Source: a virus
Lineage: Duplodnaviria > Caudoviricetes
Length of the DNA stretch: 43,130 bases
Reading direction: 5' to 3' (one strand)
IMG/VR virus record: IMGVR_UViG_3300037313_000786
Span: 1-43,130 of that record
The position numbers and the translations under genes were made by a program. Positions 1-43,130 of this stretch are shown here, piece by piece; the first letter of the stretch is position 1; each line of letters starts with the position of its first letter. The notes beneath the pieces were generated by a model. That model searched no databases. It was not told the DNA's origin and was given only the letters and a program-made list of their open reading frames with translations.

Positions 1-127
1 GCCAAGCGCAATGGAAGCGGCACACACTTTACCGCCGACGAGCTTGACCTGCTGTGGCGCTGGGGCGTGATGGAGCTTGTGCTGCGCGAGGAGCTAGAGG
101 AATTGCAATGTCACGAGAGGAAAAGCG
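1..127. repeat. Terminal direct repeat, copy 1 (circular assembly overlap)
   Basis: Identical to 43004-43130. Confidence 0.95.
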
Positions 128-249
128 CCTCTATACCGTCGGGCCATTCTGGCTTGCCGAGCGGGCTGAATCGCCATTCCTCCAGATCAGGTGGTATGAC
201 GAGCGAGCAAAGGTCACTCGCAGCAAAAGCACTCGTCGCCGGACGCTAG
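1..249 (+). CDS. 3' part of a putative excisionase-like ORF that starts at 42968 and wraps the origin
   Basis: Open frame MSAQHLANKFRRAKRNGSGTHFTADELDLLWRWGVMELV... overlapping the integrase 5' end; function inferred from position. Confidence 0.5.
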   Translation, partial: AKRNGSGTHFTADELDLLWRWGVMELVLREELEELQCHERKSASIPSGHSGLPSGLNRHSSRSGGMTSEQRSLAAKALVAGR

Positions 250-1310
250 ACGATGCAATCCCGGTCATCCTCGCGCACAACGAAGCGGCAAGGGCCAAGC
301 AGCGGCAAGAGCCTGACGAAGCGCTCGCGGTCGCCATGTTCCTTCAGTTCTGGAAAGAACGCGGCAAGACGCGCAGAAATGCAGCTACGGTTGCTAGTTC
401 TCTCCGCATATTCATGGCGTTCCTCGACCAGGACGAGGCCGGGATGGGAGTAGCGGTCGCCGGCCTCGACAAGAACCTGTTCGAGCGCTTCATCGCGTGG
501 CGCGAGGAGCCGCACAGCTATTCGATCGAATGGATGGGGAAGGTTTACGCTCACAGCTCGGATGGCGTGAGCGGAGAGGCCATCCAGCGGAACCTGGACG
601 ACGTTAGGGCGGCGCTGAACTATGCCGTTGGCAAGCAATTGCCGTGGGCTCCCAAGGTGCCCGCCGTGGCGCTGGAAAAGCGATCTCCGCCGCGCGACGT
701 GACGCTCACCATTGACCAGCTAGGCGCAATCGTCGCCTACGCCTGTTACGACATTGAGGCGCTGCGCTGGGTGCTCGGCATGATCGCGACGGCGGCAAGG
801 CCGGACGCGGTTCTCAAGTGGAACGCCGGCAAGCAGTGGAAGGGCGAACCGAACCTCGACACGCATCCGTTTGGCGAGCCCAAGACGAAGAAGCGCAACG
901 CAGTTGTTCCGCTCATCCCCGAGTTCGTGCCGTGGCTAGAAGCCTGGAAAGCGAACCCGCACAAGCCAGTCAGGAGCCGCAAGCGCTGGTGGCGGACGAT
1001 GCGGGCCGCACTCGGCTTGCCGGAGAACATCGTTCCCAAGACGATCCGCCACACCATCGCGACGCAGTTGCGCTCCAGAGGCGTGCCGCTGGATGAGATC
1101 GCAGGGCTGCTCGGCCACACTGGCGAGCACCGGATCACGGCGGGCTATGCCAAGTATGATCCGAACCGCCTTCCCCATGCAAAGCAACATCTTAGCGCGA
1201 TTTGGCAGGAGGTTTGTGCAGCTGCTCACAAGTGGCACACGAATCACTTTCGAATCACTCCCGCATATGGACAGCCGATTGAGGTTGCGCGGAAGCTAGA
1301 AAATGTATAG
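108..1310 (+). CDS. int: Tyrosine integrase
   Basis: Catalytic motifs AARP, KTIRH, LLGH and GY; adjacent to attP; ATG 108 follows GAGG. Confidence 0.92.
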   Translation: MSREEKRLYTVGPFWLAERAESPFLQIRWYDERAKVTRSKSTRRRTLDDAIPVILAHNEAARAKQRQEPDEALAVAMFLQFWKERGKTRRNAATVASSLRIFMAFLDQDEAGMGVAVAGLDKNLFERFIAWREEPHSYSIEWMGKVYAHSSDGVSGEAIQRNLDDVRAALNYAVGKQLPWAPKVPAVALEKRSPPRDVTLTIDQLGAIVAYACYDIEALRWVLGMIATAARPDAVLKWNAGKQWKGEPNLDTHPFGEPKTKKRNAVVPLIPEFVPWLEAWKANPHKPVRSRKRWWRTMRAALGLPENIVPKTIRHTIATQLRSRGVPLDEIAGLLGHTGEHRITAGYAKYDPNRLPHAKQHLSAIWQEVCAAAHKWHTNHFRITPAYGQPIEVARKLENV

Positions 1311-1480
1311 GATTTCTGCGACTTTCGGGATGGTGGGCGGTGACGGGCTCGAACCGCCGACCCTCTCGGTGTAAACGGGAGGAAATGCACCAGTGCGCTC
1401 TAACTGCGACTTGGACGAAGCGCGAACGGATGGGGAGCAAAGCGAAACTCCGGCCGATTTTCGTGTCAGTTTCGAATCAC
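1240..1480. other. attP arm-type integrase binding repeats
   Basis: CGAATCACT at 1240 and 1251; TTTCGAATCAC at 1248 and 1470, flanking the core. Confidence 0.6.
1331..1377 (-). other. attP: attP core = 3' half of tRNA-Val(TAC)
   Basis: Reverse complement GTTTACACCGAGAGGGTCGGCGGTTCGAGCCCGTCACCGCCCACCA gives anticodon loop, T arm and CCA; no 5' acceptor strand. Confidence 0.9.
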
Positions 1481-1572
1481 AGCCGCCGCGCAATAGCGAG
1501 GGTCGGCTTCCTTATTACGTGCACCAGCTTCAGCGCTGCGAATACTACAGCGGGTTCCTCGACGAGGCCAAT

Positions 1573-2151
1573 ATGTCGATCGACGAGATGCGGGCACTAT
1601 ATGAGGAGCTGACGAACTACTTCGGCGTCTGCGACTATGAGACTTTCCCGCTGCCGTGCACGGGGCTCCCTGGATATCTCAATAAGCACTACGACCGCGA
1701 CAGCGAAGTGGCGAAGCTGCTTTTGCTTGGCATCGAGTATGTGGGCGCGGCGATCCGCAATGAGCGCAAGACGATGCACAATCGCTGGCGCGAGGCGCGG
1801 AATCTGATTGGGGAGATTGAGGGCCGCGGGCGGGAATTTGTCTATCGGCAGGAAGCCGAAGAACATACCGGCGCTGATGAGGTTCGGGATGAGAAGCCGC
1901 AGCTCGTATATTTCATCGCCTCCGAGTCCGGCCCGATCAAGATCGGCATCGCGACTAATCCGAAATCACGGCTGAGCGGCCTTCAGACGGGCCACCATGA
2001 AAGGCTGGAGCTGTTGGCAATCTGCGATGGCGGCATGGACCAGGAGCGCGCCTATCACAAGCAGTTCACTGATCGTCGCCTCCACGGCGAATGGTTCGAG
2101 CGCTGCCCCGAGATCGAAGCTGAAATCGAAAGGCTCAACCGTCATGGATAG
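1573..2151 (+). CDS. GIY-YIG (T5orf172/MUG113-like) nuclease domain protein
   Basis: VYFI...IKIGIATNP..RL..LQTG...E...H...GEWF. Confidence 0.8.
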   Translation: MSIDEMRALYEELTNYFGVCDYETFPLPCTGLPGYLNKHYDRDSEVAKLLLLGIEYVGAAIRNERKTMHNRWREARNLIGEIEGRGREFVYRQEAEEHTGADEVRDEKPQLVYFIASESGPIKIGIATNPKSRLSGLQTGHHERLELLAICDGGMDQERAYHKQFTDRRLHGEWFERCPEIEAEIERLNRHG

Positions 2152-2245
2152 ACGAGAGGATACGATACAGGGACCATTACGCATGTCATGTGCGAGAAGG
2201 TCTGTCCCACCCAGCACCAGTATCGGAGAACGGGATGACGCGCCC
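2152..2245 (-). repeat. Possible diverged copy (G) of the dispersed structured element
   Basis: Reverse complement begins GGGCG, ends TATCCTCTCGT, internal stems CGATAC/GTATCG and GGGAC/GTCCC. Confidence 0.35.
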
Positions 2246-2261
2246 ACCAAGGAGTTCCCTC

Positions 2262-2453
2262 ATGGATAGACAATCTCAATCGGTGGAGGATGAAGCGCGC
2301 ATCAAACAAGCTTGGGCCAACTTCGTGAACTGCCAAGACGATATGTATTTCGGCAACCGAACGAAGATGGAAAAGCAATTAGCTGTGCTTCGTCGCCTCG
2401 TTGCAGACGCCCGCGCATCCCATCACTCAACCCCTGGAGACGAGAGGGAATAG
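2262..2453 (+). CDS. Hypothetical protein
   Basis: AAGGAG RBS before ATG. Confidence 0.6.
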   Translation: MDRQSQSVEDEARIKQAWANFVNCQDDMYFGNRTKMEKQLAVLRRLVADARASHHSTPGDERE

Positions 2454-2455
2454 CG

Positions 2456-2668
2456 ATGGGTGACAAACCAGCGCTTTGGGAAAAGATGCGGGCGCTCGCC
2501 GACGATCATGTGCGGGGCGATGAATTGCGCGCCAAGGCTGACGAATTGGAGACGAAAGCGACGGGATACTACAGCGACCCGCCAACGGTGGAGGCCAAGA
2601 GCTTCCTCGGTGCATGGGCACGCGCCCGCCGTCTGTGGTGCGATTGCACCGGAGACTCGCTGATCTAG
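2456..2668 (+). CDS. Hypothetical protein
   Basis: RBS, coupled to neighbours. Confidence 0.65.
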   Translation: MGDKPALWEKMRALADDHVRGDELRAKADELETKATGYYSDPPTVEAKSFLGAWARARRLWCDCTGDSLI

Positions 2669-2685
2669 TCGGGGAGACAATAGCA

Positions 2686-3129
2686 ATGGATGAGACGAGG
2701 GTGGAGCGCGAGGCTGAGCGCATCGTTGCGGAGAACATTGACGCGTGGGGCTGGGGTCCGCTCGATGAGATCGAAGGTCTGTCGGAGCATGTGTTGGCCG
2801 TCAAAGCGGTGAAGGCTGGACTGCTCACCCGCCCCACCGACCCCGGCGAGGATAAGGTTGAGGTGGTTGCGCCAATCGACATGATGCTGTTCTGCCCGAA
2901 ATGCGGCTTGCAGCACATTGACGCGCCGGATGAGCGAACCCCCGATTGGACGAACCCGCCGCATCGCTCGCACCTGTGTCACGGCTGCGGCTGCATCTGG
3001 CGTCCGGCTGACGTTCCGACGAACGGTGTGGCGGCTATCCAGACACGCGGCTCGAAGGACACTGTGTTCTATAACAGCGCCGCAATCGCAGCAATGGGAC
3101 ACACCCCACCATCAGGAGAGGATGGATGA
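2686..3129 (+). CDS. Zn-finger-like phage protein
   Basis: CPKC..QH and HLCHGCG motifs; GGAG RBS. Confidence 0.7.
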   Translation: MDETRVEREAERIVAENIDAWGWGPLDEIEGLSEHVLAVKAVKAGLLTRPTDPGEDKVEVVAPIDMMLFCPKCGLQHIDAPDERTPDWTNPPHRSHLCHGCGCIWRPADVPTNGVAAIQTRGSKDTVFYNSAAIAAMGHTPPSGEDG

Positions 3130-3136
3130 AGGATAT

Positions 3137-3216
3137 GGGCACTTTATCCGGCTCTCGTGCTTCGCACGGAACCTCAATCTTCGTTTAGTTTCCGCCTATC
3201 GGCTTCGATCCGGGGC
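3137..3216 (+). repeat. Dispersed structured element copy D (partly decayed)
   Basis: GGCTCTCGT..CAATCTTCGTT..GGCTTCGATCC shared with copy C. Confidence 0.7.
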
Positions 3217-3536
3217 AGGGTCTTGGCGCGCTCCAGCAACGCCAGCGCGGTCAACTGAAGCTCCTTCGGGCTCACTTCCTGCCTCTTCTTCGTCAGTCGC
3301 TTGTGAACCAGCATTGATGATGTGACACCGGCAGCGCCACTCAAGCCATAGGTGAGCGCGGCAATCCAGCTCATGTCACGGAACAGCGCGCCCCAGAGCG
3401 TTGTCTGCGATAGGGCGATGAGGAAGCTGCCACATGCCGCCAGGCCAAAGTTGCCGTGGTTCACGCATCGGCTCTGGAAGCCGAGCAGAAACACGCTCCC
3501 GTATCCAGCGGCGAAGATCAGCAGCAGGTGCGTCAT
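3174..3536 (-). CDS. Membrane protein (about 3 TM segments)
   Basis: Hydrophobic segments; ATGA overlap with upstream gene. Confidence 0.7.
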   Translation of the reverse strand: MTHLLLIFAAGYGSVFLLGFQSRCVNHGNFGLAACGSFLIALSQTTLWGALFRDMSWIAALTYGLSGAAGVTSSMLVHKRLTKKRQEVSPKELQLTALALLERAKTLPRIEADRRKLNED

Positions 3537-3826
3537 CGCTCCAGCGCGGCCTTCGCCCAGCCCTCGTTGCGTTCGAGCCTCTGGACGATCAGCGTGGCGT
3601 ATCCGGCGATATCACGCCAACTGTCGTCATACTCCGGATCGCCTTTCAGGATGCGGCTGATCTTGGTCGCAATCATCTCCAACGCCGATTTGCTGTCATC
3701 GTGGAGCGAAGCCCAATTCGGGCTGTCGTGCATCGCGCGCTTGATGTTCTGTTCGATACGGCCCTGATCGGCGAAGCTGCCGTAGCGTGAGCCGCGTTGC
3801 GCGAGGGTTTCGTTGATATTGCTCAT
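3533..3826 (-). CDS. DUF6378-like phage protein
   Basis: RG.RYG.F...KISRIL.GD....DSWRDIAGYA. Confidence 0.8.
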   Translation of the reverse strand: MSNINETLAQRGSRYGSFADQGRIEQNIKRAMHDSPNWASLHDDSKSALEMIATKISRILKGDPEYDDSWRDIAGYATLIVQRLERNEGWAKAALER

Positions 3827-4935
3827 GCTGCCTCCTTGAGCATGTCAGGATTTGCCGTGGAGCGTCCGACCTCACCGAACACCTTGTGATAGGTCACAGC
3901 CGTTGCCGATCGCATCGCGTGCCACCCGCCTCTCGCCGCATAGGCGTCTCTCGCGGCCAGCGTCGGATGCTGGAACACCACCATCCCGGAATGCTCTTTC
4001 TCTTCCAGGTGGTGCCGGTGTCCGGTGTGGCAATAACGCTTGGTCGTCCGGCCCCACTCGGGAGCGAACTGCGCCGCGAACATCAACGGCAGCTGGTCGT
4101 TCTTCTTCAGGTGCCCGTGGTGAAACGCGAGCAGGGTGTTGCCCCATTCAAGGGCGTAATACGGCAGGGGAGATTGCTCGACGGTGATCCGCGGCTCTTT
4201 CTCATAGAGCGCTGCGAACATCTGCCGGAGCCATACGGAAGAGGCGAGATCGTGGTTGCCTTCCGCGAGGATCACATGGACGCGGGGATGCTTCTCAAGC
4301 GCCATGTCCACGACACGCCGGAGAATGCGGATCGCGACCGCGACAACCTTCTCAAAGCGCCCGTCCGCATCGAGCAGGTGGCGGGAAGCCGGGGTGACGG
4401 CTTCGAGCCCGTCCCAATGGAGGAAGTCTCCGAGCTGGTTGACGATCCCCAACTGGCTTGCCGGCGAGGCTTCGATCATGTGGCGGAAGCAGCCCAGGAG
4501 CGTGTCCTCGGCGATCTCCAGATCCCAATCGTCGCCGCCTTCCTTGCGCCAGGCCAAGGCACCCACATGGCAATCCGTGAGGGTATAGACGGTGCACAGC
4601 TGGCCGTTGTAGATCGTCGGCGGGGCGACTGCCTCTGTTCGGGGAAGCTCGGCTGCCAGTGCCGCGTAAGCCGCCTGTTGCGCTTGTGCCTGTTGCTGGC
4701 GGTCGAGACTTTCCTTGACCCACTCCATCACCGGCTCGCCAGTGCGGAGATCGGTCAGGGTGGAACGGCCCGTGACGACCATTCCCGATTGCCTGCGCCG
4801 CGCTTCGTTGACACGGGATTGCAGGGTGGCGCGGTTTATGCCTTCCGCCGAAGCGGCTGCACTGATCGAACCGTATTGCGCGACTAGCCTAAGCGCTTCG
4901 TCGCACAGCTCTTGACTGAGTGGAGGTGTCGGCAA
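3823..4935 (-). CDS. N-terminal HTH plus calcineurin-like metallophosphoesterase
   Basis: DCH, GD, GNHD, HHG and GHRH motifs; HTH segment GSISAAA...INRATL. Confidence 0.8.
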   Translation of the reverse strand: MPTPPLSQELCDEALRLVAQYGSISAAASAEGINRATLQSRVNEARRRQSGMVVTGRSTLTDLRTGEPVMEWVKESLDRQQQAQAQQAAYAALAAELPRTEAVAPPTIYNGQLCTVYTLTDCHVGALAWRKEGGDDWDLEIAEDTLLGCFRHMIEASPASQLGIVNQLGDFLHWDGLEAVTPASRHLLDADGRFEKVVAVAIRILRRVVDMALEKHPRVHVILAEGNHDLASSVWLRQMFAALYEKEPRITVEQSPLPYYALEWGNTLLAFHHGHLKKNDQLPLMFAAQFAPEWGRTTKRYCHTGHRHHLEEKEHSGMVVFQHPTLAARDAYAARGGWHAMRSATAVTYHKVFGEVGRSTANPDMLKEAA

Positions 4936-4958
4936 AGCATATATCCCCCGCCTTCAGC

Positions 4959-5120
4959 CTACTTCGGCTGAGGCTCCCGCAGTTCGATTAATCTCCACGC
5001 CAGCCGGTAGAGGAACTGGCTTGTCGCGTAGCAGGCGCTCTCGAAGCGGGAGAGCGGACCCAGTGCATCGGGAACACCGCGCTCAATCTGGTCGCCGATC
5101 CAGAGGATGACGCGGATCAC
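4959..5120 (-). CDS. Small hypothetical protein (53 aa, not in ORF track)
   Basis: GTGA overlap; MIRVILWIGDQ...ELREPQPK. Confidence 0.55.
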   Translation of the reverse strand: MIRVILWIGDQIERGVPDALGPLSRFESACYATSQFLYRLAWRLIELREPQPK

Positions 5121-5317
5121 TTGGCAGGCTCCCGCAGTTGTTCAAAATACTCGATGGCCGGGGCGATCAGTCCGTCTGCAAACCGGCGCTGATCGATCAC
5201 CCGTTCGGCCATTAGATGGGCGTATGCGTGGCGCAGCTGGGCAATATGGAAGTCAAGACCAAGACCCATTTCGTCGGGATCGAACACGCTTCCGCGATGC
5301 TTATTTGGCTGGGGCAC
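5117..5317 (-). CDS. Small hypothetical protein
   Basis: Coupled ORF in the late operon. Confidence 0.6.
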   Translation of the reverse strand: MPQPNKHRGSVFDPDEMGLGLDFHIAQLRHAYAHLMAERVIDQRRFADGLIAPAIEYFEQLREPAK

Positions 5318-5771
5318 GACAGCCCTCCAGAATCGTCTGCAAGCCTTCGCCCCAGGCGCGCAGGCGTATCGCGCTACCGGAGATGATACCGATGTCTGAA
5401 TCCGCGTGGCCGGTGAGCTGGCTGTGAACCTTGGGGGGCTCGGCAGGGAGCTGCTGGTCGTGTGTCAGGCAATAGGTGCTGACGTAGCGGACGTGGGGAG
5501 CGCAGGCGGTGAGGGCCAAGCCAACGAGTGCAATTTTTGCACAAGTTCGAAAGGTGAGCGCGGGCCGGACTCGACACCGGCTAGACGTGAGCGAGGTCCG
5601 GTCCCTACATCGCCATCCGGCGACAGTAACGGGCCGTTCGCACAAGCCGCCATACAGCCGCTCACGCTTTAGACGGATAGCGTGTCCATCCACGCCGCCG
5701 CGCTCTTGTGCAGGAACTACCCCGGCCTTCGCCGGATCGCACTTGCCCATTTGACCTAGCGCAATTTTCAT
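5301..5771 (-). CDS. o-spanin (Rz1-like lipoprotein) with an in-frame insert in its signal peptide
   Basis: Lipobox LALTAC, Pro-rich mature part, downstream of i-spanin; start codon uncertain. Confidence 0.65.
   Translation of the reverse strand: MKIALGQMGKCDPAKAGVVPAQERGGVDGHAIRLKRERLYGGLCERPVTVAGWRCRDRTSLTSSRCRVRPALTFRTCAKIALVGLALTACAPHVRYVSTYCLTHDQQLPAEPPKVHSQLTGHADSDIGIISGSAIRLRAWGEGLQTILEGCRAPAK
5553..5705 (-). ncRNA. tRNA-like structured element
   Basis: 8-bp acceptor-like stem GAGCGCGG/CCGCGCTC plus ACC, D-like arm GCGTG-GATGGA-CACGC, T-like arm GCCGG-TGTCGAGT-CCGGC, long central arm. Confidence 0.65.
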
Positions 5772-5779
5772 GCTAGCGC
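5751..5779 (+). promoter_or_regulatory. Putative sigma70 promoter for tRNA-Gly
   Basis: TTGACC-N15-GCTAGCGC, about 20 bp upstream of the tRNA. Confidence 0.5.
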
Positions 5780-5800
5780 AAGTCCTTCGCTGTTGATTTA

Positions 5801-5876
5801 GCGGGCAAGCACACGGGTTGTGTCGCGCGCCTTCCAAGCGCTGCTGAGTGGGGTTCGACTCCCCCTGTCCGCTCCA
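5801..5876 (+). tRNA. tRNA-Gly(TCC), atypical
   Basis: GCGGGCA/TGTCCGC acceptor, U discriminator plus CCA, loop CTTCCAA, GGTTCGACTCC; lacks U8 and has stem mismatches. Confidence 0.85.
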
Positions 5877-5993
5877 ACATTTCGGAGGTCGAATGACGCC
5901 CATTGATGCACTGTCGTTCGCTGGTATCTTGGCGTGCGCATTCGCAAACGGGTTCATGTGCGCTCACGTCATTTTCCATAGGAAGCGAAATCA

Positions 5994-6359
5994 TCACAAG
6001 TCCGCCTGAAGCACTTCGGGCTTCGTCTTACATCCTTGCGGAACTGGCGCAGTCTCAACGACTCTCGCTCTATCCTCCGCATCATGGATGACTCGGGTGA
6101 CGACCCTCATGTTGTCGCGTGTCACTTGACGCTGGACATCGCGCCTGGATGATATCGCATCGAGCTGGGCCTTGTATCCGTCCCGCTGCGCTCGGTAGGA
6201 ATCCCGGTCATGCCGTGCATCGGCAAGTGTAAAGTGCACCACGACAATAACACAGGCGAGCGCAAGGCTGACCAGCTGCCAGAAGCTGCGGTGTGCGAGC
6301 CACGTTATAACAGACGTTCCAACACGCTTGGCGAGCGTGAGAAGGGCGATCCAAGCCAT
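5994..6359 (-). CDS. i-spanin (Rz-like)
   Basis: N-terminal TM, coiled coil, C-terminal Cys. Confidence 0.7.
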   Translation of the reverse strand: MAWIALLTLAKRVGTSVITWLAHRSFWQLVSLALACVIVVVHFTLADARHDRDSYRAQRDGYKAQLDAISSRRDVQRQVTRDNMRVVTRVIHDAEDRARVVETAPVPQGCKTKPEVLQADL

Positions 6360-7909
6360 CAGCGCACCGGCGTCTGCGGAATGGTCGAGATCGGCACGAG
6401 GCGCGGATTAGCGAGCCCCGTCCACGGCATCTCCTGCTTCATGCTCGTGCCGTTGCCGAGGTTTGCGCTCGAACAGCTCAGCAAGCCGTTGATGCAGTTG
6501 TCCATCCAGGTCTTTTCGACCGTGTTGTCCCAGGCCCCGAACCAGTCCGCATGGAAGGTGTATCCGGCGGGGTGCCCTGGTGCCATCGCGTCCGAGCTGA
6601 ACGACCATTGGCTGACATCATCGCCAACCTCGACCTTATACCAAGCCTGGAGCGTGAAGGCCGGTATGACGTAAGGGTGTGCGGCGTCGCACTTGAGATA
6701 CCCCCAACTGCCATAATCCGCGTAGCCAACGTGACTGCGGTGATCGGGGCTGTCGAGGTTCTTGCCGTCCCAGCAGGTTGGGGCCAGGATGATCGCGCCG
6801 ATGCGGTTGCCGGCGGGGCAGTGCGCCGCAACCTCGGGGATACTGTTGTAACGACCGGGCTGGGCTGTCGGCCCGTCGCAATTGAACCAGGCGGAGCCAG
6901 TCCTTGCCGAGTTCATTCCGGTGGGGTCCCAGCCGAAGATGAAGCGGAGACCGTTGGGAAGCGGGGAAGCCTTGCCTTGGTAGAATTTCGCCGTTGGATC
7001 GCTGACCACCGGATCGCTGACCGGGCGGCGCTTGTAGTAGATCGCGACATAATCAGGGCGGATGACGTTGCCCTTGCCGTCCAGCAGTGCGGGCATCCAG
7101 TAGCCGGAACGGTTTCCGCGATTGACGCAGGTGCTCTGGCCGCTCGTACGCAGGCTATTGTAGGTCGAATAAGCGTTGGCCGACGTGTTGCCGTAGAACT
7201 GGTGAAGGTGCGACTTGCCCGGTTGCCCTGGAAAGACGATCGGATCGTCGGCCAAGACCTGTCCCGCCTGACACAGAAAGCGGAACGCGCCTTCGAGGTC
7301 TGCCGCCGCGCTGCCGGGAATCGGCGCTCCGCTCTGGATGATGGTCGAAAGATCGAAGTCTGACGGGATCGCCGCGAGTCCGGGCGGGGCGTTGAACGCA
7401 GGCTCTCCGTTCGGGCCGATCAGGATTGGGGGGCACGTCTCCGTTGCAAGGATCACCGATCCATCGGAACACGTCTGCGTTGGAGGCGGAGCAATATCGT
7501 TATCGAGGATGGTCACCGTCCCGCACGCCAATGCTCCGGTGGTTCCGGAAACCGCCTTGGCGCACACCTGCTGCGCGCGTGTTCCATTCACGTCGCTGTC
7601 ATCCACCGTGGGGATGCTGAGCGTTGCCGGAGTCTTGGTGGTGAGCGTGACGGAGCCGGACTGAGAACCGGTGGTCCATTGCACCGTGACCGGCCTTCCG
7701 TTGCCGCCCGAGAGGCTGACGATGGGACGAGCGACCTGCCCCTCGGTCACGGAAACGCTGGACACGCGGAGCATCGTCGGCTTGCCCGCCATGACCTGAA
7801 GATCGCCCGTCGAGACAGGCGCGCTCACGGGGCCAGCGGAATTGCTGAACTTATCCCCGCCAGTGCAGGCGGCGAGCAGGAGCGTGGCGGCAAGGATCAG
7901 CTTGCGCAT
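6359..7909 (-). CDS. DUF1996-domain lipoprotein with Calx-beta-like N-terminal part
   Basis: Lipobox LLAAC; DDPIVFPG..SHLHQF.GN, CWDGKNLDSPDHRSH and HADWF..WD motifs. Confidence 0.85.
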   Translation of the reverse strand: MRKLILAATLLLAACTGGDKFSNSAGPVSAPVSTGDLQVMAGKPTMLRVSSVSVTEGQVARPIVSLSGGNGRPVTVQWTTGSQSGSVTLTTKTPATLSIPTVDDSDVNGTRAQQVCAKAVSGTTGALACGTVTILDNDIAPPPTQTCSDGSVILATETCPPILIGPNGEPAFNAPPGLAAIPSDFDLSTIIQSGAPIPGSAAADLEGAFRFLCQAGQVLADDPIVFPGQPGKSHLHQFYGNTSANAYSTYNSLRTSGQSTCVNRGNRSGYWMPALLDGKGNVIRPDYVAIYYKRRPVSDPVVSDPTAKFYQGKASPLPNGLRFIFGWDPTGMNSARTGSAWFNCDGPTAQPGRYNSIPEVAAHCPAGNRIGAIILAPTCWDGKNLDSPDHRSHVGYADYGSWGYLKCDAAHPYVIPAFTLQAWYKVEVGDDVSQWSFSSDAMAPGHPAGYTFHADWFGAWDNTVEKTWMDNCINGLLSCSSANLGNGTSMKQEMPWTGLANPRLVPISTIPQTPVR

Positions 7910-7922
7910 GAAATCTCTCCGA

Positions 7923-8504
7923 TCAGACGATGTTCTGGCAGAGCGAGGTCTGCCGAAGGTCGCGGCTGAAGCTCAGCCCCGAATAAGGACGGAACGCGTT
8001 CACAACCCCGACCGCTTCTCCGCGAGCGTTCATCACGAGCCCGCCCGACATGCCGGGAATGACGGTATATGCCCCGATCAGTTCGCGCTGGCCGTTGTCG
8101 CCGAACGCTTCCGTGACGCGCATGGTCACGCGGGTCTGGAACGGCAGGCCCATCGCATAGCCGTAAGCCCAGACGAACTGGCCTGGGTGCATCCCTGCGC
8201 AGCTGATCTTGACCGGGACGTGCCGGTTGGACGCGACGATCAGGCGGGAAAAGTCCTCCGCCCCGTTCTGTTCGAGGACGGCAATCGGCTGCCCGTCGAT
8301 CTCGCAATCGTGCATCGCCGTGACGTGCGCGACGGAAATCCATTGGCCCGCGATCTGGACTGCCGAGCCAGAGCCTTCCTTGCACGTTACCATGCGCACC
8401 GATGGGTGTTCCGCGAAGGTGCGTTCGTCATCGATCTCCGGGGAGGCAGAGACGAGCGACAGCGCGACACCGGCAAGCGCCAGCGCCTTTGGCACAACAG
8501 GCAT
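7923..8504 (-). CDS. Exported trypsin-like serine protease
   Basis: Signal peptide; SVAHV, EDF and PGMSGG triad motifs. Confidence 0.85.
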   Translation of the reverse strand: MPVVPKALALAGVALSLVSASPEIDDERTFAEHPSVRMVTCKEGSGSAVQIAGQWISVAHVTAMHDCEIDGQPIAVLEQNGAEDFSRLIVASNRHVPVKISCAGMHPGQFVWAYGYAMGLPFQTRVTMRVTEAFGDNGQRELIGAYTVIPGMSGGLVMNARGEAVGVVNAFRPYSGLSFSRDLRQTSLCQNIV

Positions 8505-8519
8505 GTGGATTTCCCCCCG

Positions 8520-8687
8520 CTAGAAGGCGAAGCTCAGCACGGCATTGCGAAGGTTGGTGGCAGTGTCGGGAGCAAGCATCCCGAACGCAGTCATCAGCGT
8601 CAGGATCAGGATCAGCATGTTCTTTGTCCTGGGATCGCCAAGCCTGTTATAGACCAGGCTCCACGCGGCGAGCAGCTTGTCTTTCAT
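8520..8687 (-). CDS. Small membrane protein (holin/antiholin candidate; not in ORF track)
   Basis: MKDKLLAAWS...MLILILTLMTAFGML; ATGA overlap with the endolysin stop. Confidence 0.6.
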   Translation of the reverse strand: MKDKLLAAWSLVYNRLGDPRTKNMLILILTLMTAFGMLAPDTATNLRNAVLSFAF

Positions 8688-9124
8688 GGCAGCGTTCCAT
8701 CCAGGTAGAGGTGGGTTTCGGCCGCGCGGCGCTTGACGAGGCCGGGCAGGATTTTGCCGCCAGCATGAATCCAGCGCCCGAACTCTGCGGCTGCTCCGGC
8801 GTAGTTTCGGGCCTTGTGCTTCATCAGCAGGGTCGAGCCCTGAAGGCTTCGTGCGCCCAGATTGAAAACGAAGTCCGTTAGGGCGTCCAGCTGCCCCTGT
8901 GACACGTTGCCATTGGTCAGCTTGAGAACGCTGTCGCAGGCGTGTGTCGCGTCGGTGTGGAGAAGCGCCTCGGCTTCATCCACGGTGATCTTCTTGTTGT
9001 CGGATACGTCGGGGCCGGTGTGCCCGTAACCGATGGTCAGCACGCCAACTGGATCGCGGTAGGCTTTGAGTCGAAGTCCTTCCGACTTGCGGATCAGCGC
9101 GAAGCAGGCGGCGCTAGGCATCAT
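8684..9124 (-). CDS. Endolysin, GH24 lysozyme
   Basis: EGLRLKAYRD..GVLTIGYGHT, FNLG and GLVKRR motifs. Confidence 0.93.
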   Translation of the reverse strand: MMPSAACFALIRKSEGLRLKAYRDPVGVLTIGYGHTGPDVSDNKKITVDEAEALLHTDATHACDSVLKLTNGNVSQGQLDALTDFVFNLGARSLQGSTLLMKHKARNYAGAAAEFGRWIHAGGKILPGLVKRRAAETHLYLDGTLP

Positions 9125-9269
9125 GTCGGGCCGCTCGGTCGAGGCGGTCAAGCCATTCAGGAGGGAGCGGATCAGCCGCATAGCCTTCATACAGAGCCCT
9201 CAGCGTTGCCGAGATCGCTTCCCTGCGCTCGCGGTATTGGTCGTTGGAAAGGCCGCGGATGCGTTTCAT
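9114..9269 (-). CDS. NepR-like anti-sigma factor homolog (51 aa, not in ORF track)
   Basis: AISATLRALYEGYAADPLPPEWLDRLDR resembles the NepR core I..LR..Y.....EP.P..L.L.L. Confidence 0.65.
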   Translation of the reverse strand: MKRIRGLSNDQYRERREAISATLRALYEGYAADPLPPEWLDRLDRAARHDA

Positions 9270-9451
9270 TCTCGCCCCCTTGCAGGCCCGTATTTGATCC
9301 GGTCATGGATTCTGATCCCGCCGAGGATGACGGAAACGGCTGCTGCCATGATCGACATGACCACTGCGGCCTGAGCTAGTGACACGGCCGCAACTCCCGC
9401 AAACAACCACGCAAGGTTCTCCACGAGCTTGGAATGTTCGTGGAGTGTCAT
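9266..9451 (-). CDS. Putative holin
   Basis: Two TM segments, basic C-terminus, upstream of endolysin. Confidence 0.65.
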   Translation of the reverse strand: MTLHEHSKLVENLAWLFAGVAAVSLAQAAVVMSIMAAAVSVILGGIRIHDRIKYGPARGRE

Positions 9452-9696
9452 TTCCCGATCGCCAGTCGGCAGTGGCCCTGCCCCAGAAAGAAGTCGATCA
9501 CCGCTTCGGCAATCAGAGCCGACTTGTGCCCCTCAAGCGCGTTTCTGCCGACCCATGATGAGATGGTTTCATCGGGATTGGGCTGCTCGCGATCAAACCA
9601 GACATAGAGCCAGCCCCTGAGCCAGCAGGCGGCGAGCTGGTCGGCCGCTGTGAACATGATCGGAAACCATAGGAATAGGCGGTCTAGGATACGCAC
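9448..9696 (-). CDS. Small phage protein (DETISS motif)
   Basis: GGGAG RBS before GTG; PDETISS.VG...ID.F...HC. Confidence 0.65.
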   Translation of the reverse strand: MRILDRLFLWFPIMFTAADQLAACWLRGWLYVWFDREQPNPDETISSWVGRNALEGHKSALIAEAVIDFFLGQGHCRLAIGK

Positions 9697-9765
9697 GGCA
9701 GAACTCCCGCTTTGCGTCGGTGGTAAATTCGGGTTAACGTGGGTGTGCTCGGGTAAGGGGGTGGC

Positions 9766-10056
9766 GTGCGTCACCAGAAGATCGATGTTCCAGAGCAGTC
9801 CCTGCTTCGGCGGCTGTTCCCGACGCTAACGAACGTCAATCCGGACGTGACGTGGATGGACTGGGTGATGCTCGTAATGGGCTTCTTCTTCTTCCTCGCC
9901 CCGACAGCGGCTTTGGTGCGCGGCGCTTGCGGGCTCGAAGTGACCGGCGGCGACATCGACGTCATCAGGCACCCGACGGCAGAGGACATCAGGAGGTCGC
10001 ATCTCCCGCCTGAAGACCCGTTCGAGCGCATGGCGCACGGGCTGAGCCCGCACTAG
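9766..10056 (+). CDS. Counter-oriented single-TM protein (moron candidate)
   Basis: TM segment WMDWVMLVMGFFFFLA; AAGGGGG RBS; fills the gap between tail and lysis genes. Confidence 0.5.
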   Translation: MRHQKIDVPEQSLLRRLFPTLTNVNPDVTWMDWVMLVMGFFFFLAPTAALVRGACGLEVTGGDIDVIRHPTAEDIRRSHLPPEDPFERMAHGLSPH

Positions 10057-10799
10057 CTGCGCGGATAAGCCGAAGTCGGAACGGTGAATCCTGCGTCTGA
10101 GCCGTAGCGCGCAACGCCCTTAGTGATGCGGATTTCATCCATTTGTCCGTTGAAGTCGAAGGACGGGGCTGGGTCGCCGAAGCCGATGGAGCCGAGCACC
10201 ATGTGACCCGCGGTCGTCTGGACGGTGTGGTCCATCAGGAGCGAGGCAACCATCGTGCCGTCTCTGTAAATCCGGCCCTTGCCGGTCGCGTCCCGGTCGT
10301 ATGCAAGATGATACCACGGGGCCGATGCTCCGATCGTTGGGGCCCAGGCGACCTGACAGTTCATTTGGGCAATCGGGTCAGGCGTGTAGATGGTGAAAGT
10401 CAGATTACCGCCGGTGATGTAGAACAGCCATGCCGTGCCCGCCGCCGAACCGCTATCGTTCACATAGCCGATCAGCATCTGGCTACTGGTTTTGCTCTGG
10501 AACCGGAAAAAGCCCTCGATCGTGAACGGGCTGTTGGCGAAGGCGAAGTCGGAACTGTTCGGCGTGTGGATATAGTCTCCAGACCCGTCGAAGGTCGCGC
10601 AAGACGAGCCGAACTTGAATTGTGATGTCGTGATCTGAGCATTGCCTACGGCCGTCATCGCGCGAGCGACCGGGCTTTCATCCACAAACGAGGTCGAGCC
10701 ATTCGTGCCCTCGAAGCCCATGAGCAGCTTGACGCTGGAGAAGTTGGGGTCGGTGCCGCCCGCCGCGGCGTATCGATATGGGTTGACCAGGCAGCTCAT
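10053..10799 (-). CDS. LamG/ConA-like tail fibre or receptor-binding protein
   Basis: FTIEGF, WYHLA and FNGQMDEIRITKG motifs. Confidence 0.85.
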   Translation of the reverse strand: MSCLVNPYRYAAAGGTDPNFSSVKLLMGFEGTNGSTSFVDESPVARAMTAVGNAQITTSQFKFGSSCATFDGSGDYIHTPNSSDFAFANSPFTIEGFFRFQSKTSSQMLIGYVNDSGSAAGTAWLFYITGGNLTFTIYTPDPIAQMNCQVAWAPTIGASAPWYHLAYDRDATGKGRIYRDGTMVASLLMDHTVQTTAGHMVLGSIGFGDPAPSFDFNGQMDEIRITKGVARYGSDAGFTVPTSAYPRS

Positions 10800-11650
10800 T
10801 ACTGATGCCCGATCAGATAGACCTTCAGGCCCTTGGCGGTCCCATCACCCACCTGGTCGATGTCCACCGTAATCTCTGCATCGTCAGCGATTGAGCTGTC
10901 GGAAATGACCGCCGCCGTGGCCGCCGTCGTCGAGGTTTTTTTCGTGTTGTCGATGGTGAGCTTGGTAGAGAGAATCGACGTTCCCGCCTCATTGATGTCC
11001 ACGGTGAAGATCGAGCCTGACGTTTGGGCTGTCGTCAGGGATGCACGAACCGCCGTCACCGTGAAGGCGTAGGGCATCCGGAATGTGATCTTGGCGGTTC
11101 CGCTGGTCAGGGCCGTGGTTTCGTCGGAGCACGCGAGGATGAGACTTTCCGTGCCGTGCGCCGCAGCGAGCGCTTCGATCTTGTCGCGGACGGCGTTCTT
11201 CGTCGGGACTTCCGTGCTGCCGTCCCAAGTCGCTTCGTCATAGGCATCGTCGGGAACCTCAAGGGCTCCCGTCATCGTATCGCCCGTCAGAAGGACATAG
11301 TTGCCAACAGGGGACGAAAGCGTGCTCCAGGCCGCCCCGTCATAACCGATGAAGGCGTTCTCATCGCTGACCCAGGCGGTAAAGCCCTCGATTGCGGTAA
11401 TGAAGGCCCACGCTGTGTTGACGCGGAACGCGATCTTGCCAGCTTGCCCGGACCATGCGTCCGTAGGTGACGCGGCCACGAGATAACAGTCGCCATCAGC
11501 CGGTGAGGCGGGGGGCGTCGCAAGATCGCGATCCTTGAAGATGAAATGCCCAGCGCCGCTTTCGAGGTAGCGGATTTGTTCGTTGACCGTCGTTTCAGGC
11601 GTTGCTTGCCCGGACACGAGTTCAGGCGCGCCGAGGCGTGGCGTCGTCAT
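10799..11650 (-). CDS. DUF2793 tail-associated protein
   Basis: TPRLG...Q...E.TVNE; PPASPADGDCYLVA....W.G. Confidence 0.85.
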   Translation of the reverse strand: MTTPRLGAPELVSGQATPETTVNEQIRYLESGAGHFIFKDRDLATPPASPADGDCYLVAASPTDAWSGQAGKIAFRVNTAWAFITAIEGFTAWVSDENAFIGYDGAAWSTLSSPVGNYVLLTGDTMTGALEVPDDAYDEATWDGSTEVPTKNAVRDKIEALAAAHGTESLILACSDETTALTSGTAKITFRMPYAFTVTAVRASLTTAQTSGSIFTVDINEAGTSILSTKLTIDNTKKTSTTAATAAVISDSSIADDAEITVDIDQVGDGTAKGLKVYLIGHQ

Positions 11651-11679
11651 GCGCTAATCATCCTGCAATGGAAGAAGGG

Positions 11680-14600
11680 TCAGGCGGCTAGAGCGAAGCC
11701 CCGGCCAGCAACGTCACTCATCTGGTAGGCATTGTACGACGGAGGAACGCCGACCGTCCCGCCGTCCGCTGCGATCTCGGTTCCGGTGTAAGTGAACGTA
11801 TTCGTCCCCGTGACCGTGATCGTCCTGAGAACATCGGCACCGTCGAGGATATCCACCTCATAGGCTTCAGAGTTCTCGCTGAGCGGAATGGTCGAGCCGC
11901 CGTTCCACGAACCGCCCACCCGCGTTCGGCGGATGATCTCCCCGAACATATCCGCCCCGTCTGTCGTCCACTTGACCCGAGCCGGTGCGTAGGGCCTCAG
12001 CGTGTCCCCGTCATACGTAAGATCGATCGCCGCCGCCGCATCCACCGAGCGTCCCGCCGTCTGAATCTTGAACGACAGCGCATCTCCGATGGAATCGGTG
12101 CCCGTCGTGGTCGCCACAGCCTTGTTCAGAAGGATGATCTGATCGCCCGCAGCGTGATTAGACACGTTGCCTTCCGTGCCCCTGCGCCCGCGCTTGAACC
12201 CGGATAGCGTATAGGTGTTCGCGGTGCCCGATGCCCCCGTGAGGGTCGCCGTCGTGAAATTGAGATATTCCCAGCGCCCGTCCTCACCCAAGGCGATCAT
12301 GTTTAGCGTCGGATCGGCGTCGATCTCCGCTTCCGTATGACTGGTGAGCGTGCCGTAAACTGTGACATCAAGAGTATTGCCGCGATCCCACAGGTTCGGG
12401 TTTGCGGTCACTAATGCCGAAGTCGCGTAGCCCCACATCGCGCCGCCAGTGCTGTCGATCCGCCCCCACAGGGTGTCGTAAGTGCCGTCACTGCCCTCGT
12501 AAATCGACGCCCCGGTCCACGTGACCCCGTAAGAACCCGCGGCGACATACAGCACCGGATTCACGTCGTTGTCCGCGTCCTGGATCAAGGGGGCGTCGAT
12601 AATGAACCCCTTGGTCGGACCGGGAACCTCGATAACGTCGTCATCCCGTCCGTCCTGATCCGGCCCGGCCCTGCCGTTCAATACGGAAAAGCTGATCTCG
12701 TCCCTGACGAACTCGCAGTCAAGCGTTCCCTGCCCGATGGTGATCTTGTCCAGCCGGACGTTCCGCAAAGCTCCATCGAGAGAAACCGTCGTAACGTCGC
12801 CCGGCTCCAGCGCATATTGCTGCGCCGTCAACTGAAGCTTGGACCGTTCTCTGCTGTTCCACAGCCGGCGGAAATACCTGTCCGCCTTCTGCTGCGCTCC
12901 GGATGGAGTATCCACGAACGTCGAGAGGTCGATCGTCTCTTCGCGCGTCGAGTCCACCGCATCCAACGGACGCTGGGCAATGACGGTGTTTTGCTGCTGG
13001 TCCTTGTCCGCGTCGGCAAAGTTGAACGTCACCCGCCGGGGAAGGTCGGTGTCCTGCTGGATCGTGACCGTGTAGCGTGGATCGTTGCGAACGAAGTTTT
13101 CGGTGAGCAGGGTTCCCGAAGGCGCAGACCCTCGATTAACAAACTGAACTATAAAATCATGGGGCCGCGCGTCAACATCGTAAATGTCGAAAAGCGGAGA
13201 AAGAATATCCTTCGCCGACCCTTGCGTAATCGAATATCCGAGAACTGTTTGCGTGAGCTGCGACGTGTCCTGCCCCGTCAGCCCAACCCAACCGGAAACC
13301 TCGTCAACGATGGTCGCGAGCGTCACCCCATCTGAAGAGATGCGGTTGAGGTAACGAATAGTCACCTTCGTATCGGTGATATTGCGTCCCCATATCGCAT
13401 CATTTACACGGTCGTAGATGGCGTTGAGTCCGCCTCCGGAAACCGCCCAGTCATCCGCGTTGATCGTCTGGACGACGGTTAGGTCTTGTGTCGAATACTT
13501 GCTGAAGCCGAGCCAGATTTCCGTGTCGCCTGGACGAGTCGATTCCCAAGGAGAGGACAGGGACGAATTGACGGGGGCATCTACAGGCCCCGCATCGACC
13601 GCAAAAGTATCCTTGTTGACGAGATAAATTTTATCGTCCTGCCAAACGAAGAACTGGCCATTTCCGTTGTCCAGAGCATAGGCTGGTCCGCTGGTGCTTT
13701 CCGCGACGATCTGGGAAGTCCCGAGCAGCGTCGCGTCGAGCGGAAAGAAGCCGAACCCCGATGCATAGGTCGCGATGTCGGTCGCAACGCCGCCGACCGC
13801 CCACCACTGGCCGTCCACGTCCTCGAAATACCATGCCGGATGGAACCCGACTTCCAATCCAGTAACAGCCCCGCCGCCGACATACTTGATCTGGTTCGAC
13901 AGCAAGCTCGCCGTGCCGTAGAGCCCGACGTCCGTATTCCACACGCCACCGCCCATCGTGCCGGTGCCGATGACCGTCGCCGCGCCGCCCTCGCTAATCA
14001 GCGCGACATTGCCGTCATATTGTCCGGTATAGAACGATCCATCCGCATTGACGGCGATCCGCGCTGCACTGACGTTGAGCGGGCTCGATGCGATCAGCGT
14101 CCGTGAAGCAACGTCCCACACCTCGAAGCCGAACGTGGCGTGGAAAATAAGCTTGCTGAAGTCCGGCGAAAACTGCGCGGCTTCCGTGCTGAAGTCGGTG
14201 TTCAGCTGCTCGAACGGGAAGGCGTTGACCTTGTTCCTGACCACATCGACCGAGATTTGGGGAATGCGGTTGCCGGAATTCTCCAGCGGGATTTCCTGAA
14301 AGACGATGTAGGCCGATCCGCGATAGGCTGGGGTTGTGTCCGGGCCATAACGGTCCTCGCACCATGCGACGATCCGATGGTCCGGGTTCTGGGTCTCTGT
14401 CCCCTTGTAAACCCGCATGTTGACGCCCTGCGACAGCTTTTGACTGTCACTGTCGCCTTCGTTCCCGAACAGGGCCGCGAGAGAAATCGGGCCGGCGCGG
14501 GTGCGATCGAACACCTTGCGCTTGTCGAACCAGATGGCCGCGACCTCATCGATCTCCTGGTCGCACAGCAGGACAGCCCACGTTCCGTAATATTTATACT

Positions 14601-14838
14601 GATCGTATTTGCCGCCCTTGGTCTTCTGGGTGGTCTTGACCTCGTGGAGCTGTTCCGCCCAGATGATCTGCGGCTGAATCTTGCGCGAGCCCCAGATGCG
14701 CGGGATGACGGAGCCATAGTCCGCGAGCGATACGTTCAGATCATCGAGGCGCGGCCCTTTCAGATGCGGAGCCATCGCCATCTGAAGGCCGATCATGGCA
14801 ACGTCCATGACGATCATGGCTGTGAACGGATCAGCCAT
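11680..14838 (-). CDS. Central tail/host-specificity protein (GTA-like)
   Basis: IPRIWG, PAYRG.AYIVF, GNRIPQ, LEPGD and RGRRGT motifs. Confidence 0.88.
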   Translation of the reverse strand: MADPFTAMIVMDVAMIGLQMAMAPHLKGPRLDDLNVSLADYGSVIPRIWGSRKIQPQIIWAEQLHEVKTTQKTKGGKYDQYKYYGTWAVLLCDQEIDEVAAIWFDKRKVFDRTRAGPISLAALFGNEGDSDSQKLSQGVNMRVYKGTETQNPDHRIVAWCEDRYGPDTTPAYRGSAYIVFQEIPLENSGNRIPQISVDVVRNKVNAFPFEQLNTDFSTEAAQFSPDFSKLIFHATFGFEVWDVASRTLIASSPLNVSAARIAVNADGSFYTGQYDGNVALISEGGAATVIGTGTMGGGVWNTDVGLYGTASLLSNQIKYVGGGAVTGLEVGFHPAWYFEDVDGQWWAVGGVATDIATYASGFGFFPLDATLLGTSQIVAESTSGPAYALDNGNGQFFVWQDDKIYLVNKDTFAVDAGPVDAPVNSSLSSPWESTRPGDTEIWLGFSKYSTQDLTVVQTINADDWAVSGGGLNAIYDRVNDAIWGRNITDTKVTIRYLNRISSDGVTLATIVDEVSGWVGLTGQDTSQLTQTVLGYSITQGSAKDILSPLFDIYDVDARPHDFIVQFVNRGSAPSGTLLTENFVRNDPRYTVTIQQDTDLPRRVTFNFADADKDQQQNTVIAQRPLDAVDSTREETIDLSTFVDTPSGAQQKADRYFRRLWNSRERSKLQLTAQQYALEPGDVTTVSLDGALRNVRLDKITIGQGTLDCEFVRDEISFSVLNGRAGPDQDGRDDDVIEVPGPTKGFIIDAPLIQDADNDVNPVLYVAAGSYGVTWTGASIYEGSDGTYDTLWGRIDSTGGAMWGYATSALVTANPNLWDRGNTLDVTVYGTLTSHTEAEIDADPTLNMIALGEDGRWEYLNFTTATLTGASGTANTYTLSGFKRGRRGTEGNVSNHAAGDQIILLNKAVATTTGTDSIGDALSFKIQTAGRSVDAAAAIDLTYDGDTLRPYAPARVKWTTDGADMFGEIIRRTRVGGSWNGGSTIPLSENSEAYEVDILDGADVLRTITVTGTNTFTYTGTEIAADGGTVGVPPSYNAYQMSDVAGRGFALAA

Positions 14839-15295
14839 TCCGCCACCTCCACACGCTATCCAGCTCGAACTTGGTCAAAAGCGCATCCACGCGGGTTTCC
14901 TTGACCCACGCCCTCGATGCGATTTGCGCATGGACCGCCCGCAAATGCCCATTCAACTCGCGGGAGACGATCGCCAGATGACATGGCTGCTTGACCGAAA
15001 GCAGAAGAACGTCACCTGGCCTGGGTTCGTCGGCACGGTCGAACAAAGCGGCCATGCCCTCCCTCAGCAAAGGCCCCGGAACACCGCCCTTCCTGCCAAT
15101 GTCATAATCTATGAACGTCGCGTAGAAGCTGTCCGCCTCGGGGAAATTGAGTTCCCGAGCGACGCCCCAGACGAGCCCCTTGCAGTCGCAACCGATCTGC
15201 TTGGCAGAGGCTTGCGGGTGGAACTTGGTCCCAACCCATTCCAAAGCCTCTTTCGCGATCAATTCGTTGCGGGAAGGCTTCTTTTTGCGCGGCAT
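14831..15295 (-). CDS. NlpC/P60 tail peptidase
   Basis: WVGT.FH, GCDC.GLV.GV, PGDVLL, H motifs. Confidence 0.88.
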   Translation of the reverse strand: MPRKKKPSRNELIAKEALEWVGTKFHPQASAKQIGCDCKGLVWGVARELNFPEADSFYATFIDYDIGRKGGVPGPLLREGMAALFDRADEPRPGDVLLLSVKQPCHLAIVSRELNGHLRAVHAQIASRAWVKETRVDALLTKFELDSVWRWRNG

Positions 15296-16188
15296 CAGTT
15301 CCCGCTGCCACCCGGTATCGGCATACGAAGAACCTGATCCGAACCAGGAACTTCGGGATAGCCTCTGAAATTGATGACGTTGTTATAGGTCAGGCAGGTC
15401 GGCATGGTCGCATCATCCGACTTCCTGAGCTTGGAGCAGCCGTTCTTCAGGGTGAACGTGTCGCCGACTGCGGGAGCCTCGACCAATGGCGCAAACAGGA
15501 TCAGCGTCCCCGTGCCGTCGCCGTTGTCTTCCCAATCGAGGATTTCCATCGTTGTCCCGGTGTTCGCTCCCGTGAGTCCGATGACCGTTCCCATGTTGTA
15601 GAAGTCGTCCGTCTGCGCACCGGCGTTGGTGACGGTGAACCGCATTGCATCGGTGACTGCGGTAACAGCCTCGTCAAAGGTTGTCGGGGTCGCACCGCAC
15701 CGCGCATCGCCGAAGTCGGCGTCGCACTGGTTGGTGATGACCTTGCCCACCACCTGATTGTAGCGATCCGTGTCGGAACGGATTTCAAATACGAACTTGC
15801 CGCCCTCGACCCGCGCTTCCGACACGTTGCCGGCCATAATCTTGATCGCGCCGGCCGTCAGGTCTTTCCAGTTGACCTCGAACAGCCTTGCCCGCGCGCG
15901 GTTGAACCGTCCTCCGAGAATGCCGTCGAGCGAAACCGTGTCCCCGATGGGGCCGGTGACTTCGTAATTGTCCGCGTCCAAACCGCAGGATAAAGATACG
16001 TTCGAGGTGAGGATTCCCGTCCCCGCCTCGTAAGTCACCGCGCCGTCGCCGATATCGTATGGGAGCGGCTTGTCGTGATCGGTGATCCCGATGGTCGTTC
16101 CGTCGTTGAGGTCGAGCAGGAGCATCTTGCAGCGGGTATGGGAGCGTCCCGCCAGATGCTTCTGCATTGCGGAGGCGAGCGTCCTCAC
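15295..16188 (-). CDS. DUF2163 baseplate hub protein
   Basis: TDHD, C.ADFGD.RC and NFRGYP.VPG motifs. Confidence 0.88.
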   Translation of the reverse strand: MRTLASAMQKHLAGRSHTRCKMLLLDLNDGTTIGITDHDKPLPYDIGDGAVTYEAGTGILTSNVSLSCGLDADNYEVTGPIGDTVSLDGILGGRFNRARARLFEVNWKDLTAGAIKIMAGNVSEARVEGGKFVFEIRSDTDRYNQVVGKVITNQCDADFGDARCGATPTTFDEAVTAVTDAMRFTVTNAGAQTDDFYNMGTVIGLTGANTGTTMEILDWEDNGDGTGTLILFAPLVEAPAVGDTFTLKNGCSKLRKSDDATMPTCLTYNNVINFRGYPEVPGSDQVLRMPIPGGSGN

Positions 16189-16541
16189 TCGCGCACTTCC
16201 TTGATGGTGAAGCTCTCGATCTTATGGAACGGGCCAACGGTGTTGGTGAACTGGAGGTCGGCGTCGAACCGGACCTTCACCACATCGCCAGAACGCTCGT
16301 CATTCCAGTTGAATGTGTGCGTCCCGCCTTCCGTCTCGTAGAACATCTGCTCGACGGCGGCGTGATCTGAACTCGTTAGCTGGGCGTTGTTGTAGGAGAT
16401 TTCCCACGAGCGGAGCGGGGTTTCCCAGCGGCTGTTGCGCACTTCGTTCCCGCCGTCCGTGGTGACGATCTCCACGTCCCACATCAGGCTTCTGCGGGCA
16501 CCGGCCTCGATGCCCGATGGGAGCGACTTGTTGATGTGCAT
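16185..16541 (-). CDS. DUF2460-like distal tail protein
   Basis: G.E.RNSRW..PLR.W and VRFD motifs. Confidence 0.8.
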   Translation of the reverse strand: MHINKSLPSGIEAGARRSLMWDVEIVTTDGGNEVRNSRWETPLRSWEISYNNAQLTSSDHAAVEQMFYETEGGTHTFNWNDERSGDVVKVRFDADLQFTNTVGPFHKIESFTIKEVRE

Positions 16542-19500
16542 TACGCGCCCTTCCGCGATACCGTCGCCACGGCCTCACGCACCATTCCGGCCTGCTGGAG
16601 CGCCGTCCTGCGATCCCGTCGCGGGTCGCCCGTGTTCGGGGCCATGACGCTGATGTGATAGTGGGAGTCGCCGTTGCTGTTGGCTGGAACCGAGACCTTC
16701 GGCACGCGCGGGATGACCGCCAGCGTTTCGCCGCGCGTCACCATCGCCAGGGGCTTGCCGTTGAGAGAAAGCACATTGCTGTCGCCACCGCCCATGCCGC
16801 CGAGCGTCATCGCCCCGCCGCTCGCGAACGCCGGAATCGCGCCCGCGAACACGCTCCCGCCGCCTCCAAGCAGACCAGAGCCGAGGCCGAAGTCCATTCC
16901 AGCCGCCGAGCCGAAGCTTGCTCCACCAGCAGCGAACGGCGAAGTTCCAGTCCCCAGCAGACCAGCGCCCATGCCGAAGTCCATGCCTCCGGTTCCGGTG
17001 ACTGCCTGAATGGCTTTCAGGACGAGCATCTTGACGATGATCGCCGTGATCTGCGCAATCATGTCCTGCGCGACCTGACGGAAGGCATCGCCCATGCTCT
17101 GCGTGCCGGAGACGACAGCCGAGATGCCGTTGACCAACCCGTTGAGGCCTTCGACCTCGACGTTTTGCAGCGCTTCGTTGACCTGATCCGCAGTTTGCGG
17201 AATGCCGTCCAGATACGTTTGCAGCGGACCCCTGTTCTGCTGATCGATGACCCGTCCCTGTGACGCTTTCTCGGCAGGCAGGCGGTTGATTTGCTCCTGT
17301 AGCCGGGCGGCTTCGGCGACGTTGCCAGCAAGCTCCGCCTGCGCCTTCAGCGACTTTAGGTGCTCTTCCTTCTCCTGGTAAACCAGGTCGAGAATCTGCT
17401 TTTCGATGGTCTTGCGCTCGTTGGTGGTCTTGGCGAGCGATTCCTTGTTGTGCAGCAGCTCGATCGCGAACTCGTAGCTGTCCTGATCGCTCTGGTCCTG
17501 ATCGCGAAGCGCGTTGATCTGCTTCTGGACTTCAATGTTGGCGATCTTCTGCGCCGCGACCTGTTCAACCTTGCCCTTGAGGATGTCAGCCTGCGCCTGG
17601 CTTAGCTTGCCTTCCTCGACATCGTTCTGGATCGCATTCTCGGCGCGCTTCGCTTCTGCCCGAACCAGTTCTTCCGCATATTCCGCCTGCCGCTGCGTAT
17701 CATCGACCAGCGCCATCTGCGCTTGCAGAAGCTGGTCGTTGAGCTGGTCGGAACGCTCCTCGAAGCTGTTGTCGTTGCGGATTTGCCGCGCTTGTTCGGA
17801 CTGCGCCGAACGCTCCGAAGCCGCCGCGTTGGACCGGCTTCCCTCGATGTGGAAGTGGCCTTTTTCCTTATAGACGGCAGTGAGCGAAACGCCCTGACTG
17901 CCGTAAATCTTCTTCAGCTTCTCGGGGGTGAGGCCATCGGCAAAGGCAATGTCCAGCGCCCACTTGCCGTTGATGCCCTCGTGGGCGGATGTGCCTGGAC
18001 GCGCAACCGGATTGCCGGGGCGGTTGACCGAAGGATCGTTGTAGAGAGACGCCTGCTTTGCGGTCGAGCGATAAGCGCTGGTGACGGTCAGACCGGCAGA
18101 CTTGGCGATCTGCGCCGCTTCGTCAAAGCCGATCTGCTTGCCAAATTCGCCAACGCCTTTCTTCGCATCACGCGCTGCCTTTGCAGCGGCATCCAGCGAC
18201 TTCGCCATCGCGTTGACGCTCTTGGTGTAGGCGTCGGGGCCGATCTTGCCCTGAACCAGCGCCTGCGTGAGCGAGACGATGTTCGTCCCGACGCCCTTGA
18301 TACTGGCACCGGCAGAAGCCGCTTCGTCGGAAGCCTTGCGGGCGCGCTCCAGCGCTGACTCGACAGGCGCAAGGCTGTCGGCGAGCTTCTGGTTGGTCTT
18401 GGCCGTTTCCTCGATGCGACCGCGCGCCACATCGTAAAGCTGAGTCAGTGCCGCAGACGCACTCGCAGCCGCATCCGCCATGTCGCGCGCAATCGGAATG
18501 GATGCATCGCGAATGGTGCGCTGGCTTTCGACAATGCCCGACTTGAGCTTGCCGATATCCTCATTGACCTTGGCGATCTGCCCATCAACGCGGGCAAGGG
18601 CAGCGCGGATCGCAGCCTCGTCTTCCGGCGTAATAAGCGGGTTTTCCAGCCCTGATGCAATACCGGAACGGCGCTGCTTCAGGCCCGCGAGCTGACGTTC
18701 GCGATCGGCAAGCTGGCCCTGCTGGCCCTCCAGCCGCTTCTGCGCCGCATCGAGGTTCTGGCGGTTCTGGATCGCCTCTACGCGGATCGACTGCTCGATC
18801 TCGTCGCGGAGCTTCTTCTGCGCCTCGCGAACACCATCGATCGAGTTGGCCCAAATCTTGTTCGCCCGCTCGTTGAGAGAGGCCTGGTCCGCCTCCTTCT
18901 TCATCTTGGCGACAAGATCGCTGACGCTCTCTGCGGCGTCCTTGTGTCGTGACGAGAGGAGAACCAGAAGCGAAGTAGCGACAGAAAGCGCCAATCCCCA
19001 CGGACCCGCGAGGATGGACAGAAACTTGTTGGTCCCGCCGCCCATCAGCTGAAGCGTCTGGATGACCTGACCGCCCTGCTGGGCGAAGATGGTCATCGGC
19101 CTCACGCCAAGGGCGAAGCCCTGCGCCACGTCGCCGATCTGGAACGACAGCTGCTGCATTCCGGAGCGCAACTGCCCCGATGCACCGCCAACGCGCCCGA
19201 ACGAACCGATCTGGCTATCCAGTTGGGATTTCAGCCCCGCCTGGACCTTGGCGAACTCCTGCGCCGATAGGGAGCCCGTTTTGTAGAGCTGGTTGGCCTT
19301 TTCCAGTTCCGTGTCGTAACGGTGCTGCGCGGCGAATAGCGGATCGATGGAGGCAAGCAGCCCCTTCGCCGCCTTGTCCCCGGCGATGAACGCCTGCGCC
19401 GAATCCTCAGCAGACTTCCCAATCCGCGAGAACGCCTTGTCCACGCGGGACAGGGACGCATCCATCGCCGTCGCGTCGTTGGCGACTTGCCGCGCGAGCG

Positions 19501-19573
19501 ACTGGAGATTGCGCTGGGCCACGGCAACGGACGCATCCACCTGAAGGAGTAGCTGGCGGGCGTCTGTTGCCAT
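16541..19573 (-). CDS. Tape measure protein with an internal M15-type peptidase domain
   Basis: 1010 aa helical protein, QQGGQ motif; TSAYRS...SAH...ALD...HFH. Confidence 0.9.
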   Translation of the reverse strand: MATDARQLLLQVDASVAVAQRNLQSLARQVANDATAMDASLSRVDKAFSRIGKSAEDSAQAFIAGDKAAKGLLASIDPLFAAQHRYDTELEKANQLYKTGSLSAQEFAKVQAGLKSQLDSQIGSFGRVGGASGQLRSGMQQLSFQIGDVAQGFALGVRPMTIFAQQGGQVIQTLQLMGGGTNKFLSILAGPWGLALSVATSLLVLLSSRHKDAAESVSDLVAKMKKEADQASLNERANKIWANSIDGVREAQKKLRDEIEQSIRVEAIQNRQNLDAAQKRLEGQQGQLADRERQLAGLKQRRSGIASGLENPLITPEDEAAIRAALARVDGQIAKVNEDIGKLKSGIVESQRTIRDASIPIARDMADAAASASAALTQLYDVARGRIEETAKTNQKLADSLAPVESALERARKASDEAASAGASIKGVGTNIVSLTQALVQGKIGPDAYTKSVNAMAKSLDAAAKAARDAKKGVGEFGKQIGFDEAAQIAKSAGLTVTSAYRSTAKQASLYNDPSVNRPGNPVARPGTSAHEGINGKWALDIAFADGLTPEKLKKIYGSQGVSLTAVYKEKGHFHIEGSRSNAAASERSAQSEQARQIRNDNSFEERSDQLNDQLLQAQMALVDDTQRQAEYAEELVRAEAKRAENAIQNDVEEGKLSQAQADILKGKVEQVAAQKIANIEVQKQINALRDQDQSDQDSYEFAIELLHNKESLAKTTNERKTIEKQILDLVYQEKEEHLKSLKAQAELAGNVAEAARLQEQINRLPAEKASQGRVIDQQNRGPLQTYLDGIPQTADQVNEALQNVEVEGLNGLVNGISAVVSGTQSMGDAFRQVAQDMIAQITAIIVKMLVLKAIQAVTGTGGMDFGMGAGLLGTGTSPFAAGGASFGSAAGMDFGLGSGLLGGGGSVFAGAIPAFASGGAMTLGGMGGGDSNVLSLNGKPLAMVTRGETLAVIPRVPKVSVPANSNGDSHYHISVMAPNTGDPRRDRRTALQQAGMVREAVATVSRKGA

Positions 19574-19576
19574 GCG

Positions 19577-19699
19577 TCAGTCCTCCGAAGGGGAATTGGC
19601 TTCCTGCCAAATTTCGTAGGCAGCGAAGAACTCGTGTGGAGTGGCCCGCCAGAATTGATCGGCAGTCCAATGGAAGGCGTAAGCGGCAACGCCCATCAT
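19577..19699 (-). CDS. Tail assembly chaperone, frameshifted (GT) part
   Basis: W.ADQFWRATPHE motif; in the -1 frame after GGGGGAA. Confidence 0.75.
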   Translation of the reverse strand: MMGVAAYAFHWTADQFWRATPHEFFAAYEIWQEANSPSED

Positions 19700-19719
19700 G
19701 CGGCGACGAGGATCGGCGT

Positions 19720-20115
19720 CTAAATCTCCGTCGCCTTCGCTTCCCCCGAGGCCGTATAGCCCCCGGACAGCGCGGCAGTCAGGACAACCGCGAGGCGCAC
19801 GCCGATCTTCGGCTTGCCTTCCTCGAAGATCATCTTCTCCAGCTTCTCCGCCTTCGCACCGAGGTAGCTGGACTTCAGCGGATCGTCCGGGTTGGCCTTG
19901 CCGTATTCGCGCATCATCTCGGCGCAGATGATGCCCATGTCCTCATAGGTGAGGTTCTGCTGAATCGCCTGCTGGGCAAGGTGCTCGTGGTTCTTGCCCG
20001 TCAGCCGCTCGATCCGTTTGATCGCATCGAAGGAGGGACGCAAACCATATTCGCGCCCCTCCAGCGGGATGCTGATCTCGCCGCGCAGATCGACTTCCGG
20101 CGTTTCGTAAGCCAA
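19720..20115 (-). CDS. Tail assembly chaperone (G)
   Basis: Between tail tube and tape measure; slippery site at 3' end. Confidence 0.8.
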   Translation of the reverse strand: MAYETPEVDLRGEISIPLEGREYGLRPSFDAIKRIERLTGKNHEHLAQQAIQQNLTYEDMGIICAEMMREYGKANPDDPLKSSYLGAKAEKLEKMIFEEGKPKIGVRLAVVLTAALSGGYTASGEAKATEI

Positions 20116-20125
20116 GAGTCACCCG

Positions 20126-20548
20126 TTACGCGAGTTCGTCGGTGGTCGGCGCAGCGGACGCAACCAGCGTGCCGGTTACCTTCACCGCATCGTTCTGGCC
20201 CATCGAGCTGTTGAAATCCGTGACATACATCGCGCACTCGAACACCACCGTCGAGCCGGTCTTGACCTGGAAGTTCCACGGCTGCGGATCGGTCGAAAGC
20301 GCCTGCGCCTCAAGCTCGGCGTAGCCGTTGGCATCGGGCAGGTCGGGGATCAAGTTGAACGCAATCGACAGCGTTTTCAGGCCGGGGGCCTGCGTGCCGT
20401 AAGGGAAGTTGTCCTTGGTCGAGGTGTCGATCGTCTGTGCCTGGCGGCTGATCGACAAGTCCTGCTGTCCGGCAATTTCGTAGAACGCTTCGGTGCCGCC
20501 GCCGTCGCCGATGAACAGGCGGTAGCTATTGCCAAGCTTCTTGGCCAT
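20126..20548 (-). CDS. Major tail tube protein
   Basis: IAG....ISRQAQTIDTSTKD..PGLK motif and synteny. Confidence 0.85.
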   Translation of the reverse strand: MAKKLGNSYRLFIGDGGGTEAFYEIAGQQDLSISRQAQTIDTSTKDNFPYGTQAPGLKTLSIAFNLIPDLPDANGYAELEAQALSTDPQPWNFQVKTGSTVVFECAMYVTDFNSSMGQNDAVKVTGTLVASAAPTTDELA

Positions 20549-20636
20549 TTCACTGTCTCCATCTTTGGGAATGTGCCGCCATCACGGCGGGTTGATGTGA
20601 TGGCTTGCCTCCCCCGAAGGGTTTGCCGGTGGCAAC

Positions 20637-21032
20637 TCAGGCGGGCTGAACGATCGTCTCGAACCGTTGCGTGCCCATGTATGTCACCCCGTCCTCAAGC
20701 TCCTCGACATCCGAGGAGACGAAAACGGGATCGGAAAGAAGCGCTCCGGAAGCGGTGATCGCCTGCCCGTCCAGGGCATCGCGAACCGCCGTCTGGATTG
20801 CGAACAACTCAGTCCTCTTGGGGCCGCGATACAGCGTGACGATCTCGACCGTCGCCCGGTCCAATCCACCGGACTTGCCCCCAATCGGTTCGAACGACAC
20901 GTCGCCGATGATGACCAGCGGCGGTTCGGTGTCCTCGATCACATGCTGCGTCACCGGAGCTAGATCGGTCACCGATGAAACGTTGAGCGCGTTGTAAACT
21001 GCTGTTTGCGTTGCGGTCAGGAGGTCACTCAT
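20637..21032 (-). CDS. DUF3168 tail terminator
   Basis: Synteny; P.V.IG motif. Confidence 0.8.
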   Translation of the reverse strand: MSDLLTATQTAVYNALNVSSVTDLAPVTQHVIEDTEPPLVIIGDVSFEPIGGKSGGLDRATVEIVTLYRGPKRTELFAIQTAVRDALDGQAITASGALLSDPVFVSSDVEELEDGVTYMGTQRFETIVQPA

Positions 21033-21468
21033 CGCTCACTCCCGCCGCCCTTTTGAGAACCCGATCCCACAGGGCGCGGAACGGCGCGTAAAGCTGCTCG
21101 CGGCTGTAGGGGTAGATGAAGTTGCGCGGAGCCATCCCGCGAATCTTCATCAGGTAGGTTTTTCCGCCCCTGCGTCGCGCCCGGACCGTCTGCCCCCTGC
21201 GGCCCGACTGGATGATCCGTCCGTAGAACAGCTTGCGGTTGATCGGCTTGCCGATAAGCCCGGCCTGGAGCCGCAGCGACTTGGGCAGAACCTTCATCGA
21301 CAGCGCGCGGTTCAGAGTTCCCGTCCGCTTGGGAACCCGCGCACTCTGCTCGGTCAGGACTTGTGCCCCCGTCTCCTGTAGGAGATTGACCATTTCCGAT
21401 TTTGCCGCGTCGGGAAGCTGCTTGATGAGCTTGATGAACGCCCGGTCGCCACGAACCCGTCTAGGCAC
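21025..21468 (-). CDS. HK97 gp10-like neck protein
   Basis: PKRTGTL, FYG and M.PRNFI.P motifs. Confidence 0.8.
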   Translation of the reverse strand: MPRRVRGDRAFIKLIKQLPDAAKSEMVNLLQETGAQVLTEQSARVPKRTGTLNRALSMKVLPKSLRLQAGLIGKPINRKLFYGRIIQSGRRGQTVRARRRGGKTYLMKIRGMAPRNFIYPYSREQLYAPFRALWDRVLKRAAGVSDE

Positions 21469-21790
21469 CCTGCGGAGCCTCCGTCGAAGCAATGATCGTG
21501 GTCCACTGCCGCGTTCCGGCCTTGTCCTCTGCCGACTGAACGTTGAGCTCCCGCGTGCCCCACAGGATTTGCATGGCGGGCTCGATGTCCGTCCGGTGAC
21601 GAACCGTGATCTGGAACGTCGAGATGCCCTGGAGCACCTGCCCCAGAACCGCCTCGCGTCCGTTCATGCTGACAATGTTCGCCCATACTTCCGCGACCGT
21701 TGACCATGTGCGGTCGTAACCGCCCTTTCCATCCGGCGTGTTGGTCTCACGCTTGATGGTGATGCGGTCGCGGAGTTGGCCGGCGTTCAT
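21461..21790 (-). CDS. Head-tail joining (closure) protein
   Basis: AG.LRDRITI...DG.GG...W...VWA. Confidence 0.88.
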   Translation of the reverse strand: MNAGQLRDRITIKRETNTPDGKGGYDRTWSTVAEVWANIVSMNGREAVLGQVLQGISTFQITVRHRTDIEPAMQILWGTRELNVQSAEDKAGTRQWTTIIASTEAPQGA

Positions 21791-22203
21791 CAGGCAGCCG
21801 CAACGCCCGCTTCGTGAATCTTCACGTCGATGACGGTCGTTGACGTGGCGACGCCGATCACGGCGGTGTAATTGCCGGTCGTGAGGTCTGCGGCGGGGCA
21901 GATTCCCCCGGCAGTTGCGCTAAGGCAATAGATGCCCGAAGCCGCGACAGTCGCGCCGATGGTGATCGGGCCTGCGGTGAGCACGGCGAGCGGCTGACCG
22001 GACGCTGCGGCGTGGAGCGCGATACCGTAGGGCGAGCGAACGGCAGCGGTGCCGCTGTCGCAATCGGCCAGCTTCAGCGTGTCGGTCGCGCCGTCGTGAT
22101 ACACCACCTGCCCGGCGGTGATCGACGCGCCTGCGGTTCCATCGACGACGGTTGCGGTCGAACCGGCAACGACATTCGCGGCGGTAATCGTAAGGTCAGC
22201 CAT
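21790..22203 (-). CDS. Capsid cement/decoration-like protein
   Basis: Ala/Gly/Thr-rich, AG..ITAGQVVY motif; located in head module. Confidence 0.55.
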   Translation of the reverse strand: MADLTITAANVVAGSTATVVDGTAGASITAGQVVYHDGATDTLKLADCDSGTAAVRSPYGIALHAAASGQPLAVLTAGPITIGATVAASGIYCLSATAGGICPAADLTTGNYTAVIGVATSTTVIDVKIHEAGVAAA

Positions 22204-22265
22204 GTGATTCGGGCTCCATCAAGGGATACGGCGTCTCGCGACGCGGGGGCCTTGCCGAAGGGCTT

Positions 22266-22808
22266 TCAGAAGCGGCGGTAATTGGCGAGCAGGGCCATCG
22301 CTCCGTCTGGCAATGCCCCGGAAGCGCGGTCGTCATACCATTGCGAAATCGTCAGGAGCATCGCGTGCTTGATCGTTGCGGGAACCGATGCGTAACCCGC
22401 CGAAGCGGTCACGGTGATCGCGTCCGCCGCACAGCGGATGGCAGGCCAGCTCTGGTTGACCTTGAGGCGGATGAGCGGTTCAAGGCCGACCAGAACGGTC
22501 TCGTAAACGTCCGTTGAAAGAGTCTGTGAATTGCCGTCCGGATCGAGATAGGTAATCCCCGAAACCGAGGCGATCGGCGCAATCGGAAGATCATAGAGAT
22601 CGCACCAGTCGCGCGCCCGCAGAACTGCCGTCTGCGATACCAGCTTGGTCCCGGTATATTGCTCGACAAGTGTTCTGGCGGTCTCGATGTAATCGGTCAG
22701 CAGACCGTCATCGTCCGCTCCGTCCACGCGGCACTGAGCCTTGGCTTCGGTTAGCGTAAGCGGCTCAGAGGCCGGTTCGACGGTGACAACGACGGGAAGC
22801 CAGCTCAC
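22266..22808 (-). CDS. Head-tail connector (gp6-like)
   Basis: EPLTLTEAKAQCRVD and VP.TIKHAMLL motifs. Confidence 0.88.
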   Translation of the reverse strand: MSWLPVVVTVEPASEPLTLTEAKAQCRVDGADDDGLLTDYIETARTLVEQYTGTKLVSQTAVLRARDWCDLYDLPIAPIASVSGITYLDPDGNSQTLSTDVYETVLVGLEPLIRLKVNQSWPAIRCAADAITVTASAGYASVPATIKHAMLLTISQWYDDRASGALPDGAMALLANYRRF

Positions 22809-23035
22809 TTGCGCTTCCTCTTGGTGCCGCCCAACCGCCCACCCGCGTTGTTCTCAACGGGGCCGCGCGTCTCTTGCACGGTCTTGACCGCGCGCTCGAC
22901 CGGAGGGGCAGCCGGAACGGCTGTGCCGTTTTCGATCATGCGAATGGCTTCCGAGTCCGAGAAGCGCTCCGTTTCCTCGTTCGCATTGACCGTGAAATCC
23001 ACACCCGCGTAGCAGGTCAGCATCCGAATGCGCAT
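22805..23035 (-). CDS. Small head-associated protein
   Basis: GGAG RBS; EA.RMIE.G.A motif. Confidence 0.6.
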   Translation of the reverse strand: MRIRMLTCYAGVDFTVNANEETERFSDSEAIRMIENGTAVPAAPPVERAVKTVQETRGPVENNAGGRLGGTKRKRK

Positions 23036-23060
23036 CGGCGTCTCCACTATCGGGAAAGAA

Positions 23061-23087
23061 GAGGGCGGAGCCGAAACCCCGCCCTCA
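23061..23087 (-). terminator. Terminator after capsid gene
   Basis: GAGGGCGG/CCGCCCTC hairpin followed by TTCTTT. Confidence 0.65.
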
Positions 23088-23093
23088 AGCCAG

Positions 23094-24350
23094 TTAGCTG
23101 GCCGCGCAGATCAGGTGCTTGACAGCGCCCGTCTGGAGCAGGTCGCCGTCCACGCGGACGATGCCTGCGAGGCCGATGTTCGGCCAGTAGTATTCGCGCC
23201 GGACGCCGATGACCGGCGCGCCTACCTTGCGGACAAGATATTCGCCGAAGTCGCCGAAAATGACGACCTTGGCGCTCACGCCGAGCGAAGCCATCGCCTG
23301 GTTCACCGAGTAAGGCGATCCCAGGATCGCGCCTGGAGCCCCGGTGCGGAAGTCGCCCATCTGCCACAGGTAGTTGCCGTTGCCGTCCTTCAGCTTGCGG
23401 ACAGCCTTGAGGGTGCTGTCGTTGAGCATGAAGCGCGCCTTCGGGCTCACCCGGTAAGCCGGATCGACCGAGTGCTGGAGGTCGATCAGCTCGTCCGCAG
23501 TGATCGCGGCGGTGCCCGCAGCGGTGACGCCGAGCGTCGAAGCGGTGACGATGCCGTTCGGATCGCCCGTACCGTCGCCCGTGGTCAGCTCGGTATTGAG
23601 CCGGCGACCAAGGCGCTTGCCGAGCAGGTTGGCGATGAACTGCTCGAAATCGACCGCCGAGTCCTGAAGCAGTTCCATCGACACCTGAACCCACTCGGTG
23701 TCATAGGCATACGCATTCAGCGTCATCTTGGTCAGGGTCGCGTCGGAGCCGCCGTCGTCGGTCATCGCCGCCGCTTCGGTGTGCTGCGCAACCGCAACGC
23801 CCGTGTCGTCGGTCTTCGGGAAGTCGAGCGGGTTGCCCGACGCCGTGGTGATGACGGTGCAGATCGCCTCGTCATACATCGGGCCATGCATCTTCATGGT
23901 TTCGCTGATGCTGGCGACGAGTTCGGTCGGAACGGTGTAACCACCGGCACCGTTCGAGCCCGCAGTCTGCGCGCGGAACTCGGCGACACCCGCCTTGATA
24001 ACCGCCCGCTCCTCAGCCGAGATTGCCTGCGGGTCGAAACCAGCGCGGGCAAGCGACAGGAACGCATCCCGATATTCCGGGGTCTTCACGTCCTCGACGC
24101 CACGCGCCTCACCGCCCTGGTCTGGACGGCGCTGCTCGCGAGCCTCGGCGGCACGCGCTTCGATCTCCGCTTGGCGCTGCTCAAGCGCGATCTTCTTCTC
24201 GATGGCATCGAACTCAGCCATGATCTTCTCATGGCGCTGTTCGAGTTCCGAGGCGCGGCTCTCGTCGGTGTTGGCCGTAATCTCGTCGAGGGCCTGACGC
24301 GCCTCGCTGACAAGCTGGCCGCGCTTGTCCTGCATCTCCGTGAGATTCAT
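23094..24350 (-). CDS. HK97-fold major capsid protein
   Basis: Coiled-coil delta domain; GGYTVP, ELLQDS, LKDGNG.YLW and FGDF motifs. Confidence 0.95.
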   Translation of the reverse strand: MNLTEMQDKRGQLVSEARQALDEITANTDESRASELEQRHEKIMAEFDAIEKKIALEQRQAEIEARAAEAREQRRPDQGGEARGVEDVKTPEYRDAFLSLARAGFDPQAISAEERAVIKAGVAEFRAQTAGSNGAGGYTVPTELVASISETMKMHGPMYDEAICTVITTASGNPLDFPKTDDTGVAVAQHTEAAAMTDDGGSDATLTKMTLNAYAYDTEWVQVSMELLQDSAVDFEQFIANLLGKRLGRRLNTELTTGDGTGDPNGIVTASTLGVTAAGTAAITADELIDLQHSVDPAYRVSPKARFMLNDSTLKAVRKLKDGNGNYLWQMGDFRTGAPGAILGSPYSVNQAMASLGVSAKVVIFGDFGEYLVRKVGAPVIGVRREYYWPNIGLAGIVRVDGDLLQTGAVKHLICAAS

Positions 24351-24442
24351 GTTCTTGCGTCTTTCTATGAGAAAGCGCCGTCATCGCGACGGTGCGGATC
24401 GCCTTTCCCAAGGGCCGGTTAGGGCTCGGCGTGAAGCCGGGA

Positions 24443-25069
24443 TTATTCGGGCTTGATGCCCCGAAACTTTTGTTCAGCAGCTGCGCGGCGGGCAGCGATG
24501 CGTGCCTTTGCGTGTTCCGCATTACGCTCGCGAAGCTCGCGCTCAGCACTTTCGCGTGCGTCTTCCAGCGAGCGAAGGGCAATCTCCGCGCCATCATACG
24601 CGGGCGAATTGACCACAGAGACATCTTGCACGAACTCGAAATCCGTAAGGCTGCGAAGGGCGAGACCGTCACCACTATAATCCCACGTCTGACCGTCTCT
24701 CGCCGCACGGAAGGCGAAGCTCATGCCGCTCATAAGTTTGTTACGAAGTTTGGGAACGATCCTCTGCACATCGGGATCGGTTCCGTCGAGCGTAGCCTCA
24801 ACCTTGAGGCCACGACTATCTTCGGATAGTGAAAGGTTGCCAGCAGACCTGCGTGCCAGCGGAAGCCCCTCGTGGTTGACGAGGAAAACGACATCATCGC
24901 CACGAGAAATTGCGCTTCGGAATGCCCCAGGCACGACTCTTTCGCGGAACAGTCCGCCGATTTCGGTTTCCTTGTTGAAAACAGCCGCATAGCCCGACAC
25001 CCGGATTGTGCCGTCGTCCTGAGACCGGATTTCAAGACCGTCAGTGAGCGACCTACGCTCCATTGTCAT
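24443..25069 (-). CDS. HK97 prohead protease
   Basis: GYAAVF, NH, MSFAF and DVSVV..PAY motifs. Confidence 0.92.
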   Translation of the reverse strand: MTMERRSLTDGLEIRSQDDGTIRVSGYAAVFNKETEIGGLFRERVVPGAFRSAISRGDDVVFLVNHEGLPLARRSAGNLSLSEDSRGLKVEATLDGTDPDVQRIVPKLRNKLMSGMSFAFRAARDGQTWDYSGDGLALRSLTDFEFVQDVSVVNSPAYDGAEIALRSLEDARESAERELRERNAEHAKARIAARRAAAEQKFRGIKPE

Positions 25070-26327
25070 TATTCCCCCCATCGGCGGGCGGTGGCGTTCC
25101 CGTTGGTTTCTCCCCGCTCTTTTCAAGCGGGACAGTAGCCCCTTGGATGTAGAGTTTGTCCGCAGCCGGGTTGGAATCCTCTTCCTGCCCCATGTATTTG
25201 CGGCCTTCGTTCGGCTTATAAACGGCGGCGTTGACCAAGGCGGCGACCGCATCGGCGCGCGTCTTGAAGTCGCCCCTCAGCAGCCCGTCCAGGTTGTGCT
25301 CGACGTAGCGCCCGCCGTTCCTTTGCCCGAACAGCTTGAGGTTGCATTCTTCCTCGAAAGCCTGCGCCCACTGGCCGACCAGGTGCTTGACGAAGAACAA
25401 GTCCTGCTGCTCGGAATTGGAGAACGTCCCGTTGGTCAAGTCCTGGAGGAACACGGGCGGCATGTTGTAGAGCCGCGCGATCTGCTCGACCGCGAACCGC
25501 TGCCCCTCGACCATCTGCCCCTTCTCGGGGTCGAAACCGATCTGCTTGATGTCGTATCCGGTCGGCAACGGGAAGAGCTGCTTGCCTTCCTGCTTCGCCA
25601 CATCGATCAACTGCGAGATATCGTTGACCATCCGCTTCGTGACTTCAGGGCCGGAGCCCGGAGGACCGACAACCGCAAGCGGGAGAACGCCACCGCGCGC
25701 AAACACGCCGCTGCCGTAGCTGTTCATCGCCAAGGCGAGCTGGATAACCGCAGCGCCCTGCGCGACGGGGCCGTAATGGCACAATCCATCAGCCTTGAGC
25801 ATGAACGGAACGTCTATGATTTCCGACGCCTGATACGTCTTTGGCCCGACCTGGTAAGTGGTTACGCCGGTCGGCGTGCGCTTGATCTTCGCCTTGTTCG
25901 GGTCGATCGGCCAGAGAGCGACGATATTGCTCCCCGAGCGCTCGATGTAGAGCAGCCCGCGCCCCCCGGTGAACACCTGCTGCCAGAAATGCTGGCGAAG
26001 CTTGAACGAGGTCCATTCCGGGTTTGGCGCTTCGTGGATCAGCGTCTCCAGCCCGCCCTTGATCCGCTCAGCCTTGTCATCGACGTTGCGGAAGGCGTGC
26101 AGAGGCAGGGCCGCCAAAGTCCGCGACAGGAACGACACCGCGGCCCATACTGCGGGAACGGTCAAAGCCGTTTCAATCGTCACCGATGGCAGCGAAACGT
26201 CACCGATCCCAAGCACGTTGAGGATATTCGAGTTCGGTCTCTCAATGCTGTCGTTCAGGCCGGGAAGCGTTGTCATCATCCGCTGCTCGGGAAGCCCGAG
26301 TGCCTTGCGCAGTGACCAGCGCATCAA
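25053..26327 (-). CDS. HK97-family portal protein
   Basis: PNP.WT, IARLYNMPP, FSNSEQ and LLRGD motifs. Confidence 0.93.
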   Translation of the reverse strand: MMRWSLRKALGLPEQRMMTTLPGLNDSIERPNSNILNVLGIGDVSLPSVTIETALTVPAVWAAVSFLSRTLAALPLHAFRNVDDKAERIKGGLETLIHEAPNPEWTSFKLRQHFWQQVFTGGRGLLYIERSGSNIVALWPIDPNKAKIKRTPTGVTTYQVGPKTYQASEIIDVPFMLKADGLCHYGPVAQGAAVIQLALAMNSYGSGVFARGGVLPLAVVGPPGSGPEVTKRMVNDISQLIDVAKQEGKQLFPLPTGYDIKQIGFDPEKGQMVEGQRFAVEQIARLYNMPPVFLQDLTNGTFSNSEQQDLFFVKHLVGQWAQAFEEECNLKLFGQRNGGRYVEHNLDGLLRGDFKTRADAVAALVNAAVYKPNEGRKYMGQEEDSNPAADKLYIQGATVPLEKSGEKPTGTPPPADGGNNDNGA

Positions 26328-27841
26328 GCGGCCTTCACCAGCGAAAAGTTCGGATCATCCCACGGGGAGACGGGAACGACTTCCTGCATCATCGCCTCCA
26401 CCCCTTCCGCCATTGCCAATGCAACCAGTCCGTCAATCCGGCCCGTCGCTTTCGCCTTGTCGAGCTTCCTGTTTCCGGCTGGGTCTGAAACCGCCACCGC
26501 ATTTGCCGCGCACATCGCCAGCACCGGATGCCCGCCGTGCCGAACGCATTCCTTCAGCAAGTCAGCCTCCAGCGCATCCAACGCAGGGCTCATGCTCATG
26601 TAACCCTGCCCGAACGGCTCCAGCGGCAGCTCGACGCCTTGCCGCGCAAGCGCCTGCTGCATCCGGTCCATCCGCCAGCGGTCGAACCCTATCTTGGCGA
26701 TCGATAGACCGGAGCAGATGTCCCCAATGTCCCGCGCCACGTAATCGTAATCGATGACCTTGCCGGGCGTAGTGCGTAAAAGCCCGTCCCGAACCCAAAC
26801 GTCGTAAGGAGCCTTGTCCCTTCGGCTTGCCTCGGAGACAGAATCGAGCGGCATCCAGAAGAACGGTCGAACGTGAACCATGCCGTTTTTACGACATGTG
26901 AGAACAAGCGCTGTAAGGTCAGTTGTCGCAGAGAGGTCGAGCCCGCCATAGACCACTCCATCAAGCTCTCCGGGCGCACCGTTGCCGGCCTTCCACACGC
27001 CCGGAGACACGAACGCAGCGACCATGTTGACGCGCTGATTGAGCGTCAGGACGCGGAACGTATTCTCCGCGCTCGGCATTCGCTTTGCCTGCGCCGCCTG
27101 CTCCTCAACGTCCCTGCGCGACCGAAACAGTCCCAATGCAGGGTTCGCAGCCTTCCACGCTTCCTCATCGTCCAGCGCGCAATCGTCAGGAGCCGCATAA
27201 ACGTGACTGACGATGCTTGGGTCTCCCGACCGCTCGGCGTCGTCCAGCCAGATCGAAAACAGGTCCGCGTCGGTCGGAGCCTGCGTCGAGATCGCAATCA
27301 GCAGGGGCTTGTCGTGCGCGCCCTGCGACGTTGTAATCGCGTCGATGAAATCGTCCTGCGGGCCTTTGACCTGCCCGACTTCATCGAGGATCGCCAGGAC
27401 CGGGCTCAGGCCGTGGGCCGTCGTCCCGTCCGCCGCCAGAGCCTTGTATTCCGTGTTCATCGGAAGGCCGATCAGGCGCTTGCCCGATGGCACGATCCGC
27501 ACCAGCTTCCGCAGCTCAAGCGAAAGCTCGATCATCTTGCTTGCCAGCGCGAACACAAGCGCCGCCTGATCCCTTGACCGAGCGCCCGAAACCAGCTGCG
27601 AGTTCAACACCGCTTCCGGCCCGACCAAATGGGCCAGGAGCAGGCAGGCGATCAGAGCCGACTTGCCGTTCTTTCGTGCAATCGCGAGGTATGCCCGCCG
27701 CGTTCCAGCAGGGTTGTCGTATATCTCGCGAATGAACCGCTGCTGGAACTCGGCAAGCTGGATCGGCTGTCCGACCTTCGCTCCCTCGGGTATCCTGCAG
27801 TATCGGTGAATGAAGGCGATTACCTTCTCGCCACGAGTCAT
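26324..27841 (-). CDS. terL: Terminase large subunit
   Basis: ARKNGKS Walker A, ILDE Walker B, GLDLS and RIDG motifs. Confidence 0.95.
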   Translation of the reverse strand: MTRGEKVIAFIHRYCRIPEGAKVGQPIQLAEFQQRFIREIYDNPAGTRRAYLAIARKNGKSALIACLLLAHLVGPEAVLNSQLVSGARSRDQAALVFALASKMIELSLELRKLVRIVPSGKRLIGLPMNTEYKALAADGTTAHGLSPVLAILDEVGQVKGPQDDFIDAITTSQGAHDKPLLIAISTQAPTDADLFSIWLDDAERSGDPSIVSHVYAAPDDCALDDEEAWKAANPALGLFRSRRDVEEQAAQAKRMPSAENTFRVLTLNQRVNMVAAFVSPGVWKAGNGAPGELDGVVYGGLDLSATTDLTALVLTCRKNGMVHVRPFFWMPLDSVSEASRRDKAPYDVWVRDGLLRTTPGKVIDYDYVARDIGDICSGLSIAKIGFDRWRMDRMQQALARQGVELPLEPFGQGYMSMSPALDALEADLLKECVRHGGHPVLAMCAANAVAVSDPAGNRKLDKAKATGRIDGLVALAMAEGVEAMMQEVVPVSPWDDPNFSLVKAA

Positions 27842-28296
27842 CAGTGCGGACGGGCTAGAAGCTCGTCATCCAGTTGCGTTTCGAGCGCCCTCCCCATGTC
27901 GCGCCGCTTCGCATCATTGCGCGAATCTCCACTTCGCGCGCGGGCGTGAAGGGCGAGGGAGCGGCGCAGGCTCAAAATGTCCCCCGTGAGAGACTTGACC
28001 GCGCGGGCACGCGGATTCTCAACGCTCGTGCCGTTCTCCCTTACGGAGATATACCCTTCCGTCCGGAGGGTTTGCTGCTCCCTCGCCAAATCTGCCATCG
28101 TGCGAGCAAGCATCGCCGCCAGCTCAAGCTGGTGCTCGGTCCATTCGGCGCGGGCGAACTCGGCAACCACGTTGCGCCAGTGCGGCCAGTCGCAATCGTC
28201 CAGAACCATATGATCCGGCGGCTGCAAATCGATCGCCGCAGCCTGGATAATGCGAACGGCCTCAGATGGACTGGTAATCGGAGAACGCTTTCCCAT
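27841..28296 (-). CDS. terS: Terminase small subunit (P27-like)
   Basis: Position; EG....NP...L.L..R motif. Confidence 0.85.
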   Translation of the reverse strand: MGKRSPITSPSEAVRIIQAAAIDLQPPDHMVLDDCDWPHWRNVVAEFARAEWTEHQLELAAMLARTMADLAREQQTLRTEGYISVRENGTSVENPRARAVKSLTGDILSLRRSLALHARARSGDSRNDAKRRDMGRALETQLDDELLARPH

Positions 28297-28319
28297 GCCT
28301 CACCTGACGAAATTGGGTT

Positions 28320-28395
28320 TGGTTATTTTTTTCGACTGCGCAACCGCTGTCCGGCATGGTCATGTTAGAGATTTGACCCGCCCCTCCCCTCATCG
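28320..28395. other. Probable cos packaging region
   Basis: Between HNH and terS with a G-rich GGGGAGGGGCGGGTC run; cut site not located. Confidence 0.45.
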
Positions 28396-28577
28396 AAGAG
28401 GTTAAGCCGCTTACCGCTGTAGTCTGTCACGATGAAGCAGTGGCGAGCGATCCAGCATGATGCGGCCTGAATGTCTTTGATAATACCTATTCTGCCGAGC
28501 ACGACTATCGCTAGAGCGGCGGGGTAGAAGTACCAGCGCTTGCGGATGCTAATGCTGAGAGTCAGGCTATCGGCCAT
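28365..28577 (-). CDS. Small hydrophobic hypothetical protein
   Basis: MADSLTLSISIRKRW...; overlaps the HNH end. Confidence 0.45.
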   Translation of the reverse strand: MADSLTLSISIRKRWYFYPAALAIVVLGRIGIIKDIQAASCWIARHCFIVTDYSGKRLNLFDEGRGGSNL

Positions 28578-28843
28578 CCATCCGCTCCGATCTCTGGCTT
28601 GATCCTGTATCCCAAGTCCTTTGCCGTCTTTGCCTCGTGGTGAGTGCGGCATAGTCCCTGCGTGTTGTCGTCCGTGTCGGTTCCACCTTTGCTGAGCGGG
28701 ATGATGTGGTCGATCTGGTGTGTGGCGCTGACTATGCCTTGGGCCAGGCACTCTGCGCACAGTGGGTTCAGTGCCCGTCTGCGCTCTAGCACTTGCTGTC
28801 CTCTGCGGCCCTGGATGCGTCCGTGGTTGTTGCGCTTCACCAC
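28562..28843 (-). CDS. Packaging-associated HNH endonuclease
   Basis: PLCAEC, DHIIP..GG...N.QGLC..HH..KT motifs. Confidence 0.9.
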   Translation of the reverse strand: MVKRNNHGRIQGRRGQQVLERRRALNPLCAECLAQGIVSATHQIDHIIPLSKGGTDTDDNTQGLCRTHHEAKTAKDLGYRIKPEIGADGWPIA

Positions 28844-29295
28844 TTGAGCCTGTCCCTGTCATTGTCAGGCGGCATAGGCTCGATCGGCTCAAGGTGGTGA
28901 GCCCATAGCCGTGCGGCCCAGCCGGCAGCTCCGTATGTCTCGCATAGGGGAGACATCCACCATGAACGGTATCGCATGGGAGGCCGCCACCAGATCAACG
29001 GCACCTCCACAATTCATGGAACCCGTTGGAGTCACAGGGGTTATGTCAGCAGTAGGCGGAGGGGAATCTCACCAGAACCTTCCGCGTGCCGAGTGAATTG
29101 GATCGCCGTGAGTAGGTTCGGTGCTGGCTTGCGTCCCCCGCCCCAGCTTTACGAACACGAAAGCGGCGATTTCCCTATTGATCTCCCCGACACAGCCAGA
29201 GCCTGCGCCCAGTGTCCGTGTCTGTGCTTGCGCGCGGATGGTGGTCGGGGAGTCTGCACGCCTCTGTTGCTGCTGTGTTCCGGCGGCGCAGATAC

Positions 29296-29322
29296 GAAAA
29301 CGGCCCGCCGAGGCGAGCCGCT
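29296..29322 (-). terminator. tR'-like terminator
   Basis: GCGGCTCGCC-TC-GGCGGGCCGT followed by TTT, just downstream of the late promoter. Confidence 0.65.
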
Positions 29323-29362
29323 GGAGCTTGGTCGCACCAAGCCTAAATACCATTTCCTGCGC

Positions 29363-29391
29363 ATTGTCGCATAAGTCTAGGCCGCTGTCAA
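29363..29391 (-). promoter_or_regulatory. Late promoter (pR'-like)
   Basis: TTGACA-N17-GACAAT facing the packaging genes. Confidence 0.7.
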
Positions 29392-29589
29392 TAGCCGTTG
29401 CGGCTCCGCAGCGTCAACGCGCATTTCCTCCGTAAGTTCCAATATCGCAAGTGGTGGAATTGCGAGCGATTTCAGCCTGACGTGCGCAGCTTTGGGTGGC
29501 GTTTGCACGATCATCCCTCGGTCATGATTGCATCTCGCGTGCGCCAGCCTCAGATTGTGCAGATGGTCAGTGCCGCCGCGACCCTTGGG
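29377..29589 (-). pseudogene. Truncated HNH endonuclease (C-terminal remnant)
   Basis: PKGRGGTDHLHNLRLAHARCNHDRG without the upstream DH motif. Confidence 0.6.
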
Positions 29590-29590
29590 A

Positions 29591-29851
29591 CTAATGAGAG
29601 TATTCAGGATGCGCGGGCACGGTCCCGTGCAATTCCTCTTCTCCGACGTTCACGTCGATAACATCACCTAAAGGGCTCGGGCCTACGGCCCTTACCTCCT
29701 CCGGCGTAAGCCGCTGGGCAATCGCCTCCGCAGCTAACCGGCTCTGCCGACGCGCCTCGGCGCGGGCGGTGGTCACATGAACAACAGTGTATGCTACGGC
29801 TAGGACTGCCGCCCCAAGGCCTAAAACGAATAGAAACCAAACGTTCTGCAC
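29591..29851 (-). CDS. Single-TM hypothetical protein (cargo)
   Basis: N-terminal hydrophobic helix. Confidence 0.6.
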   Translation of the reverse strand: MQNVWFLFVLGLGAAVLAVAYTVVHVTTARAEARRQSRLAAEAIAQRLTPEEVRAVGPSPLGDVIDVNVGEEELHGTVPAHPEYSH

Positions 29852-30088
29852 TCAGTCCTCCGACTGAATTTGGCCCCTGATATGCCACGCCATCCAAAAG
29901 AGCGCGAGCCCCAATAGAGCGCCGACAACTGTTAACAGGGCCGTAACGGGTTCTATGTGGCCAGTTCGAAGATCGTCATAAACAAGCTTCGTGCAGGCAA
30001 CCAAGAGCCCCATCCCAGCGGTGTCACAAAGCCCAGCGATGGCTTTGAACCGCTCATTGTCTCTTACGGTCTCAATATCCTTGGCCAT
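29852..30088 (-). CDS. Two-TM hypothetical protein (cargo)
   Basis: Two hydrophobic helices. Confidence 0.65.
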   Translation of the reverse strand: MAKDIETVRDNERFKAIAGLCDTAGMGLLVACTKLVYDDLRTGHIEPVTALLTVVGALLGLALFWMAWHIRGQIQSED

Positions 30089-30188
30089 GACGGCGATTAT
30101 TAGCGCAGTTGGAATAGCGCCGTTAGTTTCTGAAATGCCGAATCGCTGGGGTGGGTTTTATGTGGTGGGCTTGGACGCTGTTGGCGGC

Positions 30189-30308
30189 CTACTTTTTCGG
30201 CTTGGGCTGGGACTTCTTCCCGGTCTTCATCTGGTCATGCGGCTTGGGCTTCGTGTTCAGCATCCGCCGCAGCACGTCATCCTCTCGCTTTTGATCGGCT
30301 TCTGTCAT
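30189..30308 (-). CDS. Small basic peptide of the type seen beside IS1595 transposases
   Basis: MTEADQKREDDVLRRMLNTKPKPH...KK; association recalled, not searched. Confidence 0.45.
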   Translation of the reverse strand: MTEADQKREDDVLRRMLNTKPKPHDQMKTGKKSQPKPKK

Positions 30309-30322
30309 GGCCTCACCGTATC

Positions 30323-31102
30323 ATGTTTGAACAAGCGAAGCTCAAGCTGGATTGGGCCCAGCACATGCTGAAAGAGCTAGACGGAGGACTCAAGCACTTC
30401 GTGTCGGAACAGCGCTGTGAAGTGCGCGCCGAGCACAACGCCGAAACGAAGGAACTTCGGCTGCGCATTGACGGCGACTTCGCCCCTATTTGGCCTTCGC
30501 TGATCCTGCTCGCGGGCACCTGTGCTCAGACGGTCAATTCCAGCCTGGATTACGTCGCCAGTGAGATCGTGAACGCCGCCCGAGGCACTGACCGACGCAT
30601 CGTCTTTCCGATGGACGTTGATCGTAACCAGCTTGAAGCATCCAAATCCCTCGACACATTGCGCAAGATCAGGGCCGATCTCGCCGCGCACATCCTTGAC
30701 GAGATAAAGCCGACCCAGATGAACAACTTCCCGCTGTGGGGAATCAGGAGTCTCGCAAACACGGACAAGCACCGGAACCTCGTCTTTGCCCTCCACAACC
30801 AAGGGTTCGAACTCGGCTGGGTAAAAACGCCCGGGGTCGAGATGATGGACTTGCGCTTCACCGCGCCCGCCGGGACTCATAACGACGGCTGCTTCACGAT
30901 CCCCGATGTTGAAGAATACCGCGATGCCAAGCCGATTATCCAAATAAGCTTCGCCGAACCCGACCTCCGTCACCCCAATCGCTTTTACCGATTGGAGGCT
31001 CTCGAATTTCTCTCCAATGGCCTTAATGCGGCGGCGGAAGCGATCCGTTCTATCGAGCAATTCCTCACGCCCGAGACCGGCGAGGAAGCTGAGACCGTCT
31101 GA
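30323..31102 (+). CDS. Counter-oriented moron, possibly HEPN-like
   Basis: KL.WA..., SSLDY, FP and LANTDKHR motifs. Confidence 0.7.
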   Translation: MFEQAKLKLDWAQHMLKELDGGLKHFVSEQRCEVRAEHNAETKELRLRIDGDFAPIWPSLILLAGTCAQTVNSSLDYVASEIVNAARGTDRRIVFPMDVDRNQLEASKSLDTLRKIRADLAAHILDEIKPTQMNNFPLWGIRSLANTDKHRNLVFALHNQGFELGWVKTPGVEMMDLRFTAPAGTHNDGCFTIPDVEEYRDAKPIIQISFAEPDLRHPNRFYRLEALEFLSNGLNAAAEAIRSIEQFLTPETGEEAETV

Positions 31103-31142
31103 AACAGACTTCGGCAATTACCCTCCAAGCGTCCGCCTGAAG

Positions 31143-31227
31143 GGCAATCACACACTTTCAAAAGCACCGGCCTGTCACCGCGTAGATTAGAGCCGAATCA
31201 ATGTGCTTTCTCAAGTATATAATTGCC
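31143..31227. mobile_element. MITE-like remnant with IS1595-type ends
   Basis: Imperfect 25-bp inverted repeats GGCAATCACACACTTTCAAAAGCAC / GGCAATTATATACTTGAGAAAGCAC. Confidence 0.55.
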
Positions 31228-31342
31228 CCGAAGCGAGCCGCTGCGTGACGAACGCAATTCCTAGATTTAGCGTATGGTATGCGATAATTCGGCCCGCGTC
31301 AAGTGGGTCGCGGGACCAACGAACGATTATTGTTCAGGTTCC

Positions 31343-31537
31343 CTACTCAACCAGCATCGTGACATTCGGCGCGATCGGGTGCTTGCCAGCAGGAGGCGTG
31401 AACTCCATCCTGTAGAACATGCCCGCAAGCTCATGGTCGAGCGTCTGCTCGGCTCGGCGGCGCAGATCGTGCATGTCGGTTCCCATCATCCACCCGACGA
31501 TCTCACCCTGCTCGTTTTGCTTCACTACACAAATCAT
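31343..31537 (-). CDS. Hypothetical protein
   Basis: ATGA overlap; GGAGG RBS. Confidence 0.6.
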   Translation of the reverse strand: MICVVKQNEQGEIVGWMMGTDMHDLRRRAEQTLDHELAGMFYRMEFTPPAGKHPIAPNVTMLVE

Positions 31538-32184
31538 GCCACAAGCCTCCTCTCATACCGTCCCGGCAAGCTCGCATCGTATAGACAGAACAGCCCACGG
31601 ATCGCAGCTGCCAGCAGCGCATGGTCATTGGCATCGGGAAACCGAACCACCTTCACCGGGCGCTTGCGTTCGATCAGTGCGACACCCACCAGCGACCGCA
31701 CCCACGGGGCCTCTTCTTCACCGCATGGCCATGAGCCCACAACCGGATCGATCAGCAGACTCATCAGGGCAGATCGCTCGAATCCTCGCAGTGCATCGTC
31801 CATCCGGTCGAGCCGTTCGTTATGACGCGGTTCCCGTTCACGGGCCTTGTCCATCCGCTCGTAACCGCCGCCCTTGAACCCCTGCCTGCGGAGAAGGGAC
31901 ACGAACCAGTCGCGCCATTCGCGGCCGATGTTGCGAAGCTCCAATCCGTCGATCGGGTGCCCGTCCAATAATCCCAGAGCGTGGAACTGACCGATCCCGT
32001 CGCATACGTCCTGGTCGATCTCGCCGGCCCGTCCGTCCGGTCCCTTGGTGGGGGAAACGAACGAAAACAGGTTCCTGCGCTCGATGATGTGCATCGGAGG
32101 AGGGGTGAACTTGCCAGGCGGGATCAGGCGGCCGGAATTGTCCCGAGGTCCGTTCTTCCTTGGCCTTCCACGCTTCTTCGCCAT
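31534..32184 (-). CDS. Putative late-gene regulator (Q-like position)
   Basis: Last large early gene before the late promoter; basic KRGRPRK N-terminus. Confidence 0.55.
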   Translation of the reverse strand: MAKKRGRPRKNGPRDNSGRLIPPGKFTPPPMHIIERRNLFSFVSPTKGPDGRAGEIDQDVCDGIGQFHALGLLDGHPIDGLELRNIGREWRDWFVSLLRRQGFKGGGYERMDKAREREPRHNERLDRMDDALRGFERSALMSLLIDPVVGSWPCGEEEAPWVRSLVGVALIERKRPVKVVRFPDANDHALLAAAIRGLFCLYDASLPGRYERRLVA

Positions 32185-32206
32185 TTACACCCTCCCACCC
32201 TCTTGG

Positions 32207-32668
32207 CTATGCTGCTGACACGTCCACCAACTTGCCGTTTCGCATTTCGAGAAACCCGACGCGCAAGCCCACGTCGCGCATCCACTTCGGCATCCGATCA
32301 ATCTCGGATTGCGTGAGCGGCGGTCCAGGCTTGCGCTCTGGCGGCGGTGGCAACGGTGGCCCGCCGATCGCTGTCGGTGCGGGCCGCGATGCCTTGCGCC
32401 GCTCAGACACTAGCCGAGCGATCTCGGGAACGATCTGGTTGTGCCGAGTGACCGTGCGCCGGACTTCCGCGCTCACATGGCGAACCTCGTCGGCGCGAAT
32501 GTCGTCCAGTGCATCCACGGCGGCACGCAGCCACATTTCCTGCTGCTCCGTCGTCATGGATGACGGGGCGACCAGGGCCAGCATTTTCGCCAGCTCAATG
32601 GTGAGCGGACCCTGACCCGAGTATCCTGCCGACTGCTTCTCCGAGTGGATTGGTGTTAGGTCGTTCAT
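32207..32668 (-). CDS. Replication-associated protein
   Basis: Follows the initiator; W...L.D....P.I motif. Confidence 0.55.
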   Translation of the reverse strand: MNDLTPIHSEKQSAGYSGQGPLTIELAKMLALVAPSSMTTEQQEMWLRAAVDALDDIRADEVRHVSAEVRRTVTRHNQIVPEIARLVSERRKASRPAPTAIGGPPLPPPPERKPGPPLTQSEIDRMPKWMRDVGLRVGFLEMRNGKLVDVSAA

Positions 32669-33359
32669 GGCGTTGGTCCCTTGGATCGTAAATCGCGCCC
32701 CATCCCTTTGCGGTGCACAGCTCGATCAGCCGCGGCGGCGGAATCCCCGTCTGGTTGGAGACGCGGGCAAGGTCGTCGTTGAAGGCTTTCCAGGCGGTCG
32801 GCGTGTTGGACAGCCGTTTGCGCTTCCGATTGGCGAGCAGATCGGTCCAAACCTGAAGGCTAACCCCAACCGGCAAAGCCCATGCGCGCGGTGAGGAACC
32901 TTTAGGTTCCGATACTTCTGTCTTTGTCTCTGTTTCTGTCTCTGGTGAGTTACGGCAACGGTCTTGTAACGTTACATCGGCGTTACACACTATTTGCTCA
33001 CCGTTACCTCCAACTCTTTCTTCGCGTTTCCGCTCACGATGCGCAGCGACACGCGCGTTGGATCGGTCAGATTGAAACTGACGGTTGCCCCACTTGACCA
33101 CGCGAGAGTCAGCCACGCGCCCGGCATCGGACAGCGCACACAAAATAGCGTCCACGTCAGATTGATCCGCTCTAAGAAAGTAAGCGACTTCGGCGGCGTC
33201 CAAGTCGTAGCGTCCATCTTCGTCGATCTCCGCAGCGCTTTCCAAAATTGCGCCCCAGACCCAGACGACGCGCTCAATCGTCTGTTTGGAACGAATAGCC
33301 ACGCGAACAAGCTTGTCGTCGCGCATCATGCCCGCGTAATGGCGAAACCATCTGCTCAT
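32595..33359 (-). CDS. Replication initiator (O-like)
   Basis: WFRHY...DDKL, W..RQ..SD, ETETE linker, internal iterons. Confidence 0.75.
   Translation of the reverse strand: MSRWFRHYAGMMRDDKLVRVAIRSKQTIERVVWVWGAILESAAEIDEDGRYDLDAAEVAYFLRADQSDVDAILCALSDAGRVADSRVVKWGNRQFQSDRSNARVAAHRERKREERVGGNGEQIVCNADVTLQDRCRNSPETETETKTEVSEPKGSSPRAWALPVGVSLQVWTDLLANRKRKRLSNTPTAWKAFNDDLARVSNQTGIPPPRLIELCTAKGWGAIYDPRDQRHERPNTNPLGEAVGRILGSGSAHH
32949..33007. repeat. Candidate origin iterons
   Basis: Four GTTAC copies and palindrome TGTAACGTTACA inside the initiator gene. Confidence 0.5.
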
Positions 33360-33423
33360 GAGACGGTTTTACTATGCGGTAATCCCCACACCAAAACATG
33401 AGCCTGTGGATTCGGGGGAAAAG

Positions 33424-33846
33424 TCATGCGGCCACAAGTCCCGCACTTTGAATGGCAGCCAGGAGCATCTTCGAGCCGTTGCGGGCGCGATCCCGCCAAT
33501 CTCCCATAGCTGGCGTTTCGTCGTGCTTCGGCGGCGTGCGGATAGCGATCGGGCGCGAGTTCGCAGCGTTGGAACGGCGTTCCAGCTCCGCTATGAGGTC
33601 GGCGTCGTCGAAGCGGGCAAGGCTTGGCAGAACTTCAGCATCATTCACCGCGACGATACTGCGGTGCTTGCCGGGAATACGCCGAATGAACCCGCGTTCC
33701 TCTAACCGTTCCAGCATGACAAAGACGCTGCCGACGCTCTTGGTTCCGACAGCCGCGCACATCTCGACATAGCTCGGCGAGCTGTCGCACGATGCGATGA
33801 AGCGCCACAGTTTCTCTTGCTTTGGCGTGAGCGGTAGAGTGGCCAT
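33424..33846 (-). CDS. LexA-type winged-HTH protein without peptidase domain
   Basis: LTPKQ...SPSY.EM...LEERGFIRR. Confidence 0.8.
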   Translation of the reverse strand: MATLPLTPKQEKLWRFIASCDSSPSYVEMCAAVGTKSVGSVFVMLERLEERGFIRRIPGKHRSIVAVNDAEVLPSLARFDDADLIAELERRSNAANSRPIAIRTPPKHDETPAMGDWRDRARNGSKMLLAAIQSAGLVAA

Positions 33847-34094
33847 TATTCTTCAATCTCCTCTGCTGTAATGCCGGGAGGCGCTTGTGCCGCGACTTCC
33901 TCGGGAAGCCGCCGACTGCCGTTTTGCTGAATCTTGAACTCCACCAGCAGCTCGTCTGCGCTGGTCCATTGGTTGTGACGGGCCAGGACTTCGAGGTTGA
34001 GGTTGGTGGGCGTGTTGCCGTGCTTCAGCAGCGTGGCGACGAAGTTTTGGAGGCGCGTTGCGCGCGGATGCGGGAGCTGGTCGGTCTGGGCCAT
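33846..34094 (-). CDS. Hypothetical protein
   Basis: Coupled ORF. Confidence 0.65.
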   Translation of the reverse strand: MAQTDQLPHPRATRLQNFVATLLKHGNTPTNLNLEVLARHNQWTSADELLVEFKIQQNGSRRLPEEVAAQAPPGITAEEIEE

Positions 34095-34532
34095 CTATGC
34101 GGCCTCTCGACTGGATTTGGGCGATGCCTTCGGCCCGCTCTGCCGTCCTTCGGACTGAGCCAAATCTTCGTTTGTCTCAGCGCTTCGCGCGGCTGCCGCT
34201 ATCGCAAAGACAACCCGCGCATCCTTGACCGGCTCGGCAAAGTGGTAGCTCGGCAGGAAGCGTCGGTCGTTGACCTTCAATGCGTCCGCAATGCCGTCGA
34301 AATACGGCTTGCAGCGGTTCGGGTAGTTTGTCCTGTCCCCGCGCCTGTCAGGCGGGTAGAACGTCACCACCATGCGTATATCGCCGCCGTCCGGAACCGA
34401 GGCCCCCGCCGCCAGCGTGGCGAGCCGCGCCCATTCGCGGTGCTTCTTCTTGACGGGCTGGAGCTTGCGCCAGTGTGCGTTGTGGTGACCGCTCAACGAT
34501 GCGGGCGGGAAGGGCAGCACGATATCGGTCAT
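34095..34532 (-). CDS. RusA-like Holliday junction resolvase
   Basis: LPFPP, PPDRR.D..N...K...D......NDR motifs. Confidence 0.8.
   Translation of the reverse strand: MTDIVLPFPPASLSGHHNAHWRKLQPVKKKHREWARLATLAAGASVPDGGDIRMVVTFYPPDRRGDRTNYPNRCKPYFDGIADALKVNDRRFLPSYHFAEPVKDARVVFAIAAAARSAETNEDLAQSEGRQSGPKASPKSSREAA
34119..34205 (+). repeat. Dispersed structured element copy E
   Basis: GGGCG...TGAGCCAAATCTTCGTTTGTCTCA...CGCTATCGC; encodes the RusA C-terminal tail. Confidence 0.75.
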
Positions 34533-35455
34533 GCGGCTTCCCCGAGCAGGTTCCGATTGTGCGGCCGGTTGATCCATAGCACTTCGGTTCGCGCCCGTGC
34601 GCCGTCTGCAAGGTGCTTACGTTCGACGCGGCACCAATCGCTCAGCGCCTCGTCATAGAGCGGATGCGGATAGCCTGAGAGGATAACCGTGCCGGCGAGA
34701 CTGCGCAGGAATTGCAGAAGCTCTGCGTGCTCGTCGTCACTCAACTCGACCGCATAATCCTTGCCCGTGTCCGAGCGCGTCGAGAGGACGTAGGGCGGAT
34801 CTACGTAGTGCAGCGTCTCTGGTGTATCATGTGCCGCTATTGTCGCTTTGGCATCGCGGTTCTCAATGACAACGCCGGAGAGCCTGTCGATGATTTGTGC
34901 TAGAGCATCCGGGTAGTTTGACCAGTCGTGTGCCGGCGTCGTTCCGGAGCGGTTGCTATTGGCGCGGAATCCGGTGGATCTGTTGTGCCCGTTGCTGCCG
35001 AAGCCCATGAACGAACGGACGATTAGGCGGCGCGCACTCTCTACCGGATCGTTACACTCGCCATACGCTTCCATGAACTCGTCGCGAGCGAACGGCGTTA
35101 GGCGCACCTTTTCGACAAGTTCGTGTGCGCGGTCTGAGCGCAGCACACGGAACAGGTTAACTACAGCCCCGTCGAGATCGTTATAGACTTCGGCGTAGGC
35201 GCGAGGCTTACGGATTAGGATGGATCCTGCGCCGCCGAACGGTTCGACATAGATCCTGTGCGGCGGGAAAAATCCCATGACCCACGGCGCGAGGTTCCAT
35301 TTGCCGCCGTGCCACCGCAGAAGCGGTCGGCGTGGTTGCCCGCGCAATGGGACACCCACCGAAGGCGGAGACAACGAAGATTGGCTCCGTTCATGGGTGG
35401 CCCGGTTCCGCGAAGCGGAATGCGCCCTGTCCGGTGATTGTGAGTCCCCCACCAT
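34529..35455 (-). CDS. DNA adenine methyltransferase (Dam/D12 family)
   Basis: W.GGK, YVEPFGGAG, ND and DPPY motifs. Confidence 0.92.
   Translation of the reverse strand: MVGDSQSPDRAHSASRNRATHERSQSSLSPPSVGVPLRGQPRRPLLRWHGGKWNLAPWVMGFFPPHRIYVEPFGGAGSILIRKPRAYAEVYNDLDGAVVNLFRVLRSDRAHELVEKVRLTPFARDEFMEAYGECNDPVESARRLIVRSFMGFGSNGHNRSTGFRANSNRSGTTPAHDWSNYPDALAQIIDRLSGVVIENRDAKATIAAHDTPETLHYVDPPYVLSTRSDTGKDYAVELSDDEHAELLQFLRSLAGTVILSGYPHPLYDEALSDWCRVERKHLADGARARTEVLWINRPHNRNLLGEAA
35342..35427 (-). repeat. Dispersed structured element copy F
   Basis: Reverse complement GGGCG..CCGGGC..GGAGCCAATCTTCGTTGTCTCC..CCCATTGCGC; encodes the methylase N-terminal extension. Confidence 0.75.
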
Positions 35456-35489
35456 GACGGCTAACTCTTCTGGGCGATTGCGCTATGGG

Positions 35490-36839
35490 TCATGCCGCGA
35501 GCCTTTCCGCACGAATGGCTTCCACCATCGCGATCCGCTCGCCGATCCAGCGCATGACCGGGACTGCCATCGAATTGCCGAGCGCTTTGTATCGCGGCCC
35601 ATTTGCTGCCGGCTTTCCGCGATAGGGAATGAGGGTGTAATCGTCGGGGAAGCCTTGGAGACGTTCGCACTCACGAGGGGTGAGACGACGCACGGCAGAC
35701 GCTTGGCGGATTGCAGGATAGCCTTGACCCGGTTTCCCGCCGCCCTTGTTCAGCGCCTGCACCGTGTCCGTTTCCCAGACTTGCGCTTGTTGGTTCTCCA
35801 TGAACGCCACTGCCGGCATCACCCCTGCGTTCGCATGGCTTCCCGAATGTCCTCCCGCCCTCAGTGTCGGGGATATGTCGGAAGCGTCGCCGCCGTGGTC
35901 CTTTGCGGTGAAGCAGATTGCGTGCTGGTCGCGGGCGGTGAGCGAATACATCGTGCCGTCCGTGTTGACGCCGATGCCATTCTGCTTCTTCTCGCGCGGC
36001 GTGTTGACCGATTGCAGCGCCACAGGCACCAGCGGCGTTCCGCGCCCCGTCCCGTCCTCGGATGCGTCGAAGCCCTCGGCGCGGAGGGAATGGGCGACGA
36101 TATCGGAGACGCCTTTGTAATCGCGGGCGCTGACCGTCGAAGCTACCGGAGCCGTTCCATATTCGCCGCTCGACTGCCGATCGAATGTCTGGATCAGCCC
36201 TCCGTCGCAGTCGAAGTCTGTTCCGAGGCCACCGCCAGCAGTGCTGCGGCTAGGGATGGTGGGAGATGTTTGCCCATTTTCTCTGCGCGGCGCAGGATGC
36301 CCCGACAGGCTGTGGCGCTCAAATAAAACCGCCGCGGCACGTCGCCAGTCTCCAAGATGTCCAACAAGGATGACGCGACGGCGTCGCTGTGGAACTCCGA
36401 AGAACTGAGCGTCAAGAACTCGGTAGGCGAACCCATACCCGAGTTGCGCCAGCCCTCCGAGGAAGGCTCCAAAAGCCCTTCCTCCGTCAATCGACAGGAC
36501 ACCGGGCACGTTCTCCCAAGCCAGCCAGCGGGGCCGTTTGCGATCAGCAAGGCGGACGTATTCAAGCGTGAGGTTGCCACGCTCGTCATCCAGTCCTTTT
36601 CTAAGGCCTGCAACGCTAAATGACTGACAGGGGGTGCCTCCGACAAGAAGGTCAATTGGGCCATACTCATCGGCTCCGATGGTGGTGAAGTCGCCGTGCA
36701 GCGGGGTGTCGGGATAGTGGTGCTTCAGGATCGCGCGCGGAAACGCCTCGATCTCACTGAACGCGGCGGCTTCCCATCCGAGCGGGTGCCACGCGACCGT
36801 CGCCGCTTCGATGCCGGAGCAGACGGAGAGATACCTCAC
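35490..36839 (-). CDS. DNA cytosine-5 methyltransferase
   Basis: GTPCQ, ENV, QRRRR, RRLTPREC.RLQGFP and GNS motifs. Confidence 0.93.
   Translation of the reverse strand: MRYLSVCSGIEAATVAWHPLGWEAAAFSEIEAFPRAILKHHYPDTPLHGDFTTIGADEYGPIDLLVGGTPCQSFSVAGLRKGLDDERGNLTLEYVRLADRKRPRWLAWENVPGVLSIDGGRAFGAFLGGLAQLGYGFAYRVLDAQFFGVPQRRRRVILVGHLGDWRRAAAVLFERHSLSGHPAPRRENGQTSPTIPSRSTAGGGLGTDFDCDGGLIQTFDRQSSGEYGTAPVASTVSARDYKGVSDIVAHSLRAEGFDASEDGTGRGTPLVPVALQSVNTPREKKQNGIGVNTDGTMYSLTARDQHAICFTAKDHGGDASDISPTLRAGGHSGSHANAGVMPAVAFMENQQAQVWETDTVQALNKGGGKPGQGYPAIRQASAVRRLTPRECERLQGFPDDYTLIPYRGKPAANGPRYKALGNSMAVPVMRWIGERIAMVEAIRAERLAA
36194..36670 (-). CDS. Nested out-of-frame ORF resembling the M.EcoHK31I beta polypeptide
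   Basis: SS..W.NSGM...L.DILET....YLS...C.GILRRA...GK.LP. Confidence 0.6.
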   Translation of the reverse strand: MSMAQLTFLSEAPPVSHLALQALEKDWMTSVATSRLNTSALLIANGPAGWLGRTCPVSCRLTEEGLLEPSSEGWRNSGMGSPTEFLTLSSSEFHSDAVASSLLDILETGDVPRRFYLSATACRGILRRAEKMGKHLPPSLAAALLAVASEQTSTATEG

Positions 36840-37000
36840 AGGAATCTCTCCACCGCCATCTTCATCAAATAAGGCGATTGCAGAAGGACAGAGACATACA
36901 GCGCCCCAAGCGCGAAGAAGAACAGATCCCGAGGAACACGGCAGACCTGGTGGAAATACCAGCGACCGAAGGATGCGATGATGCGGACGGCGCGGGTCAT
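36836..37000 (-). CDS. Small membrane protein (not in ORF track)
   Basis: ATGA/GTGA overlaps on both sides; one TM segment. Confidence 0.6.
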   Translation of the reverse strand: MTRAVRIIASFGRWYFHQVCRVPRDLFFFALGALYVSVLLQSPYLMKMAVERFL

Positions 37001-37356
37001 GCCGTTTCTCCCGTCAGTCTGCGGGCAAGCTCGATGATCTCCGCGCCGATCTTCTCCGGCGAGCAGCCTTTGAACTCGGACGCATACATGTTGATCTCGG
37101 CCAGGATGCCCGTGAGAAACCGCGGCCCGAGAACCGACGCGATCGACAGCAGATCACACAGCGGGATCGCCGCCATTTCCGTGTGACTGCGGTAGGATTC
37201 GATCAGTCGCTCGGGAACTCCGGAGAGCTTTTCCAGCTGTTCATTTGTGACCTTCTGGAGCCGCATTTCCCGGCCAAGCGCGCGGGCCGTAATGGTGTTC
37301 GTATGTTCACGGGAAAAGAGCCGTTCATTTCCCGTTTCGCTGGGGCGGGTAGCCAT
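36997..37356 (-). CDS. CII-like HTH regulator
   Basis: HTH-like segment; position after cro. Confidence 0.55.
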   Translation of the reverse strand: MATRPSETGNERLFSREHTNTITARALGREMRLQKVTNEQLEKLSGVPERLIESYRSHTEMAAIPLCDLLSIASVLGPRFLTGILAEINMYASEFKGCSPEKIGAEIIELARRLTGETA

Positions 37357-37551
37357 CTAAAAGCCGCTCCCGTCATGAGTGCGAAACATGACTTGTGCGA
37401 GCCGGTCGCTGCGTTCCTTGCGCCTCCCCCCCGCGGTACTCGTGGTGACCGGCAAGCCCCCACACATCTGAGGAAGACACAGCAGGAAGGTGAACCCGCC
37501 AGCAATCGCGGCTGCGTAAATCGTGACGGCGATGATTTCCCCCGCGTTCAC
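37357..37551 (-). CDS. Small TM protein
   Basis: Hydrophobic N-terminus, coupled ORF. Confidence 0.5.
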   Translation of the reverse strand: MNAGEIIAVTIYAAAIAGGFTFLLCLPQMCGGLPVTTSTAGGRRKERSDRLAQVMFRTHDGSGF

Positions 37552-37645
37552 GGCTACAGGTCCGTGCGGGTGAGTGGACGGAGCGCAGGGGCATGTGTCG
37601 CCCCGTCCACCATTGGCGCAGGGGAATCAGGGGCAACCCTGCGCA

Positions 37646-37837
37646 TTAAGCTGCCATGCCGAAAAAGTCGTTGGCCGTGACGCGCGAGGCAGTCGCCAGC
37701 GCGATCCGCCGCATCACGTCCGGTTCGGGGATACGGCCTTTAAGATACCGCTGCACCGCCTGGCGGCTCACGCCGATTTTCTTGGCGAATTGAGAGCCGC
37801 TGAGCTGTGCTTCATCAAGGTAGTCAGCAAGGGTCAC
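37646..37837 (-). CDS. Cro-like HTH repressor (probably leaderless)
   Basis: TLADYL...SQFAKKIGVSRQAVQRY..GRIP...VTANDF. Confidence 0.88.
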   Translation of the reverse strand: MTLADYLDEAQLSGSQFAKKIGVSRQAVQRYLKGRIPEPDVMRRIALATASRVTANDFFGMAA

Positions 37838-37840
37838 AGC

Positions 37841-37891
37841 GACACCGTAGCGGGGTCGCATGGGTGTGTCAAGCGACACCGCTTATGCTAG
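37841..37891 (-). promoter_or_regulatory. pR-like promoter with operators
   Basis: TTGACA-N17-TACGGT; GACACCG-TAG-CGGGGTC at 37841, GACACCG half-site at 37875. Confidence 0.7.
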
Positions 37892-37926
37892 TAGCGCAAA
37901 AATGTTATCGTAGGCATTCCTATGGC

Positions 37927-38361
37927 GTGCTTACGTTGCGGATACAGGAAAACATAAAAACGCTTCGTGAGAAGCGGGGCTGGTCGCGTTCGCAGCTGGG
38001 GCAAATGCTGTCCCCGCAAACCTCGCGCCAGCAGATCGAAAAGCTCGAAAAAGGGGAGCGCCCACTAACCGTCGATTGGATTGAGCGGATAGCAATAGCG
38101 CTCGAAGTCGATCCCGCCGCTTTGGTGGCCGGCGAGTCAGGCGAGTTTATTCTGACTGAACAAGTCGCAGACGAGGTTGCCCGCTCGCTCGCTCGCGTAG
38201 CATTGCGAGGCGCTGAGCCCGATCGCGCGACGGTCCAAGTTCTCTCTGTAATGTTGACAGAGCTGTTCGATATGTTCGCAAGGCATCCAGCAACGCGAAC
38301 CGATCTTCAGGCGCTGCGGCCTGCAATTGACTTTCTAGCGCGGCAACACGGGCGGCAATAA
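37927..38361 (+). CDS. CI-like XRE repressor lacking an S24 peptidase domain
   Basis: IKTLREKRGWS.SQL...SRQQI.KLEKGER; divergent from cro; start approximate. Confidence 0.85.
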   Translation: MLTLRIQENIKTLREKRGWSRSQLGQMLSPQTSRQQIEKLEKGERPLTVDWIERIAIALEVDPAALVAGESGEFILTEQVADEVARSLARVALRGAEPDRATVQVLSVMLTELFDMFARHPATRTDLQALRPAIDFLARQHGRQ

Positions 38362-38521
38362 CCTCCGTGCACCGCTGCCGCCACTCGTCGGCGGCAGTCT
38401 CCGCCTCAAAACGCAACAAGGCTTCCACACCACTACCCCTCCCCTGGATGACCCGAGCATCCAGATAGTTCACGCGCACGAGCCTTTCGGCAAGCTTAAT
38501 CGGGGTTAGGTGCATAGCCAT
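38147..38521 (-). CDS. SOS-regulated gene antisense to the repressor (antirepressor candidate)
   Basis: GGGAG RBS; LexA box directly upstream; helical protein ending LRLVQSE. Confidence 0.6.
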   Translation of the reverse strand: MAMHLTPIKLAERLVRVNYLDARVIQGRGSGVEALLRFEAETAADEWRQRCTEVIAARVAALESQLQAAAPEDRFALLDALRTYRTALSTLQRELGPSRDRAQRLAMLRERASGQPRLRLVQSE

Positions 38522-38535
38522 TAACGCGACTCCCT

Positions 38536-38550
38536 GTTCTCCTTATGTTC
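38536..38550. promoter_or_regulatory. Alphaproteobacterial LexA (SOS) box
   Basis: GTTC-TCCTTAT-GTTC matches GTTC-N7-GTTC; intergenic. Confidence 0.8.
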
Positions 38551-38626
38551 TTTTGCCACACGCGCTGGCCTGTAGGAAAGTGCGCGTCCACAAACATAAC
38601 GCATGAAGACCCAACTTTTTTTCATC

Positions 38627-38672
38627 GACACCGAATAGGGGCTTGACGCTGACACCGGAGCGGTGCTAGTCA
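38627..38672 (+). promoter_or_regulatory. pL-like promoter with two operators
   Basis: TTGACG-N16-GCTAGTCA; GACACCG-led 17-mers at 38627 and 38651. Confidence 0.7.
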
Positions 38673-38698
38673 GGGCTCAACCGAATGGAGGTTGAGCA

Positions 38699-39067
38699 AT
38701 GGCTACCGGCTTCACGATTGCAGAGCGGCGTTTTGTAGTTCGCTACACGCCAGCGGCGAAGGTGCTTGCGGCCGCCCGGAAGAACGGATGGACGCCCGAG
38801 AGTGGCGAAAGTCTGCTTGATGCGGTCGGCGACCACTTCTCGTTCGAAGAAACAGACTCCGTTCATGCGAGCGTTGAGAACGCGGTCAAGCGCGCCCAGG
38901 AGCTAATCCACAAGGGGCGCGACCTCTTCGGCCAAACTTCCGTGCACGAAGAAGAGTACCGCCTCATCGTTCCTGAGGACAACTACTCAGACTGGGAGAT
39001 CGTTACCCGCCATAACGTCGATGAAACGGGCGTCATTGAGTCCATCCGCGAGGAGTGTGACGCATGA
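38699..39067 (+). CDS. Early hypothetical protein
   Basis: GGAGG RBS. Confidence 0.75.
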   Translation: MATGFTIAERRFVVRYTPAAKVLAAARKNGWTPESGESLLDAVGDHFSFEETDSVHASVENAVKRAQELIHKGRDLFGQTSVHEEEYRLIVPEDNYSDWEIVTRHNVDETGVIESIREECDA

Positions 39068-39249
39068 CCGGCAGCGACTTCCTCATAATTGTTCGGGTGC
39101 TGACGGAGTTGCATTTGGCCAACCCCAAGAAGGCCGAAAACCTTTGCGCGGAACTCGACCCCACAGGGCGCTTGATGGCTGAGGTCAGGGCGAGCGTCGA
39201 TGCGCGGGTGGATCACAACCGCAAGCGTCTCGCGGAGAAGTCCGCATGA
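39064..39249 (+). CDS. Early hypothetical protein
   Basis: ATGA overlap. Confidence 0.65.
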   Translation: MTGSDFLIIVRVLTELHLANPKKAENLCAELDPTGRLMAEVRASVDARVDHNRKRLAEKSA

Positions 39250-39313
39250 ACGCCCTCTATCTCCTGATCCTTATTCTGCTGATCGCGGGAGTGTGTCTGA
39301 TGAGGGGGTTCGC

Positions 39314-39631
39314 ATGAGCAAGGATATTGGGCGTTCCCCTGCTGCGCAGGGTCGGGCTGCTGCCGCTGACGCGGTGGAACCGGTTCCCGTCTCCAGCAAA
39401 GCCAGCATCCCTAACGCAGAAGAACGACTCTTGCGTGTGCAGACCGCGTTGGAGCGGCGCGTTGCCACTTACTTGCTGAAGCAGCGCCTATCAGACCCAC
39501 TAGGGGATGACGACTGCAACAAGCACGAGCGCTACGCCTTCGCGGTCGAATGCTTCGAGGTGTTCGCGCAAGAGGCTGGCTTGGAGATTCCGCCGTTAAT
39601 CTACCACCACTCCGAGGAGACAGGGGCATGA
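39314..39631 (+). CDS. Early hypothetical protein, N-terminus encoded by element A
   Basis: GAGGGGG RBS. Confidence 0.6.
   Translation: MSKDIGRSPAAQGRAAAADAVEPVPVSSKASIPNAEERLLRVQTALERRVATYLLKQRLSDPLGDDDCNKHERYAFAVECFEVFAQEAGLEIPPLIYHHSEETGA
39329..39417 (+). repeat. Dispersed structured element copy A
   Basis: GGGCGTTCCCCT..GGGTCGGGCT...ATCCCTAACGC. Confidence 0.75.
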
Positions 39632-39981
39632 GCGCGTCACTACCCTGCGTGGTTTGCGAGCGGGAGCTTGAGGACGCAATGCCGGGGACGCGGGACAATC
39701 ACCCCGACGACGGCTGCGCAGCCATAGTTTACGGCAACTATGGTTCAACCGTCTTTGACCCGCTGAACGGCTCCTATCTGGAACTCAACATCTGCGACGG
39801 TTGCTTGGTTGGCGCGGCGTTGAAAGGTCGCGTTCTCTATCATGCCGGGCGCGTCAGGCCACATTTACGCAACCCAACGCCGTGGCAACCGCCCGCGTCA
39901 GCGATCGAAGCGCGAAACGATGTGACCGGAACGGACGCAGCCGAAGGCGAGAGCGCGACCCCGCAGGGGGACGCCCAATGA
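39628..39981 (+). CDS. Cys-motif hypothetical protein, C-terminus encoded by element B
   Basis: CVVC, GNYGSTVFD and ICDGC motifs. Confidence 0.7.
   Translation: MSASLPCVVCERELEDAMPGTRDNHPDDGCAAIVYGNYGSTVFDPLNGSYLELNICDGCLVGAALKGRVLYHAGRVRPHLRNPTPWQPPASAIEARNDVTGTDAAEGESATPQGDAQ
39895..39976 (-). repeat. Dispersed structured element copy B
   Basis: Reverse complement GGGCGTCCCCCTGCGGGGTCGCGCTCTCG...GCTTCGATCGCTGACGC. Confidence 0.75.
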
Positions 39982-40136
39982 ACGCGGTCAACGACAACAC
40001 CATCCCCGACGACAAAGGCATGTCCCTCTATTTCGAGGAAGTCCGCGCAACGCTGCTCCTATGGCTTGCCTACACCTGCGTGGGGTTTGCGATTGTGCTG
40101 TTGTGCTTCTTTGCGGTGGCGGGGGTGAGGCCGTGA
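39978..40136 (+). CDS. Small TM protein
   Basis: Coupled ORF with hydrophobic helix. Confidence 0.6.
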   Translation: MNAVNDNTIPDDKGMSLYFEEVRATLLLWLAYTCVGFAIVLLCFFAVAGVRP

Positions 40137-40405
40137 CTGGGCGCTCCGCTTCGCGGACGGGCTCTCGTCCTACGGATGAAGCCGCAATCTCCGTTGCGTC
40201 TTCACCAAAGGCTTCGATCCCTAGCGCGTTCGACGACGCGATACTCGAAACGGTGGGTTACGCAATCTCCGCCAGCATGTGGGGCAACGCGCAAGCCAAA
40301 ACATTCTTCGAAATCAAGACGCGCAACGTCCATTACGGACTGGCGATCAACGCTGCCCGCGATGCTCTAGTCGCATACACCAAAGCGCGCGGAGAAGCGG
40401 CATGA
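40133..40405 (+). CDS. Hypothetical protein, N-terminus encoded by element C
   Basis: GTGA overlap. Confidence 0.55.
   Translation: MTGRSASRTGSRPTDEAAISVASSPKASIPSAFDDAILETVGYAISASMWGNAQAKTFFEIKTRNVHYGLAINAARDALVAYTKARGEAA
40139..40227 (+). repeat. Dispersed structured element copy C
   Basis: GGGCGCTCCGCTTCGCGGACGGGCTCTCG...GGCTTCGATCCCTAGCGC. Confidence 0.75.
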
Positions 40406-40632
40406 GCATGGACATCCACGAATGCTCCCGCTGCCTCCGTGTCCTCCACACCTACTCCGGAGAGCATCTGTGCAAGACGTGCGCGGAGCTGACGGAACGC
40501 AGCACTTACGATCCCTGGTGGGGCAACCACAAGGCGCATCCCGACGCGGAGCTGGAACGGCGCGTCCGCGAGATCAACGAGCGCGACCTCAAGTTCATCA
40601 TCGAACAGCAGAAGCCTCGGAGGGCAGCATAA
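40402..40632 (+). CDS. Zn-finger-like small protein
   Basis: CSRC...CKTC. Confidence 0.6.
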   Translation: MSMDIHECSRCLRVLHTYSGEHLCKTCAELTERSTYDPWWGNHKAHPDAELERRVREINERDLKFIIEQQKPRRAA

Positions 40633-40868
40633 TGTGTGACCCAACCAAATCCGCATGGGGAATGGACGCCCTGATCGACCTCGAACTGGAGCGCGCATTC
40701 GCGATGTCTCGGGTGTGGGATGAAGCCGCGGATGCACTGAAGCGCGCCATCAACACCGGATCGGATGAAGGTCTGGACGAGTGCGACCGTGCGCTCGCGA
40801 GGTTCTGGGAATTGAACAACAGGGAGGCGGGTGTCGCTAATAACGCGCCGGCCGCACATTCACGATGA
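40632..40868 (+). CDS. Hypothetical protein
   Basis: TAATG coupling. Confidence 0.6.
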   Translation: MCDPTKSAWGMDALIDLELERAFAMSRVWDEAADALKRAINTGSDEGLDECDRALARFWELNNREAGVANNAPAAHSR

Positions 40869-41632
40869 ACGCGCCACACAAGAAACCGCAGGCCGCAGAG
40901 ACGGTCGAGGACGTGCTCAACGATATGGATGCACGGCAGGCCAAGCTGTCCGCATCGCTCGTCAAGGCACTAGCCGAGATCGAGGGTGCGGCCAAGGACA
41001 AGGTGAACCCGCATTTCAAGTCGAAGTATGCGGACATCGCTTCCGTGATCGATGCGATCAAGCCGGTGCTCGCGAAATACGAGTTGGGCTTCACGCAACA
41101 TTCGCAGCCGAGCGAAGACGGCGTGATCGTGGAGACGGTGCTTCACCATGCATCGGGCGACAAGCTCAGCATGGGGGCGCTCTACGTCCCCGCGAACAAG
41201 CGCGACGCACAGGGTTTCGGATCGGCGCTGACTTATGCGCGGCGCTATGCGCTGATGACCGCGTTCGGCGTGCCGGCGGAAGATGACGACGGCAACGCCG
41301 CTGCGGCGAGTTCACGCTCAAACCCTACCACGGGTGAGACGCCACCCGCCAAACGCGTCAAGCTCGACGGCCCCTATACCTGCCCGACGCAGCTGATGAC
41401 CGCTGCCCGCGAGTTCGTCCGCACGCTCGAAAGCATGGGCGACCTGGACGAGTTCATCGCGTGGTCGGAAACCAAGGACTATCGCGAGTTCTGCGAGCAG
41501 CTGGCGCGGGACATGCCCGCATGGTGGGCGACCGGCGAGAACATGCCGGAAGAGTTCGTGCCGCTCGAAATCCGCATCCGCCAGAAGCGCGATGATCTGG
41601 AGCGGGCCGAAGGGATCAAGGTGCGCGCATGA
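40865..41632 (+). CDS. erf: ERF-family single-strand annealing recombinase
   Basis: NPHFKSKYA and GSALTYARRYAL...EDDDGN motifs. Confidence 0.92.
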   Translation: MNAPHKKPQAAETVEDVLNDMDARQAKLSASLVKALAEIEGAAKDKVNPHFKSKYADIASVIDAIKPVLAKYELGFTQHSQPSEDGVIVETVLHHASGDKLSMGALYVPANKRDAQGFGSALTYARRYALMTAFGVPAEDDDGNAAAASSRSNPTTGETPPAKRVKLDGPYTCPTQLMTAAREFVRTLESMGDLDEFIAWSETKDYREFCEQLARDMPAWWATGENMPEEFVPLEIRIRQKRDDLERAEGIKVRA

Positions 41633-41808
41633 CCCTTCGCGAGCGTGCCAGGATTGCCACCGCAGTCCGCCAGAGGATTGCCGAGGAACGCGCCGAGCGG
41701 CTGCGCGAGGCATTGGAGCGCGACGACTGCATCAAGCGCGCCGCACATGCTGCGGGACTGCCGTATCGCACCGCTTGCCGGTATCGGCGGGAGAGGATCG
41801 GAGCGTGA
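41629..41808 (+). CDS. Small HTH-like protein (not in ORF track)
   Basis: CIKRAAHAAGLPYRTACRY; overlaps both neighbours. Confidence 0.55.
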   Translation: MTLRERARIATAVRQRIAEERAERLREALERDDCIKRAAHAAGLPYRTACRYRRERIGA

Positions 41809-42155
41809 GCTTGCCACCCCGCATCCCCAAGCGCCAGAAGCGCGCCTCCCGCTGGCGCAGTCAGGCACACTGCAATTTCGTGCGGCAACATTCGTGCGCG
41901 AACTGCGGGAGCACGGTGAACATTGAGGTCGCCCATGTGCGGCTCGGATCGGGCGCGGGGATCGGAACCAAGCCGGACGACTTTCGCACAGTTTCGCTCT
42001 GCGGGGGTGTGGAGGGCTGCCACGCTAAGCAGCATCGCGTCGGCGAGCGCACCTTCTGGAAGGGCCGGAACGTCGAGGAGATCATCGAGGCGTTCTGCAA
42101 GGCGAGTCCGCGGCGTCACGAGATCGAGCAGGTGAAGAGGGAGCGCGGACTGTGA
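41805..42155 (+). CDS. DUF968/HNH-like Zn nuclease
   Basis: CANCG, AHV, KPDD...LC....CH..QH..GE motifs. Confidence 0.75.
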   Translation: MSLPPRIPKRQKRASRWRSQAHCNFVRQHSCANCGSTVNIEVAHVRLGSGAGIGTKPDDFRTVSLCGGVEGCHAKQHRVGERTFWKGRNVEEIIEAFCKASPRRHEIEQVKRERGL

Positions 42156-42535
42156 GCTACCGTCTCGTCCTGAATAGCGACTTTGCTCGCAAGCGCGCCG
42201 CAACTGCGATCCTTCAGGCACCGGACGGCTATATCTGCCGTGTCGAGGAGCCGAAGCGAACGATCGACCAGAACAGCCGCCTTTGGGCCATGCTCTCCGA
42301 TGTCGCGATGAGCAAGCCAATGGGCCGGATGCACACGCCAGAGGAATGGAAATGCATATTTATGGCGGCGTGCGGTTGGGAGGTCGCGTTTCTTCCCGGA
42401 CTGGATGGGCGGTTTCTGCCCTACGGCTACCGCTCATCGAAGCTCACCAAGAAGCAGATGACCGATCTTCAGGACTTCATCCAGGCATGGGGTGACGAGA
42501 ACGGAGTCCGCTGGTCGATACAGGAGGCAGCATGA
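42152..42535 (+). CDS. ninB: NinB recombination protein
   Basis: KRT.DQN.RLWAML.DVA and SSKL...M motifs. Confidence 0.9.
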   Translation: MSYRLVLNSDFARKRAATAILQAPDGYICRVEEPKRTIDQNSRLWAMLSDVAMSKPMGRMHTPEEWKCIFMAACGWEVAFLPGLDGRFLPYGYRSSKLTKKQMTDLQDFIQAWGDENGVRWSIQEAA

Positions 42536-42822
42536 AGAACGACTATACCTCCGGCGTGTGGAGTGTGACTATCGTTCGCGGGTCATACAAACAGCCCTAT
42601 CTAATCGAAACTGACAGCGGCAAGGTTGTCGCGCATTGTGTCGGAAATCAACTGGAGCCAGACGCTACCAGCATCAAAGAAGCCCGTGCGAACTCAGCGC
42701 TAATCGCTGCTGCGCCCGATATGTATCGAGCCCTCGCCGCCGTGTTGTCCAGTGTCAAACTCGAGAGCGGCGTCGGCGAGTTAGTTGCTGCCGCACTAAA
42801 GAAAGCGGAGAGTCGTCGATGA
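42532..42822 (+). CDS. Phage hypothetical protein (ANA.LIAAAP family)
   Basis: ANSALIAAAPDM motif. Confidence 0.75.
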   Translation: MKNDYTSGVWSVTIVRGSYKQPYLIETDSGKVVAHCVGNQLEPDATSIKEARANSALIAAAPDMYRALAAVLSSVKLESGVGELVAAALKKAESRR

Positions 42823-42971
42823 GGCTATTCTCCAATAGCCCGATAGACCCGCGCAAGCTGACGATGGAGTTCTGGCAGATCGCCAAGCAGCACCCCGGAC
42901 GCCGGGAGCATATCTACGGGAAGATTCACCCGATGGATTGCAAGTGCGACAGCTGCAAGGTGGCGGCGTGA
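42819..42971 (+). CDS. Small hypothetical protein
   Basis: Coupled ORF ending CKCDSCKVAA. Confidence 0.5.
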   Translation: MRLFSNSPIDPRKLTMEFWQIAKQHPGRREHIYGKIHPMDCKCDSCKVAA

Positions 42972-43130
42972 GCGCACAGCATCTCGCCAACAAGTTCCGG
43001 CGGGCCAAGCGCAATGGAAGCGGCACACACTTTACCGCCGACGAGCTTGACCTGCTGTGGCGCTGGGGCGTGATGGAGCTTGTGCTGCGCGAGGAGCTAG
43101 AGGAATTGCAATGTCACGAGAGGAAAAGCG
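42968..43130 (+). CDS. 5' part of the excisionase-like ORF that continues to 249
   Basis: GTGA overlap; frame stays open across the terminal repeat. Confidence 0.5.
   Translation, partial: MSAQHLANKFRRAKRNGSGTHFTADELDLLWRWGVMELVLREELEELQCHERKS
43004..43130. repeat. Terminal direct repeat, copy 2
   Basis: Identical to 1-127. Confidence 0.95.

Follow-up and report, generated by a model that had tools for sequence, protein, structure and literature searches.

The window, as we call the whole stretch of 43,130 nt analyzed here (IMG/VR record IMGVR_UViG_3300037313_000786), is a complete circular genome of a temperate tailed phage with a 127-nt end repeat, and encodes an integrase, repressors, Erf, NinB, RusA, two methyltransferases and a morphogenesis block. 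Its early and accessory regions harbor six copies (A to F) of a repeat of about 85 bases, and the morphogenesis block is devoid of them. The host is probably a sphingomonad, because the sole named tailed phage found with full copies is Sphingopyxis phage VSN-002. Throughout, F denotes the strand of the element written in the first-pass annotation and R its reverse complement; bit scores refer to model R1, which was made from 60 elements found on other viral contigs and excludes the window copies.

Copy A (39329-39417, plus strand; 46.7 bits, E 9e-7) begins 15 nt past the ATG of ORF 39314-39631 and continues its reading frame. Its minus-strand DNA fold was more stable than shuffles (z -3.7), and this strand is predicted to carry the working fold. 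Copy B (39895-39976, minus strand; 68.8 bits) codes the C-terminus of ORF 39628-39981, whose stop codon overlaps the following ATG. Facing each other as left and right bookends, A and B enclose a payload (39418-39894, plus strand) comprising the central parts of two small ORFs that belong to no known family; neither ORF matched PHROG or Pfam, and a search for relatives of the payload found none. Copy C (40139-40227, plus strand; 70.3 bits) lies directly past the GTG of ORF 40133-40405, and its minus strand likewise folded better than shuffles (z -3.2). No partner copy was found for C, nor did blastn match it to named phages.

E and F form a second inward pair; neither this pairing nor that of A with B had been noted in the first pass. 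Copy E (34119-34205, plus strand; 50.9 bits) takes the place of the final codons of the RusA-like gene 34095-34532 (minus strand), and copy F (35342-35427, minus strand; 45.2 bits, fold z -6.4) forms an N-terminal extension of the Dam-type methyltransferase gene 34529-35455 (minus strand), whose family match begins only at residue 42-48. Outside copy F lies a scaffold spacer of 41 bp containing a stop and a start codon (35427-35467, minus strand), which is identical in relatives L256 and L258 where different genes occupy both sides. Also overlooked previously was the remnant outer tip of a lost copy, 14 nt long (35472-35485, plus strand) and identical to the tip of the full copy at the same site in L258. 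Two element-free gene junctions of the window (32185-32212 and 36836-36987) carry the element in relatives L257 and L258. Copy D (3137-3216, plus strand; 33.8 bits, E 2e-4) is decayed and has lost the first hairpin. Positioned antisense, it covers the 3' end of the minus-strand gene 3174-3536, a match to PHROG 30225/7045, and contains the stop codon.

A pattern derived from A to C matched only these three copies in a circular search of the window. R1 recovered exactly A to F (E 4e-11 to 2e-4; next match E 1.3), so all six copies originally described are retrieved by a model made without them. A possible seventh copy, G (2152, minus strand), did not survive: it was absent from the 16 R1 matches up to E 5, and its fold was no better than shuffles (z -0.55 and 0.02). 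For C, D, E and F, the first-pass description of the C.T mismatch, stem changes and TCT(T/C)CG loop is accurate; this loop is not general to the family. The proposed polarity, sense just after start codons and antisense just before stops, is correct for A, C and F (sense) and for B and E (antisense); D had been misplaced after a start codon, and its true position at a gene end obeys the same rule.

Scanning beyond the window revealed a widespread family. Viral contigs yielded at least 133 loci, with about 660 stretches estimated, many by chance, and genome contigs an estimated 17,000 or so stretches. Genomic copies are mostly single and intergenic, beside housekeeping genes, and temperate phages carry up to 14 copies each. 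The consensus fold comprises a basal stem, a side hairpin, a mismatch stem and three hairpins meeting in a four-way junction; the mismatch recurs in the central hairpin. In alignment A1, hand-picked by eye as 60 of 129 distinct pattern matches, 90% of cells were paired as against 70% in shuffles, and changes in stems were two-sided in 324 cases versus one-sided in 15. Covariation extended to columns unconstrained by the search pattern (8/106 and 34/99), and RNAalifold recovered most of the same pairs unaided. A second set (A2) of 52 copies from protein-chosen loci was 92% paired, A2 having been fitted to the model. Peptide-driven conservation was considered and rejected, since F-oriented copies enter reading frames in all three phases (8/7/6). 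The single-stranded fold proposed in the first pass is thus conserved as a structure, by covariation in A1, RNAalifold and A2 and by the use of all three frames, and its choice between DNA and RNA can now be narrowed.

Loop statistics point to DNA. Among 110 elements, 191 of 193 CTNCG apexes were in triloop register and one was in the UNCG register of RNA; triloops reading GNA numbered 205 on R, the Flavo-1 strand, versus seven on F. G-U pairs are scarce in the covarying fold. DNA stably accommodates C(GNA)G triloops and sheared G.A pairs. Given this register and the GNA bias, the working form is in all likelihood a single-stranded DNA fold, and the working strand is likely R, opposite to the strand first described, so that the C.T mismatch reads A.G. 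Vienna DNA energies also favor R, but they reward such loops and are not independent evidence.

The first pass had likened the termini to the Flavo-1 RNA motif (Rfam RF01705; Weinberg et al. 2010, in the portion of PMC2864571 consulted). Seed rows of RF01705 bear this out in reverse complement, where the termini are identical, and the portion of the seed alignment in PMC2864571, whose main text lists Flavo-1 in one table row only, displays those of R. A scan of the window against Rfam gave no Flavo-1 match up to E 5 and nothing else relevant. RF01705 matched none of 12 phage-type loci and five of eight Bacteroidota-type loci on R, one of them above the gathering threshold (42 bits). R1, derived from phage copies, scored phage-type and the shorter Bacteroidota-type elements alike. 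The window element shares with Flavo-1 a GAT...AGC terminal stem with an A.G mismatch and the flanking termini; it differs in having a four-way junction instead of a long inner stem, in lying within reading frames and in inward pairs, and in giving no RF01705 score. By these sequence comparisons it is a relative of Flavo-1 and not a member by score. Rfam classes Flavo-1 as an sRNA, whereas the loop and pair statistics here favor DNA, and excerpts of PMC9723704 describe Flavo-1 matches as sense or antisense to transcripts without pattern. We found no account of these phage pairs or of a Flavo-1 priming role in the literature searched, most subscription papers being outside its scope.

The polarity rule holds in other genomes. 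At independent loci picked by Erf or RusA, 21 of 33 F-oriented copies versus seven of 25 R-oriented copies were at the start side of an ORF (p 0.009), and 15 of 25 R-oriented versus four of 33 F-oriented copies were at the stop side (p 0.0002), by an ORF test that is crude, with backgrounds of 31% and 12%. Single ORFs often enter through an F-oriented copy and exit through an R-oriented one. A first tally of adjacent copies gave 16 inward, five outward and four direct arrangements, and neighbors in eight whole or partial records gave 23, 19 and 13, respectively. Within 700 bp, inward pairs were the most frequent both in the same eight records (15 inward, nine outward, two direct) and in a second set (26, 10 and one). 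Payloads between copies include a deaminase and an HNH nuclease, most being of no known kind. The base just past the inner end is a purine in 102/126 phage, 82/94 genome and 12/12 microvirus copies, compared with about 50%. Two purines follow in 71/126 phage and 71/94 genome copies and only 2/12 microvirus copies; such a two-purine flank could simply block extension of the basal stem. The outer flank of the element is T-rich.

Other arrangements were also encountered. Eight small or lytic-looking contigs (L436, L441, L454, L416, L434, L413, L437 and L444) have single copies of a short form that, unlike the paired form, lacks most of the first hairpin. A gammaproteobacterial chromosome (L167 in G009) has at least 16 copies, several of them direct, between genes of no known family, an arrangement unlike the phage pairs.

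Comparison of relatives indicates that genes are exchanged at the element. Four of 22 RusA relatives carry E (one being nearly the window itself) and 18 of 22 end normally, so that homologs without the terminal extension, for which the first pass proposed to look, are the majority; two of four relatives of the gene at D are without D. Mosaic breakpoints, the other check proposed there, coincided with elements in allele swaps in 10 pairs, a count that leaves out window B/L281 as not clearly allelic. In five of the 10 (L033/L113, both ends of L075/L435, L451/L461 and L257/L258), the scaffold and the element end are kept and the payload changes no more than 3 nt from the inner end. The L075/L435 slot holds payloads of 310 and 544 bp with breaks at both slot ends, and L277/L278 breaks within about 5 nt of the inner end. 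For window E/L257 and L077/L119, and likewise L033/L113, it is mainly the three-hairpin domain that is swapped; window E versus L257/L258 and L077/L119 are exact three-hairpin swaps with both flanks kept. Window F/L258 and window D/L358 break at the outer tip. Breaks thus fall also at the outer tip and within the element, and phage mosaic joints favor gene boundaries anyway.

A further suggestion of the first pass, a mini mobile element inserting alone, found no support: among flank matches of 220 elements, a small sample, we found no lone insertion, no empty site with both flanks and no target duplication. With allele swaps present and lone insertion absent, the elements act like slot boundaries that for the most part remain with the scaffold. 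The element is probably a landmark for gene exchange. No RNA data set was listed among the sequencing runs holding the sequence; one run showed contigs broken close to element ends and a gap following copy C, which are not counted as evidence.

Related elements also occur in microviruses, whose genomes are single-stranded, and on conjugative plasmids. A blastn search with one element found two microviruses with one intergenic copy each, R lying on the coding strand. Microviruses made up 12 of 35 Flavo-type viral matches and two contigs among 51 phage-type stretches. Where examined, microvirus copies are single and intergenic, in several lineages. The gokushovirus copy sits in the gap separating the major capsid gene from the gene after it, the place of the phiX174 site according to passages of PMC9865509. 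On a capsid tree, R is on the coding strand in three microvirus clades and F in one. Among 21 microvirus records, the nine with a T-rich coding strand like that of phiX174 all have R there (three lineages). Six records of one clade have R on the non-coding strand, which is very T-rich (skew +0.28 to +0.33) and may be the packaged strand of this exceptional clade. In six further records R is on an A-rich coding strand, and T-richness fails as a rule there. The exceptional clade (L371, L377, L393, L400, L016 and L390) has a strongly A-rich coding strand, and its element is in reverse orientation. Counts of GNA hairpins elsewhere in the genomes did not distinguish the packaged strand (8/7 and 5/6). 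Inovirus copies are half elements only (16 bits).

Among plasmids, IncN pTRE-131 has two direct full copies in the leading region, between oriT and ardB/ssb, both with R on the strand that by oriT geometry enters first. Matching records were conjugative in 117 of 121 cases, mostly of one lineage. The presence of full copies on an enterobacterial IncN plasmid suggests that the element is functional with proteins of E. coli. The part of PMC9849209 consulted states that the transferred strand serves as template for leading genes. On p5482 and pBF9343 the element lies upstream of ArdC-like genes in the same sense, which agrees with a transferred-strand rule if the ArdC-like gene is a leading gene. 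The match on pAsa8 is weak, and partial IncX4 and Moraxella plasmid matches are not members.

On these patterns of sequence and position, our tentative reading, held at somewhat less than even confidence, is that the element may be a host priming signal (ssi-type) for second-strand synthesis that also marks gene-exchange slots, a role absent from the first pass. Signals of the ssi type occupy such places in the sections of PMC3167613, PMC5778457, PMC9865509 and PMC11541004 consulted, and the purine past the inner end fits the 3'-PuPyPy-5' primase motif quoted in an excerpt of PMC3167613. In nine of nine unambiguous microviruses and on pTRE-131, the strand predicted to work agrees with the one expected to be single in vivo, set against the six of 21 microvirus records with R on the non-coding strand. 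The closest comparison is with phiX174 pas and ColE1 ssiA. R1 matched neither site. By eye, features of the element recur in the phiX174 hairpin: a mismatch between purines, then two pairs, tandem G.A and AGCGG. AGCGG occurs on R in 63/140 and 30/77 elements versus nine and four on F. The likeness lies in structured ssDNA with tandem G.A and AGCGG, also judged by eye, and, for phiX174 pas, in the same microvirus place on strands that may exist singly; the element differs in being branched and not one long hairpin, and in occurring in multiple copies per dsDNA phage, at gene ends. By-eye comparison with two F-plasmid ssi sequences revealed no likeness.

A base skew accompanies Bacteroidota copies: in 35 of 48 loci (p 0.0005; loci L134-L213), one strand has a higher C/(C+T) at 150-1000 bp beyond the GGGCG end than at 2-3 kb, and G/A does not shift. 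Such a C-over-T excess would suit a fixed replication event of some kind at that spot, but no strand-specific mutation shadow was seen in phages. The up to 14 copies in a temperate phage speak against priming, being more than replication should need.

Under the priming reading, R would likely recruit host priming machinery, and second-strand synthesis would start at the inner end. Each strand of a slot bounded by an inward pair would carry R at its 3' end, and synthesis primed at R would traverse the payload from either end, beginning at a fixed point, the site of most joints. If a nick or free 3' end persisted at the inner end, it could provoke template switching or annealing by an Erf-type protein. 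A replacement payload would acquire its start codon from outside the left copy and its stop from outside the right copy, and annealing between diverged copies would produce domain swaps. A PriA-type fork would move outward instead. If true, this would give a testable DNA function to an orphan Rfam motif found in thousands of genome stretches, would nominate a second-strand origin in gokushoviruses and gut microviruses, and would provide phage mosaicism with an exact, sequence-defined pathway for the non-homologous gene swaps that underlie it. The part of PMC9865509 consulted cautions that such hairpins cannot be certified as second-strand origins in microviruses. The broader proposal, that Flavo-1 and the phage elements form a single cross-phylum ssDNA priming family serving as microvirus second-strand origin, in conversion of the transferred plasmid strand and as integrase-free phage gene-capture slots whose new payloads join precisely at the primer start, is possible rather than probable.

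Precise joints could instead reflect a dedicated enzyme. The element might be the substrate of an ssDNA recombinase or HUH nuclease (attC-, REP- or RAYT-like) that cuts at the stem base and captures genes without priming, which we consider unlikely. Attractive in this regard are the nucleotide-precise inner-end joints in five of 10 pairs, the exchange of exactly the three-hairpin domain between unchanged flanks, and a T-rich outer flank resembling a target site. Extrahelical marks are features of attC-type single-strand recombination sites, and the conserved mismatches recall them. Yet no recurring recombinase or transposase family was found among 119 genes beside genomic copies, nor any linked enzyme family among 20 payload proteins, crossover points vary, and the single conserved copy in compact microviruses would go unexplained. 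Inverted pairs are not the attC layout either: attC arrays need direct sites, and direct arrangements were two of 26 and one of 37 close neighbors. The only integrase seen in the window was a phage tyrosine integrase (54-1310), with no integron integrase seen nearby. Like integron attC sites and the DUF1874 motif (the part of PMC5737381 consulted), the element conserves structure over sequence, with one small gene per unit and genes exchanged; unlike attC, its sites are inverted and stay with the scaffold while the payload changes.

Two further accounts appear improbable. A selfish REP- or MITE-like repeat could have spread by copying and persisted at gene ends, the sole places to tolerate in-frame peptides, old copies providing homology for Erf-type annealing; the roughly 17,000 genome stretches, single and intergenic beside housekeeping genes, the decayed copy D, the remnant at 35472-35485 and mosaic elements would all suit such a history. 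REP/REPIN sequences with their RAYTs are dispersed intergenic single-strand hairpins, occur as inverted doublets with cargo, and combine a tagged short palindrome with an HUH transposase. The element is similarly dispersed, hairpin-forming and found in inverted doublets with cargo, but no tagged short palindrome or insertion footprint was found, nor a linked HUH transposase among the 119 nearest genes. Lone copies gave no precise empty/filled pair or target duplication, and tolerance alone neither produces sense orientation at starts with antisense at stops nor explains why deep branches of the microviruses retain a single orientation. A regulatory RNA structure or single-strand promoter (Frpo-like) tuning accessory genes, to which we give as little credence, would account for orientation that follows transcription, for plasmid copies upstream of leading genes and for the filing of Flavo-1 by Rfam as an sRNA. 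It is disfavored by the triloop register, the strand bias and the few G-U pairs where RNA is concerned, by both orientations occurring within one mRNA, by the patternless relation of Flavo-1 to transcripts in the excerpts of PMC9723704, and by start codons outside the left copy, which an internal promoter would miss. Judged by the parts of PMC9849209 and PMC11541004 consulted, the element resembles Frpo in lying upstream of leading genes with its folded form on the transferred strand; it differs in being shorter and GC-rich, and in lying also on microvirus coding strands, where it is unable to promote those genes.

Several features of the window lie apart from the element. The G region (2143-2271) is bracketed by an 11-bp direct repeat at 2143 and 2261 with a 41-codon ORF between; each repeat copy holds an overlapping start and stop, and the region is possibly a small insertion or duplication. 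Positions 5800-5873 form a tRNA-like structure with a GTTCGA arm that scored 29 bits against tRNA-Sec (E 0.07). Finally, the tape-measure gene contains two 35-nt repeats, 87 nt apart, at 16866-16987.
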